A DNA stretch of 64,000 bases from Nitrospirota bacterium (GCA_963701855.1 CAVPBK010000006.1:352001-416000); one strand, 5' to 3'. Shown: positions 1 to 64,000, counted from the first letter of the stretch. The notes: generated by a model not told the origin, from the letters alone. Program-made: numbers and translations.

Positions 1-460
1 GACCAATGTGGAGTTCCTCAAGGGCGAGATTGAGCATATTCCGCTGCCGGATAACTCGGTCGATGTCATTATTTCGAACTGCGTCATCAATCTGTCTGGC
101 GACAAGGACCGCGTCCTGAAGGAAGCGTTCCGGGTGCTCAAGCCGGGGGGCCGTTTCGCCGTCTCGGATGTGATGGTGCGCGGCGAAGTACCGGCCCTTA
201 TCAAGAAAAGCATGGAGCTCTGGGTCGGCTGCATCGCCGGCGCACTTGCTGATCACGAGTATGTTAAGAAACTCGCCCTGGCTGGCTTCGAGAACATTGA
301 TATCGAGGTCACGCGCACGTACAGCGCGGAGGATGCACGCAGCTTCCTCGTCGGAGAGGGACTGGATACCGACGCGCTCGCCGAACAGATTGACGGCAAA
401 TTCATCAGCGGGTTTGTCCGCGCGGTCAAACCCGCCTGCTGCAAGCCGGGGTGTTGCTAA
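1..460 (+). CDS. arsM: arsenite S-adenosylmethyltransferase, 3' part (starts before window)
   Basis: SAM-MTase motifs DVIISNCVINL and LKPGGRFAVSD; ArsM-typical WVGCIAGAL; C-terminal CC-x3-CC; adjacent to acr3. Confidence 0.9.
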   Translation, partial: TNVEFLKGEIEHIPLPDNSVDVIISNCVINLSGDKDRVLKEAFRVLKPGGRFAVSDVMVRGEVPALIKKSMELWVGCIAGALADHEYVKKLALAGFENIDIEVTRTYSAEDARSFLVGEGLDTDALAEQIDGKFISGFVRAVKPACCKPGCC

Positions 461-461
461 C

Positions 462-1586
462 ATGGCTGTGGTAGCTGAAACCATAGGGGTGCCTGCGAAA
501 ACGGCAGGCAGCGGACTGGGGTTGTTTGAGCGATACCTGTCGGTCTGGGTGGCGCTTTGCATGGGCGTGGGCATCCTGCTCGGCAAGTTTGCACCTGACC
601 TGATTCAGGGCCTACGCGGCCTCGAATTCGGGAAAGGCAGCCAGATTAACGTAGCGATTGCGGTGCTAATCTGGCTGATGATCACGCCAATGATGATGAA
701 AGTCGATTTCTCCTCAGTGCGCAACGTCGGACGAAGACCGGCCGGGCTTCTCGTGACATTGCTGGTCAACTGGATCGTCAAACCCTTCTCGATGGCGCTG
801 CTTGCCTATGGCTTCTTTCGATTCATCTTCGCCAGTTTCATCAGTCCTGCCGAGGCGGACCAGTACATCGCAGGATGCATTATCCTGGCGGCCGCGCCTT
901 GCACGGCGATGGTCTTCGTCTGGAGTCATCTCACGAAAGGGGATGCGGCCTATACGCTCGTGCAGGTGTCCGTCAATGACCTCGTCATGCTGGTACTGTT
1001 TGTCCCCATCGTGCAGTTCCTTGTGGCGGGCGCCTCGTCACTAGCTGTGCCGTTTCAAGTTCTACTGTATTCCGTGCTGGTCTTCATTGTCATACCGCTC
1101 GTAGTGGGCACGCTGCTGCGGTGGGTGCTAGTTGATCAACGCGGCAAGGCGTGGTTTGAACACACGCTGCTCCCGAAATTCTCATCGGCGACAATCGCGG
1201 CCTTGCTGGCAACGCTGACACTGATCTTCGCGTTCCAGGCTGAGAATATCACTGGGCGGTTCTTCCATGTGGCCCTCATCGCCGTACCGATCACGCTGCA
1301 GGTCTACTTCAATGCCAGCCTGACCTATGGCCTCATGAAGTTTTTCAACGTCGAGCATGCGGTCGCGGCTCCTGGTGCGCTGATCGGCGCATCGAATTTC
1401 TTCGAGCTGGCGGTCGCAACGGCCATCGCTCTATACGGCCCTGAGTCTGGCGCAGCTCTGGCAACAGTCGTCGGTGTCCTGGTCGAAGTGCCGGTCATGC
1501 TGTCGGTGTGCTCAGCCTGCAACCGCACCCGGCAATGGTTCCCTCAGCCTTCAATCGAGGGGAACAGACAGCCACTCGTCTCTTAA
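462..1586 (+). CDS. acr3: ACR3-family arsenite efflux transporter
   Basis: FERYLSVWV, AAPCTAMVFVW, ASNFFELAVA, GVLVEVPVML motifs; ATG 462 one base after the arsM stop. Confidence 0.93.
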   Translation: MAVVAETIGVPAKTAGSGLGLFERYLSVWVALCMGVGILLGKFAPDLIQGLRGLEFGKGSQINVAIAVLIWLMITPMMMKVDFSSVRNVGRRPAGLLVTLLVNWIVKPFSMALLAYGFFRFIFASFISPAEADQYIAGCIILAAAPCTAMVFVWSHLTKGDAAYTLVQVSVNDLVMLVLFVPIVQFLVAGASSLAVPFQVLLYSVLVFIVIPLVVGTLLRWVLVDQRGKAWFEHTLLPKFSSATIAALLATLTLIFAFQAENITGRFFHVALIAVPITLQVYFNASLTYGLMKFFNVEHAVAAPGALIGASNFFELAVATAIALYGPESGAALATVVGVLVEVPVMLSVCSACNRTRQWFPQPSIEGNRQPLVS

Positions 1587-1637
1587 ACTCAACGCCTTCG
1601 TAATACTCGTGGCCATCGCATGATGAAAGGAGTGTCT

Positions 1638-2630
1638 ATGAAGAACATACTTGCCAGTTTCAATCTGTGGGGCTTCGTTTTACTGTGGGCCTCGTTCGCC
1701 AGTATTCCGCCGGCGTTTGCCGATAACGCAATCACGCTCGACCCAACCTTGAAAGGCTATGTCAAGGTTAGCGGGGTGTCCGGCAATGTCAACAGCATCG
1801 GCTCGGATACGCTCAACAACCTCATGACACTCTGGGCCGAAGGATTTCGGAAACAATATCCCAACGTCAAAATCCAGATCGAAGGCAAAGGTTCCAACAC
1901 GGCCCCTCCCGCATTGATCGAAGGCACATCGCAACTCGGGCCGATGTCACGCACGATGAAAAATACCGAGATTGATGCCTTCGAAAGAAAGTTCAGATAT
2001 AAACCCACCGCGTTCCCTATCGCCATTGACGCGCTTGCCGTTTACGTCAACAAGGACAATCCGATCCAAGGACTCACGATGGCACAAGTCGATGCGATCT
2101 TTTCGAAGAGTCGCCGCTGGGGCCACAATGAAAATATTAAGTTGTGGAAGCAAGCCGGCTTAACTGACGGCTTGGGCGACAGCTCCATCAGTATCTATGG
2201 ACGGAATTCGGCCTCGGGCACCTATGGATTTTTCAAGGAACATGCGCTCAAGAATGGAGATTTAAAGGACGAAGTCAAAGAACAGCCGGGGTCAGCCTCG
2301 GTGGTCCAAAGCGTGAGCGAAGATGAGGCGGGCATCGCCTACAGCGGCATTGGGTACCTGACATCGAATGTGCGCGCCGTGCCGCTGGCGGAGAAAGACG
2401 GCATGCCGTTTAAAGAGGCCAGCCAACAAAACGCGTACGATGGATCGTATCCGCTGTGGCGGCACCTCTACATCTATGTGAATAAGGCGCCCAATAAACC
2501 GCTGGACCCGATCGTCGGAGAATTCATCAAATACATCTATAGCAAAGAAGGGCAAACTGTGGTGATCAAAGACGGATTCTTCCCGCTGAAGGCCGCATTG
2601 ATCGAAAAGGAACTCAAGAATCTTGACTAG
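1638..2630 (+). CDS. pstS: PstS-family phosphate-binding periplasmic protein
   Basis: Signal peptide, GSDTL, GRNSASGT, YSGIGY, YPLWR motifs; AAAGGAG RBS before ATG 1638. Confidence 0.88.
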   Translation: MKNILASFNLWGFVLLWASFASIPPAFADNAITLDPTLKGYVKVSGVSGNVNSIGSDTLNNLMTLWAEGFRKQYPNVKIQIEGKGSNTAPPALIEGTSQLGPMSRTMKNTEIDAFERKFRYKPTAFPIAIDALAVYVNKDNPIQGLTMAQVDAIFSKSRRWGHNENIKLWKQAGLTDGLGDSSISIYGRNSASGTYGFFKEHALKNGDLKDEVKEQPGSASVVQSVSEDEAGIAYSGIGYLTSNVRAVPLAEKDGMPFKEASQQNAYDGSYPLWRHLYIYVNKAPNKPLDPIVGEFIKYIYSKEGQTVVIKDGFFPLKAALIEKELKNLD

Positions 2631-2685
2631 CGACACTGGTCCCGCAAGCGGGTGGTAGAACATTCAACAGTAAATGGGTAGAAGC

Positions 2686-3099
2686 ATGGAAAAGAGACGG
2701 GTATTAATCCTCTGCACCGGCAATTCGGCCAGATCGCAGATGGCCGAAGGTCTCTTGCGGCATGACGCGGGGGACCGTTTCGAAGTGGAGAGCGCCGGTA
2801 CGAAGCCGGGCATCGTGCGACCTGAAGCGATTGCTGTCATGAAAGAAGTGGGGATCGACATCACCGCGCATCGGTCGAAACACGTCGAAGAGTTTAACGG
2901 ACAGCACTTCGACTACGTGCTGACTGTCTGCAACAATGCGAAGGAAAGCTGCCCGGTCTTTTTCGCGACGGCAGAATGCCCGCATCATGGCTTCACAGAT
3001 CCAGCCATCGTCGATGGGGCTCAAGAGAAGCGTATGGCCGCTTTCCGCACCGTGCGTGACGAAATACGGTCTTACCTCAAGGGATTTCCGCAAGGATAG
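2686..3099 (+). CDS. arsC: arsenate reductase, LMW-PTP/thioredoxin type
   Basis: P-loop CTGNSARS, VC-x6-CP redox pair, DP motif; ars operon context. Confidence 0.9.
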   Translation: MEKRRVLILCTGNSARSQMAEGLLRHDAGDRFEVESAGTKPGIVRPEAIAVMKEVGIDITAHRSKHVEEFNGQHFDYVLTVCNNAKESCPVFFATAECPHHGFTDPAIVDGAQEKRMAAFRTVRDEIRSYLKGFPQG

Positions 3100-3342
3100 A
3101 TCGAATGCCCTATGGCATGGCCGGGGCGAGATTTGAAACCCCCTACAGTGTCGGAGACCATAGGGTGCGATCTGCTCTTATCGGTCCTGCTCAATGCCCC
3201 GACTCATTGTACTGACCTGCGGTTTCATTAACCTGAGAACGGGTAAAACACTCAGAAGCTCAAGGTGTTACAAGCTCTTCTACCATCATGCTACCGATCT
3301 ACACCGCGCGGGATTGGCCCACAAGCCTCGCCGCGCCGCATT

Positions 3343-3897
3343 TCAGCGTGTGAAGAAGAGCTTGCGGAGCCCACCTTCGCCCAGGTGGTGATCAATCTCG
3401 GAGAAACAGTTGTAGATCAGAAACGAGAAGACGGCGCAGAGATTAAAAGCAATAAAGTGGTTTACATCCCTGCCCGCCCACAACTCCGATAGCGCCCTGG
3501 AAAGTTCACCGTTTTCTCGGTAGAAATGGAACAATCGCTCGGCCAAGGTGACGACGAACACGATGGCGGTGTAACAGAGCGAGCGCCAAAGGACATGGGC
3601 AAAGAGACTCGCAGAGCGGAATTGGTTGCCGAACGAGGTCTTCTCAAGCAGGACAACGACCTTGGCGACCACCAGCGCACCGATCAGCGCCGTGTGGAAA
3701 ATCGTAATCTCCAAGTGATATTCCTCCAAAAAGAGCTTCTTGAGTAAGAGAAAAAACAGGAAGCAGCCCAGAAAATAAAGGGTTACGAGTGCGATCTCTC
3801 GCACCTCATGCCGTATGCGTTCGCCTACTGTCACCTGACCGCTCCTTTCTGTTCGCCAGTGCCCGCTGCCTAACGTACCATGACGAACATCCGCCAC
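3343..3897 (-). CDS. hypothetical integral membrane protein (about 4 TM)
   Basis: Four hydrophobic segments; start uncertain. Confidence 0.6.
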   Translation of the reverse strand: MADVRHGTLGSGHWRTERSGQVTVGERIRHEVREIALVTLYFLGCFLFFLLLKKLFLEEYHLEITIFHTALIGALVVAKVVVLLEKTSFGNQFRSASLFAHVLWRSLCYTAIVFVVTLAERLFHFYRENGELSRALSELWAGRDVNHFIAFNLCAVFSFLIYNCFSEIDHHLGEGGLRKLFFTR

Positions 3898-4005
3898 GAA
3901 TGAGTCTACGGGCGCAAAAGGCTAAGTCGTCCGCAGCGGACTGTCAAGGCTACTGAGAGGAGAAATGGATGAGGGGGAAAGCCGCTGACAAGTGCAGATA
4001 GCCGC

Positions 4006-4533
4006 CTACTTCTTCTTCCTCCACTCCCCACGGCGGTACCGGCTGCAGATCGGCCCACAAGCCTTTCTGCGACCCTCGCGCATCCCTCTCTAGCACTTCC
4101 AGTACCGTATCTCTCGGCGCATATCTTCTGTACCACCAGCAAAACCCCTCTTGACCAACGTGTGATTGACGTTGGTGCCATCGGGCAGGATTACCTCGCC
4201 GATGGTGGGCCCGTACTTGTCGAGACCGTGCGTCTGGAGTGTGACTTCTTTTCCATAAAACAACGCTGCCGCGGCTTGCTTCGCTCGCTTGCCGAACGCT
4301 TGGCCTTTCTCCGGGCAGTCGATTCCACTGAGGCGGATGCGTTCAGTATGGTGGCCGTTCAAGACTTCGACAGTATCGCCGTCGAGCACGGAGACGACTC
4401 CTCCAGTGAAGTCAGTGGCGAAGACAATAGTTGGGATGAGCAAGGCTGCCAGCAGCAGGAATGATGCCCTGTGCGGGACCAGGGTCGTCGCAAGGTAACT
4501 ACAAATACCCATCTCGTTGGGCATCCACGACAA
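4006..4533 (-). pseudogene. thermonuclease (SNase) family gene, frameshifted near 4150
   Basis: VLDGDT, IRLSGIDCPE, DKYG motifs; adding one base at GTC-AA(A)-GAG restores LVKEGFCWWYRRYAP...KGLWADLQPVPPWEWRKKK to TAG at 4006; start uncertain. Confidence 0.8.
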
Positions 4534-5110
4534 ATTGTGCGGTTGTCGAACGCACAGCGTCTTCGAGCGTATAGGTGAAGAAGTTAATCCAGGAGAATGG
4601 AAGCACCAATAGCCAGTAGAATCCTTTTACCGAAATTTCGTATGTGTACGTCTTTGTGAGCGCATTCCGGTCATAGACGCTATAGGACAACTCCCAGCCG
4701 ATTTGCTCAATAAAGGGGAAAATAAAGAGCGACCGATATGCCCATTTATGCCAGAACTCCCTCCACCCACTAGGAATTTGTTTTTCCAGAGCGCTGACCA
4801 CGACTTCCGTCTCTGCCCCCTTAGATTTATGATCACCAGGAGAACTGCTGCTACAGCCTCCGTAACTTTTAAGTGCTGCTTGCAGTGCATGAACCAGCCT
4901 CAACGGTACCAGCACGTCCCCTTCCGTTACAGTGTAAGTCGATCCGTCTGCCAGACGCGCTAGATACTTAATGGTGTGATGACAACGAGGGGATGCAGCC
5001 GGCTCATATGGGTTTGGGAGGGGATTCACAATTGGGAAATCCCGATACGTCACGATACAGCCGGAGAGGGTGACCAGAAGTACAAGAAGCATGAGGCTGC
5101 GGGTTCTCAC
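4499..5110 (-). CDS. putative lipoprotein
   Basis: Lipobox LSGC after hydrophobic signal. Confidence 0.65.
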   Translation of the reverse strand: MRTRSLMLLVLLVTLSGCIVTYRDFPIVNPLPNPYEPAASPRCHHTIKYLARLADGSTYTVTEGDVLVPLRLVHALQAALKSYGGCSSSSPGDHKSKGAETEVVVSALEKQIPSGWREFWHKWAYRSLFIFPFIEQIGWELSYSVYDRNALTKTYTYEISVKGFYWLLVLPFSWINFFTYTLEDAVRSTTAQFVVDAQRDGYL

Positions 5111-5113
5111 GGA

Positions 5114-5410
5114 TTACTTCTGCCTCGCCACAATCTTGGAGTTGATCTGCTCGTAGGTCGCTCGCGGAAAAATCTTCTTCTGCACCAATTCATCCATCCG
5201 CTGATATGGTCGCCCCTTGATAATCTTTGCTGAGTAGGCCTCGCCGATCCCAGGCAGAGCTTTGAGTTGATCCGCTGTGGCCGTGTGGATGTCGAGGAGG
5301 TCCGCCTGCCCGGCAGCGATCGCCAGAGACGGGCCCACCAGAATGGAAGGCTTGAGGCTCCAGGAGCAGAGCCAACATAGCGCAAGAACAACAAGACTGA
5401 CTCGTTTCAT
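5114..5410 (-). CDS. ComEA-like helix-hairpin-helix DNA-binding protein with signal peptide
   Basis: LDIHTATADQLKALPGIGEAYSAKIIKGRPY HhH motif. Confidence 0.85.
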   Translation of the reverse strand: MKRVSLVVLALCWLCSWSLKPSILVGPSLAIAAGQADLLDIHTATADQLKALPGIGEAYSAKIIKGRPYQRMDELVQKKIFPRATYEQINSKIVARQK

Positions 5411-5929
5411 GATACGCTCATCCTATGATGAACTGAACTTCCTGCTCGGGCGTGGTTCTGAATGCCTGGACTCTAAAGACAAAGCGGTCCCATGTCATTC
5501 GTTACAAAAACGCAGCATGTAACACAATATTTTTAGGGGCAACCTTCATGTTATACGCATTATTCATGTTTTGGATTGTTGCTAGCATTTCAGCGGTTGT
5601 GGTTAGCATGGTACTCGGTGGCTTATTGTGTGTGTGGTGTGCCTTTATAGGTCGTAGGCGCTCCCGACGGGATGCCGCCTCCTTGTTAGTGCATCGTCTC
5701 CCGCAGCCACCCGCTGCCCCATCTCAATGATGCAGCCCTTCTCCCTGTTCCAATCATAATGCGACTCGCTGCAAAAATTCTTTGCGTTGGGCCGGAGTGA
5801 GCTCAATGGCATGAATCAATTTCAGGATACGGTCTATGACCGCTTCCTCCAGATTGGCGGTGTCGCCGATGCTGGCTTGTTTAGGCATATGCGTGCGGAG
5901 ACGTAGGCTCCCTCCATCTACGTGCCTGT

Positions 5930-6175
5930 CTAGTGCGTGGTTTCGATCTCTCTGAGCGCTTGGGTATACGGGGCACAGAACTCCTTCGCCTTGGGTGGCG
6001 CGTCCTGATATTTCTCCAGGCAGAGCCGATAGTCATGGAGCAACGCGGCCCGTTCTTCTTGGAGATCCGCCGTGGTCTTCTTGACACGAAATTCTTCGTA
6101 GTAATGACAGCCCACGGTCCCCCCAAGCAGCACGCTCACCCCGATCCACAACAGGAATCTTGAGAGTATACCCAT
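5930..6175 (-). CDS. small putative lipoprotein
   Basis: MGILSRFLLW...TVGC lipobox-like signal; two further Cys. Confidence 0.5.
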   Translation of the reverse strand: MGILSRFLLWIGVSVLLGGTVGCHYYEEFRVKKTTADLQEERAALLHDYRLCLEKYQDAPPKAKEFCAPYTQALREIETTH

Positions 6176-6306
6176 CACAACCTTTCCCTTTCCTTTGAGC
6201 GGTAGCCCCCTCCGTTCGCGCTCTTCCACAATGGCCGCCATCTCCGACATGGTGGAGACGGTCGCTTCTTCGAGGGACAGGGTGTCGCGTTGGGGGCGGT
6301 TCTCGC

Positions 6307-6888
6307 TCATTGGTTTTTCGGCTTCCACTCCCGCGCCAGTTTTTGCGCCTCAGCAATCTGGGCAGGGGTCATCTGCTTGGCGCTCGCATTACGAAGTTCG
6401 GCCGCCGGCTTATCCCCGTTCGTTGCCGCCAGGCTGTACCACTTATATGCCTGGACAATATCCTGCGGCACCCCTTGGCCCTCATCGTACATGATGGCAA
6501 TTTTCGTTTGAGCGAGCGCCTCTCCTTGGTCTGCGGCCAGACGGAACCATCGCAGGGCCTGCTGATAGTCTTTCGGAGTTCCTTCTCCGTTAAAATACAA
6601 CGTCCCTAGGTTGAACTGCGCCTTGGCCTGTCCCTGTGCCGCTGCTTTTGCATACCACTGCCGTGCTTGGACATCATCCTGCGGCACGCCTCGGCCTTTG
6701 CGATACAGCACTCCGAGGTTGTACTGCGCGAGGGCATCTCCCTGTTCGGCAAGTGGTCGCCATTCACGCAAGGCTGTGGCGTAGTCTCCACGGGTAGTGG
6801 CATCCATACCAGCCTGAAAGTCGGCCCATGCGGACACGGCGAGGAAGATGATCGACAATACAAATGTGATGGTGAATCGGAGCGACAT
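6307..6888 (-). CDS. Sel1-like repeat protein, secreted
   Basis: Signal peptide plus three AQ(Y/F)NLG.LY..G.GVP.D...A..W repeats; GAGG RBS before ATG 6888. Confidence 0.9.
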   Translation of the reverse strand: MSLRFTITFVLSIIFLAVSAWADFQAGMDATTRGDYATALREWRPLAEQGDALAQYNLGVLYRKGRGVPQDDVQARQWYAKAAAQGQAKAQFNLGTLYFNGEGTPKDYQQALRWFRLAADQGEALAQTKIAIMYDEGQGVPQDIVQAYKWYSLAATNGDKPAAELRNASAKQMTPAQIAEAQKLAREWKPKNQ

Positions 6889-7024
6889 ACGAACCTCGCG
6901 GGTGGCGTATTGTAGGAGGGGGACGAAGGAAGGCGCAAGACATGCGTGCGCGGTAGTCCGTCGCTGGAACTTCGTCATGGTGTTGACCAGCCGGGAATTT
7001 TTGTACCACTTACCATGTTAGTCA

Positions 7025-7867
7025 TCAGCTCGCAAGCTGGATAGTTTCGGGAGTGGGTGGCTGGCCCACGAGACTGCTATGTGGACGGACCATGTTGTAG
7101 TGAGTCCTCCAACGTTCCGTCATGATCTGTGCTTCCTTGAGTGTATAGAACAGCTCGCCGTTCAAAAACTGCTCCCGCATCTTTCCATTAAATGACTCGA
7201 CATACCCGTTCTCCCAGGGAGACCCTGGCTCGATATAGAGCGGCGCAGCCTGAAGGGCGTTCAGCCATTGTCTGAGTTTGCTCGCGATGAACTCCGGCCC
7301 ATGATTCGATCGGATGTGCATCGGGATCCCGCGACTGAGAAACAGATCCGCCAGGATCAACAACACGTCTTGTGAGCGGATCCGGCGGGCTACCACCGAG
7401 GCCAGACACTCACGGTTGTACTCATCAAGAATATTGAGAATCCGAAAGGGCCGTCCGTCGTGCGTCCGATCTGCCACGAAGGCATACGACCAGACGTGAT
7501 GGCGGTACGCGGGCCGGAGTCGGAGGCACGACCAATCAGCGCGCCACAGTCGGGCTCGCTTCGGCTGCTTTTGCGGCACTTGGAGGCCTTCGTGCCGCCA
7601 GATCGTATACACGGAGTCTTTTCCCACGTCCCAGCCCTCGCGTCTTAAGAGATCCGTCACCGTACGGTAGCCGTACCGCCCATACTCCTTCGCGAGGGCG
7701 ATGATCCGCTCGCGCACCCGCGCTCGATCGTGATCAGGCTGCGGCACGTACCGATAGGAGGACCGGATCTGGCCGATCGCCCGACACGCTCGACGCTCGG
7801 ACACCTGGAGCACCGTGACGGCGTGCCCCACGGCTTCGCGCCGGCGGGCCGGGTTTAGAAGTTTCCC
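7025..7867 (-). pseudogene. IS3 transposase OrfB (rve) with mutated DDE residues
   Basis: YGYR, PGSPWENGYVESFNG and RPHSSL present, but WSYDF reads WSYAF and RSDNGPEF reads RSNHGPEF. Confidence 0.85.
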
Positions 7868-8133
7868 GCGGCGACCTCTTTCAAGATGGAGAGATCGAGC
7901 GCTTGGTCGGCGACAATCCGCTTGAGGCGCAGATTCTCCTGCTCCAGTCCCTTCAGCTGCTTCGCTTGATCCACGCGCAGCCCACCGTATTCTTTCTTCC
8001 ACCGGTAGTACGTTTGCTCGGTAATGCTGAGCTTCCGACACGCGTCAAGCACCGCTAGCCCTTTGCTGGTCTCCAGCTCGACCGTCCGCAGATGTTGAAT
8101 GATCTCTTCGGGCGTGTACCGTTTTTTGGGCAT
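7855..8133 (-). CDS. IS3 transposase OrfA (HTH)
   Basis: TYYRWKKEYGG and LEQENLRLKRIVADQALD motifs; G-GGA-AAC slippery site at 7861-7867 just before the stop. Confidence 0.9.
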   Translation of the reverse strand: MPKKRYTPEEIIQHLRTVELETSKGLAVLDACRKLSITEQTYYRWKKEYGGLRVDQAKQLKGLEQENLRLKRIVADQALDLSILKEVAAGNF

Positions 8134-8407
8134 GATCCTGCCCTCCCTGGTTGCGGTCCAGTCTAACATTCACCCTGGACCAGATTTGCCCGGGCAGGTC
8201 ACGGGCAGGACTCAAATCAGACAAAACATCGATCGTATTACAGCGCGTTTTCCGCTCGTGCTAACGGCTCCTTTTCCTCCCCTCCCACGGCGGCCTTGGC
8301 AGACTTCGTGCTTGAAAACCATGGCGTATGAGTTTACGTTCATGCCATTTGAAGTGTTGTCTGAAAGGTAGTATGTCGAAAAACTCACTCAACAAGGAGC
8401 TGCTCTG

Positions 8408-8626
8408 ATGGAAGGAAACATATTTAAGGATGCTGATTGGGTATTGGGAGATATGGCGTGGGTCCTTTTAGGGGGAACCGTTGTCCTCGGGCTATTAATG
8501 TTGAATGCGTATTTTCAGCGAATAGCTAGAAGTGAGGAGGATGAACGAATAGCACGCCTGGCTTCCGAGCGTCTTAATCAAGAGAGATCAGCAGCTTCTC
8601 AGAGTCGTCGACCTAACGACATCTGA
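8408..8626 (+). CDS. small single-TM hypothetical protein
   Basis: AAGGAG RBS, one TM segment, charged tail. Confidence 0.55.
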   Translation: MEGNIFKDADWVLGDMAWVLLGGTVVLGLLMLNAYFQRIARSEEDERIARLASERLNQERSAASQSRRPNDI

Positions 8627-8724
8627 CGTCCTGGCTGCCTGTGGAACTCGGCGTGTCTTCCCTCCGATTCCGGACACACTTGCTTTCCTCGCATTCTGCC
8701 CACAGTGACCTTGTATCTTGCGCC

Positions 8725-9865
<1,141 letters not shown>

Positions 9866-10874
9866 GCCCCCTATAAACAGGCCGGATCTGGAGTCAAGAT
9901 TTCGACCGGTGGTCGGCTCCATAATTTTGTACCATTGCTAGGGAGCGTTTCCCGCCGTGATGCGGGGCTCACAGCGCTGATGCTCCGCGTGGGCCCTAGC
10001 GAATTCCTCGGGTGTGCGAGCCTGGAGCGCCTGGTGAGGCCGACTCCCGTTCTCCTCACGCCGCCAGGCCTCGATCCGGTCGTGAGCCTCCCGCAGTGAC
10101 TCGAACCCGTGTGCATGCAGGCCCTCCCGTCGCAACGTCGCATGGCACGATTCCACATGCGCATGGTCCGTCGGCGTGCCTGGTCTAGAGCAGTCGATGG
10201 AGACCGTGTTGTGAGAGGCCCAGCGGTCCATTCGCTGACTCCTGAACTCACTCCCGTTGTCACAGAAGCGCCTCCTCGGCGTGCCTCGATGGATGTTGCG
10301 CCGAGTCAACACCGCCACGACGTGCGCGCCGCGAAGACGCTGGCCCACCTCAATGGCCACACCCTCGCGCGTATACACAGCGCTGCCGGTGCGGGCGCGA
10401 AATCGGCGCCCCTCGACCAGTGGATCCGCCACACCGTCTCGTAGCCACGCGTCCTGCGGTCTCGTTACCGTCGGCCGGTGCACTCGGGGCACCACCGATT
10501 TTCGCCGCCGGGGGCTCCGGCGACGCAGCCTCAGGCCTTCTTCTCGGGAGAGACGAGACCCGAGCTTCTTGCCCACAGCCCCCCGTCCCGATTGAGGCGC
10601 CCCCGAATGTTTCGATACCCGTACCGGACCCGCGTCTGGGTCAGCTCCCTGCGCCGCGGCCGGAGTGCGGGGCGGGGATCACGCTGACTCCGATAGTCGT
10701 AGGGGGCCCTCGCACCGCGGACGGTTCGGCAGGCGCGCCGCTCACGCACCGCATACGCGGGGCACAGAGACGTCCCCACACTCCGCGTCCGCGAGGGCCG
10801 TAGACTTGTTTTGTGAGGACGTCCTGCAGCCTGACTTTGTCCAACGACAAGTCCGCCACCACGCACTTCAGCAA

Positions 10875-11219
10875 GGAGAAGAGCCCGGGAGATTAACGCG
10901 ACTGATTAAGGATTCTTAAACTCAGAAGATCGAATATGCCATGATCTCGATCGGTGACACCGATCATTACAAAGCATTCCCGTGGAGTAATTTCAAAGTC
11001 GACAAGGAAGAGGGCAACGTCGCGCTCAACGTGACGAGGGAGCAGCTGCGGCCCGAGCTCGCGCAAACCGATCTCTCGCCGGACGTTACGAAAGTGGTGG
11101 AAGATCCGCCGCAGATGCTCAGAAAGTCGGAACCTCGAAATGCCGAAAAGCGTGATCGTTTAAGCAGTGGTCCGGTGAGCGAACACGACGTGGGCGACTC
11201 CCCATCTTCTGGCAAGTAA
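10875..11219 (+). pseudogene. PRC-barrel-like gene remnant
   Basis: GEEPGRLTRLIKDS*TQKIEYAMISIG...PWSNFKV resembles a PRC barrel; in-frame stop; 5' end replaced by the IS. Confidence 0.5.
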
Positions 11220-11430
11220 AACATGGACGAGGGTTGTCAGGGATGGCCGAAGCAGAGGACTCCGGCGTCATCATCTGACCCCAACTGCTCTCTGCAACTC
11301 TGAGAGCTAGGGGATTTCCCAGTACCCTAACCGGCTAGGCAGGAACAGGATGCTTGATCATGAGGGTTGGCATCTCGACTTGTTGCCGTTCTTGGCTCGC
11401 CCTGTAAAAAATTATAGAAGGAGGTGGAGA

Positions 11431-11688
11431 ATGGTTGGAGAAACCATGTTCGCTCAAATAATTCATGAGGCGCCGTCCGCTTCGAGAAAAAAGCCGTCGC
11501 TGCTCGCCGTCTGTTGTATGTGCGGACTCGTTCGAGACGAGACCAGACATTCCCTCGATCATGAGCGTTGGGTTACGCGGCGAACGTATCGAAAAATACA
11601 TGGTGCGATGCCGGACGATTGCGTTCTCACTCATACATACTGTCCAAACTGTTATACACAGGTTATGGATAGAATGAGTACCGGCTAG
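11431..11688 (+). CDS. small Cys/His-rich (zinc-binding-like) protein
   Basis: VCCMCG and THTYCPNC motifs; GGAGGTGGAG RBS. Confidence 0.6.
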   Translation: MVGETMFAQIIHEAPSASRKKPSLLAVCCMCGLVRDETRHSLDHERWVTRRTYRKIHGAMPDDCVLTHTYCPNCYTQVMDRMSTG

Positions 11689-11748
11689 GTCATGTAGTGT
11701 CTCCGCGTCCCATGCGGTACAGTTCTACCCGGTCTCTGGTTATCCATA

Positions 11749-12012
11749 ATGGCCGTAGGAGTCACAATGGCTGGTGAATTCATGCCCTCTCAGATAGCGC
11801 GGGTGGTGGCTGACGCGAAGGATCAAACCGAAATGGCCAATACTCTCAGAGAATTTGGGAAAAGCGTTGTGGCCTTGCGCGACGTGATGGATCAGGACAG
11901 GTCCTTCACTGATATGGAATTACTGTTCATTGAAAACCATTTCCAAGTCATACAGATGGCCTATCTTCGGTGGAAGCGGAAGCATAGGCTCGTACCTAGA
12001 GATCCGGCGTAG
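11749..12012 (+). CDS. hypothetical protein
   Basis: Clean ORF, helical composition; start uncertain. Confidence 0.5.
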   Translation: MAVGVTMAGEFMPSQIARVVADAKDQTEMANTLREFGKSVVALRDVMDQDRSFTDMELLFIENHFQVIQMAYLRWKRKHRLVPRDPA

Positions 12013-12071
12013 GGAAAATTCGCGGAATCACCTCAAGTATCTCTTTAATCTGTAGCCAGGTAGAGCCACTT

Positions 12072-12308
12072 TCAACCTATGGATTGTTGATCTATCCAGT
12101 TCTTGGCCTTTTCGAGGGCGAAGACATTCGCCTTATATTCGGTGGTGCAGGTTTCGCTCAATTCACCATATATGTGTTGAAGTAATTCTGGGCTGCCCGC
12201 CAGCAACCATGCTAACGCCATAGGTACCCATCGGTCAGCTTCGAGATGTTGCGAACAGGCCTTAATCTGATGATTCTTATATGTCATCCACGTAGGCAAC
12301 TTCAGCAC
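12072..12308 (-). CDS. hypothetical protein
   Basis: Small ORF following the PPIase on the same strand. Confidence 0.45.
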   Translation of the reverse strand: MLKLPTWMTYKNHQIKACSQHLEADRWVPMALAWLLAGSPELLQHIYGELSETCTTEYKANVFALEKAKNWIDQQSIG

Positions 12309-12353
12309 TCCACTACGGTTCTCAGGAATGCCAGATTAGAACGAGACACATGA

Positions 12354-12896
12354 TCATGGATTTTCAACTTTAAGAATCTTCAGTTTCACGACGAGCCTCT
12401 TCCCGGCGAGCGGATGGTTATAATCCAACACAGCCATGGTGCTCCCTACTTCCGTCACAGTGGCAAGTTCGCCCGCATCATTCCGCAAGGCGTCTCCTGG
12501 TTTCGCCCCAAACGGCAACAACGTTTTGGGGATATTCAGCTTTTTCCTGTCATCATGAGGGCCAAAGCCCTCCCCTGGCCTCAGCTCTACTTTCTTTTCC
12601 TCCCCGGGTTTCATTCCAACTACTTCTCGCTCCAATGCTGGAAAAATCTCGTGCTGACCCTGAATAAACTCAGTGACGTTGCCGTAGTCGATCTCGGTCG
12701 AGCCGGGAGCGCTCGCAACATATTGAAGAGTAACTTGCGAGCCTTCCACGATCTGATCCGACCCAGAATTCATCTTAGTTTGTCGCCCGCTCCGTAGATG
12801 GATCCGGCTCAAACTGGGACGCCATTCCATACCCAGACCGGAACCATGCCGAGGCTAAGAACCACTGCCGCTAGCAAGAATCGGTGCGTGTTTCAT
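12354..12896 (-). pseudogene. FKBP/SlyD-type PPIase; core intact, signal-peptide region disrupted
   Basis: GMKPGEEKKV, GFG and DYNHPLAGK motifs; RBS plus ATG at 12896 hits a TAG and the hydrophobic signal lies in another frame. Confidence 0.7.
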
Positions 12897-12961
12897 GACC
12901 AGTCTCCCTCATCAGTCAGTCTCGATCGATCAACTTCGTCCCGTTCTTACCTATCTCACGA

Positions 12962-12976
12962 GCAAAGGAAATGCCA
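12962..12976 (-). promoter_or_regulatory. sigma54 -24/-12 promoter
   Basis: TGGCATTTCCTTTGC (GG-N10-GC) upstream of the PPIase. Confidence 0.7.
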
Positions 12977-13380
12977 TTTGCTCATATGACAGTTGGGGCT
13001 TATCTTTCAAACAGATATGGACCATAAACTAACGGAGCGGTTGCGTGGCCAATGCGCAGCCCGTCCTAGGATTCAAGGGAACGAGGCTAAGGTCCTGTTT
13101 GTTTAGATCTTTCCACGGCGACAGGTTGTCTACGTCTGGACAGATTGTTCAACAATATACGTACAGGATCAGCTCGACCACGCGACGATTGATTGGACGG
13201 TGTCCACCGATGGACCCTGACTGAAAAAGAAAGCGCCAGGCGCAGTGGACGGCTCGATGGTGCCTTCAGTTTTCAGAGTGGTAGCAATGTGGTAACAGAG
13301 GCGATTATGTTGGACTTGACACGCCAACCAGAGGCCCTCTGGTATTCTTTTGTGCAGAATCATTTCTTCTCGGACCTGAC

Positions 13381-13570
13381 TCACACTGCTGACTTTATAA
13401 TAGCTTGGCTCGCCATCACACTGTTCGGGACGATGATTTCGCGGTTCTCCGAGGTCTTACTAACCGTGTAGCCCAGCGTGAGGCCTTCTATCGTGCCGGT
13501 TTGAAAGCCAACCGGAACCATCAGTTGAACTGGGTCATCGATTTGGAACGGCCCTTGTGTTTGGGTGGTG
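13381..13570 (-). pseudogene. MscS mechanosensitive channel C-terminal fragment
   Basis: PFQIDD.V...GTIEGLTLGYT....NREIIVPNS motif, with no TM part. Confidence 0.55.
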
Positions 13571-13690
13571 ACAGACGTGTCGATATATTTGTATAGTAAA
13601 TCCCTAGATATGCGCGATGTGCGCACTGTCACCGGTTTCACGACGTACTATCTCAATCAGACATTGTCTGGGGAAAAGGAGTCGAGCACC

Positions 13691-14368
13691 ATGAAACCAC
13701 AAGTGATCGTGGCTGATGACCATCGACTTGTCGCCGAAGGTGTCGTCAAGATCTTGGAGAAGGAATACACTGTAGTCGCGACCCCCACAGACGGACGCGG
13801 CTTCATCGAATCAGTTGAAAAGTTTCGCCCCGCCCTTGCCTTAGTTGATATTTCTCTCCCTCAGTTGAATGGACTGGATGCCTGCCGCCATGTGAAAAAG
13901 TCCTGTCCCGAAGTCAAGATCATCATTCTGACGATGCATTCGGAACAGCATTTTGTGAACGAAGCCTTTCGTGTCGGAGTCGAAGGATACTTGCTCAAAA
14001 CCTCAGTCGCTGATGAGCTCTTGTTTGCTGTGAAGGAAGTGCTGAAGGGATCCACGTACATTTCGCCGGTGATCGCGCAGGGTCTGGTCGATCAGGCCTT
14101 GGAATCGTCGACAGATTCTCAGAGGCGACCGATACCCACCCCGACCGTCACGCTTAGTCTACGACAGAGGGAGGTCTTGCAACTGGTGGCAGAAGGCAAG
14201 TCCAATAAGGAAATCGCGTCCGCGATCAACGTGACGGTGAAAACTATCGAGTTCCACAAGGCCAGAATCTCGAAGGAACTCGGTGTCCGTACCACCGCCG
14301 AACTGACGAAACAAGCCATCTCCCTTGGACTCATCGCCCCACCTGAGACGCCTCAGGCCCCAAGTTAG
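13691..14368 (+). CDS. NarL/LuxR-family response regulator
   Basis: REC (ADDH, VDISLP, LK) plus LSLRQREVLQLVAEGKSNKEIA HTH; AAGGAG RBS. Confidence 0.92.
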   Translation: MKPQVIVADDHRLVAEGVVKILEKEYTVVATPTDGRGFIESVEKFRPALALVDISLPQLNGLDACRHVKKSCPEVKIIILTMHSEQHFVNEAFRVGVEGYLLKTSVADELLFAVKEVLKGSTYISPVIAQGLVDQALESSTDSQRRPIPTPTVTLSLRQREVLQLVAEGKSNKEIASAINVTVKTIEFHKARISKELGVRTTAELTKQAISLGLIAPPETPQAPS

Positions 14369-14415
14369 CCGAATTGCTTTCTCCGAAAGTCCAGTGACCA
14401 GGATCGGATGGAGCA

Positions 14416-15057
14416 TTAGAGCTTGGTCAGCCCCTGTGCCAATGCAAATTTGGTGAGATCGGAAGCGGTCTTCAGACCCAGTTTTTTCACGAGTCCCGCC
14501 TTGTGAAACTCGACTGTCTTCACAGAGATGCCCATCGCTGTGGCAATGGTCTTCGCCGAAAGACCATTGGCAAACATCCGCAAGACCTCCTGCTGCCGCG
14601 GCGTCAATTGGATGTTGTATCCTTCGGGACGGATCCACGGATGCTCGATCGATTCTCGCACGTCCGCCGCGACTTCGGCAGAGACGTACCGGCGATCACT
14701 CATCACGGTACGGATGGCGGTCATGAGCTCGGTCGAAGCGGATTGTTTGAGCACATACCCATTTGCCCCCTTCTTGAACCCTTCGCTGACATAGAAGGGT
14801 TCGCTGAGCATCGTCACGAGAATAATTTTTACACGGGGGAGTTTCCCTTTGAGCAATTGGATGAGATCAAACCCGTTCATGTCGGGCAATGAGACATCCA
14901 ATAGCACAACGTCCGGAGCCGCCCTTTGAGCCTTCTCCAGAAGTTCCGTCCCGTTATGGGCTGTCCCGACAATCACTGTGTCGTTGGCGAGTAACTGTCG
15001 GAACCCTTCCAACACTAAGGAATGATCGTCGGCAATGAACACTCGCGGTTGATACAT
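14416..15057 (-). CDS. NarL/LuxR-family response regulator (convergent paralog)
   Basis: REC plus LTPRQQEVL...KTVEFHKA HTH. Confidence 0.92.
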   Translation of the reverse strand: MYQPRVFIADDHSLVLEGFRQLLANDTVIVGTAHNGTELLEKAQRAAPDVVLLDVSLPDMNGFDLIQLLKGKLPRVKIILVTMLSEPFYVSEGFKKGANGYVLKQSASTELMTAIRTVMSDRRYVSAEVAADVRESIEHPWIRPEGYNIQLTPRQQEVLRMFANGLSAKTIATAMGISVKTVEFHKAGLVKKLGLKTASDLTKFALAQGLTKL

Positions 15058-15534
15058 ATCTGCTCCGGAGATCAATCTATGTCGCTGCGTCCGAGACGTC
15101 CAACGACCACCAGCATGGCACCGTCCCAGCGTCCAGATGTTATCACATCGCCAGATCTCACAACCTATGGATTACCCCAGTTCAAAGGGAGTCGATCGAA
15201 CGAAATGTAACATTCTAGACAACAAAGTAGATTCTTCCCCTAATGCGAGAGCCTGCGCGACAGGTCCGAGCACCTTCAACGTAAAATCCCTTCTCAGCGT
15301 AGTCCCACTACATCTCGCTTGTGAGAAGACCCTCAACCCAGCAAAAAAGAAGCACATGCGCAAGGTAAGCCCCCTAATCAAGAAATGACATTGCTCTCGG
15401 CCTCTCCGCCGCCCACTTTGTGGAGTGCCACATCTTCACAACTCTGGCAAGTTCTCCCTTTCGTCTTTACGTACAGTTTTTCTTCGACTCGCTGACGGGC
15501 GACCACGTTTCTCGAAGGCCTCTGTCCTAAGAGT

Positions 15535-15948
15535 ATGGATAGAATTCCGAATCGCAACTCGGGTTACTTTCGCATCGGGTTCGTTGTTTCTGCCTGTAAC
15601 ACAACAAAAGCCACGGTCGATACGTTCGCCAAATTCACCTCGAGCACCAGCCCGGAGGAATGGATCAATGGTGACGGCGTCATAACCGACAGCCAAAAGG
15701 CCCGGCTGTTTACTGCAGTCGCGTTTGAGAATCTGGAGCAGGACATTGCACGTGGGAATGGAGAATATCTCACATCGTTAGCCGTGTTGATGAAGGTTCC
15801 TCCCGGGGAACAGGACAAGTTTAGGACGCACACCCAGAGCAACTATCCTCTCCTCTTCGCTCCTGACCGGCGGACGACGGAAAGCATGCTGGGCATGCTG
15901 ACCAGTATGAGGCAAGACCTCCGAGGTGAGAGTCAACGAGTGGAATGA
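15535..15948 (+). CDS. DUF3015-like protein, possible lipoprotein
   Basis: VSAC lipobox-like; FENLEQDIARGNGEYLTSLA motif. Confidence 0.65.
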   Translation: MDRIPNRNSGYFRIGFVVSACNTTKATVDTFAKFTSSTSPEEWINGDGVITDSQKARLFTAVAFENLEQDIARGNGEYLTSLAVLMKVPPGEQDKFRTHTQSNYPLLFAPDRRTTESMLGMLTSMRQDLRGESQRVE

Positions 15949-16229
15949 GACAACATTCGCAAACCCACGTTGGCCGCGGTGGCGTTCTAGGGGTTGATAG
16001 TGAAGAACCTGCGAGGCGGTCGTGCCGGAGTCCCCAATGACTCGGGTAAATCCCAGTGGTGGGGATGGCTGACCCATGCGATCCTTCGGATCAGACGTGG
16101 GCTGAGAAAACACTATCTTGTACGAGGGGGGCGCCATGCCGATAGTTCTCTGGTTATTTGGGCTTCCCGTCACTCTCGCTCTGGTGATGTGGTTGGTTGA
16201 GATTGTGCAATTTTGAGTCCGAGTGAGAC

Positions 16230-16244
16230 AGGCTTGTGCAATGC
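16230..16244 (+). promoter_or_regulatory. sigma54 -24/-12 promoter (candidate)
   Basis: AGGCTTGTGCAATGC (GG-N10-GC) upstream of ORF 16324. Confidence 0.5.
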
Positions 16245-16323
16245 CCGCGTTCCCTTCTTGCCGATCGGTAGAATGACGCGGGAGATAGGGTTCCCAACGT
16301 GGTTGGGAAAAGGAGGTGCCATT

Positions 16324-16551
16324 ATGACCTGCCGAGTGGCTCGCTTGTCCCCAGACCTCCCCCTCATAAGAATGGATCTGGTCTTCTGCTGTGAAGGCTC
16401 ATCGGATCTGGCGGTGTGCTACCCCTCGAAAAACCTGGGGCCACATTCGTGCCCAACTTGCACCCAGTTCAAGGTCGAGTACGAAATATGGGAGAAAATC
16501 AGGGCGGGATTGTCGATGGAGGGAGCAGCCTGTCGCCTGACTTGGCTGTGA
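16324..16551 (+). CDS. small Cys-rich protein
   Basis: Strong AAAGGAGGT RBS; CC and CPTC motifs. Confidence 0.55.
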   Translation: MTCRVARLSPDLPLIRMDLVFCCEGSSDLAVCYPSKNLGPHSCPTCTQFKVEYEIWEKIRAGLSMEGAACRLTWL

Positions 16552-16587
16552 TGCACCCAAGTGAACTTCAAGAATGAGCGATAAAAA

Positions 16588-16818
16588 ATGGAAAGAGGAA
16601 CCATGCTTTGTCATCGCTGCCGCGGACTGCTAGTGTATGAACGCTTCAGTGATCTGAGAGAGGAAGCAGGCGGCATGTCCCCAGCAGCACGATGCATCAA
16701 TTGTGGATATATCGAAGACTCCGTGGTTCGTTTCAATCGCCTTCACCCTCCTGCGGCGAAACGGCCGATCCCTCGTAGGATGGTCAGGAATGTCGCGCTC
16801 CTAAGACCTCAATCCTGA
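16588..16818 (+). CDS. small zinc-ribbon protein
   Basis: CHRCRG...RCINCG. Confidence 0.7.
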   Translation: MERGTMLCHRCRGLLVYERFSDLREEAGGMSPAARCINCGYIEDSVVRFNRLHPPAAKRPIPRRMVRNVALLRPQS

Positions 16819-17134
16819 CGGTATCGCTTCATATGAGCTGAAGGTCCTACGGCGGTTGTGCCCCACCGCTTGATACCCTGCGGTTCCTCATGGAGGGCAT
16901 TGCCTCCTTCGATTTGATCCTGCGCATCGACCTCGTGAGTCCTCGGTTGCCCTCACGGTCTGAAGGCAAGAGGCTCTCTTCCAAATAATGTGAGCCCGGT
17001 CAGTTCTGATCAGTGCAGAGAAGATTACCTCCCCGCAAGCATAGTGACCGTCATGCTACGAGAGGCGCTCTCGAAACCGCATCGAGTCTTCTGGCCTCAT
17101 CCGACTCGGCCTGGGCCATCAGGGATGGTATGGG

Positions 17135-17866
17135 CTAGGAGGTTAAAACAACATCGAGGAGGGATCGGTGCACATGCAGACTCGCGTTGTATTTGTTGTA
17201 TTTAATGAACCCGCGTTTTTTGAACCGATTCATAAAGAAACTCACGCGTGACCGCGTCGTCCCGACCATTCCGGCCAGCGTTCCCTGACTGATCTTGGGA
17301 ATGATCTGTACTGGGGCATCTTCTCTCTCAAAGTGGGCCAACAACAACAGCGTTCGCGCCAGCCGTTTCTCGGCAGAATTAACGAGTTGATCGACCAAGT
17401 CCTCTTGGGTGCGTACGGTACGGGTCACGAGATGAGACAGAAACAGCTCGGAGAACGTCGGCTCCTTGTGGAGGACGCGGATCATGGTGGCCCTGTCGAT
17501 GCGTACGACCGTGGAGGCATCCACAACAGTAGCCGTCGCCATACATATGCGCGGCTCGGCGAGACAGGCTTCACCGAAAAAATCTCCGTTCCCCAGCATT
17601 GCGACAATGGCTTCTTTGCCTTCGGTGGACACAACCGTAAGCTTGACCCAGCCCTCCACGAGATAGAACACGGCATTGGCCTCACCCCCTTGCGCAAAAA
17701 GAATCTGATCTCTCTGGCATCGCAGCGTCGTTCTGCCGTCGCCGGCTTGCGTGAGAAAGGTCGCGGGGTTGAATGGTGTCCCTCGTGTGGATTCCCCTAC
17801 TATCCCTCCAAGTGGTCTCAATATCGCAGTGTGAGATCCCGCCGATAGCAATAAGTCGTGGGCCAT
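17135..17866 (-). CDS. Crp/Fnr-family transcriptional regulator
   Basis: cNMP fold GDFFGE; AEKRLARTLL; LAGMVGTTRSRVS HTH; AAGGAG RBS. Confidence 0.9.
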   Translation of the reverse strand: MAHDLLLSAGSHTAILRPLGGIVGESTRGTPFNPATFLTQAGDGRTTLRCQRDQILFAQGGEANAVFYLVEGWVKLTVVSTEGKEAIVAMLGNGDFFGEACLAEPRICMATATVVDASTVVRIDRATMIRVLHKEPTFSELFLSHLVTRTVRTQEDLVDQLVNSAEKRLARTLLLLAHFEREDAPVQIIPKISQGTLAGMVGTTRSRVSFFMNRFKKRGFIKYNKYNASLHVHRSLLDVVLTS

Positions 17867-17967
17867 GACAGAGACTCCTTTCAACAGTAGAACATTGTGA
17901 CATGCGCACGCGAGCGTCCGAACCACATAAGCTCGTGCGATTCGCAGATGATCAGGTAGCTAATCGA

Positions 17968-18204
17968 TCATGCCGCGGTGACCAACGTGGCTTCGGAATG
18001 AAATAGGGCACGGTTTCGGAGAATCGTCTCGTCCACGATGTCGCCGCACTGAAGGCAACGGAGCGCCCAAAAGGTGCAATACCCCGTGTCACTCTCAAGA
18101 TCGATACACATTTCATGCTCCAGGCACCCGCTGCAACGCGTGCAGCTCAGCTGAGTATACAGCCTCGTGGGCGCCCCCGCTGTCTTAGATAGCATCGTGT
18201 TCAT
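17968..18204 (-). CDS. small zinc-ribbon protein
   Basis: CTRCSG...RCLQCG; GAGGAGG RBS. Confidence 0.7.
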   Translation of the reverse strand: MNTMLSKTAGAPTRLYTQLSCTRCSGCLEHEMCIDLESDTGYCTFWALRCLQCGDIVDETILRNRALFHSEATLVTAA

Positions 18205-19206
18205 GGGACCCTCCTCTCGGTGGTTTCGTTGATAATGAATTGCTTGCGCCTACACTGCACATGCGCATACTACTATCGTGAGCCGAGCTGTCGCCCTGGC
18301 TACCTCCCTAGTTTGACCAGTCAATTGCCCTGGCGCTCTTGGGTCTGTACATGGGAAGAGTCGGTCGTGACGGTATGCCTGGGAGCGAGGATCGGAGACC
18401 GACACAACCGAGGACATGGAACCAGAGAAGGTCGAAAGATCATAGCTGAGGGACATCGATGATCCCTGCTAGATCACTAGGGAAGTGCTGAGTTCTTGGA
18501 GTTCATCGCCAAAGAAGGCGTAGGGATAGTGGCGGAAGGGTCGTCGCCCATTCCCTATCCCGGTACTCCCCTTGAGGCGCAATCGCTGAGACTGCTACAG
18601 TAGGCTGGCCAGATAATCATCAGCAATCTGAAGAGGTGACGCCACACCCAATGCAAGTCATCTAACATTCCAATGCTTTACAACGCTAAGAGACCGCGGT
18701 TGATGGAAAAGGTGTGAGCTGCAGATTTAAGTATCGATATAATCTTCGTTTAACTAGGGATTCTCCTAGGGGGAGGACGGCTATTGTACACATATACTCA
18801 CCGCGCGCTGCCCACCTAGGGTGTTGGCCGCCGAGCATGTTACCTGGATCTCATGCGGACATATGACGGGTAGATCGTAGCGTTCATTCATAACCATCAG
18901 AGAGGGGATGATCGTGGGAAAGGCCGACCGTCCTTCTGTGAAATCGAATGAGGTGAATTCGTTACAGCCATCCCTGGCTGACCTTCTCAGTATTTTTACC
19001 CTCGCTCTCCTACCCTCCCTCAGGATCGCTCAGTGGATCGGGTATGCTTTGCCTCTCCGGTATGTGTCCAGCTTCTCACTTAAACCCGCTATCTCCCGTA
19101 CCTTCGTCGCGCTCGCACGCACTGGATTGATCACGGGTGTGGCGTTTTCGCCCATGCTTCGCCATCAGACATCTTCTTCAACTCTCCTCCTGAAACGAGG
19201 AACAAT

Positions 19207-22200
19207 ATGAACGAAACATCGATTCTCCCATCCCGCAAGAAGCAGCCGTCCGAGGCCGTACTGGGCAATGGTAAGCCCGGCAGGCAGAAAACGAGGCACA
19301 TTCTGTCGAAGGATTCCTCCGAGGCTCATTCGCGGCTGATTCTCGCAACGATTGTCGCGTTTCGCGATGGGGATTTCTCGGTGCGGTTACCTGCGGGTTG
19401 GACAGGGATGGATGCGCAGATTGCGGAGGCATTCAATCAGACGATCGCGCAAAAGGAGCACATTCTGAAGGAGGTCACGCGGTTGAGCGCGACAGTGGGC
19501 AAGGAGGGACGGCTGAGGGAACGCATGTCGCTGCCGGGAGCGGTCGGCGCATGGGCGACGGAGGTGGATTCCATCAATACACTCATTGACGATCTCGTGC
19601 GGCCCACGACAGAAATCGCGCGAACCATCGGCGCAGTGGCCAAGGGCGACCTCGATCGGTCGATGGAACTGGAGGTGGACGGGCGCTTGCTGAAGGGTGA
19701 GTTCCTGCGCTCAGCGAAGCTTGTGAATACCATGATCGATCAGCTTTCGGTCTTCACGTCTGAAGTCACCCGTGTGGCGCGCGAAGTCGGCACCGAGGGC
19801 AAGCTCGGCGGCCAGGCGCGGGTCAAGGGTGTGTCCGGAGTGTGGAAGGAACTCACCGACTCGGTAAACCAGATGGCAGGCAACCTGACCGCCCAGGTGC
19901 GCAACATCGCCGACGTGACCATCGCAGTGGCGAATGGCGATTTGTCCAAGAAGATTACCGTCGATGTGCGCGGTGAGATTTTGCAGCTCAAGGAGGCCAT
20001 CAACACGATGGTGGATCAGCTCCGCTCCTTCGCGTCGGAGGTGACGCGCGTGGCGCGCGAGGTCGGCACCGACGGTCGTCTCGGCGGGCAGGCGGTGGTG
20101 CCCGGGGTGGCCGGCACCTGGAAGGATCTCACAGACTCGGTCAATGCCATGGCAACCAATCTCACCGCGCAGGTGCGCAACATCGCGACGGTAACTACTG
20201 CAGTGGCACGCGGCGATCTTTCGCGGAAGATCACTGTCGATGTGAAAGGCGAGATTCTTGAGCTGAAAGAAACTATCAACACGATGGTCGAGCAGCTCCG
20301 TTCCTTTGCCTCCGAGGTCACGCGTGTGGCACGCGAGGTCGGCACCGAGGGCAAGCTCGGCGGCCAGGCCCAAGTGCCTGGCGTGGCCGGTACCTGGAAA
20401 GATCTCACCGATAACGTCAACTCCATGGCCAATAACCTCACCGGCCAGGTCCGCAACATCGCCGACGTGGCCACGGCCATCGCCAAGGGCGATCTCTCCT
20501 CGAAAATTACCGTCGAGGTGAAGGGCGAAATCCTTGAGTTAAAGAACACCATTAATACGATGGTGGACCAGCTCAACGCCTTTGCTTCCGAGGTCACGCG
20601 TGTGGCGCGCGAGGTCGGCACCGAGGGAAAACTCGGCGGCCAAGCCCAAGTGGGCGGCGTGGGCGGTACCTGGAAGGACCTCACCGACAATGTCAACTTC
20701 ATGGCCTCCAATCTCACCGGCCAGGTCCGCAACATCGCCGACGTGGCCACGGCCATCGCCAAGGGCGATCTCTCCTCGAAAATTACCGTCGAGGTGAAGG
20801 GCGAAATCCTCACCTTGAAAAACACGCTCAACACGATGGTGGACCAGCTCAACGCCTTCGCCGGCGAGGTCAGCCGCGTGGCGCGCGAGGTCGGCACCGA
20901 CGGCAAGCTCGGCGGCCAGGCGCAAGTGCCCGGCGTGGCCGGCACCTGGAAGGATCTCACCGATAACGTCAACTCCATGGCCAACAACCTCACCGGCCAG
21001 GTCCGCAACATCGCCGACGTAACCACCGCTGTGGCACGCGGTGACTTGAGCCGCAAGATCACCGTCGATGTACGTGGTGAAATTCTCGAGTTGAAGGAAA
21101 CCATCAACACAATGGTGGATCAGCTTCGTTCATTCGCCGGTGAGGTCAGCCGCGTGGCGCGCGAAGTCGGCACCGACGGCAAGCTCGGCGGCCAGGCGCA
21201 AGTGCCCGGCGTAGCCGGCACCTGGAAGGATCTCACCGATAACGTCAACTCCATGGCCAATAACCTCACCGGCCAGGTCCGCAACATCGCCGACGTGGCC
21301 ACAGCCATCGCCAAGGGCGATCTCTCTTCGAAGATCACCGTCGAGGTGAAAGGCGAAATCCTCACCTTGAAAAACACGCTCAACACGATGGTGGACCAGC
21401 TCAACGCCTTCGCCGGCGAGGTCAGCCGCGTGGCGCGCGAGGTCGGCACCGAAGGCAAGCTCGGCGGCCAGGCGCAAGTGCCCGGCGTGGCCGGCACCTG
21501 GAAGGATCTCACCGATAACGTCAACTCCATGGCCAACAACCTCACCGGCCAGGTCCGCAATATCGCCGACGTGACCACCGCTGTGGCACGCGGTGACTTG
21601 AGCCGCAAGATCACCGTCGAGGTGAAGGGCGAAATCCTCGAGTTGAAGAACACCATCAATACGATGGTTGATCAACTCAACGGCTTCGCTTCCGAGGTCA
21701 CGCGCGTGGCGCGCGAGGTCGGCACCGAGGGCAAGCTCGGCGGCCAGGCGCAAGTGCCCGGCGTGGCCGGCACTTGGAAGGATCTCACCGATAACGTCAA
21801 CTCCATGGCCAATAACCTGACCAGCCAGGTCCGCAACATCGCCGACGTGGCGACCGCCGTAGCCAATGGCGATCTTTCCCGCAAGATCACCGTCGATGTG
21901 CGCGGTGAGATTTTGCAACTCAAAGAAACCATCAACACGATGGTCGAACAGCTCAACTCCTTCGCCGGCGAGGTCAGCCGCGTGGCGCGCGAAGTCGGCA
22001 CCGAGGGCAAGCTCGGCGGCCAGGCCTTGGTCAAAGGCGTGGGCGGCACCTGGAAGGATCTCACCGATAACGTCAACTCCATGGCCAATAACCTCACCGG
22101 CCAGGTCCGCAACATCGCCGAGGTGACCATCGCCGTGGCCAACGGCGATCTTTCCCGCAAGATCACCGTCGATGTACGCGGCGAAATTTTGCAACTCAAG

Positions 22201-25200
22201 GAAACCATCAATACGATGGTCGAGCAGCTCCGTTCCTTCGCGTCAGAGGTCACCCGCGTGGCGCGCGAGGTCGGCACCGAGGGCCGGCTCGGCGTTCAGG
22301 CAGTAGTGCCCGGCGTCGCGGGGACCTGGAAAGATCTCACCGACTCGGTCAACACCATGGGCGCGAACCTCACCGCGCAGGTCCGCAACATCGCGGAAGT
22401 CACCACCGCCGTCGCGCGCGGCGATCTCAACCGCAAGATCACCGTCGATGTGAAAGGCGAAATCCTCGAGTTGAAGAACACGATCAATACCATGGTCGAT
22501 CAGCTCAATTCCTTCGCCGGCGAGGTGACGCGTGTGGCGCGCGAGGTCGGCACCGAGGGGAAACTCGGAGGCCAGGCGCAGGTGAGCGGCGTGGGCGGCA
22601 CCTGGAAGGACCTCACCGACAACGTCAACTTCATGGCTTCCAATCTCACCGAACAAGTCCGCGGCATCGTGAAAGTGGTCACCGCCGTGGCCAACGGCAA
22701 CCTGAGCCAGCGCTTGACCGTGCAGGCCAAAGGTGAGGTTGCCGCGCTCGCCGATACCATCAATAATATGACCGATACGCTTGCGACCTTTGCCGACCAG
22801 GTCACGAACGTGGCGCGCGAAGTCGGCGTCGACGGACGGCTCGGCGGCCAGGCCAACGTCCCCGGCGCAGCCGGCACGTGGAAGGATCTTACCGGCAATG
22901 TCAACCTGCTTGCCGCCAATCTCACCACGCAGGTGCGCGCCATTGCCGAGGTCGCCACGGCCGTCACCAAGGGTGATCTCACACGCTCCATTCAGGTGGA
23001 AACACGTGGCGAGGTGGCCGAACTGAAGGACAACATCAATACGATGATTTCCAACCTGCGCGAGACGACCGAAAGCAACCGCGAGCAGGACTGGCTCAAG
23101 ACCAACCTCGCAAAATTCAGCGGCATGCTCCAGGGCCAGCGCGAGCTGAATACGGTGGGTCGAATGCTCCTCACCGAGCTGACGCCGCTGGTCAATGCCC
23201 ATCAAGGCACCATCTACCATCTTACCGGCACAGGCGACGATCCCACACTGAACCTGCTCTCGAGCTATGCACACGGTGGAGACGAGCCACTCTTGGAACA
23301 GATATCCCTCGGCGAAGGCCTCGTCGGCCAGTGCGCAGTGGAAAAACGGCGCATCCTGCTCAATAATGTACCGCCTGATTTCATCTCAATCTCGTCCAGT
23401 CTCGGCAAGGCGCGGCAGGTGAGTATCATCGTGCTGCCCGTACTCTTCGAGGGACAGACCAAGGCAGTCATCGAGCTGGCCACGCTCCAGAGCTTCAGCG
23501 CCGGGTCACTCGCATTCCTTGAGCTGCTCACCCAAAGCATCGGCGCGGTCTTCAATACCATCGAAGCGACGATGCGAACCGAGGGTCTGCTCACGCAATC
23601 GCAACAGCTCACCGTCGAACTTCAGTCCCGCCAGTCAGAACTCCAACAGACCAACGAGGAGCTGGGCATGAAGGCCAAGCTCCTTGCCGAGCAAAACGCC
23701 GAGGTCGAGCGTAAGAACGCCGAGGTCGAGCAGGCTCGTCGCGCGCTCGAGGAAAAAGCCGCCGAGTTGGCGCTCACGTCGAAATACAAGTCCGAGTTTC
23801 TCGCGAACATGTCCCACGAGCTGCGCACGCCGCTCAATTCCATCCTTATACTCAGTCAACAGCTCGCTGGAAATACCGGAGGGAACCTCTCGGATAAGCA
23901 GGTTGAGTTCTCCCGCAACATCAACTCCTCCGGCTCCGACCTGTTGCACCTCATCAATGACATCCTGGATCTCTCAAAAATCGAATCCGGGACCGTCACC
24001 GTCGAGGTCGAAGAAATCTCTTTCGCCGGCCTGCGCGACACCATCGACCGCAACTTCCGGCACGTGGCGGAAGCCAAGAATCTGCCCTTACACGTGCACT
24101 TTGCCGAGGACCTGCCTCGATTCATGTACACCGACCCGAAGCGGCTCCAGCAAATCCTCAAGAATCTGCTCTCCAACGCCGTGAAGTTCACCGCTCACGG
24201 CCAAGTCGAGGTTCGCGTCGGTTTTTCCACGCAGGGTTGGAGCGCCGATCATCCGGTGCTCAACGCAGCCCCGCATGTCCTCTCTTTCGCCGTCGAAGAC
24301 ACCGGCATCGGAGTTGCTCCGGAAAAGCAGCGGCTCATTTTCGAGGCCTTCCAGCAGGCCGACGCCGGCACTTCCCGCAAGTACGGCGGTACCGGCCTCG
24401 GGCTCGCCATCAGTCGTGAGCTGGCCGTACTGCTCGGCGGCGAAATCAAGCTTTCGAGCGTCTTCGGGCAAGGGAGCACCTTCACGCTCTACCTGCCTCT
24501 CCACTACTCCGGCCCCGATACTGAGAGGAGCGCGCCGGCCAGCATCGCCACACTCGAGACGGCCAAGCTGCTCTCTGTCCACCTGCCAGTCGCACGCGAA
24601 GAGCACATCGAGGACGATCGCAACCAGATCGAAGAGAGCGACTCCGTTTTGCTTATAATCGAGGACGACCCGCATTATGCGCGCGTCCTCCTGGGTCTAG
24701 CCCGCGACAAGGGCTTCAAGGGCATCGTCGCCACGAAAGGCGCGCTGGGCCTATCCCTCGCCCGGCAGTTCCACCCGGTGGCCATCTCGCTCGATATTGC
24801 GCTCCCGGATATGCTCGGGTGGACGGTGCTCAATCAGCTCAAGCTCGATCCGTCTACGCGTCACATCCCGGTCCAAATCATCACCGTGGAAGAAGAACGC
24901 CATCATGGCCTCGCGCACGGGGCGTTTTCCTACCTCGTCAAAGCGCCCACCACCGAAGGCCTGAAAGCGGCGTTCGACCGGATCAAAGACTTCACTGTCC
25001 CGCGCACGAAGCGGCTTCTGATCGTCGAAGACAATGACATTGAACGCCAATCCATCGTGGAGCTGCTCGGCTATACAGACATTGAAGTGGTGGCCGTCGC
25101 CACCGGAGGCGAGGCGCTGGAGGCGATGCTTGGCATGTCGTTCGACTGCGTCGTGCTCGATCTGCGCCTACCCGACATGACCGGATTCGAACTGTTGGAG

Positions 25201-25812
25201 AAAGTGCACGCAGAACCGACCCTGACGGACGTACCTGTGGTCGTCTTCACCGGCAAGGAGTTGACCGACGAAGAACAGTTGCGGCTCAAAGCGATGGCTA
25301 AGAGCATTGTCCTCAAAGACGTCCAATCACCCGAGCGGCTGCTGGACGAGACCGCTCTCTTCCTTCACCGAATCGTCACCGACTTGCCGGAAGAGAAGCA
25401 GAAGATGCTCGATCGGCTTCACGGCTCCAATGAAATCCTGCGCGGCAGGAAGGTCCTCGTGGTCGATGACGACGTACGTAACATCTTCGCCTTAACCTCG
25501 CTACTCGAAAACCAGGAGATGGACGTGGTCAGCGCAACCAATGGCCGCAACGCCATCGACCTCATTCAGAACACGCCAGACCTGAGCATCGTGCTTATGG
25601 ATATCATGATGCCGGAAATGGATGGCTATGAGACAATGCGCGAAATTCGAAAAGTCCAGGAATTCCGCACCGTCCCGATCCTTGCCCTCACAGCAAAAGC
25701 CATGAAAGGCGATCGCGAGAAGTGCCTCAACGCCGGCGCGAGCGATTACATCGCCAAGCCGGTGAATACGGACCAACTGCTGTCACTGATGCGGGTATGG
25801 CTTTTCAGGTAA
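19207..25812 (+). CDS. poly-HAMP (group III/Nik1-like) hybrid histidine kinase: HAMP repeats-GAF-HisKA-HATPase-3xREC
   Basis: About 13 tandem 92-aa EV(T/S)RVAREVG..G.LGGQA units; [21 protein letters not shown] and GGTGLGL boxes; three receivers; no TM. Confidence 0.95.
19480..23060 (+). repeat. coding tandem repeat, 276-bp unit (HAMP array)
   Basis: GTGGCGCGCGAGGTCGGCACCGA-type motif recurs every 276 nt. Confidence 0.9.
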
Positions 25813-25841
25813 ACGAGATCGAGGAATAAAGAGGCCACATC

Positions 25842-28340
25842 ATGAACATTGACACCAACTCACCGTCGACCGACGCCCAGGTGCAAGATCTGCACTCCCA
25901 ACGTCGGTCCCCTGCCGTGGCTCTAGCGTCCGCCGGTCTCGCGGGCCCCATCAACATCCTGATCGTAGACGATGAACCGAAAAATCTTACCGTGCTCGAA
26001 ACCGTCCTTGACGCTCCGGATTACCGGCTGGTCCGGGCCGGATCCGCTGACCAGGCATTGCACGCGCTCGTCATGGAGGAATTCGCCCTTCTCATCCTGG
26101 ATATCCGGTTGCCCGGTATGACCGGTTTCGAGCTGGCCCAGATGATCAAGCAGCGGAAGAAGACCGCCGACGTGCCGATCATCTTCCTGACCGCCTACTA
26201 CAACGAAGACCAGCATGTGCTCGAAGGCTACGGGACCGGCGCGGTGGACTACCTCGTCAAGCCGGTGAACCCCGCCATCCTTCGCTCGAAGGTTGCCGTT
26301 TTTGCCGAACTGCACAGGAAGAGCCGTGCCCTGCTTACCGAAGTAACCGAGCGCCGCCGAGTCGAAGAGCAACTGCGCGAGCTGAATGACACGCTTGAGC
26401 AGCGCGTGACTGAACGCACGCACGCACTGCAGATAGCCAGTGCCGCCCTGCACGAGACCGGCGAACAATACCGTTCCCTCTTCGACGGCAGCCTCGACGC
26501 GATCTTTTTCCTTGACGCCGACGAACGCTTCAAGGCGGCCAATCCCGCCGCGCTCCGGCTCATCACTCGCACATTCGAGGAGCTCAAGACCATCCCCTTC
26601 TTGGACCTCTGCGCGCCCGATCAGCGAGAAACCGTGAGGCAGGAATTTCACGACGCCTTTCGCCGCCAGGGCTTCGCGATTGACACAGCCTTAGTCACCG
26701 TCACCGGTGAGCGCCGCGATCTATTCATCAGCGGGACACCGGAAATCCAGGATGGGAAAGTCGTCGGTATCTCGTGCATCGCGCGAGACATTACCCAGCG
26801 CATCAAAACCGAAGAGGCGTTACGTCTCAGCGAAGCCCGTTATCGGGAACTCATTCAAGCTCTTCCAGCTGCTGTGTACACCACCGACGAGCGAGGCCGT
26901 ATTACGCTCTACAACCAGGCAGCCGTCACCTTGTGGGGGCGTGACCCGGAAGTCGGCAAGGATTTGTGGTGCGGATCGTGGAAGATCTTTCGGCCAGACG
27001 GCACCCCAATTCCCTTGGACGAATGTCCGATGGCTGTCACATTACGTGAAGGGCGGGCGATTCGGGGCGAAGAGATCGTCATCGAACGGCCCGACGGCAC
27101 AAGACGCCATGTGCTGCCGCATCCCGAACCGATGCGGAACGCTCAGGGCGTGGTCATCGGGGCCATTAATATGCTGGTGGACATTACCGACCGCAAGCAG
27201 GCGGAGCGCGCCATGGTGCATTTGGCGGCGATTGTGATGTCTTCTGAGGATGCGATCATCAGCAAGAATTTGCAGGGTAACGTGACCAGTTGGAACGGAG
27301 CAGCAGAACGGTTGTTCGGATATACGGCGGACGAAATGATTGGACAACCGGTGAGTCGCCTCATTCCTTCGGATCTACAGGATGAAGAAACGGGCATTCT
27401 CCAGCGGATCAGACGAGGCGAATCGATCGAGCAATACGAAACGATCCGGGTGAGAAAAGATGGAACCGCTTTCCCCATCTCCCTGACCGTCTCGCCTCTG
27501 ATCGATCTTCATGGCAGGATCATCGGAGCCTCGAAAATCGCCCGGAATATCACGGAGCAGAAACGCGTGGAAGAGGCGCTACGGGAGCGCGATCGCACCT
27601 TGACGATGGTGAACGACGCCTTGAAGAAACAGGCGGTGGCGCTGGCCGAAGCCAACAAGGAGCTGGAAGGATTTTCCTATTCGGTCTCGCACGACTTGCG
27701 GGCTCCGCTGCGCACCATCGATGCCTTCAGCCGCATCGTGGAAGAAGAACATGGCCCTCGCCTGGACGACGAAGGGCGTCGCAGCCTCACCATCATTCGG
27801 AAGGCAGTTGGTCAGGCGGGTGAACTGATCGACGATCTGCTCGAATTCTCCAAACTGGGCCGTCAAGGCATGACTTTCCGTTTGGTCAAGATGGCAGACT
27901 TGGCACGGGAAGCAGCGGATGATTTGAAGATCATGCAGGAAGGCCGGCAGGTTGATCTGAACGTTGGGAACTTGCCCTCCTGCCAGGGAGACCGTCGGTT
28001 TCTGAAACTCGTCTGGATGAATTTGCTCACCAATGCCTTCAAGTACACCAAGAATCGGAAAGAGACCAGGATCGAAGTTGGATGGATGCCGGATGACGCG
28101 AGCCCGGAGTCGGTGATCTACTATGTCAAGGACAACGGCATTGGGTTCAACATGGCCTATGCGCACAAATTGTTCGGAGTGTTCCAACGGTTACATCGGA
28201 GAGAGGATTTCGACGGCACCGGAGTAGGATTGGCCGTTGTCCAGCGCATTGTCCAACGCCATGATGGGCGGGTCTGGGCTGAAGGCAAGGTGGACGAGGG
28301 CGCCACATTCTTTGTGTCCCTCCGAAAGGCGATCGCGTGA
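25842..28340 (+). CDS. REC-PAS x3 sensor histidine kinase
   Basis: N-terminal REC, three PAS/PAC domains, FSYSVSHDLRAPLR H-box, HATPase. Confidence 0.92.
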   Translation: MNIDTNSPSTDAQVQDLHSQRRSPAVALASAGLAGPINILIVDDEPKNLTVLETVLDAPDYRLVRAGSADQALHALVMEEFALLILDIRLPGMTGFELAQMIKQRKKTADVPIIFLTAYYNEDQHVLEGYGTGAVDYLVKPVNPAILRSKVAVFAELHRKSRALLTEVTERRRVEEQLRELNDTLEQRVTERTHALQIASAALHETGEQYRSLFDGSLDAIFFLDADERFKAANPAALRLITRTFEELKTIPFLDLCAPDQRETVRQEFHDAFRRQGFAIDTALVTVTGERRDLFISGTPEIQDGKVVGISCIARDITQRIKTEEALRLSEARYRELIQALPAAVYTTDERGRITLYNQAAVTLWGRDPEVGKDLWCGSWKIFRPDGTPIPLDECPMAVTLREGRAIRGEEIVIERPDGTRRHVLPHPEPMRNAQGVVIGAINMLVDITDRKQAERAMVHLAAIVMSSEDAIISKNLQGNVTSWNGAAERLFGYTADEMIGQPVSRLIPSDLQDEETGILQRIRRGESIEQYETIRVRKDGTAFPISLTVSPLIDLHGRIIGASKIARNITEQKRVEEALRERDRTLTMVNDALKKQAVALAEANKELEGFSYSVSHDLRAPLRTIDAFSRIVEEEHGPRLDDEGRRSLTIIRKAVGQAGELIDDLLEFSKLGRQGMTFRLVKMADLAREAADDLKIMQEGRQVDLNVGNLPSCQGDRRFLKLVWMNLLTNAFKYTKNRKETRIEVGWMPDDASPESVIYYVKDNGIGFNMAYAHKLFGVFQRLHRREDFDGTGVGLAVVQRIVQRHDGRVWAEGKVDEGATFFVSLRKAIA

Positions 28341-28804
28341 GGAATGGGATGGAGATATTGTTGATCGAAGACAGTGCCGAAGATGTGGAAATCACATTGC
28401 GGGCATTTCGGAAATATGATTTGGCGAACAAGGTTCACGTGGTGCGTGACGGTGAGGAGGCATTGGAATGTCTCTTCAGCACAGGGAGGTATGCCGGGCA
28501 GGCGGTCTGCTCGAATACCCGGTTGATTCTGCTTGACCTCAAACTCCCAAAAGTCGACGGCAATGAAGTTTTGCAACGGTGTAAATCCGACCCGCGGACC
28601 AAGAACATTCCCGTTGTGGTTCTCACGTCTTCCAGAGAAGAACGCGATCTGACCGATACATACAATCTCGGCGTGAATAGTTATGTCGTCAAGCCGCTCG
28701 ATTTTTCTCAATTCACCGATGCGATTCGGCAAGTGAGTCTGTATTGGATGGGGTTGAATCAACTCCCGCCGGAGCCTGTCTCTGCGAGGGAGCAAGGCCG
28801 GTGA
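28337..28804 (+). CDS. single-domain response regulator (Rcp1-like)
   Basis: LLDLKLPKVDG, VLTSS and NSYVVKP motifs; GTGA overlap with the kinase. Confidence 0.9.
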   Translation: MRNGMEILLIEDSAEDVEITLRAFRKYDLANKVHVVRDGEEALECLFSTGRYAGQAVCSNTRLILLDLKLPKVDGNEVLQRCKSDPRTKNIPVVVLTSSREERDLTDTYNLGVNSYVVKPLDFSQFTDAIRQVSLYWMGLNQLPPEPVSAREQGR

Positions 28805-28839
28805 TCCTCAGTGACTATGTAACGACGGAGGCTACACGT

Positions 28840-30600
28840 ATGGCCGACTTACGCGTCTTGATCGTCGAAGACGATCCGTTGGACGCAGAATTGACCGTCC
28901 GGGAACTGCAGAAAAGCGGCTACGATCCTGAGTGGCAGCGGGTCGATACGCAGGCGGAATTCATGAATCGCCTGACCCAAGATCCGCCGGACGTCATCAT
29001 TTCAGACCATGTCATGCCGCAGTTCAGCTCGGCGGAAGCATTGCGCTGTCTTCACAATTGCCGGCTGGCGATTCCCTTCATCGTCGTGTCCCACGCCATC
29101 GGGGACGAGGAGGCTGTGGGACTGATGCGCAACGGCGCGTCCGACTATATCCTCAAGGACCGGATGGCCCGCTTGGGCGAGGCGGTGCGGCATGTCTTGG
29201 AAAAACGGCAGTTACGCTCCCAATACGCCGAAGCGCAGGAAGATCTGCGGCTCCTCAACCAGGAGCTGGAAAGGCGGATCGTTGAGAGGACAGCTGAACT
29301 CGAGGTTGCGAATAGCGCGCTGGCACGCGAACTCTCCGAGCGGAGGCAAATCGAAGAGCAACTTCGCCAGCTGACCGGCACGCTCGAAGAGCGGGTCAAG
29401 GAACGAACCCGGCAGCTTTCGACCTCTTACACCAGACTCCGCGCCCTCGCAACAGACTTGACGGTTGCTGAACAGACGGAACGGCGCCGGCTTGCGATTG
29501 AGTTGCACGACTATTTAGCCCAGATACTTGTCGTGAGTCGCATGAAAGTGGCTCAGCTGCTGACACAGGATCACGATCCTGAAGTGCGTAAGACTCTGCA
29601 GGGCGTCGATCAGTTGCTACATCAATCGCTCGACTACACTCGGTCGCTGGTATCCGAGCTGACACCTCAGGCTCTGTACGAGAGTGGGCTGGGTGCCGCC
29701 ATCCGATGGCTGGGGGATCAGATGCGCAGGCAAGCGGTGCTGAACGTAGAGATTGACATCGACACACCCGAGCTGCCTTTGCCTGAGGCGGATGCGGTGC
29801 TGCTGTTCCACTCGATTCGCGAATTGTTATTCAATGTGCTCAAACATGGGAAAATCAATCGTGCATCCGTATCCATGCAGTATGCCCAGAATGTCTTGTC
29901 CGTCATCGTGTCGGACCGGGGATGCGGATTCGATGTGTCACGATTGAGCGAAGATCATTCCGATCGGTTCGGCCTGTTGAGTATTCGGGAACGAATGACG
30001 GCACTCGGGGGGAGCTTCGATCTGCAATCGGTACCGGGAAAGGGTACGGTTGCGTCGCTCCACCTGCCTGTGACAGCGTCCAGCGAACGCATTGATGCCG
30101 AAGCAGTGAATCCCTCTTTCGAGAACGCGGCGTCCCGGAAAACCTTCGAGCCGGACTTGGTCCCCCCTTCTTCCGGCGAGCCGAATGCCGTGACTCCGCT
30201 TCGGGTGCTGATCGTCGACGATCACCAAATGGTTCGAGAAGGTTTGTGCTCTATTTTAAGCGAGTATGCCGACTTGGCGGTGATCGGAGAGGCTTCGACC
30301 GGAGAGCAAGCGCTTGAATTGGCCGGCACGCTGATGCCCCAAGTCGTCATTATGGACATGCATATGCCTGGTTGGAATGGGGCTGAATCTACCAGGCGGA
30401 TTTTGAAAGAACACCCCGCGATTGTTGTAATTGGGTTGTCCATTCAAACCGATTCGCATGTATCCGATTCCATGCTGGCTGCCGGGGCCGCAGGGTTCTT
30501 GCCGAAGGAAACGATTGGGAGCGAACTGTATTCCACGATTCAAACGGCTGTCCGTCGTATGAAATCCCGCACGCCTAGCAGCTCTCAACTCCCCGTCTAA
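28840..30600 (+). CDS. REC-HisKA_3 (NarX-type)-HATPase-REC hybrid kinase
   Basis: ERRRLAIELHD, RELLFNVLKH and FGLLSIRER motifs; alternative GTG start at 28801. Confidence 0.9.
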   Translation: MADLRVLIVEDDPLDAELTVRELQKSGYDPEWQRVDTQAEFMNRLTQDPPDVIISDHVMPQFSSAEALRCLHNCRLAIPFIVVSHAIGDEEAVGLMRNGASDYILKDRMARLGEAVRHVLEKRQLRSQYAEAQEDLRLLNQELERRIVERTAELEVANSALARELSERRQIEEQLRQLTGTLEERVKERTRQLSTSYTRLRALATDLTVAEQTERRRLAIELHDYLAQILVVSRMKVAQLLTQDHDPEVRKTLQGVDQLLHQSLDYTRSLVSELTPQALYESGLGAAIRWLGDQMRRQAVLNVEIDIDTPELPLPEADAVLLFHSIRELLFNVLKHGKINRASVSMQYAQNVLSVIVSDRGCGFDVSRLSEDHSDRFGLLSIRERMTALGGSFDLQSVPGKGTVASLHLPVTASSERIDAEAVNPSFENAASRKTFEPDLVPPSSGEPNAVTPLRVLIVDDHQMVREGLCSILSEYADLAVIGEASTGEQALELAGTLMPQVVIMDMHMPGWNGAESTRRILKEHPAIVVIGLSIQTDSHVSDSMLAAGAAGFLPKETIGSELYSTIQTAVRRMKSRTPSSSQLPV

Positions 30601-30662
30601 GGGCTACAGGAGGGTCGGTGTGAATTGACCTCATCCGCACCCTCCGCCAGAACTGCCTTTCG

Positions 30663-30827
30663 TTATGCAGGAGGCCGCTTGCCCATGACGAGACTGACGA
30701 TGGCGACGATGACGAATATGACAAACAGCACATAGGCAATATAGGTCGCCGTACCAGCGACCCCAGTGACCCCCAAGAGCGCTGCGACCAGCCCAACGAT
30801 GAGAAATGTCACGGCCCAGTGCAGCAT
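30663..30827 (-). CDS. DUF1328 (YtjA/UPF0391-like) small membrane protein, 54 aa; not in the ORF track
   Basis: MLHWAVTFLIVGLVAALLGVTGVAGTATYIAYVLFVIF; AAGGAGG RBS. Confidence 0.85.
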   Translation of the reverse strand: MLHWAVTFLIVGLVAALLGVTGVAGTATYIAYVLFVIFVIVAIVSLVMGKRPPA

Positions 30828-30925
30828 GATAAGACCTCCTTGGATAGAAATTGCTTAACAAGATCCGAGGTGACATCGTTAGGATTGCATGGATCAATGT
30901 ACCTCCTAAGGAATTCCCGATTGGA

Positions 30926-31285
30926 TTACGGCGTAATGTTATGGGAAGCCTTGTTCTGTTCGAACCAATCATCGATCCATTTTCTCACTTCATCCTTCCG
31001 ATCTCCGTAGCGCTCCTGAATCTTCCCTTCTAGCTTATCGTGACTTCCCTCGATATAGAGGATGTCGTCGTCTGTGAAATTGCCCCATTTCTTTTTCAGT
31101 TCACCTTTGAATTGTTTCCATTTGCCTTTCAGTTGATCCTCATTAAGTACCAGTACAATTGGGACACCTGTACCGGAGATCGAAAGTCCCTTCTGATGCC
31201 ACGCCGCCGCCGACATCGGCGATGCGGCGACTGCCACGACGCACATCCCAAGAGCAACCATCAGGATTCGAGTAATATTATTCAT
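30926..31285 (-). CDS. CsbD-family stress protein with N-terminal signal peptide
   Basis: NEDQLKGKWKQFKGELKKKWG.FTDDD...GKIQERYG; AAGGAG RBS. Confidence 0.85.
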   Translation of the reverse strand: MNNITRILMVALGMCVVAVAASPMSAAAWHQKGLSISGTGVPIVLVLNEDQLKGKWKQFKGELKKKWGNFTDDDILYIEGSHDKLEGKIQERYGDRKDEVRKWIDDWFEQNKASHNITP

Positions 31286-31377
31286 GGTGTCTCCTTTGAT
31301 TGAAGAGGGTGCGGTCGGATGGTCATCCAACCGTACCCGTGGTTGTCACTTCAAAAGAGCGGAGCGAACATGTTGAA

Positions 31378-31611
31378 CTACTTTCGCTCCAACGCTCCGG
31401 CCGTATTCTGAGTCTGAACAGAACGGTACCAGTCATCTGCCCACCGACTGATCTCGTCCTTCCGGTCGGCATATCGCCTCTGGATCGCTCCCTTGAACTT
31501 GTCGTAGTCCCCTTCGATCTTCATGAGATCGTCGTCCGTGAACGCGCCCCACTGTTTCTTGAGTTCACCTTTGAATTCGTTCCATTTACCTTTGAAATGG
31601 TCGGCATTCAT
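31378..31611 (-). CDS. CsbD-family (YjbJ-like) stress protein
   Basis: KGKWNEFKGELKKQWGAFTDDD motif; AGGAGGAG RBS. Confidence 0.9.
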   Translation of the reverse strand: MNADHFKGKWNEFKGELKKQWGAFTDDDLMKIEGDYDKFKGAIQRRYADRKDEISRWADDWYRSVQTQNTAGALERK

Positions 31612-32238
31612 GTCTCTCCTCCTTATCGTTATTATGTGACGGGGTTTTGGTGTCCTTCACTCCAACATCGGAACTTTCCCGATTGATAGAAACTCGCTGA
31701 GTCTGTCCGTCCTGGAGAGGAACCATCTTGAGAAAAATCTCCACTGACTCCTCCCAATCCTGAAGGATACTTGACTGTCGGTACCTCCCTGGAGACTTCT
31801 ACATGCATGACTCGACTCTCTCACTCTCTTGATACAGGTATACCCTGGTCAAGGAATGCAGAAGACTGGCTTGTTCCCTAGTTCATCGAGAAGGCAACCC
31901 GAGTTCTCGATTCGAAGGTATTGCCTTACTCTCATTAGGGCACGGGCCCTAACTATAAGTTTTGACCAACGCAGCGGTTCGAAGAATGGGTGTGTGCGGA
32001 GGGCAGAAACGTTAAGGGAACAGGAGGAAACTGTCGGAGTCGAGGAAACATGCCGCTCCACCGACAGAACAGCATGGAGGAACATTCTTCTAGCCTCTGA
32101 AGGCTCAAAGGATCTTGAGCATGTTCATCTTCGGATTAGATTTCTTCCGCCGACCGATACGTGATGAGATTGTCGACAGTCACAAGCACTCTCCGCCATG
32201 AAACTCCCGATAGACCAGCAGGCACTTTTGACGTCGGC

Positions 32239-32323
32239 CTATCGGAGGATACCGAAGGCCCAGAGAATGACGAGCACAGTGAACGGCACGCCTAGCAGCC
32301 AGAGAATGAACCATTTTCCCCAT
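32239..32323 (-). pseudogene. tiny membrane peptide (MGKWFILWLLGVPFTVLVILWAFGILR) with one extra base near the start
   Basis: GAGG RBS plus ATG; the hydrophobic frame is reached only by removing one base from GGGGAAAA. Confidence 0.4.
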
Positions 32324-32347
32324 GATAGCCTCTCATTTTCTGTTCGG

Positions 32348-32985
32348 CTAACGACCCGGATCATGAGTCTGTGCGTGCGCGCCCAACTCCTTCAGGAGGC
32401 TGGCCAAGTCCTCTGCATGCTCCTCTTCTTGCGCAAGGATCCCCTCCAAGACTTTACGAGTCGTGGGATCATCCGTGCCGACATAGGTGATCATTTCACG
32501 ATAGCTGTCGATCGCAATCCGTTCGGCAATCAAGTTTTCCGTGATCATCTCCACCAAGGACGTGCCTTCGACATATTCCGAGTGGCTACGGCTCAGCAGC
32601 CCTTCCGGGGACAGATTCGGCTCCCCCCGAGTTGGACAATGCGTTCGGCCAATTGATCGGCATGGGTTTGCTCTTCTGTGGCATGCTGGAGAAACTCCTC
32701 CTTCACGCTACGAGAACTGAGCCCGGTGGCCATGAAGTAATGGCGCTTATAGCGCAGGACGCACACGATTTCTGTGGCGAGGGCTTCATTGAGCAGCGTG
32801 ATGACCGTCTCCGCTTTGGCCTTGTATCCCGCGGTCATGGCGCCGTCCTCCATCCCTTGGCGCGCCCGAGTCCGGAGCATCTTGACATCGGTCAGACCGA
32901 TGGCTTCGTTGACGACTCCTTCCTGTCGGGAAGTACGCGACATGGTGGCTTCAGATTGTGCGGTTGTTGATGAAGCTGTTTTCAC
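32348..32985 (-). pseudogene. bacterioferritin/ferritin-like protein, frameshifted in a G6 run (about 32623-32628)
   Basis: LNEALATE, EEQTHAD in one frame; ENLIAERIAIDSY and QEEEHAEDL in the next; one extra G restores LGGEPNLSPEGL. Confidence 0.85.
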
Positions 32986-33035
32986 AGTTCCCTCCTTTCG
33001 GGGAGTTCCCCGTTTCTTATCCTGCCGATCACGAA

Positions 33036-33695
33036 TCACCCAAGTCGTTCCTGGCCCCCTCGGGCGGCTTCCATCAAAGCCCGCTCGCCGAACTGCAACC
33101 GCCTCTCCACAGACTTCCAATCGATGTTTGCGAAAAACGCCTCAATATAGGACGCCCTTTCTGCAGGTTTGTAATCGAGAAGATACGCGTGTTCCCACAC
33201 ATCCATGACGAGGATCGGAATGAACCCCGCCACATGTCCATGTTCATGAAGACTGACCCAGTGGTTGGAAAGTCGGCCATTGTGTGGATCCAAATAACAC
33301 ATGGCCCAGCCCACTCCTCGCATCTTCCCCACGCTGGAAAAATCCAATTTCCACATATCATAGGTGCCGAAACTGTCTTCTGCCGCATTCACAAACGCCG
33401 AGCCTCGATCGGGCTTTGTAGTTCCAGTATTCTGCAAATTTTCGAAGTAATATTCGTGCAAGACCATTCCGTTGTACTCAAACCCTAAACGGCGTGTCAG
33501 TTCCGAATAGGCAGGCATTTCTTCATGATCAATCCAGCCATCTTTAAGCATTTCTCCAATCTCGGCCGTCAGCTGGTTCGCGCTCTGAACGTATCCCTCA
33601 TAGAGCTTGAGATGCATCTCAAGCGTGCGGTCGGAAATCCCGACCAGCCCGTGTAAGTTAAACGGCCTGACGTCGTAGGTGCCTCCCATTTTCAT
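33036..33695 (-). CDS. Fe/Mn superoxide dismutase family protein (divergent, ChrC-like)
   Basis: MHLKLY, NGMVLHEYYF, GVGWA and DVWEHAY motifs; AGGAGG RBS. Confidence 0.85.
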   Translation of the reverse strand: MKMGGTYDVRPFNLHGLVGISDRTLEMHLKLYEGYVQSANQLTAEIGEMLKDGWIDHEEMPAYSELTRRLGFEYNGMVLHEYYFENLQNTGTTKPDRGSAFVNAAEDSFGTYDMWKLDFSSVGKMRGVGWAMCYLDPHNGRLSNHWVSLHEHGHVAGFIPILVMDVWEHAYLLDYKPAERASYIEAFFANIDWKSVERRLQFGERALMEAARGGQERLG

Positions 33696-33906
33696 GTGCC
33701 ACCTCCTGTATTTCTTCAATTGTTCAAACGGCTACCGCAAAGGCTTCGTGTTGATCATTCGCGGCTTGTAAACACGCTCTAGTTTCAGATTGTGCATTGA
33801 ATTGTCCTTGTAATATGGTGCCCGATGGTACCCAGCGCAGTTTGCTATGCCGAAAAACAGGTCCTGCTGATTCAAGAGTGGAGTCAGTCATACCGCTGGC
33901 TTCACC

Positions 33907-34300
33907 TCAGTGACTGGCATCAGCTTTTCGAATCGACAGCGCATGATTCTCATAGTTTATCTTTGCCTCAATACGCTCACCCTTCTTGATTTCTCCGATC
34001 ATCTGGGTCGTTTTATCTGTGTGCAGACGGACTTCCTTCCCGTCTTTCACTTTGACGAAATAGTTTCCGTCTTCGACACGGAACAGTTCGCCCTTGATCG
34101 TCTTGGCACCTTCTGCATGACTACTTCCCTGCTCTTCGTTCATTTGTATGTCATCATCAGATTGGAAACCTTGCCGATCGGATTGGGCGTCGATTTTCAC
34201 CAGGTCTGATGGCGCAGGGGCATGTTCTGCCTGCGCTGCGTTGGACAGCCCGAGGCATAGCAACAATCCACAGGACGAGCACCAACGATTTTTGGAATGG
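33907..34300 (-). pseudogene. secreted small beta-rich protein, paralog of 36072-36491, start region damaged
   Basis: KTIKGE..RVE...DGKEVRLH.D..T..IEAK...HALSI; shares upstream CATCTAACCGAGGAGGC with the paralog but lacks its ATG. Confidence 0.6.
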
Positions 34301-34439
34301 CCTCCTCGGTTAGATGTAAGCGCATAGCTCTACCTATATGCTGCCGAGAGAGTTTTTAGACCTATGAAATTTCCTAGTTTTTGGCGACAAGTCCCTAGGC
34401 CGGGAACCAGACGAGAAGGCGAATAAATGACGTGCCCCC

Positions 34440-34757
34440 TCAGGGAGGCAAGGGCTTGCTAGGGGGTGCAGAGCTGCCTGGGTTCGTTTTCACCGTGGCA
34501 GGAGGAGCTGTTTCGGGATCGATCGCCATGTTGGGATCGACTTTCGGAGGAACGACTGCCGAACGAGGGTCAGGAACCGTCTGAGGGCGTCGTTCAATGC
34601 CCGGGTCTATACGTGAAGGTGGAAGCCTACTTGGTGATTGAGGATGTTCAGGGAGGACCTCATTAGGTACCGAGGGTGATGGAGTGACATCCGCTGACCA
34701 GGCTGGGGAAACCCAAGCGGCCATAATCAACAGTGGTGCTAGCAAGAAGAAGATCAT
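34440..34757 (-). CDS. secreted proline-rich protein
   Basis: Signal peptide AWSA; repeated (I/V)DP motifs; overlaps the CBS gene stop. Confidence 0.6.
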   Translation of the reverse strand: MIFFLLAPLLIMAAWVSPAWSADVTPSPSVPNEVLPEHPQSPSRLPPSRIDPGIERRPQTVPDPRSAVVPPKVDPNMAIDPETAPPATVKTNPGSSAPPSKPLPP

Positions 34758-35239
34758 ACAGGCCTCATCACTATTCCTAAGAAATGCCCGCTGAAATCCC
34801 GGACGGGAAGAGCGGTCAAACCATGAGCGCGCATCATCGCGTGGACATCGTGCAGCAGGTCATTCTCATTGCAATAGACCGGATCAGGGGTCATGACCTT
34901 GTGAATGGGTTTTGACGAGGGCGCATTCGCCAGGGCAATATCCCGGTCAGAGAGCGTGCCGAACAGCGTGCGACCGCGACAGACGATAACCGCGCCGACG
35001 CCCAACGACTTCATCAGCCGCACCGCTTCTCCGATCTCAGTCAAGGGGGTGACGGTGGTCACGGAACGGCTCATAGCATCTTTGACGCGGATGCATTCGT
35101 GTGGAAGGACTCCCAATTGTTCTGCTTCGGTGGATTCGAGATAGATACCCGAACGCTTCTGTCTTTGTGGACGATCGACGCTTGCACGTTTTGACTGCAT
35201 GACAGTCCCCGGCAATCGATTTTTGTCGACTTTACCCAT
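34754..35239 (-). CDS. CBS-domain protein
   Basis: VKDAMS, GTLSDRDI, VMTPDP and LPV motifs. Confidence 0.85.
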   Translation of the reverse strand: MGKVDKNRLPGTVMQSKRASVDRPQRQKRSGIYLESTEAEQLGVLPHECIRVKDAMSRSVTTVTPLTEIGEAVRLMKSLGVGAVIVCRGRTLFGTLSDRDIALANAPSSKPIHKVMTPDPVYCNENDLLHDVHAMMRAHGLTALPVRDFSGHFLGIVMRPV

Positions 35240-35728
35240 CGCTCAATCCCTATCTTCCCTATCTATTGCCCTATGGCCAAGACAGACGCCAATCCTCCAG
35301 GAACTTGTACGGTCATAGAGTACTGTGGTGAGACAGTTCACAACACTGGAAGAATCCCTAGGTTCGGTTGACGGATCTGGTGTTGTGCCCCAACTAGAAT
35401 GCAGACAGGGAAAGTCAGGCACCTGGGTGCTGCGCGTAATTCCTATTCCGCATTCGCGAGGGACATCGGCGCGTTGAAATGGTTTCTCTAGATTGTTCTG
35501 GGATCGTCAAGAACATCCCCCCCGCAGATGCACCCTCTAGCGCATCGGATATGGCGATGACTTTGAGATTAAAAGTTCCTGATCTTCTCTCACACATTTC
35601 AAGACCGTTCATTCCAGGCCTGACAATACCGGTGATGATTTAGGACCTGCTTCTTCAAACCTAGGGAATATCCTAGGTTCACGAAACGAAATCTCAATAT
35701 AGTAATTCGTATACAGGAGGTGACTGCC

Positions 35729-35821
35729 ATGAGAGATATACGTTCGCTCTTTGATGCAATTCTATATGTACTAGGTGGAGTCGTAGCGATCGGTATCTTG
35801 GGTACGACGTTGCTCCCATAG
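35729..35821 (+). CDS. 30-aa single-TM small protein; not in the ORF track
   Basis: AGGAGGT RBS; MRDIRSLFDAILYVLGGVVAIGILGTTLLP; palindromic operator upstream. Confidence 0.5.
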   Translation: MRDIRSLFDAILYVLGGVVAIGILGTTLLP

Positions 35822-36071
35822 TCACAATCCTCGCCCACCGAATATCCGATACGGTTTTCCGGATTTCTTTTGTCAACAATTCGAGGATCTTCTCATGATC
35901 GCTCTCGATATTTTGTGCCAATCCGAAGTGCACCGGTCTGTTTCCCTGGACTCGCCTCCTCCATCGATAACATCCCGATTTTCGCCACCTATCGTGACTC
36001 AGTCCCTAACTCTCCCAGCGTGACATTCAAAGCGCATACCTTCGATACCACCAGTACGAACCAACTTCGGC

Positions 36072-36491
36072 CTACTCTTTGTCATTTCTGCGATCGGTGA
36101 CCGCTTGTGCCGAGAAAATCGACAGCGCGTGATTTTGATCGTTCACCTTCGCCTCAATATACGTGCCCGGCTCGATGTTTCTTGCCTTCATGGTGGTGAG
36201 GTCGATATGTACTCGCATCTCGTTGCCGTCCTGTCCCTTGATGAGGCAGTCATTGCCTTCGACGCGCAATACTTCTCCCTTAATCGTCTTGCCCCCTTTT
36301 GACTGGCCGCCTTCCGTATCCTTCATTTGTTTTTCCCCAGCCTCTTGAACTCCTTGCCTCCGATCAGATTGGTCGGCTTTCAGTCTGTCTACAGTCGAAG
36401 CCGCATTATCTGCCTGCCCGGCAGTGGACAGTCCAAGGCACAGCAGGAACTCGCAGGACACGACCCCGACGACTTTCGGAAGAGAAATCAT
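36072..36491 (-). CDS. secreted small beta-rich (OB-fold-like) protein
   Basis: Signal peptide; KTIKGEVLRVEG...IEAKVNDQNHALSI; GAGGAGG RBS. Confidence 0.7.
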   Translation of the reverse strand: MISLPKVVGVVSCEFLLCLGLSTAGQADNAASTVDRLKADQSDRRQGVQEAGEKQMKDTEGGQSKGGKTIKGEVLRVEGNDCLIKGQDGNEMRVHIDLTTMKARNIEPGTYIEAKVNDQNHALSIFSAQAVTDRRNDKE

Positions 36492-36666
36492 GGTAGCCTC
36501 CTCGGTTAGATGAAAAAGTACGACGAGGGATATAAGGGCTTCCGCGTTCCCGCCATGGTTGAAGATGGTTGATCACGGATATTCGACCATCTGTCATCGA
36601 ATTCCAGGGTAGGATTAGGCATTCATTGGAATCGCCGAATATAAGGCTTCCGAGGACACCATGAGT

Positions 36667-38139
36667 TCATCCCGGCATGCCCTGCAACGGTCCGACTTCC
36701 ATATCAACGTCCCGTAAACAATTCTCAGCCCAGTGATAGATATCATGTGAGCTAAGATGAAGGCGCATCTGCCGCATCCGCTCTCTTCGTTCGTTCTCCG
36801 GCATCTCAAGTGCTCGCCTGATTGAATCGGCCATTTCCTCCTGGTCGTAGGGATTCACAATCAGTGCCCCGCTGAGTTCTTCTGCAGCTCCGGCCAGATG
36901 ACTCACCACAAGTACACCGGCCTCATCGATCTGAGAAGCCACATACTCCTTGGCCACGAGATTCATCCCGTCATACACCGAGCTGACAAGCGTTAGGTCA
37001 GCCATCCGGTAGTACGCCACGAGTGTGGATGGAGTCACGCGTCCTTCGATATACTCGATCGGTTTCCATCCCTTGTTTTTCCCTTCCTGCAGCATTTCGA
37101 ACCGTTCGTTGATTTCTGTCACGGTCTTTCTGATGAGATCCCGATATTGGCGATAGACTTCAACATTGTTTCGAGTCGGGATAGCCACCTGAAGGAAGGT
37201 GAACCTCCCGCGATACTCTGGGTATCGATCGAAAAAATCCTTCAACGCCCACAGACGCTTCATCAGACCCTTGGTGTAATCCAGACGATCGACACCGAGC
37301 CCAATTTTCACCCCGCGCGGAACACCCAGGCGTCGCCTTGTGCGAGTCATGAGGTCTTCGACCTCCACCGACTTTGCGAGATCGGAAAACAGATCAAAGT
37401 GTACGCTGATCGCACGCGCTGTTAGTTTTGTCTTCCGCTCGCGGCAGAGCACAATCGCCTTCACCGGATCAATGGAGACTGAAGCATCCAAAAACTCCAT
37501 CACACAATTTGCGAATGCCGTCGCAGAGGACATAGTTTGGAAGGTGAGACAATCGGCTGCTAGAAGGCCTTCGAGCAACTCTCGGCGTTCCGGGAGGATG
37601 CGGAGCACATCAGGTCCCGGCCAGGGAACGTGCCAGAAGTGGCAGATTGTGGTTTCGGGAGAAGCGTTCCTGATCAACGCCGGAAGAATCCCAAGGTGAT
37701 AGTCATGGATCCACACGGTAGCAGGATGCTTGTCTAACTCGTCCAACACCGTCTCGGCGAAGCGGCGATTCAGCGCCTGGTAGCCGGCCCAGAACGCCTT
37801 GCGGTAGGACACCCGATCCAGTGTGACATGACAGAGCGGCCACAGGACTTGGTTGGCGTAGCCGTGGCCACCGTTTTTGACCGCTGCCGCTTCCAACCAG
37901 ACTCTCCGCAATCGATAGGCCGGTGAATCAGGAGGCACAAAAAGTCCATCAACTTGGTCTGGCACTTCATGATCGGCATCCCCGCTACCCCAGGCCACCC
38001 ATATGCCGCCGATACGTTTTAACACTGGGTCCAAAGCCGAAACTAATCCTCCATCTGTATGCTGACAGACCACACCGCCGTCGACCGAGTTATGCTCGTA
38101 GGGTTCACGATTTGAAACAACAAGTAAATTGGACATCAC
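36667..38139 (-). CDS. otsA: trehalose-6-phosphate synthase (GT20)
   Basis: VSNR, GGLVSAL, LWPLCH, WIHDYHL, GVDRLDYTKG and DGMNLVAKEY motifs. Confidence 0.92.
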   Translation of the reverse strand: MMSNLLVVSNREPYEHNSVDGGVVCQHTDGGLVSALDPVLKRIGGIWVAWGSGDADHEVPDQVDGLFVPPDSPAYRLRRVWLEAAAVKNGGHGYANQVLWPLCHVTLDRVSYRKAFWAGYQALNRRFAETVLDELDKHPATVWIHDYHLGILPALIRNASPETTICHFWHVPWPGPDVLRILPERRELLEGLLAADCLTFQTMSSATAFANCVMEFLDASVSIDPVKAIVLCRERKTKLTARAISVHFDLFSDLAKSVEVEDLMTRTRRRLGVPRGVKIGLGVDRLDYTKGLMKRLWALKDFFDRYPEYRGRFTFLQVAIPTRNNVEVYRQYRDLIRKTVTEINERFEMLQEGKNKGWKPIEYIEGRVTPSTLVAYYRMADLTLVSSVYDGMNLVAKEYVASQIDEAGVLVVSHLAGAAEELSGALIVNPYDQEEMADSIRRALEMPENERRERMRQMRLHLSSHDIYHWAENCLRDVDMEVGPLQGMPG

Positions 38140-38212
38140 ATGCTCCTTCTCCGGATGAAGTTACTTTCATCCCTGTCGCGACCCTGCCCACCACCCTAAT
38201 ACTCCTGGTCGC

Positions 38213-38440
38213 TTACCCCACGAGACTCTTGCCCTGTTCGATCACATTGCAAATTGATGTCTTGGCGTTGCCCAACATATGACTCGTATCCTCCTCTAGA
38301 TCCTTAGCCAGACTTTCGAGTTGGCGTCGTGTCCGTGCGCCTGATTGGGGCGCCAGTAACAAGCCGGCGCCGACTCCCACAATGAGGCCGGTGAAAAAGG
38401 CAGTTGTACCTATACTTGTGCACCGTGTTCCCTCAGTCAT
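38213..38440 (-). CDS. YtxH-domain protein
   Basis: FFTGLIVGVGAGLLLAPQSGARTR. Confidence 0.85.
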   Translation of the reverse strand: MTEGTRCTSIGTTAFFTGLIVGVGAGLLLAPQSGARTRRQLESLAKDLEEDTSHMLGNAKTSICNVIEQGKSLVG

Positions 38441-38479
38441 GGCCGTATCCTCCCTTGTTCTTCTCTGAGGTTGTTCAAT

Positions 38480-38728
38480 TCAGGCATCGCGGCCCTGTTC
38501 GATTTCGCTCGCTTTCAATTCCCTGGGGTTGCGGCAACGGCTGCATCGACCCACAAGTATTCCATTCATGCCGTCTCCGCTGACGCGAAATACTAGGAAA
38601 TATCGAGGGCTCCCACAATGAGCACACATAGGACCTTCCAAATCCCGTAGGACAGGCAATCCTCCGATGAGCTTGTCTTTCTGCATATCGTGACATGCCA
38701 TTGACTGAGAGCGATCGATCTCTTTCAT
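38480..38728 (-). CDS. small zinc-ribbon protein
   Basis: CAHCG...CSRC; AGGGAGG RBS. Confidence 0.6.
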   Translation of the reverse strand: MKEIDRSQSMACHDMQKDKLIGGLPVLRDLEGPMCAHCGSPRYFLVFRVSGDGMNGILVGRCSRCRNPRELKASEIEQGRDA

Positions 38729-38809
38729 GGACCCTCCCCTTCTGTACACTAATGTCAAATGGGTTCGTCAGTACTACACACGCTCACTGACGTGATGTTC
38801 TGACAATTT

Positions 38810-38824
38810 GCAAGACTCAGACCG
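38810..38824 (-). promoter_or_regulatory. sigma54 -24/-12 promoter (candidate)
   Basis: CGGTCTGAGTCTTGC (GG-N10-GC) upstream of zinc ribbon-ytxH-otsA. Confidence 0.55.
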
Positions 38825-39087
38825 CTTTACCACAACGAAAGTTCCGCATTAGATAACTGTCAATATTTACAATGCATACAGACATGCGGCTTCATCATCG
38901 CGAGCCAGATAATCGCTTGGAAACTTGGTCAGACAAGCGGACTCGTTGGATACGGCTGCGTGACGGGCGAAACACAAGTCACAGTCACATAAGGCGATTG
39001 TGTGTGGAGGGAACATCTTGTCCTCCGAGGACAGGCTGTCTCGATCAAACAATCATCATGCATCAGGGAAAAAATCGACGCGTCCGA

Positions 39088-41253
39088 CTATTTCGTGACG
39101 ACAATCCCGACTTTGCCTTCTCGCCGCAGTATGTTGATGCCGACATCCTTCGTATGATGTTCAAGCAGGAGGTCAACTTCGGCCTCTCCAATCCTGAGAT
39201 TCTTAATTTCAATGTATTCCAGGAACGGCGGCAACACAGGTTGTGAGAACGACAGGCGGGAACGCGGAGCCTCAATTCGCAAACCGAGGCACGATTGGAG
39301 CAGCAGGAACACGGCAACAGATGACCAAGTCTGAGGACTACAGGCTACCGGGTACAGTGTTGGACCTTCACCGGGGCTGCGCTGGAACCCGCACAACAAT
39401 TCAGGTAACCGATGCCGATCGAGAAACAGGCTGGCGTCGAACAGTCCGCAAAGAATCTTCAAGGCGCCTTGTTTGAACCGATAGGCGGCCATACCGGCCG
39501 CGATAAGGGCATTATCGTGCGGCCAAACGGATCCATTGTGGTACGCCATTGGATTAAAGCGGGGCTCAGTGGCAGCGACGGTTCGGATCCCCCATCCGTT
39601 AAAAAACTCATCGCCGACTAGGGTCATGGCCGTTCTTATGCCGCGCTTTGGCTCGGCAATCCCAGTCCAGAGACAGTGGCCGGCATTCGATGTCCTGACA
39701 CGACAAGGCTGCTTGAACCCATCCAACGCTAACGCATAGGACGAGAGATCGTTGCACCAGAAGCTTCGCTCGAACTGAGTGCGTAACGTGTCCGCCTCCT
39801 TGAAGAGACACTTGGACTGTTCCGTATGACCCAGCATCAAAGCCAATCGAGCCGCGCGCCGCTTGGCGGCAAACACATATCCTTGCACTTCGCAGAGCGC
39901 GATGGGCCCTTCCGCCGAGCTGCCATCTGCATGAAACACGGCATCCTGCGAATCTTTCCATCCTTGATGGATGAGTCCGCTTTTCGACCGGCGGCTGTAC
40001 TCCACAAAGCCATCGCCATCGAAGTCCCCTGCGTGATCGATCCACTGCAGCGCAAGATCGATATTCGGCCAGATCTGCTTAATGAAGGCGATATCGCCTG
40101 TCCGTTCGTAATAGGCTCCGGCCAACATGATGAACAACGGGGTTGCGTCGATGCTGCCATAGTAGCGGCCGTACGGAATCTCCTTGAGTGCCGCCATCTC
40201 TCCCTTGCGAGTTTCATGCAAAATTTTACCAATCTCTGCATCCTGCTCCGGGAGCATCTCCCTCGCTTGGGTCGCAGCCAGATAGGACAATACACCACGG
40301 GCGATGCTTGGGTTGATCCACAGAAACTCGAATGCGGTGATGAGTCCGTCTCGTCCGAACGGGGTATTGAACCATGGGACACCGGCGTAGGGGTATGGGC
40401 CGTCGGGAGTGTCTGAGACCATCATGTGGAGGTCAGCCAGCGAGCGATTCAGCCAGACATTGAATTGCTCATTCGATGTCACGATCTGACAATCGCCAGC
40501 CCTGGCGGAATGGAACGCCCGGTCTACCTCGACGAGCGCATGCTCATACGAGACATAAGACCGATCACGCCTGCCGACTTCACAAGAGATCGTCAGATCC
40601 CACTGAACGACTTTTCCAGCCGGCAAGAGCGTGTCAAAACGGATCTCACTCGGATGGACTGTGGTCGGAGCCGGTACACAGAAGAGCGTGACCCACCGAT
40701 CCACACAATCCAACCCCTCATATCCGAGAGAAATTCCATCCTTGAACGTGATCGCCTCCAACCGTCGGCCCCGCCGGCTTCGTATCTTCCCACGGACTTC
40801 GAACAGGTCCGCAAAATCCGCATCCACCGAGAAGGAGAGGCGGACTGGAATGGAAACGAGGCTGTAGTTGTGCACTCGAAGGCGCTCGAAGCAGAGGCCT
40901 TGCCACAAGAATCGAGCGCGGGACAGGTGCAGTGCCCCACGCGGAACCTCCACCTGTCCCTCATGAGTGATATCGGGATTCGTGAGATCGACGTTGAACA
41001 CGACGTTGTTTTCCTTGAGCGTCGAACTGAGCAGTAACGGCCGCTGCCCGTTGAGGCTCAGCTCGAAACGGGACAAAAACCTGGTTCCTTCGTGGTAGAG
41101 GCCGTGCGAGCCAGTTCTATGAGAATGGATATCGCCGTATCGATCGAACAAGCCGAACGTGTCGCCCTGATTCAGCACCTCGATGTGGTCATCGGTCAGA
41201 GAGGAGGAAGCCACAATGTGACATTGATCATTCCGACAATCGACGCGTTCCAT
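39088..41253 (-). CDS. amylo-alpha-1,6-glucosidase / glycogen-debranching-like glycoside hydrolase
   Basis: AGVPWFNTPFGRD, GKILHE, YYGSIDATPLF, QGWKDS, YHNGSVWPHDN and LPEL motifs. Confidence 0.9.
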   Translation of the reverse strand: MERVDCRNDQCHIVASSSLTDDHIEVLNQGDTFGLFDRYGDIHSHRTGSHGLYHEGTRFLSRFELSLNGQRPLLLSSTLKENNVVFNVDLTNPDITHEGQVEVPRGALHLSRARFLWQGLCFERLRVHNYSLVSIPVRLSFSVDADFADLFEVRGKIRSRRGRRLEAITFKDGISLGYEGLDCVDRWVTLFCVPAPTTVHPSEIRFDTLLPAGKVVQWDLTISCEVGRRDRSYVSYEHALVEVDRAFHSARAGDCQIVTSNEQFNVWLNRSLADLHMMVSDTPDGPYPYAGVPWFNTPFGRDGLITAFEFLWINPSIARGVLSYLAATQAREMLPEQDAEIGKILHETRKGEMAALKEIPYGRYYGSIDATPLFIMLAGAYYERTGDIAFIKQIWPNIDLALQWIDHAGDFDGDGFVEYSRRSKSGLIHQGWKDSQDAVFHADGSSAEGPIALCEVQGYVFAAKRRAARLALMLGHTEQSKCLFKEADTLRTQFERSFWCNDLSSYALALDGFKQPCRVRTSNAGHCLWTGIAEPKRGIRTAMTLVGDEFFNGWGIRTVAATEPRFNPMAYHNGSVWPHDNALIAAGMAAYRFKQGALKILCGLFDASLFLDRHRLPELLCGFQRSPGEGPTLYPVACSPQTWSSVAVFLLLQSCLGLRIEAPRSRLSFSQPVLPPFLEYIEIKNLRIGEAEVDLLLEHHTKDVGINILRREGKVGIVVTK

Positions 41254-41262
41254 GAGTCCCTC

Positions 41263-42564
41263 TCATCGGGTTCTGATGGACCAGCTCAACCAACCGCCAA
41301 GGGAGGCAGTGAGAAGAAAGGTCACACCGATGCCTGCGACGCCGATCGATTCACCAAACCGTTCTGTGACCCAACCGAACAGACTGATCCCACTGATGGC
41401 GGCAGCCATGGCGCCAGTGCTATAGAGACTCATCACCCGTCCGACGAGGTTTCCGGGGGTCAGTTCCTGGACGATACCCCACGCGATCGGGGTGAACGCT
41501 CCCATACCCCCACCGATGACGACCATGAGCAGACCGACCAACAAGAGATTATTCGTCCAGACGAGCACCCCGATCGCCAATGCGCTCGCTACGCTTGCCC
41601 CAGCGATAATCCTGGTGCGATCCGACAAGTTCCACTCAGTAAACCGCAATAGCGCTATCGACATGAGCAGCAGCCCCACTCCCAGGGCGGACCAGAGGTA
41701 GCCCACCTCGACCGGTCCCAGACCTAACATCTTTTTCGCAAAGACAGGAAACAATGTCGTCAGGGCGCTGGCGCCGAATCCATAGCACCCTGCGGCTACG
41801 ACCAACAACACGATGACGCGTTGTTTGATGACAACGAAGGCCAGTCCCTCGCTGAGATCTTGCAGTGCTGAACCACCGGTCCGTTTTGGTTCTGCAGAAG
41901 GCTGTCGCGTTCCCAATCGTACGAGCCCGAGGCATATCGCCGCCACGAAATACGTGACCGCGTTCAGACAGAGCACTTCCTGGGAACCGAAAAACGCGAT
42001 ACCTATCCCGCTCATGGCCGGACCGAAAATGATGCCCAGGCTGGTCGTGCTCTGAATCAGCGCATTCGCGGCTGTGAACTGCGCCCGTGGGACAATCAGC
42101 GGCACCGACGCCGTCAGCGCAGGACTGAACATCGCCATGGCCACTGCGTCGAGCAGAACAAGGACGTACAAGAAATTGACCGTGAAGGTTTCGGCCTGGA
42201 TGGCGCAGGGAATGATTCCGATCAGCACAGCCCGCAAAACGTTTGATCCGATAAGGAAGAGTTTTTTCGGCAACCGGTCTACATAGACACCAATGAAGGG
42301 ACCGAGCACAATGGGAGGGATCGTATGAAGGAGGCCGATAATGGTGGTTTTCACTGGAGAGCCGGTAATCGAATACACGAACCAGAGGAGGGCAAGGTTC
42401 GAGATACCATCGCCAACTTGGGATATGAGTTGACTGAGCCAGATCAATCCAAAATCTCGCGCAAAAAGCAGGCGCCAGGGGCGCACCGCGCGAACCTGTG
42501 TGTGTGTCATTTCGTTGGGTTGCGCAGGCACTCGGTTGATCATCAGAGTCTGCCAAGATCTCAT
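41263..42564 (-). CDS. MFS transporter (DHA3/H+ antiporter-like)
   Basis: About 12 TM segments; GVYVDRLPKK motif A. Confidence 0.9.
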   Translation of the reverse strand: MRSWQTLMINRVPAQPNEMTHTQVRAVRPWRLLFARDFGLIWLSQLISQVGDGISNLALLWFVYSITGSPVKTTIIGLLHTIPPIVLGPFIGVYVDRLPKKLFLIGSNVLRAVLIGIIPCAIQAETFTVNFLYVLVLLDAVAMAMFSPALTASVPLIVPRAQFTAANALIQSTTSLGIIFGPAMSGIGIAFFGSQEVLCLNAVTYFVAAICLGLVRLGTRQPSAEPKRTGGSALQDLSEGLAFVVIKQRVIVLLVVAAGCYGFGASALTTLFPVFAKKMLGLGPVEVGYLWSALGVGLLLMSIALLRFTEWNLSDRTRIIAGASVASALAIGVLVWTNNLLLVGLLMVVIGGGMGAFTPIAWGIVQELTPGNLVGRVMSLYSTGAMAAAISGISLFGWVTERFGESIGVAGIGVTFLLTASLGGWLSWSIRTR

Positions 42565-43376
42565 CCCTCACTCTCGATCCTGACCTTATCCGTCCTCACA
42601 GCCTTTACTCCTGGGACCTGCCTGGCCGCTTCTGCCGCTTCCAACACAATCACTTGGAATCGGACGGCGCCGCTGAGTGACACGACTCCCTGTTCCGTCT
42701 TCACGTCGAAGTTGGCCGCGGTCACTGTCGCACTTTGGGCAAATCGTTCTTTGACATAGCGGGTAATGACGTCGTCTTGTTTGTGTGTGATGACGTCCTG
42801 CAGGTCTTTGATCACCTCCAGTTTGTTGGACACAGATTTCACGGTCGGTACCGTGCTCGCGATTTTTGCTGCGGCAGCCTTCTCCGTTTCGGTGGACACC
42901 CTCCCAGAAAGCGTGACCTCCTCAGACCCGGCGTCCACCTCGATCTCGTACGGAAACAGGCGGGGATCTTCCAGCAACGCGAGTTTGACCGTCAAAATCA
43001 GCGAGGATACTGCCTTCTTGCCCGTACCCTCTTTTTCTTTCTCTGCCCCCTCTTCTCTCACGTCTTTTTTTGCCTTTGACTCTTCCCCCTTGGATGTCTG
43101 TGTCTTCGGCTGAATCGGCTTCGATTCCTGAGCGGACAACTGGACTGGAGGTGGTTCTTTCTGTGGCTTGGTAGGAGGCATAGAGTCCCCTCCTTTGCCC
43201 TGATCGGCGAAAGATGGAGTTGATGTGCTTGCCCGCTGATCACTCTGGGCGAGCATCGGATTCTTGAGCTGATCCGCAAGCAGCGCACACAGGCAGAGCA
43301 CCAGGAGGGCTGCGCCCTGTCCGAAATCGCTGCGCTGCAACTGGGTCCGTTTCACATCTCTCACGTTCATGCCCAT
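42561..43376 (-). CDS. BON-domain protein (two BON domains, OsmY-like)
   Basis: EVTLSGRV...VKSVSNKL and GVVSLSGAV...VPGVKAV. Confidence 0.85.
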   Translation of the reverse strand: MGMNVRDVKRTQLQRSDFGQGAALLVLCLCALLADQLKNPMLAQSDQRASTSTPSFADQGKGGDSMPPTKPQKEPPPVQLSAQESKPIQPKTQTSKGEESKAKKDVREEGAEKEKEGTGKKAVSSLILTVKLALLEDPRLFPYEIEVDAGSEEVTLSGRVSTETEKAAAAKIASTVPTVKSVSNKLEVIKDLQDVITHKQDDVITRYVKERFAQSATVTAANFDVKTEQGVVSLSGAVRFQVIVLEAAEAARQVPGVKAVRTDKVRIESEG

Positions 43377-43414
43377 CGAGATGAGTCAATGCGAGAAAAC
43401 CCGATGGAACCATT

Positions 43415-44698
43415 TCACACCGGCATGAATTCGGGCGCTGTCCTGTCGGGGCGTCGTCGACTAAAGGCAGCCGCAACGGTCGCGGTCCCCAACAACAGCA
43501 TCCCGATGCCCACAAGGCTCGTTGCTGGTCCAATGGCATCCGCCACCCAACCGAACCCTGCCATCCCGGCCATGGCGGAGGCCATGGCACCGGTGCTGAA
43601 GGTGGTAAAGACACGGCCTAAGAGGGGTTCGGGCGTCAATTCCTGCAACATGGCCCACACGATTGGCGTGAAGACCGCGGTGCTGCCGCCGAATACGATG
43701 ATGAGGGCAGCGGCCATCACCGGCGCCTGTAGCATGCCAAGCGTGCACACCGCCACGGCGCCGACAGCCAGAGCAGCGGATATCAACCGCAAGCGATTTT
43801 GGAAATCTCCCTGATTGATCCATGACAGCCAGGCTGACGCACCCAGCATCCCTATCCCGAGCGATGACCATAGCCATCCGAGTTCGACGGCACTCGCATC
43901 GAGAATTTGCGTCGCAAACACGGGCAGTAAGAACACGAAGGCGCTTGCCCCTAAACTATAGAGTGTGGCGGTGAGCATAAGAAGGAGCACGGTCCGATGC
44001 TGGATGAAGACAAACCGAAATCCGACCAAAAGATCTTGGAGGATCGAGGCTCTGTCAGCCATCTGCGCGCGCGCGTTCAGAGTTTCACGCAGGCGGATCG
44101 GCATGAGGCACATCGCGGACACCAAGAACGTCGCCGCATCAAGGTAGAGAACATTGTGGGCTCCGATCATGGCAATACCCACTCCGCTGACGGCCGGTCC
44201 GATCAGGAGACCGATATTCGTCGTGCTTTGAATCAACGCATTGGCGCCAGTCAGTTGAGCGCGAGGCACGAGAAGCGGAACAGCCGACGCCAATGCCGGA
44301 CCAAATACCGTAGAGACAATAGACGTCGCGAAGACGAGCACGTAGAGCCATTCGAGCGTCAGGATCTCCACGGCGTAGAGCAATGGGATCAGCATGACCA
44401 ATCCCGTACGGATGAGGTCTACCCAGATCATCACCGGTTTTTTCTTCACTCGGTCGAGATACACGCCGATGAGAGGACCGAAGACCAACGGCGGAATGGT
44501 CTGGAGCAATCCGATCACCGTCATTTTGAAAGCTGACCCTGTCAATTCATACACGAACCACAGCAGGGCCACTTTGTTCATGCTGTCGCCGATTTGAGAA
44601 ATGGCCTGGCCGGAAAACAGAAAGGCGAAACTCCTCGTCCTCAGTAATTCCCATCCTGATCCTGCCCGATGGACCCTCGCGCTATCATTCTCAACCAC
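43415..44698 (-). CDS. MFS transporter (paralog of 41263-42564)
   Basis: About 12 TM segments; GVYLDRVKKK; shares ANALIQSTT; GTG start after GAGGAGG. Confidence 0.9.
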   Translation of the reverse strand: MVENDSARVHRAGSGWELLRTRSFAFLFSGQAISQIGDSMNKVALLWFVYELTGSAFKMTVIGLLQTIPPLVFGPLIGVYLDRVKKKPVMIWVDLIRTGLVMLIPLLYAVEILTLEWLYVLVFATSIVSTVFGPALASAVPLLVPRAQLTGANALIQSTTNIGLLIGPAVSGVGIAMIGAHNVLYLDAATFLVSAMCLMPIRLRETLNARAQMADRASILQDLLVGFRFVFIQHRTVLLLMLTATLYSLGASAFVFLLPVFATQILDASAVELGWLWSSLGIGMLGASAWLSWINQGDFQNRLRLISAALAVGAVAVCTLGMLQAPVMAAALIIVFGGSTAVFTPIVWAMLQELTPEPLLGRVFTTFSTGAMASAMAGMAGFGWVADAIGPATSLVGIGMLLLGTATVAAAFSRRRPDRTAPEFMPV

Positions 44699-44781
44699 GA
44701 CGAAACCTCCTCGACTCTTCAACCGCAGATGCCGACTTGACACATCGCCCCGAGTCCTCTGGTGAACGCCGCACATCCCGT

Positions 44782-45468
44782 TCACATCCGGAGCCCTGCC
44801 CAAGGAGCCTCGGTATCTCGATGTCCTGTACTCAGAACCTGGGCAAACACCTTCCGGCTCGCCGCCATCTCAGGATGCTCCGTTCCAAGGGTTTTCTCGC
44901 TGATCTCAAGCGAACGACGAATGAAGCGCTCAGCATCCTCATAGTGGCCCTGTATGACTTGAAATATTGCGATCGTTCTCATCGTAGCCGCCGCAATCGG
45001 ATGCTCAGGCCCCAAATGTTGCATTGTCAGCAAGAGCGATTGCTTCAACAGAAGATCCGCTTCGGCATAGTGTCTCTGGGAAGCCTTCAGTATCCCCAAA
45101 TTCTTCAGGATGACGGCCATGTCAGGATGATCTGAACCCAGGACGGCCACACCTATTCCCAGTGAACGTTGGAACATATGTTCGGCTTGTTTGTACTTAT
45201 GGTGCTTGGCATACAGAATTCCAAGCTCGTTCAAGCTGCCGGCAAGGCGTGGATTGAGCGATCCTATCCGTTCAGCTTGTTCAATCTCAGCATGAATCAG
45301 ATGTTCCGCCCCGTCAGCTGGTCCTTGCTCAAAGCCTTGTTTCCCATCAGTCTCGGCGTTGTCCCAACGCATGCGAAGTTCATCACACCACCAGCCAGGC
45401 TTTAACGCAGCACCTACACCTGCCGGTCGGAGTGACGGTTCGGCAAGCTTAGATTCGCGTGTGGGCAT
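44782..45468 (-). CDS. tetratricopeptide-repeat protein (kinesin-light-chain-type TPR)
   Basis: Repeated LG..HP..A...L...Y.EA units. Confidence 0.8.
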   Translation of the reverse strand: MPTRESKLAEPSLRPAGVGAALKPGWWCDELRMRWDNAETDGKQGFEQGPADGAEHLIHAEIEQAERIGSLNPRLAGSLNELGILYAKHHKYKQAEHMFQRSLGIGVAVLGSDHPDMAVILKNLGILKASQRHYAEADLLLKQSLLLTMQHLGPEHPIAAATMRTIAIFQVIQGHYEDAERFIRRSLEISEKTLGTEHPEMAASRKVFAQVLSTGHRDTEAPWAGLRM

Positions 45469-45494
45469 GATCGTACTCTCCCGGGTTTCGTGAG

Positions 45495-45851
45495 TTATGG
45501 CTCGAGTCTCGTGACCGAAAGGGTGTGCCCTTTGGGCGAGATCTTTGCTTCGATTTTATCCCCCGGATTCACCCTTTTCCGGATTTTGGTATTGTCGTCG
45601 AGTTCGAGGCGCATCTCCTCACCGGCTTGACTGGTGATGACATAAAACTTGTCCTCGATATCGAGTGTGAGCTCGCCTTGAGGATCCTTGGCCATATGAA
45701 ATTTCCCTTCGACCTGAGCGACTTCGCCTGTCACGATCTTCGAAGGAGACGGTTCAGAAGGCGACCCGGCGTCCGCTCGAGTTTCCACAACCACTGCAAG
45801 CGCGACACTGACAATCACCATGGCAAGACTGCTCGAATCTAGAGACTTCAT
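45495..45851 (-). CDS. secreted small beta-rich protein
   Basis: Signal peptide; VTGEV...GEEMRL.LD..T...PGDKIEAK...HTLSV; GGAGG RBS. Confidence 0.7.
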   Translation of the reverse strand: MKSLDSSSLAMVIVSVALAVVVETRADAGSPSEPSPSKIVTGEVAQVEGKFHMAKDPQGELTLDIEDKFYVITSQAGEEMRLELDDNTKIRKRVNPGDKIEAKISPKGHTLSVTRLEP

Positions 45852-45917
45852 ATGACCTCCTCTGAGGCTGATGAAAGCCCTCTTCCTGCCCACCTCTACC
45901 CGGACACGCACGGACAT

Positions 45918-47006
45918 TTACGCACTGGTTAAGAACGTAGGCCAGGAAACGAAATTCATGGCCTCTGCCTCCCTTTCACAAGCATTACCGAGCGTCTGCT
46001 CATACACCCTGAGATAGTCTTGCGCCATTCTTTCCACAGTGAAGCGCTGCTCGAAGGTCCGGCGACATTGCCGGCGGTCGATATTAGGAATCCCCTTGAT
46101 GGCCGCCGTCATTTCGTCGAGTCCTTCACAGACAAATCCAGTGGATAGGTCATCAATAATTTCGGGAATAGACCCACGGCGATAGGCCAGCACTGGCGTT
46201 CCGGAGGCTAGCGCCTCTATCAGGACGAGCCCGAATGGTTCCGGCCAGTCGTAGGGACAAACGAGCGCCATTGCGTGACCCAGGAAGTCATGCTTTTCAG
46301 CGTCCGTAATCTCTCCGATATAGTCGATTAATGGATCAGAGAGAAGTGGTTTGATTGTTGTGTGAAAGTACTCCTGATCCATCGGATCGACCTTCGCAGC
46401 AATCCGCAAAGGAATCCCTACCCGCTTGGCGATTTCAATCGCATGATCCGGTCGCTTCTCGGGGGCGATTCGTCCCAAGAATGCCAGATAGTCTCCGGGA
46501 TTCGGATGCAAGCCGTACAGATCCCTTGGCAATCCGTGATAGACGGTAGCCTGCCAATTTGCCCAGGAGACCGGTTTCCGCTGAGAATTCGAAATCGACA
46601 CCATCGGCATCTCCGCATACTCGCGAAACACCGGCTCCAGTTCGGGCAGATCGAGCCGACCATGGAATGTGGTCACCGTTGGGGTTGGATTCCGCCTGGC
46701 GAGAGGGAAACCCATGAAATCGAGATGGGAATGAATGATGTCAAAATCGCCGGTTTTTCCGAGGGCCTGCTCCATCAGCATTGTCATGGGTGCATCGCGA
46801 TTGAAGATTCCTGTATTCAATCGCAGGGCGCGAGCGCAGATCGCTTCAAGGCGAGCGGTCGTGACCGAGTCTCCGCTCGCGAACAGGGTCACGTCGTGAC
46901 CGAGCCGAACCAGCTCTTCGGTGAGGTAGGACACGATCCGTTCCGTTCCTCCGTAGAGCTTCGGAGGAACGCTCTCCCACAAGGGTGCGACCTGGGCAAT
47001 TCTCAT
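45918..47006 (-). CDS. glycosyltransferase family 4
   Basis: MRIAQVAP..SVPP..YGGTER, FLGRIAPEK and EPFGLVLIEALASGTPV motifs. Confidence 0.92.
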   Translation of the reverse strand: MRIAQVAPLWESVPPKLYGGTERIVSYLTEELVRLGHDVTLFASGDSVTTARLEAICARALRLNTGIFNRDAPMTMLMEQALGKTGDFDIIHSHLDFMGFPLARRNPTPTVTTFHGRLDLPELEPVFREYAEMPMVSISNSQRKPVSWANWQATVYHGLPRDLYGLHPNPGDYLAFLGRIAPEKRPDHAIEIAKRVGIPLRIAAKVDPMDQEYFHTTIKPLLSDPLIDYIGEITDAEKHDFLGHAMALVCPYDWPEPFGLVLIEALASGTPVLAYRRGSIPEIIDDLSTGFVCEGLDEMTAAIKGIPNIDRRQCRRTFEQRFTVERMAQDYLRVYEQTLGNACEREAEAMNFVSWPTFLTSA

Positions 47007-47030
47007 CGGACTGCTCCTTTCATTATCGAC

Positions 47031-47310
47031 TTATTTAGCGGGCCGAAGTGCGACGACTCTCTCACCGATAATCACATCTGCCTCGATTCTCTCCCCCGGG
47101 ACCAGCAGGCGCTCACGCTTTGTATTGTTATCGACGTGGAGATATACGAGCCTCCCGAAGACGTCTTTGATCACCCATACGTCGCCTTTGATGGATAAGA
47201 GATCACCCTTGATCGTGAGTGGAGACGTTCTCACTGTCAGCCATGGCGCTGGGAGCAACGAGGCTTAGTCCAAACAGCAGAACGATCATGCAACTCAGGA
47301 CGCTGGACAT
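47031..47310 (-). pseudogene. secreted beta-rich paralog, frameshifted after the signal peptide
   Basis: MSSVLSCMIVLLFGLSLVAPSAMA in one frame; TIKGDLL...LHVD..T...PGERIEA in another. Confidence 0.6.
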
Positions 47311-47343
47311 GGTGACACCTCTTTTATTGAAAGGCTGAAGGGT

Positions 47344-47607
47344 TTATATCCTTCGCCTTGAGATCGATACTGCGATTGCCGCTTGTGGCCGACGGAACTT
47401 CGTGCCCGAGACGCGACTGAACCGGTCAGTCTTTGCGGTTCCTGCAACACGTCGGATAATAGTAAGAGGCCCGCCTGCTTGCCCGGATAAACCGATCGCA
47501 CCGCAATTGACACAGCGCCATCCACCATAGGCCCAGCCTCCAAGGGAACTCGCACCTCCAATAAAGTGATCAGCCACCACCAGCCCGGCACAACGTTCGC
47601 ATCTCAT
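47344..47607 (-). CDS. small zinc-ribbon protein
   Basis: MRCERCAG...WRCVNCG. Confidence 0.7.
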   Translation of the reverse strand: MRCERCAGLVVADHFIGGASSLGGWAYGGWRCVNCGAIGLSGQAGGPLTIIRRVAGTAKTDRFSRVSGTKFRRPQAAIAVSISRRRI

Positions 47608-47611
47608 GGTT

Positions 47612-48061
47612 TCAACCTTTCTCTAGACGTCTGGTGCTGTTCCAACAACGCCCTGGGCTTTCGTATGCCTCGCTCAGCACACGTCCCTCTTGCACGCGCC
47701 GAACGGCAGCGAGCAATTCTTCATTCCGAAACGGCTTCTGCACAAAGGGCAGCGCGGTAAGCTGCTGGTAGCCGAGCCGCAAGGGCAACCGATCGCGCAC
47801 TGCCTGTGGAACCTGCAGACCAATCAACACAAGCGGCAGGGACTGGTCGTAAGTGTGAAACCTATTGGGCCAGCACAGTTCATTTTCTGCAGGGGTCGTA
47901 TCGATATCCAGAATCACCGTGCTGGGAGATTGAACGCGGTCCATTTCCTCTTCTATAAAGGTGCTCACGACGCTCACCTCATACCCGTTGTGCCGAAGCA
48001 CCTCCGCCAAGACAGCCCCTAACACGACATCGGCCTCGACCAGAAGTATTCGTCCAGTCAC
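47612..48061 (-). CDS. atypical single-domain receiver protein
   Basis: RILLVE, VILDID and KPF...L motifs; start uncertain. Confidence 0.65.
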   Translation of the reverse strand: MTGRILLVEADVVLGAVLAEVLRHNGYEVSVVSTFIEEEMDRVQSPSTVILDIDTTPAENELCWPNRFHTYDQSLPLVLIGLQVPQAVRDRLPLRLGYQQLTALPFVQKPFRNEELLAAVRRVQEGRVLSEAYESPGRCWNSTRRLEKG

Positions 48062-48104
48062 GATGGGTAATTCCCGATGCGAGCTGCCATATCGTGGCGA
48101 ATGA

Positions 48105-48119
48105 GCAAGCCGGATGCCT
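48105..48119 (-). promoter_or_regulatory. sigma54 -24/-12 promoter
   Basis: AGGCATCCGGCTTGC (GG-N10-GC) at the head of the long minus-strand operon, divergent from the NtrC-type system. Confidence 0.7.
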
Positions 48120-48285
48120 GAAAATGATTTCATGTGCTGGTTGCTACAAGTTCGCGGAAGATTCGAGGTTTTACCCCGATGACTGTTGCTGCTCGATGTG
48201 AGATGTCGCAGATCGCTCACCCAGAAGAGAGACAACTTATTCCGCTGCAGACATCTTGTCTCAAATTCCGATTGAACAAGGAAAT

Positions 48286-49935
48286 ATGAGGGACTACCAT
48301 GGACCTATGCTGAACCGGTGGCACCGGCTGAGCCTTCAAGTCAAGATGACGCTGATGGTCATCCTCATCGTCGGCGTCTCGGCTGGCACGACTGAATGGC
48401 TCGAAACCCGCTCGATACAGCACACGGTGGAAGACAACGTCCGAAACGCGGCACTCGCCGTTGGGCGAGCCGTCGACCAGAACGTGACGACTCTTGCCCA
48501 GCTGTCGAATCGGGAGGCGCGGACCAAAGAGCTGGAAAAGATCCTCGCGACGCTGCCGGATCTTCTCAACATTGTGCTGTATGAGTTTCCACCAGGACCG
48601 GAAGTAAGTCCTCTCGCGATTGCGAGCGCAGGCCCTACGGAGTTGCTCCTTCTCACACACCCGCGTCAGGAGAGGGCTCAAGCCCTTGTTCAGCGGGTGC
48701 GCGAAGAACGGCAGCCCCTCATTGATTATGCTGATCGAACGAATACCCATCACGTCTTCTTGGCTGCCCCGATATCCTTGAGGGGTGTCGTCGTTGGGGC
48801 CACCTATGCCGAGTTCTCTACCCTGCAAATGGACGAGGCCTTGGAATCATTGCGGCAAGCCTCCAGAACGCGACGATTGCTGACGGGATTGGCGATCGTG
48901 ATCGCGATTAATCTGTTTCTGTACTTCAAGGTGCATCACCCGGTGAAACGGCTGTTCACCGCCGTCGAATCAGTTTCTCAGGGAACCATGAACTCGGTTG
49001 TCTTGGTTGAAGAACAGGATGAACTTGGAGAACTTGCCGGTAGATTCAACGACATGGTGAGGAAGATCCGGGAAGCCACTCACGACAACACTCAATTAAC
49101 AGAATCCCTTCGGGCTATGAACGACAACCTCCAGCTGAAAGTCGGCGAGGCGACCGCCGAGGTGTTGCAAAAGAATCGAGCGCTGGCCCACACGAACGAA
49201 CTCCTCTCGGCGGCGCAGCGGGATGCGGCCCGTGCTCAACGCCTGTCGGCGCTTGGACAGATGGCGGCTACCGTGGCGCACAAGATCGGCACGCCCTTGA
49301 CCGCTCTGTCCGGTCATATCCAACTCATGGCCGAAGATCCGACTCTGAGCACAGAGTCTCGACAACGGCTGGAGACGGTGGAGGCTCAAATCGAGCGTAC
49401 ATCGAAGATTATTCAAGACATGTTGTTGTATGCCAGGAGACCGGAACCGGTTCGTTCTCCCCTCGATCTGAACGCGTGTGTGGCTGAATGTCTCGCGCTC
49501 TTCAGACCGGAATTCGAACGAAGGAAGATTACGCTGGTCAGCGAATGGAGTGAGCATGTGGAGAAAGTCGAGGCCGATGTCCAGCAGCTTCAGGAAGTAT
49601 TTAACAATTTGATCGAAAATGCACTCGATGCGATGCCGGCTGGTGGAACCTTGACCACGCGGATCTCTCCTCACACCAAGTCAGAGCAGTCGGACCCTCA
49701 AACCTGGGTGGAGATGGAATTCGTGGACACAGGCTGCGGGATGGAAGCTGATCAAATGGCTCAGATCTTTCAGCCGTTTTTCACGACGAAAAAGGCGAGG
49801 CGCGGTACAGGTTTGGGGTTAGCGATCGCAGTGGAAACAATACGGGCGCACGGAGGTCAAATCAAGGTGGAGAGCGATCCGGGAAAAGGGTCTAGGTTTA
49901 CGATCGTGCTTCCAACCGATGGAGGATTGCGCTGA
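48286..49935 (+). CDS. membrane sensor histidine kinase (2 TM, HAMP, HisKA, HATPase)
   Basis: DELGELAGRFN HAMP; AHKIGTPL H-box; NALDAM, DTGCG, FFTTK and GTGLGL boxes. Confidence 0.9.
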   Translation: MRDYHGPMLNRWHRLSLQVKMTLMVILIVGVSAGTTEWLETRSIQHTVEDNVRNAALAVGRAVDQNVTTLAQLSNREARTKELEKILATLPDLLNIVLYEFPPGPEVSPLAIASAGPTELLLLTHPRQERAQALVQRVREERQPLIDYADRTNTHHVFLAAPISLRGVVVGATYAEFSTLQMDEALESLRQASRTRRLLTGLAIVIAINLFLYFKVHHPVKRLFTAVESVSQGTMNSVVLVEEQDELGELAGRFNDMVRKIREATHDNTQLTESLRAMNDNLQLKVGEATAEVLQKNRALAHTNELLSAAQRDAARAQRLSALGQMAATVAHKIGTPLTALSGHIQLMAEDPTLSTESRQRLETVEAQIERTSKIIQDMLLYARRPEPVRSPLDLNACVAECLALFRPEFERRKITLVSEWSEHVEKVEADVQQLQEVFNNLIENALDAMPAGGTLTTRISPHTKSEQSDPQTWVEMEFVDTGCGMEADQMAQIFQPFFTTKKARRGTGLGLAIAVETIRAHGGQIKVESDPGKGSRFTIVLPTDGGLR

Positions 49936-51287
49936 TGCTCCGAGAATCTCGCGTGATGGTCGTGGACGATGACGCCGAAACATTAGCCTTGCTGCGCGAA
50001 ATCGTGGTCAAGGAGGGATATCAGGTTGAGACCGCCGAAGACGGGGAGTCTGCCTTGCGGCAACTTGCCGAATGGCAACCGGACTTGCTGATCACCGATA
50101 TTCATATGCCAGGAATGGATGGACTGGCCTTGCTGGCCGCAGTGCGAGAGAAGGCGCCGGATGTCCTGGTGATTCTGTTGACCGCCTATGGGTCCCTCAA
50201 GACAGCGGTGGATGCCATCAAGGCCGGGGCTTTCGATTATCTCAGCAAGCCCTTTGTCGTGGATGACATTCGGTTGGTGGTTCGGCGCGCACTCGAACAC
50301 AAGAAGTTAGTCCGAGAGAATCGGTCATTGCGCGACCAACTGCGTGAACGGTACCGATTCGACAACCTGGTGGGAAGCAGTGCCGGGATGGTGGCGGTAT
50401 ATAAACTCATTGCCCGCGTCGCGGAGACGGAGAGCACGGTTCTGATTCAAGGAGAAAGCGGGACCGGAAAGGAACTGATCGCGCGCGCGATCCATGCCAA
50501 CAGCACCAGGAGCAACGGACCGTTCGTCGCAATCGATACAGGTTCGTTGGCTGAAACGCTCCTCGAATCCGAGCTGTTTGGACATGAGCGCGGCGCGTTT
50601 ACCGGAGCCATCGCCAGCAAGAAGGGCCTGCTCGAACAAGCGCACCTGGGCACCTGCTTTTTGGACGAGATCGCGGATCTCTCACCAGTGATGCAAAGCA
50701 AGCTGCTCCGATCGCTACAGGAACGCGAGATTCGACGCGTCGGGAGTGAGACACCTCGTGCCATCGATGTCAGAATCATCGCCGCATCGAAAAAGGAGTT
50801 GAAACCTCTCGTCGAAGCCGGGACATTTCGGGAGGATCTTTTTTACCGTCTTGAAGTCGTCACCATTGTCCTTCCTCCGTTGCGTGAGCGCACTGAGGAT
50901 ATTCCGCTTCTGAGCCGGTATTTCGTCGACAAATTCGGCCGGACCAAGGAAAAGCCGGTGACGGGTCTCTCGCCGGAAACCATTCCTTTGCTGACACGCT
51001 ATTCATGGCCCGGCAACGTCCGCGAGCTCGAGCATGTGATCGAGCGAGCCATTGCCTTGACCCCGCATCCCATCATCACAGCAGAGGATTTGCCGGAGAC
51101 CATCCGGACAACGACCCTGCAAGACCAGGCTAGGGCTCGCGGATGGGACACCCTTGAGGATATGGAAAAAAATTACATTCTGCGCGTGCTGGAGGCCCAT
51201 CATCAGGACCATGGTCAGGCATCCGCGATCCTTGGGATCCATCGTAAAACGCTCCTTCGCAAGCTCCGCCACTACGGTCAAGTCTGA
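49935..51287 (+). CDS. sigma54-dependent NtrC/AtoC-family response regulator
   Basis: REC, GESGTGKE, ESELFGHERGAFTGA, WPGNVREL, Fis-type HTH. Confidence 0.95.
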   Translation: MLRESRVMVVDDDAETLALLREIVVKEGYQVETAEDGESALRQLAEWQPDLLITDIHMPGMDGLALLAAVREKAPDVLVILLTAYGSLKTAVDAIKAGAFDYLSKPFVVDDIRLVVRRALEHKKLVRENRSLRDQLRERYRFDNLVGSSAGMVAVYKLIARVAETESTVLIQGESGTGKELIARAIHANSTRSNGPFVAIDTGSLAETLLESELFGHERGAFTGAIASKKGLLEQAHLGTCFLDEIADLSPVMQSKLLRSLQEREIRRVGSETPRAIDVRIIAASKKELKPLVEAGTFREDLFYRLEVVTIVLPPLRERTEDIPLLSRYFVDKFGRTKEKPVTGLSPETIPLLTRYSWPGNVRELEHVIERAIALTPHPIITAEDLPETIRTTTLQDQARARGWDTLEDMEKNYILRVLEAHHQDHGQASAILGIHRKTLLRKLRHYGQV

Positions 51288-51616
51288 CCCGATCAACGGT
51301 CAACCTGTTCCCGCATGTGACAACTTGTCTCAGAGGGCCAGAAGTCCGCATCCCCTCAGGCATTCTTGCTGATCTTCCCCGGTCTCAGCGGCAACTTGTG
51401 CCCGCGCACACTCGATTTTCACCGGCTCCTGATGGTTGCCATTCGATCGGCTATCGAGTTGATTTGCCGATGAATTCCTCTTGAAAGACTCCTTTCATGC
51501 TAACGCGGCCCATCGTTTGCTCTATTATTTAATCAACTTTCAATTTCCCTTATGCCGACAGCGTGGCTGTCATTGATGCGGATGGATAAGGAAGCTAGAA
51601 AGGAGACCAGAGCACT

Positions 51617-51997
51617 ATGGAACGGAACAACAAAAGCGTATTAGTCGTCGATGATGATCATGATTTGCGCTACATACTTTCCGTCAGGCTCGTCAGCGCC
51701 GGCTACATGGTCTATGGGGCGGCAAACGGATTGGAGGCTTTGGAGCAGATGGGCAAATACTCCGTAGATGTCGTGCTGACTGACTACCGTATGCCTAAGA
51801 TGGACGGCTTCGAATTCTTATCACTCTGCCGTATGAAGTGGCCTGGAACCCCTGTCGTGGTTTTCTCTGCAGAACAGGATGATCTGGCCCACGAAGCGCT
51901 TGAGCGGGGAGCATTCGCATGGGTTCGCAAGGGAAGTGAATACACGATGCTCTTGGAGATCCTTGCGGCAGCGGTTCAACAGTCAGTCCATGCGTGA
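51617..51997 (+). CDS. single-domain response regulator
   Basis: VVDDD and LTDYRMPKMDG motifs; AAGGAG RBS. Confidence 0.85.
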   Translation: MERNNKSVLVVDDDHDLRYILSVRLVSAGYMVYGAANGLEALEQMGKYSVDVVLTDYRMPKMDGFEFLSLCRMKWPGTPVVVFSAEQDDLAHEALERGAFAWVRKGSEYTMLLEILAAAVQQSVHA

Positions 51998-52231
51998 GAG
52001 AGTTGAACACAGTGGCGGTAGGCTAAATATTCTGGACAAGGAGAGCGACCCTATACGTCGAGGGACTCGCTGGTGACCCATGCCCGTGATCTGCTCCCTG
52101 TAGTTGTATCAGCCACGGTTCCCAACGCGGGCGATCGCTCCCTCAACAGCGAACACGACGAAATGATTCGTACGACAAGATCGTGCCCCTGCCCCACAAG
52201 TTCACATTTCAGGCAAGTCTTTTTGGAATCG

Positions 52232-52726
52232 CTACTTAGACTGCATGGCCATTTGAGCAAAGAACTCACCCGACCGCTTCCGCATTTCTTCAGGCGTGAG
52301 GTCCTCTTTGCGGGTCGCCAGGTTCCACTTGTGGCCGAATGGATCGGTAAGTTGCCCGCACCGATCGCCCCAGAACATATCCGCCACCGGCATATCCGCT
52401 CTTGCGCCGGCTGACACAGCGCGTGTGAAAGCCTGATCCGCATCTTCAACATAGAGGTAGAGACTCACGGGCGTGCCTCCAAGACTTTGCGGCCCGCGAC
52501 ATCCCATCTCGGAATGTTCCTCACCCAGCATGATGATCGAATCCCCGATCTTGATTTCAGCGTGCATGATGCTTTTCTCATCGGGTCCGAGAACGCGCAT
52601 GCACTCCTCCGCGCCGAACGCGCGTGTGTAAAACCCGATGGCCTTCTCAGCATCCTTCACTGTGAGAGCCGGTGTGACGGTATGAAAACCGGCAGGAACA
52701 GGAACTGGCTTCGTTGATGGTGTCAT
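52232..52726 (-). CDS. VOC/glyoxalase (PhnB-like) protein
   Basis: FYTRAFGA, IMHAEIKIG and MFWGDR..LTDPFGHKW motifs; AAGGAGG RBS. Confidence 0.9.
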   Translation of the reverse strand: MTPSTKPVPVPAGFHTVTPALTVKDAEKAIGFYTRAFGAEECMRVLGPDEKSIMHAEIKIGDSIIMLGEEHSEMGCRGPQSLGGTPVSLYLYVEDADQAFTRAVSAGARADMPVADMFWGDRCGQLTDPFGHKWNLATRKEDLTPEEMRKRSGEFFAQMAMQSK

Positions 52727-52842
52727 GGTGTCCTCCTTTGTAAAGCCCGTGGGAATCAACCTCCCTTGTTGCCGATCATTCTTTGTTCCAACAACAAGAG
52801 ACCAATGGGGGCATCTTCACCTCTTAGCCGAGGCACAGACCA

Positions 52843-52857
52843 GCAATGGTCATGCCG
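52843..52857 (-). promoter_or_regulatory. sigma54 -24/-12 promoter
   Basis: CGGCATGACCATTGC upstream of the VOC gene. Confidence 0.65.
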
Positions 52858-53262
52858 CTGATGGATGCCTGATTTAAGTGAGACGTACCGTGACGGAGGA
52901 AGGGTATGGAACTCCCTGATTAAGTAAGGAGATTGTTTCGCTGGCTAACCCTACAATCCTACAAATTCAGAGGTGACTACACAGAGGACGAGGGAACGAT
53001 CTGTCCGGCACTCACGTGGCCGCGTGAATGCCATGACTGCAAATCACTCGATGTTTCTATACCTTCGAGTTGCCCCTCCCTTCCGGGAAGAATGCTCCGC
53101 ATCAGACAAAATATCAGCGACCACATCCTTGCGGAAATTCAACTCGTTAGGAGAGCGCACGGGACAACATGTTCTCCGGTCCTTAACTCTTGCTGACACT
53201 CGCCATGAGTCAAGAAACCATAAGTCCTTGCAATGTTGACCGTTTTATCTCCTCACAATCTC

Positions 53263-53277
53263 TGGCAAACGATTTGC
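53263..53277 (+). promoter_or_regulatory. sigma54 -24/-12 promoter
   Basis: TGGCAAACGATTTGC upstream of the 53397 operon. Confidence 0.7.
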
Positions 53278-53396
53278 GCATGAGAGAAGCATCGGCATCC
53301 ATCGAAAGATGCGCAGAGCGACAGAAAGCAGTCTCTTCTCCATCATCCTGTCTGTCGCACAAGTACGATCATCATGTTACCGCTCGGAGGTGCAAC

Positions 53397-53756
53397 ATGA
53401 AGAACACTAGCATCGCAATCGCGACATTGTTTCTACTGTGGACGGTAGTCGCAACTGACCTCGTCAGTGAAGCCGCAACCACCTTTGCAGGTTCAATCAT
53501 CGGTATTGACCAAGCCCAGCGGACAATTACATTCCAGACGGTCGCCGGGCAAACCTGGACGATCTCGGTGGCCGATCCCAACATCTTGAAGCAGCAAGTC
53601 GCAAAGGGCGATCGGGTCATGATCGATGTCGAATTGAGCGATAGCGACTTGAGCCAGAGAATCACCAAGATCACCAAAATTCCCAGAGGTGAGCTATTTG
53701 AACCACTGCAACTCCCTCGACGCATTCGGGCCATGACCCGAGTGACAAGAGAATGA
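53397..53756 (+). CDS. secreted small beta-rich protein
   Basis: GGAGG RBS; signal peptide; G.I...D...TIT...GDRV pattern. Confidence 0.6.
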   Translation: MKNTSIAIATLFLLWTVVATDLVSEAATTFAGSIIGIDQAQRTITFQTVAGQTWTISVADPNILKQQVAKGDRVMIDVELSDSDLSQRITKITKIPRGELFEPLQLPRRIRAMTRVTRE

Positions 53757-53827
53757 TCGCTCACCCTTCTGATCAAAATGAGCAGCTCAATAGAGCCGAA
53801 CACTGAAAGAACGTGACGGAGGGAATC

Positions 53828-54334
53828 ATGAGAGTTGCTACCCGGTATAAGACAGCCATCGTTACCATGGCGACCATCCTGACGTGCCTAGGGTTTCTCT
53901 GGAAACAACACGTCGGTGCAGAGTCACCACGAGTAGCCGATGGCTCAAATGTGACGGCCCTGTACCGGATTACCGCTCCCTGCGAATGCGGGCTCGAACT
54001 TCGAGTGCTCGGTCAATTCGTCCAGGGGCAACACCAACTATTGCCGGCGTTAGAGCGGGTGGTCACCGGCATGAAAACCGGCGACGAGAAACAAGTCGAA
54101 ATATCTGCAGAGCAAGGTTTCGGCCCTTACGACGCGAGGAAAAGAAAAACCGTTCCGACTAGCGACCTGCCTGCCTGGACACAGGAAGGAGATGTTCTCC
54201 AAGATCGCACCGGGCAGGAGGCCACTGTGACCCAGTTGTCCGATAGGTCCGCGGTGATCGATTACAACCATCCGCTGGCAGGAAAGCCAGTTGTTGTAAA
54301 AATTAAAATCTTGCGAGTGGATGATCCGTCATGA
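53828..54334 (+). CDS. FKBP/SlyD-type PPIase with signal peptide
   Basis: GMKTGDEK, GFGPYD and DYNHPLAGK motifs. Confidence 0.88.
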   Translation: MRVATRYKTAIVTMATILTCLGFLWKQHVGAESPRVADGSNVTALYRITAPCECGLELRVLGQFVQGQHQLLPALERVVTGMKTGDEKQVEISAEQGFGPYDARKRKTVPTSDLPAWTQEGDVLQDRTGQEATVTQLSDRSAVIDYNHPLAGKPVVVKIKILRVDDPS

Positions 54335-54356
54335 CAATTCAAGAAGGAGGTGCACC

Positions 54357-54830
54357 ATGAACGAACAATATGTTGCAGGAAACGGATTTCAAAAGTACGT
54401 GATTGCTCCCGAAACATATTTCTTTGGAAAGTTGAGCAGATTCGCGACCGTCATGCTGATCGTGACCTTCATGGGCTTGACCATGATCCCGCCAGGCTCG
54501 GCACTGGCTGAAGATCAGCCGTCCGGCTCGGATAGTTCAGACGACACCGGGATAAAAGTAGCAAGCTGGCTGCTCACGATCCCCTATTGTGCCGGCAAGA
54601 GCGCCTTCGCGATCGCAGGCAGTGTCGTCGGTGGCCTGGGATACGCGTTTTCCGGAGGAAACTCAGAAACGGCGCAGTCCATATGGACCAAAACCGTCTA
54701 TGGGACCTACATCCTCCGACCAGCCCATCTCAGAGGCGAGGAACCGATCCACTTCCTCGGAAAATCTGAGGATGGCCCAAGCGAGCACATGAAGCGTGTC
54801 TCTGCGACATCCGACCACGCGAAGAACTGA
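54357..54830 (+). CDS. hypothetical membrane/secreted protein
   Basis: AAGGAGG RBS; hydrophobic segments. Confidence 0.65.
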   Translation: MNEQYVAGNGFQKYVIAPETYFFGKLSRFATVMLIVTFMGLTMIPPGSALAEDQPSGSDSSDDTGIKVASWLLTIPYCAGKSAFAIAGSVVGGLGYAFSGGNSETAQSIWTKTVYGTYILRPAHLRGEEPIHFLGKSEDGPSEHMKRVSATSDHAKN

Positions 54831-55004
54831 GGCGTGTCTCATGAGTACGATGAGCGGGGCGTGTGTTTGGAGGAAAAAATCGAATGAACGAGATGAGTGA
54901 GATCAACTCGACAAGGCACAAAAGCTAGACCGGGAAAAATGGGAAGGTGATTCCTCAAAACTCGAGCACCATGAGACCGTGTCTCGAAACCTTGGAGGGG
55001 TCCA

Positions 55005-55412
55005 ATGAACGCCACGACGTCGTGCAGTTGGGTCGTCACACTCAGCTTCATGAGCATACTACCCGCTGTCGTGGGAATCATGCCAGCACATTCCCAGTCA
55101 GCAGTCGTTCCAGGATCCGGGGGATTGCATCCTGGCAGAAGCCAGGAGACACTCATACCGGCAAAGCCGAGAGGTTCCCATCTTGATGGCGCCATGCGAA
55201 GCAAGCGGCCCTCTGATATACCTGACCAGACACCGCCGCCAAATATGCGGGCACGGGCTCTGGAAGAGCGGCTTCGAAGGGGGCAGATGGAGCGCCCGAT
55301 TGCCCAAGGTGAGGTCAGTGACCGGTTGGAGCAATTGCATCGCGGCTCAGCAGAACACTCAACTGGTGAAACAACCCCCAATCAGTCCGTTCAGATCATT
55401 GAGCCGGATTAG
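55005..55412 (+). CDS. hypothetical secreted protein
   Basis: GGAGG RBS; signal peptide. Confidence 0.55.
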   Translation: MNATTSCSWVVTLSFMSILPAVVGIMPAHSQSAVVPGSGGLHPGRSQETLIPAKPRGSHLDGAMRSKRPSDIPDQTPPPNMRARALEERLRRGQMERPIAQGEVSDRLEQLHRGSAEHSTGETTPNQSVQIIEPD

Positions 55413-55865
55413 GTTATGAGTCCAGACGCGCCTGGATCGATCGAAGATCACTGACAATATCTTAAAGACGCCACCTGTCGGTGCAGGGGCTAGGTCATCG
55501 TTGGAAGTTTGGACGCTTATCAGTAGTCGACCCCCCCTAAGCCATTGAGCTCGTTCGCCTATTCGTCTGGCCCATTAATACGCAAATCAGCGGGCCTTGG
55601 CGCAGAATCACATTGATATAGACAGGGTTACGCTCCCCGCAGGTCGATGAACACACCTGTGATTGATATTGGAGATGCATCCCGCATTACAGTGTGCGGT
55701 GCTCATAGTGGTGTCCAGCGCACGAGCACTCACCCGACCATTCGTTAGCCAGAGAGTTTTTGAACAGTTGGGAGGCTGGTTAAAAAAACCCTTACCTATG
55801 CCTGTTCTCTTTGAGACCTAATCCTTGTGATTCGCCAGGCATTGAATATCGCCGCCAAGAAAAAG

Positions 55866-56006
55866 ATGGATGTGTACGGGCACTTATATGGGAGGGAATA
55901 CCGGCACTTTGTGAGTCGTCTTGATGATGGGAAGGAAGTGGGGGTGCCCGCACCCCCGCCACACCTTGAGATGCTTGTAGTCGGAACAAGCAAGGCAAGC
56001 GATTGA
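55866..56006 (+). pseudogene. tyrosine integrase C-terminal remnant
   Basis: MDVYGHL (catalytic-Tyr-like motif)...V.RLDD; ends 4 bp from the tRNA fragment. Confidence 0.55.
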
Positions 56007-56010
56007 AATA

Positions 56011-56056
56011 TGGAGCCGGCGATCCGGATTGAACGGACGACCTGCGGTTTACGAAA
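56011..56056 (-). other. att site: 3' half of tRNA-Thr(CGT)
   Basis: Minus strand reads TTTCGTAAACCGCAGGTCGTCCGTTCAATCCGGATCGCCGGCTCCA (anticodon loop, T-arm, CCA); the 5' half is absent. Confidence 0.85.
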
Positions 56057-56317
56057 GCGTTGTCACTACCCTACCCCAGCCCACTCAGGCTCATTCAGGC
56101 CAAGTCCAGCCAAGAGTTGCGAAAAAATCGACTTTGGCTGGAGTAGGCCTGAGTGAGCTGGAGTGAGTTGGAGTTGAGCACAAAATGAGCACAATTACGA
56201 TGCCACAACTTAGCGCACGACTAACTTCTGCACCCAGCTGATTAAGCCCCTTGTCCACAATTCCACAATTTAAGCGGGGCACAACACGGAATTAATCAAA
56301 GAGGTCTTCCCCCCTCC

Positions 56318-56839
56318 TTAACTTTTCCTTGGCATCACTGGTGCAATCATTTCGGTCGAATCTTCAAGACGGAAGCTCTCTCTAGCCTTGCAATTCAGCC
56401 CAGAAGTCGCATCGCACTCCAGGTGGAGGGCCACATAGGTGCCGATCATTCTATAAAGGCTAGCATGCCAAGCCCCGATCTTTCCGTCAGGTAAGCTGAA
56501 GCACACACTCCATTTATAGATTCTATGAGCGCCGATGAACTGTACGAGCTTCAGCTTGTAGACCGGGTCAAAGTGGAATATTCCTTCTTCCGTTGTCCGA
56601 GTATCGAGGACCGGGTCATCGCAGGTATCCCCCAGTGACAATGTGACCATCGTGCTCTTCATCGGCTGTCCCTGCTGAATCAGAGTCCCGATTACTTCTG
56701 GGGAATATGGGTCTTGGTAAGGAATCGGGACACAACCAGCCATGAGGGAAGAAAATAGGAGAAGAAGAATCCCTATCGTCAACCTGGTTTGCATAAGGAT
56801 TGAATGGTTCTGCCTTGAATTTCGTTTCTGAAGGGACAC
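56318..56839 (-). CDS. putative lipoprotein
   Basis: MAGC lipobox; start may be ATG MQTRL. Confidence 0.6.
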   Translation of the reverse strand: MSLQKRNSRQNHSILMQTRLTIGILLLLFSSLMAGCVPIPYQDPYSPEVIGTLIQQGQPMKSTMVTLSLGDTCDDPVLDTRTTEEGIFHFDPVYKLKLVQFIGAHRIYKWSVCFSLPDGKIGAWHASLYRMIGTYVALHLECDATSGLNCKARESFRLEDSTEMIAPVMPRKS

Positions 56840-57138
56840 GTAATTCTTTCTGAACCTATCACAGGAGTAAACGCTCGCCTACGAAATGCATCGCTTTTGA
56901 CGCAAAATTAGGGTTCTCGGGCCAAACTCGAATCTTCGAGCCCTAGCTTTTCATACCGTTATCCCCAAAAAAAATGAAGAATCGCAAAGCATTTGCTGAC
57001 AAAGACGGCTGGCTTGGGGGTGTCAAAAACACTGTGAAGAACTATTCGCTATCGCTAGGATATATTTGAGGTTCGGTCGAAGATGTGGATGAGGTCAAAA
57101 AGAACTGATTTAGAGCCCGCCGGATGTCCATCTCATAA

Positions 57139-58086
57139 TCAGAGTATGAACCGCGTACCGACACTATTGGGGACAAACGCTTCCGGCAGTTCCCTGGCAA
57201 GGGCATGGGTGGCCTTCCAGCCAGTGCAATGGGCCGGCACGATCAGGGCCGGATTGAGGGCTTTGAGCGCCGCGATAGTGGGGGGGATCATCGGCTCAAA
57301 GAGCGCCCCTGTCAGATGAAATCCGCCAAGCACGGCATACACCTTCTGGATTCCGGTCAGCTCCTGCGCGTGGCGAATGGTGTTGATGGCCCCTGCGTGC
57401 CCACAGCCGGTGAGAATCACGAGTCCTTTCTCCTTGACATGGATCACCACAGCCTGGTCGTCATGGATCAAGGGGTCTTGCTGCCACTGGTCTGCAATGC
57501 GGGCATAGTGGATAGGGAAGCCCCGCTCGAAGGCTGTCGAACGATGGACTTGCCCCGTCACTAGCACGAATCTCCCCAAGAGGTAGGAGGGCCCTCGCTC
57601 TTCGATTAACTCGATGCCTTCTTGAGACAGGATACGTCGATCAGGAGGGGGAAGATCGAGTTCGTGGCCATCGGGGAAAACAAGCTTTCGTTCGAGAAAC
57701 GCGTCCGGATGCATGAGCAACGGCAGCTTGCGCTTCCCGAGGCGTTCGACGAGCCCCATCAAGCCCTGTGTGTGGTCCGCATGGCCATGGCTCAACACGA
57801 TCGCATGGAGCTCTTGGGGTCGCACCTCCAGCACATCCAGGTTGTGCATGAGCCCGTGCTTGCTCAGTCCCGCGTCGAAGAGCAGGGATTCCGATGTCGT
57901 ATGGCTCCTGACGGTCACCATCGCAGAGAACCCATGCTCGGCAATGAGGGTTTCGCGTGTGATGGCATCAGGAGGGAGAGGGAACCGCGTGGCCTTTGAC
58001 GTGCCGGCCATGAGCAGATCAATGGTGTTGTCCAGAACGGTCAGGATCTCAACTGTATCTGCCTCACTGAGTGGCATCGTGGCCAT
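57139..58086 (-). CDS. metallo-beta-lactamase-fold hydrolase
   Basis: AEHGFS, LFDAG, SHGHADH, TGCGHAG, GGFH and PAHCTG motifs; GGAGGAG RBS. Confidence 0.88.
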   Translation of the reverse strand: MATMPLSEADTVEILTVLDNTIDLLMAGTSKATRFPLPPDAITRETLIAEHGFSAMVTVRSHTTSESLLFDAGLSKHGLMHNLDVLEVRPQELHAIVLSHGHADHTQGLMGLVERLGKRKLPLLMHPDAFLERKLVFPDGHELDLPPPDRRILSQEGIELIEERGPSYLLGRFVLVTGQVHRSTAFERGFPIHYARIADQWQQDPLIHDDQAVVIHVKEKGLVILTGCGHAGAINTIRHAQELTGIQKVYAVLGGFHLTGALFEPMIPPTIAALKALNPALIVPAHCTGWKATHALARELPEAFVPNSVGTRFIL

Positions 58087-58455
58087 CGCCCGACTCCTCC
58101 CCAAAGCCCTCGATAAGAGAGCTACTAGTTCTCGCAAATGCTTCGTTGCATAAGACAGGCCGCGCGATCGTATGAGAACCTTCTCATTTTGGTCAGCCAG
58201 GATTTTTTTGTCACCTACCATGTGAGCGATCGGCCGGCAGGTTAGATTATCCGGGGAACTGGTAGCCTGCCATCAGTTGTTTAATCTTCCCAATTACGTT
58301 TGTTTTTGACCCTTTTGCCTCAGAGTCAGAACCTATTGATTACTCAGGAGGTCGATCACACCGGTCCCATCAAGTTTTTGACACGAGGCAATTGGACCAC
58401 AAGGAACTGTTATTGAACCTTTCCGCTAGCATGAGCTTTTTGCCATTCGTTCCAG

Positions 58456-59874
58456 TTAGCTTCCGTCGAAATAGTGTTCAGAAAACTTCATTTCAGTTCT
58501 TATGAAATGCCTCGCCAGTTCACGTAAAACCGTGGCAGCAACCTGAAGTCTTCCAAGTTTCTCATCGTCATCTGGGTCAATGTTATGGGGGTCACCGGCA
58601 TGTGCCACTGCATTTCGACACAGAACTGTTAAATATTTCTCGACTTTCTTATCACCGCAGTGTTCTTCAAACTTTAGTCTGATCTCTTTACCCAGCTTGT
58701 CTTTGACAGCCTGGTAATTATTTCTAAACCATTTTTCCTTCAACTTTTTATGACGTATCTCAATGATTTTGTAATATGAGAGCACGGCAAAACCTACGAG
58801 AAAGTTCTGCTCTGCGTTTCTTCCCTCTCGGTATATGGCGATAGCCTTTCTTGTATCCGTATCTTCTGGTGTTTTCCTATCAAAACACCAATGGTGGGTA
58901 GTCGCAAATGCTAAATTTCTTTTCGGGACAGCAACAGGAACAGGATTGCCTGACCAGCCATCTTGAACTACTGCGTATTGATCGTTACACCATGCTAGGA
59001 GGCTTAAAAAACGATGAATTACTGTTCTGGCCTGCTCATGTGTCAGCTTATAACGATGAAGGTCTATATGAATAGATGTAGTATGCTCCCTCGTTTTAGG
59101 CATCAACACGAGTTGATACTCATCGAACTCAACCAAGGTTTCTTGCCTAGGCCATGTCACCTGACAATCGACTGCCAAATTTAAAAAGCGAGAGTTTGAC
59201 GTTATGCCCAAATATCTTGCTCTTTGCTGTTTTTCCATTTCGTCATCGGTTTCAGGCTCCTCAGGATATTCAATAGAAGGCAGTGAGGATTCGTACTTTA
59301 GGTCTCTTTCGATGGAAAGGAAGAATGAAGGATAAAAAACTATTTCGTTAATTACTGAAGATGTGATTTTAGAAGGATCATAATCCTTTTCACCACAATC
59401 ACGTAACAGTGAAACGGCATGCTGATCGACGTAGTAAGCTATTTTGTCCTGATCATCCAGCGTGTAATGAATGGCCGCACGACAATGACTATTTGTATAA
59501 ATCTCACTATCCGATACGGATACCTTTACTAGGTGTTTAAGTGCGCCATCCTCGTTTTTTAAAATAGCCTCCAAAGCCCCACCGAACGTTTCTCTCTTTT
59601 TGAGGGAAACCTTTACGCCTCCCACAGGCTTTAGTGCTTTCAATATCAATGCGGTATGCCCGGAAAACCCAACATTAGACGAAACAATGGATAATATGCC
59701 GGATGCAATTTGTGCGTGCGTGAGATGCTGGGAATTCCTTACGCGGCCTATGGGCAAGAGCCCATAGGCGCGCAGGCTTTCAAACCGCTGCGCGATATGT
59801 CCGCTTGGTTGGTTTAAAATACCAAACTTTGATATTTCGCGTTCGATAATGGTTTCAAGTTCTCGCGCGATCAT
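58456..59874 (-). CDS. MauJ/ApeA-like protein with a C-terminal HEPN R-x4-H motif
   Basis: RNAVAH preceded by AIAIYREG...LSYYKIIE helices; visibly AT-rich. Confidence 0.6.
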   Translation of the reverse strand: MIARELETIIEREISKFGILNQPSGHIAQRFESLRAYGLLPIGRVRNSQHLTHAQIASGILSIVSSNVGFSGHTALILKALKPVGGVKVSLKKRETFGGALEAILKNEDGALKHLVKVSVSDSEIYTNSHCRAAIHYTLDDQDKIAYYVDQHAVSLLRDCGEKDYDPSKITSSVINEIVFYPSFFLSIERDLKYESSLPSIEYPEEPETDDEMEKQQRARYLGITSNSRFLNLAVDCQVTWPRQETLVEFDEYQLVLMPKTREHTTSIHIDLHRYKLTHEQARTVIHRFLSLLAWCNDQYAVVQDGWSGNPVPVAVPKRNLAFATTHHWCFDRKTPEDTDTRKAIAIYREGRNAEQNFLVGFAVLSYYKIIEIRHKKLKEKWFRNNYQAVKDKLGKEIRLKFEEHCGDKKVEKYLTVLCRNAVAHAGDPHNIDPDDDEKLGRLQVAATVLRELARHFIRTEMKFSEHYFDGS

Positions 59875-59878
59875 ATGA

Positions 59879-60850
59879 TTAGTTTTGATTGGTCCAGTAC
59901 GATCCCCAAAGTGGCTTCCAGAGACTTTCAGAAACCCTCCGAAGAACAAGCTGGGCCAACACCTCTGGCCCAAACTCCTCTAATACTCGCGTCAAGTCTC
60001 GATGGCGACCTCTCCAGAGTCCGTACTTGATATTGCGATGGCGGAGCGATTCACGGGACAACCACTCCCAGCCTAAGGTCTTCCTCCTCCACCTTCTCTG
60101 TTCTGGTCGACCCTTTTCCAATGTGAAATAGTCCTTGGCTCGAACAGCATCCTGTTGGAGCCAAAATTCATATTCCAAGAGCAAAGATCTAGTCAGTTCG
60201 TCTAGGTCATGGCCTTTGAGTTTCTTGCGACGCCGATAGAATTCACTGGGCTCAACCTCACGCCCTAAGAGAACTGTGGCAAGTTCCGTAGCCAACCGAG
60301 CGGCATGTTTCCTTCGGTCTGTATTTCTTGCCCAGCAATCGACCAGGAACGCAGCCACCCAGGCTCCTTGTGATGTGGGTGGGTGTCCTCTCTTACGCAT
60401 ATGGATCTTTCCCGCTAGTCCTCGTTGCCAACCTCGCTGGTCATGTGCTTTAGCTACAGCTGGAGCCAGGGCCTCGAACAGAAGGTCCGCCAGCTCTTCC
60501 TTTTCGCTTCCGGATACCCATGTCCAGAGGTCATCGAGAATCTCCTGCGTCGGAGTCTGAATAACCCGAAATTGGACCCCACATATCACGATTAGAAACA
60601 AAAGAGACTGGGGGGCCGTCTTCCCGCTCCTCTCAACACTAGTGATCCAACTCTCTAGCTTCTTCGGATTCGCATCGGGGAAGGCGCTGAGGACGCCAGA
60701 GACCAAGGTGTGTGGCTTATCTCCGGCACTGTGTTCGTGTGCAAACAGTGGATGAAGGGAGGATGAAGTGACTGACCCGGCTATACGAGCATTTCTCGCC
60801 GCAGGTGACAAAAATCTATCGTTTTTCCGATTTTGATCCTTTGCCGCCAA
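59879..60850 (-). CDS. hypothetical protein, possible element regulator
   Basis: 323-aa ORF divergent from the replication genes. Confidence 0.5.
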   Translation of the reverse strand: MAAKDQNRKNDRFLSPAARNARIAGSVTSSSLHPLFAHEHSAGDKPHTLVSGVLSAFPDANPKKLESWITSVERSGKTAPQSLLFLIVICGVQFRVIQTPTQEILDDLWTWVSGSEKEELADLLFEALAPAVAKAHDQRGWQRGLAGKIHMRKRGHPPTSQGAWVAAFLVDCWARNTDRRKHAARLATELATVLLGREVEPSEFYRRRKKLKGHDLDELTRSLLLEYEFWLQQDAVRAKDYFTLEKGRPEQRRWRRKTLGWEWLSRESLRHRNIKYGLWRGRHRDLTRVLEEFGPEVLAQLVLRRVSESLWKPLWGSYWTNQN

Positions 60851-60876
60851 CGCCGAATCCCTCTATAGATTGTTGC

Positions 60877-61161
60877 ATGAGCGCAGAAACTACCACTGAA
60901 ACATCTGGGAATCAACACAAGGACCTACGGACGCGCTGTGCGTTCTGCTTGGCAACTATCGACGTGAACCTCGATAAACGCGATCGTCCGTACTGGGTGT
61001 GCGTGTCGTGTCAAACGCGAACTTTCGCCACACGCACAACCCTCGATTCCTTCAAACAAGCGGGCTGGATTTGGAGTGATGAGCCTCCGCTTAAGGCTCT
61101 GCGATCGTGGCTGGATCGGATCATGGTTGAAGCGGGCTTAACGAAAAAGAAGAAGCGATGA
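60877..61161 (+). CDS. small zinc-ribbon protein
   Basis: CAFC...CVSC; ATGA overlap with the primase. Confidence 0.65.
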   Translation: MSAETTTETSGNQHKDLRTRCAFCLATIDVNLDKRDRPYWVCVSCQTRTFATRTTLDSFKQAGWIWSDEPPLKALRSWLDRIMVEAGLTKKKKR

Positions 61162-63872
61162 ACGATAAACTAGCTTCAAGACTGCAAGCGGCACTCACCT
61201 ATGCCAGCAGGGGTTGGCTAGTCTTTCCTTTGCACAGTATACGTGAGGGCGGCTGTTCCTGTGGTCGGCCTGCCTGTGAATCTGCTGGCAAGCACCCACG
61301 CACCCTCCACGGACTCAAGGACGCGACAGTAGGTGAATCTCAGATTCGTGCCTGGTGGAGTACCTGGCCCGATGCCAACGTCGGCATTGTCACGGGTTCG
61401 CGGAGCGGGCTGGTTGTCGTGGATATTGACCCGCGCAATGGCGGAGATGACAGTCTCGCGGACCTGGAGCGAACACAGGGACCCTTCCCGAAAACGGTTG
61501 AGTCGCTCACCGGGGGCGGCGGGCAGCACTTCTACTTTCAGCACCCTGGCGGATCAATCAAATCAAAGCCACTTGCTGAGGGAATCGATATCAAAGCCGA
61601 TGGCGGGTATGTGGTGGCACCTCCCAGCATTCACCGGAGCGGGGAACCGTATCGGTGGGAGGGTGGAGGGCATCCCGAAGACGTGCCTCTTGCGGCACTC
61701 CCAGGTTGGCTATGCGCCAAGATGACTGGAGGGCTCGCGCCTCCTTCACAACCACGAGCGGCTACCTCTTCTGAAAAGATTCAGGCTGGATCCCGCAACA
61801 AGACGTTGGCGAGCTTGGCGGGGGCCATGCGTCGGCAGCATGCCGATGAAGTGACCATCCAGCAAGCACTCCGAGCCCATAACCAACAGTGTTGTGATCC
61901 TCCCCTGCCTGACGCAGAGGTGAACCAAATTGCGGGGAGCATTGCCAAATACCCAGCGGGCGTCAGGACAAATCCGAATGAGGGACAGAACGGATCGGGA
62001 GAGAGTGACAAGCCAGGGAAAATCAGCTGCGCTGATCAGTTGATGCAAGTCTGTGAACAATCCGGTGCGACACTGTTCCACGATCAGTTTCAAGAGGCCT
62101 ATGCCTGGGTGGTGCTGCAAGGCTGCCGTGAGGTCGTGAAGATCCACAGCAAGAAGTTTCGAGAGTGGATCGCCTATCAGCTCTGGCTGAAACAGGAGAA
62201 GGCTCCTGCGAGTGAAGGGCTGCAGAGTGCGATCAATGTCCTGTCGGCTCAGGCCAAATTCACCGGACCAGAGCATCGGCTCTGGAACCGCGTGGCGTGG
62301 CATGAGGGAGCCCTCTGGTATGACCTCGGAAATGCCGCCGTCAGAATGACCTCGGAGGGGTGGGAGATCATCCTGGAACCCCCGCTCTTGTTTCACCGGT
62401 ATGCACATCAACGGCCGCAAGTCAGCCCAATCCCGGGAGGCGATCTGCGGCGCCTCCTGACGTTCGTCAATATCCCTGGGAGCGACACCGGGCAGACTCC
62501 CGCACAGTTGTTGTTTCTCGTGTCGGTCGTGCTGATGGTGGTACCGACAATTCCACATCCGGTCCTCTGTGTGCATGCCGAACAAGGCAGTGGGAAAACC
62601 ACCCTCTTTAAAGTGATTCGCGAGCTGATCGATCCGAGCCTTACTCCCACGCTTGGCCCTCAGGACAGCTTGCGCGAATTTGTGCAGGTCGCATCGCATC
62701 ATTGGGCGATGTTCCTCGACAATCTCACAACGCTGCCGGATTGGTTATCCGACGCGATCTGTCGCTGTGTGACGGGCGAAGGGTTCTCCAAGCGAGAACT
62801 CTTCTCCGATGATGAAGACATCCTTTACAGCTTTCTGCGCTGTGTCGGCCTTAACGGGATCAATTTGGTGCCGTCAAAGCCTGACCTCCTCGATCGAGCT
62901 GTGATTCTCCCTCTCGAACGAATCCCCGACCGACAGCGACGCACGGAACGCGAATTCTGGGAACAGTTCCAGGCTGAGAAACCCCACCTGATCGGGGCAC
63001 TGTGTACAGTCATGAGCCAAGCGATGGCATTGTTCGATCGCGTGCAGGTATCCCACTACCCACGATTGGCGGATTTTGCCCACTGGGGAGCCGCGGTGGC
63101 CCTGGCACTTGGGACCTCGGAACAAGCGTTCTTAGCAGCGTTAACAGTTAACACGATGGCTCAGACCAACGAAGCGTTAGAAGCCAGCCCAGTGGCCCAA
63201 GCACTATTGAAAATGATGGAGGGGCGCTCGTTGTGGGTCGGGACGCCCCAGGAGTTGCTCAAGCAGCTGAACCAAATGGCGGAAGGGGCAGGGGTCGATC
63301 AGAAGAATCGTCTCTGGCCCAAAGATCCCCGCTGGCTATGGCGGCGGATCAAAGAAGTGCGGCCCAACCTGCAGGCGGCAGGTCTTCAGGCCAATCATAG
63401 GCAGATAACGGGGAAGACCACGATCGAGATCACCAGAATAACCCAGGAAAATGATGCTGGTGATCCCGATGAGGGAATTGATCTGTTCGATCGCGCTGAT
63501 CAGACGGAGAACATCCGAGACGGTGAAAGTGATGTGCCTCTGAGTGATCCTCTGGGTAACCCTGCGGAGGACCTTCAGAATTCCGACAACGGGGACATCG
63601 CCAACATTTTCCCCGCTCATTCTGGTGTGGATGCCAGTGGCTGGCCCATCGAGCTGCCGGGAGTGGGTGTAGGAGAACAAGCCGACTTCGACCAGTGCCA
63701 TGTATGCCAGCAAGGGACCTGGCAACGATATGGCGGACTCCCATTCTGTAAGCGTCATGCGCTGCAGGCACTGGCCAGCCAGGGTGGTCCAATAACGTCG
63801 TCCGCGGGTTGTGACGGGATTATTGACGGTGAAGACAGGGGAAACCACACGAAAGGAGAAAACGATTCATGA
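61158..63872 (+). CDS. bifunctional DNA primase/polymerase (Prim-Pol) + PriCT-1 + P-loop helicase
   Basis: GKHP, ANVGIVTG, VVDID, GGGQHFYF, GYVVAPPSIH, GSRNKTLASLAG; Walker A AEQGSGKT, FLDN. Confidence 0.9.
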   Translation: MNDKLASRLQAALTYASRGWLVFPLHSIREGGCSCGRPACESAGKHPRTLHGLKDATVGESQIRAWWSTWPDANVGIVTGSRSGLVVVDIDPRNGGDDSLADLERTQGPFPKTVESLTGGGGQHFYFQHPGGSIKSKPLAEGIDIKADGGYVVAPPSIHRSGEPYRWEGGGHPEDVPLAALPGWLCAKMTGGLAPPSQPRAATSSEKIQAGSRNKTLASLAGAMRRQHADEVTIQQALRAHNQQCCDPPLPDAEVNQIAGSIAKYPAGVRTNPNEGQNGSGESDKPGKISCADQLMQVCEQSGATLFHDQFQEAYAWVVLQGCREVVKIHSKKFREWIAYQLWLKQEKAPASEGLQSAINVLSAQAKFTGPEHRLWNRVAWHEGALWYDLGNAAVRMTSEGWEIILEPPLLFHRYAHQRPQVSPIPGGDLRRLLTFVNIPGSDTGQTPAQLLFLVSVVLMVVPTIPHPVLCVHAEQGSGKTTLFKVIRELIDPSLTPTLGPQDSLREFVQVASHHWAMFLDNLTTLPDWLSDAICRCVTGEGFSKRELFSDDEDILYSFLRCVGLNGINLVPSKPDLLDRAVILPLERIPDRQRRTEREFWEQFQAEKPHLIGALCTVMSQAMALFDRVQVSHYPRLADFAHWGAAVALALGTSEQAFLAALTVNTMAQTNEALEASPVAQALLKMMEGRSLWVGTPQELLKQLNQMAEGAGVDQKNRLWPKDPRWLWRRIKEVRPNLQAAGLQANHRQITGKTTIEITRITQENDAGDPDEGIDLFDRADQTENIRDGESDVPLSDPLGNPAEDLQNSDNGDIANIFPAHSGVDASGWPIELPGVGVGEQADFDQCHVCQQGTWQRYGGLPFCKRHALQALASQGGPITSSAGCDGIIDGEDRGNHTKGENDS

Positions 63873-64000
63873 ACGAACCAAAAGACCACCAACCTCAGAC
63901 AGCTCCCACACCGCCCTTTCCGTGGACGCATGTCCTGATCACGGCCCTAGCGGTGCTCGCAGTGGTGGGCCTGATCATCCTCATCCGAAAGGGAGGAGGC
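63869..64000 (+). CDS. small TM protein, runs off the window edge
   Basis: ATGA overlap, AAGGAG RBS, VLITALAVLAVVGLIILI. Confidence 0.45.
   Translation, partial: MNEPKDHQPQTAPTPPFPWTHVLITALAVLAVVGLIILIRKGGG

Follow-up and report, generated by a model that had tools for sequence, protein, structure and literature searches.

The window, by which we mean the whole 64,000-nucleotide stretch analysed here, corresponds to G000:C6:352001-416000 in a genome (G000) of 4.30 Mb, 15 contigs and about 55.6% G+C. Its segment 9001-11000 reaches 64.5-65.5% G+C, against 53-54% alongside, and carries on the minus strand, at 9910..10872, the remnant of an IS3-family element, here called ISx, which is truncated on its 5′ side inside OrfA, has 67.1% G+C and is hypermutated in the A:T>C:G class. 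An earlier note on this DNA had assigned positions 9866-10873 to the IS3 remnant; 9866-9909 belong instead to the end of an IS110-family element and the junction. This IS110-family element (8704..9903, plus strand, transposase ORF at 8871-9848) ends 6 bp from the outer end of ISx and is not hypermutated: the four IS110 copies of G000 are at least 98.9% identical, with 1 A:T>C:G change among 10 private changes over all four. The ISx terminus may be a target of the adjoining IS110-family ("RNA-guided") transposase element. On the other side of ISx, the flank at 10873..12058 has an ordinary spectrum, and homology to the sister genome G083 begins exactly at 10873. The same IS cluster includes an apparently intact second IS3-family OrfB of 338 aa (7025-8041, minus strand; NCBIfam IS3 model, 198.7 bits). 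Elsewhere, the window encodes a hybrid histidine kinase of 2201 aa containing roughly 12 HAMP repeats (19207-25812) and a 904-aa Prim-Pol and PriCT_1 protein, possibly part of an integrated element (61158-63872).

The right terminal inverted repeat of ISx occupies 9910..9946 (minus strand), as delimited by comparison with both inverted repeats of an intact relative (L008) and of a second copy on contig C5; its outer end reads TGGTCGGC... on the plus strand starting at 9910, and it is the one inverted repeat that the window copy keeps. A residual OrfB frame of 212 aa, with many conserved residues replaced, is open at 9938..10576 (minus strand), as the earlier note had claimed. Upstream, the frame is limited by the loss of 1 bp in a C/G run near 10580-10585, as compared with the C5 copy. 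The frame matches the Pfam families rve_3 (1.9e-16) and rve (3.9e-09), so that a DDE integrase core is present, and it retains the acidic residues that we take to be the DDE triad. With the NCBIfam IS3 model it scores 119.1 bits, under the 160-bit cut-off, compared with 241.8 bits for the OrfB of L008. The frame probably remains open largely because A:T>C:G changes seldom create stop codons.

At 10800..10812 (minus strand), the former A7 frameshift site and the OrfA stop have been destroyed by three A:T>C:G changes: the relatives have AAAAAAATTCTAA, and the window has AAAACAAGTCTAC (reverse complement of 10800-10812). The earlier note had recognised that both were mutated in this way, although the ancestral form that it gave differs from the A7 run followed by TTCTAA in the relatives. 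The -1 frameshift arrangement of OrfA and OrfB is not functional in the window. Since OrfA is truncated at 10872 and both the A-run and the stop are mutated, the window copy is a remnant and not a working member of the IS3 family.

Relatives, a twin copy and independent assemblies

Of 3076 candidates in a protein search, 1842 qualified as relatives at E <= 0.001, and the best of them is 79% identical. At the DNA level, 276 of 314 candidate stretches were confirmed in a scan of genome contigs and 530 of 602 in a scan of metagenome contigs, 80 being kept from each, and 17 of 85 genomes of the genus had a match at E <= 1e-30. The alignment used for the substitution spectra holds 29 sequences, six duplicate loci having been dropped and 13 matches shorter than 600 bp left out. 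The closest relatives of ISx were located in Nitrospira and Nitrospiraceae MAGs. Among them, L008, in genome G086, is an intact element of 60.7% G+C in which a 104-aa OrfA is followed, across an A7 slip site, by an overlapping OrfB. In the metagenome scan, no less-mutated intermediate of the window copy was found, and the best match was of the intact L008 type.

G000 contains a full-length twin of the window copy at G000:C5:84738-85975, which is 1238 bp long, has 67.0% G+C and forms a G+C spike (0.67) amid flanks of 0.50-0.57. Both of its inverted repeats (TGGTCGGC...) are present, and its flanks, AGAC and AGGC, match at 3 of 4 bases; target duplications of 4 bp are seen at the relatives L012 and L013. 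The twin segment G000:C5:85012-85975 aligns with the window copy over 963 bp at 97.6% identity, the two differing by 22 substitutions and 1 indel.

Words of the stretch occur in 20 of the 22 public runs listed, which come from 14 studies. Contigs from 4 runs in 4 independent soil studies match at about 98-99%, hypermutated states included; examples are contigs of 869 bp with 14 differences and of 782 bp with 15. These contigs continue into the sequence of the twin at 10872 and into the flank of the twin at 9910, and two of them bridge the window's own junction. Being assembled contigs, they attest the presence of the sequence and not its variability. The artefact that the earlier note had considered therefore finds no place in these data, as four independent soil studies carry the same sequence. 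RNA runs contain just 0.00-0.04 of the sampled words of the stretch.

Substitution spectrum of ISx

Against 11 close relatives, 56 of 69 derived changes in the window copy and 68 of 84 in the twin are A:T>C:G (hereafter, hits). The dense and nearly exclusive A:T>C:G spectrum that had been proposed from inferred ancestral codons is thereby borne out with real relatives: positions 9910-10872 are a dead IS3-family copy whose divergence from its close relatives is almost purely A:T>C:G. When polarity is set by four relatives, the counts are 81/114 for the twin (1216 sites), 63/88 for the window copy (938 sites) and 3/16 for L008. The window copy and the twin have 82 changes in common at positions where L008 and L007 agree, 65 of them A:T>C:G; read on the sense strand, these 65 are 26 A>C and 39 T>G. 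Both sense-strand types are again frequent in the twin (A>C 36, T>G 45), where the hits affect 81 of 471 ancestral A/T sites (~17%) and A:T>G:C transitions are rare (3/84). Compared with host third codon positions, the ISx spectrum gives a Fisher odds ratio of ~37 (p = 6e-26). The spectrum belongs to the 8-oxo-dGTP (MutT/Pol IV) class, in agreement with the assignment made in the earlier note.

Most of the hits predate the separation of the two copies, which have 65 shared changes (56 A:T>C:G) against 14 and 4 private ones; of the latter, 8 of 18 are A:T>C:G. Elevated counts recur in other aligned relatives, namely L007 with its near-duplicate L129 (16/33), L126 (6/6) and L006 (5/7), the last being a near-identical ISx copy in G086 compared with the intact master. 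L008 has no private change in this alignment, and 22 other aligned sequences have A:T>C:G shares between 4 and 31%. Long-dead copies have ordinary counts of 14/112 (L151), 4/65 (L130), 13/130 (L009), 25/181 (L120) and 20/188 (L109).

The hits have an even distribution over the element, with the two strand types mixed at random (35 runs against 36.2 expected, z = -0.28). Per available A/T site, codon positions 1, 2 and 3 were hit at 20/119, 39/193 and 7/61 (p = 0.28), and 63 of the coding hits are nonsynonymous and 3 synonymous. Changes outside the A:T>C:G class lie mostly at third positions (2, 1 and 9 at codon positions 1, 2 and 3); this minority probably dates from the time when the element still worked, and the neutral phase would therefore have been almost purely A:T>C:G. 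The individual residue replacements listed in the earlier note mostly hold, although some of the ancestral motifs it gave are incorrect (for DQLFD, the relatives show DQLVD). The replacement of Q by P in this motif occurs in the window copy alone.

With each hit written as T>G, 44 of the 86 hits have G at position -2 (p = 4e-6) and 38 have C at -1 (p = 0.02), and there is no 3′ effect. Sorted by the -1 base, the rates are 18/137 sites for G and 38/145 for C, and GTC is the least-hit triplet (3/44).

Host genes, flank and other repeats

The surrounding chromosome is normal, as the earlier note had supposed from the neighbouring genes. In host genes at 38206-44670 of the window, compared over six genomes, 175 changes are private to G000, 19 of them A:T>C:G and 86 C:G>T:A; at third codon positions, A:T>C:G accounts for 17 of 163 changes and for 17 of 410 ancestral A/T sites. 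The flank at 10873-12058 differs from G083 at 136 positions without an excess: in the A<->C/G<->T class, the window has G/C at 14 and A/T at 18. Over 522,426 aligned bases, G000 and G083 show 28,553 differences, with the same class symmetric (2598 against 2688), and no 400-bp segment in this alignment approaches the level of the IS; the largest excess, 21 against 6, falls in a 72%-identical paralogue.

Unselected DNA of other kinds is also ordinary and dominated by C:G>T:A. Ten short remnants of ISx in 8 other genomes give 23/208 A:T>C:G, a count from which three further fragments were left out. Another IS3-family group, with nine copies in G000, has ordinary spectra, both among private changes (3/24 in sum) and in its dead copies (5/61 and 0/19). 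The A<->C/G<->T class has a median share of 0.22 in the 340 repeat pairs that show 10 or more differences, and a 34.5-kb inverted repeat of 94.7% identity (G000:C3:17086-51588) has 342 of 1708 differences in this class, which is likewise ordinary. One suggestion of the earlier note, a neutral spectrum biased toward A:T>C:G in all unselected DNA, is refuted by the short remnants (23/208), the dead copies (5/61 and 0/19), the host third positions (17/163) and the symmetric alignment with G083; a host-wide neutral bias was rejected on the same grounds.

Spikes in G+C do not single out hypermutated DNA, as the 33 regions above 0.645 G+C are mostly IS elements of naturally high G+C. An IS30-like copy among them is normal, with 1/8 A:T>C:G in a sample of 8 private changes only. 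The genome also contains a long tandem array of ~69% G+C at G000:C6:1186898-1200066, whose 354-bp repeat units are alike to more than 99.9%.

Other scarred sequences

The signature marks ISx, two further IS3-family lineages and one functional multi-copy gene, and not the surrounding chromosome. The second hypermutated IS3-family element, ISy, lies at G000:C5:19210-20186 and C9:516786-517766, with 53/87 and 35/72 A:T>C:G, respectively. Its copies have 38 changes in common, 29 of them A:T>C:G, and 43 and 30 private ones; after the split, A:T>C:G makes up 22/43 in copy a1 and 6/30 in copy a2 (p = 0.008). The preference for G at -2 recurs in ISy (17 of 26 scorable hits, p = 0.012). A third IS3-family element, at G000:C6:456430-457685, has 45/86 A:T>C:G. 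Its relative L342 (G070:C4) has 26/56, and an intact-looking relative in G056 is clean (1/51).

The scarred sequence that is not an IS is gene copy b2 (G000:C9:228776-229527), which is functional and in which 16 of 34 private changes are A:T>C:G. Ten of these 16 hits fall at third codon positions, or 10 of the 90 sites available there. The b2 paralogue at G000:C11:6164-6916 has 2/19 A:T>C:G and the copy in G079 has 12/34. The family to which b2 belongs is a small gene family with a haem motif (CxxCH). The region around b2 shows no synteny in five relatives, and the scarred sequences as a whole belong to mosaic accessory regions that are not syntenic with the nearest genomes. All of them are multi-copy in G000, and each of the three hypermutated IS lineages has at least 2 copies sharing hits. 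Additionally, about 8-10 of 75 OrfB relatives from the database carry at least 8 replacements explicable only by A:T>C:G.

Repair and polymerase genes

For mutT, whose status the earlier note had raised, a putative gene is present: a mutT-like ORF is open at G000:C10:52431-52808 and scores 97.9 bits with TIGR00586, exactly at the cut-off. Directly upstream of this Nudix ORF, in another frame, lies a short mutY-like ORF (G000:C10:51781-52808 spans both), which covers model positions 2-216 only and scores 239 bits against a cut-off of 286.5. G000 also has fpg and two Y-family polymerase genes, the second of which (IMS domain) is at G000:C12:35444-35878 on an IS-rich contig.

Within the genus, 78 of 85 genomes have a mutT-like gene. 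In G091 and G092 (92% and 99% complete), no mutT-like match was found at E <= 1e-10, and the spectra of their host genes are ordinary, with 7% and 10% A:T>C:G. A search for a donor by host-gene spectra in 11 genomes revealed no strong mutator genome. The A:T>C:G share is 5-11% in ten of them and mildly raised, to 19% (34/175), in G086 alone; pooled, the ten others give 221/2651 (8.3%; p = 8e-6 for the comparison). G086 is the genome that holds the intact element.

Possible origins of the scars

The reading that we prefer, and hold weakly, is that most hits were taken before insertion, in a mutational setting unlike that of the present chromosome. Incorporation of 8-oxo-dGTP opposite template A would lead to A:T>C:G if MutT sanitation failed or if a low-fidelity polymerase such as Pol IV did the copying, and the source might have been a relative with a mutator phenotype or a replicon outside the chromosome that was copied inaccurately. 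In such a source, dead IS copies would be hit at all sites and a functional gene at synonymous sites only. The scarred copies could then have entered or spread in the chromosome, moved in trans by the transposase of intact elements. One shared exposure is suggested by the similar dose across unrelated scarred sequences (~17% of A/T sites in ISx, with ISy, the third element and b2), and the third-position pattern of b2 would require many generations under selection. This synonymous-site pattern, the similar dose and the clean nine-copy IS3-family group favour exposure before insertion, and the clean host and flank, the G at -2 in both ISx and ISy, and the variation of the mutational regime between lineages (raised in G086) add support.

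Several observations strain the same reading. Copies with 63 nonsynonymous hits and a lost frameshift site cannot move themselves, so that three dead lineages must have been carried in trans. None of the genomes tested appears as a donor, with ten of 11 at 5-11%. Changes private to one copy after the split are still enriched (8/18 in ISx, 22/43 in ISy copy a1), which means that the copies must have left the source separately. The near-identical copy in G086 differs from the intact master by A:T>C:G at 5 of 7 changes. The local context is unlike that of E. coli mutT or P. aeruginosa Pol IV. Finally, the ratio of hit rates would imply an equilibrium G+C content far above that of any known genome, which makes a long-lived mutator host hard to picture.

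Alternatively, the changes could be made in place by error-prone synthesis linked to the elements, with a low-fidelity polymerase accepting oxidised dGTP during mobilisation, a possibility that we hold tentatively and regard as nearly as probable as exposure before insertion. Copies repeatedly mobilised in trans would then collect A:T>C:G within their own boundaries only, and the candidate steps are the copy-out replication of IS3-type elements, repair of transposase nicks and gene conversion between copies. The hits do end at the element boundary (10872/10873), and the twin stands out as a G+C spike in flanks of 0.50-0.57. All three IS lineages are multi-copy with shared hits, so copying followed the hits, and the youngest differences of near-identical copies are A:T>C:G (L126 6/6, L006 5/7). 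The ordinary spectra of immobile truncated remnants (23/208) and of long-dead copies also fit synthesis in place, as do the two Y-family polymerase genes and the fact that the pattern recurs elsewhere, in further genomes and among database proteins (about 8-10 of 75). Nevertheless, the nine-copy IS3-family group is unenriched among its young copies (3/24) and ordinary in its dead ones, and b2, a functional gene that is not an IS, is hit at synonymous sites. A very high error rate per event, or a very large number of events, would probably be required. The literature searched offered no precedent in its titles and the beginnings of its abstracts, and we know of none for element-linked error-prone A:T>C:G synthesis. 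Synthesis in place and exposure before insertion both require that dead copies be moved in trans.

A broader proposition, that the genus has a process, recurrent in several genomes, which hypermutates particular mobile-element lineages by pure A:T>C:G change, coupled to mobilisation or aimed at them, and which kills copies, seems to us possible yet doubtful.

It is improbable that the whole genome passed through a past MutT-defective episode, whose scars were erased from shared DNA by homologous recombination and kept in accessory DNA. Such an episode would fit the position of all scarred sequences in non-syntenic mosaic accessory regions and their similar dose. However, host third positions (17/163) and the 522 kb aligned to G083, which are symmetric, preserve no such record, the dead copies of the other IS group and the flank at 10873-12058 are clean, and the erasure of nearly all neutral scars by recombination is hardly plausible.

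A RIP-like defence that senses and mutates repeated DNA is very improbable. Every scarred sequence is indeed multi-copy in G000, and the earlier suggestion of a process acting on mobile or repeated DNA stands to the extent that three IS3-family lineages and one multi-copy gene are hit. The rule of a repeat-triggered response fails, as four IS110 copies, the nine-copy IS3-family group and the 34.5-kb inverted repeat are untouched. Moreover, the hits are mostly shared and not independent (65 shared changes against 14 and 4 private in ISx, 38 against 43 and 30 in ISy), one of the sequences hit is a functional gene under selection, and a putative mutT-like gene is present.

Least credible by far is an ordinary cause, whether an assembly or base-calling artefact (T>G is a known class of systematic error in short-read sequencing), a merely G+C-rich divergent IS or G+C-biased gene conversion, given that contigs of 4 runs in 4 studies match with the hypermutated states and both junction types, that the hits are common to two genomic loci, that polarity is set by outgroups, with 63 nonsynonymous changes among 66 coding hits, and that biased gene conversion is excluded because A:T>G:C transitions are rare (3/84).

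Comparison with known mutational systems

The A:T>C:G class has been reported for mutT E. coli (bioRxiv 10.1101/2022.10.21.513255). The ISx changes resemble such a footprint in being nearly all A:T>C:G, in falling on both strands and in raising the G+C content. In contrast to the mutT case, the ISx-type pattern is found in a few mobile-element lineages and one gene, not genome-wide, and a putative mutT-like gene is present. The context also differs: for E. coli mutT, 5′-AA in the template is reported (bioRxiv 10.1101/2022.10.21.513255), whereas in G000 the mutated T is preferentially preceded by C at -1 and by G at -2. In P. aeruginosa, Pol IV (DinB) is described as causing regional A>C mutagenesis via oxidised guanine nucleotides, and the likeness extends to a regionally uneven distribution, many substitutions to Ala or Gly and equal codon positions (PMC12318082). 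The Pol IV context reported there is a 5′ G and/or a 3′ C beside the mutated base (PMC12318082), whereas here GTC is the least-hit triplet (3/44); in addition, the boundaries here follow the element and the density is far higher (~17% of A/T sites).

Fungal RIP resembles the present pattern in being a dense point mutation of one class that kills transposon copies. RIP produces C:G>T:A transitions in all sufficiently long duplicates, each copy independently; here, a transversion is involved, the majority of repeats remain unaffected, and copies have most of their hits in common. The likeness to diversity-generating retroelements lies in mutation aimed at A positions of a defined stretch. These systems replace adenines by any base, on a single strand and between a template repeat and a variable one, whereas the sense strand of ISx has changes at A (36) and at T (45), nearly all to C or G.

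Bacterial mutation is usually AT-ward and rich in transitions. A dense A:T>C:G scar in a few transposon lineages is rare evidence of differing mutational histories within one cell line. Scars made in place would represent a new means of inactivating insertion sequences, by the bacteria or by the replication of the elements themselves. Scars made elsewhere would turn dead IS copies into a record of mutator lineages or of replicons copied with low fidelity among uncultured soil nitrifiers, and of defunct elements mobilised in trans. A process at the level of the genus, if real, would parallel RIP or APOBEC editing, but through transversions; no such process is known from prokaryotes. In the literature searched, as judged by titles and the beginnings of abstracts, no description of element-restricted A:T>C:G hypermutation in bacteria was found.

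Whether the scars arose in place or elsewhere, T>G after G-N is a countable signature that can be searched for in other genomes. An upstream G also favours the T>G hotspots that follow G runs in bacteria, as reported by Cherry (bioRxiv 10.1101/2022.10.28.514265). That effect needs at least 3 G directly before the T, a situation found here in only ~3 of 86 hits, the base at -1 being mostly C (38/86).
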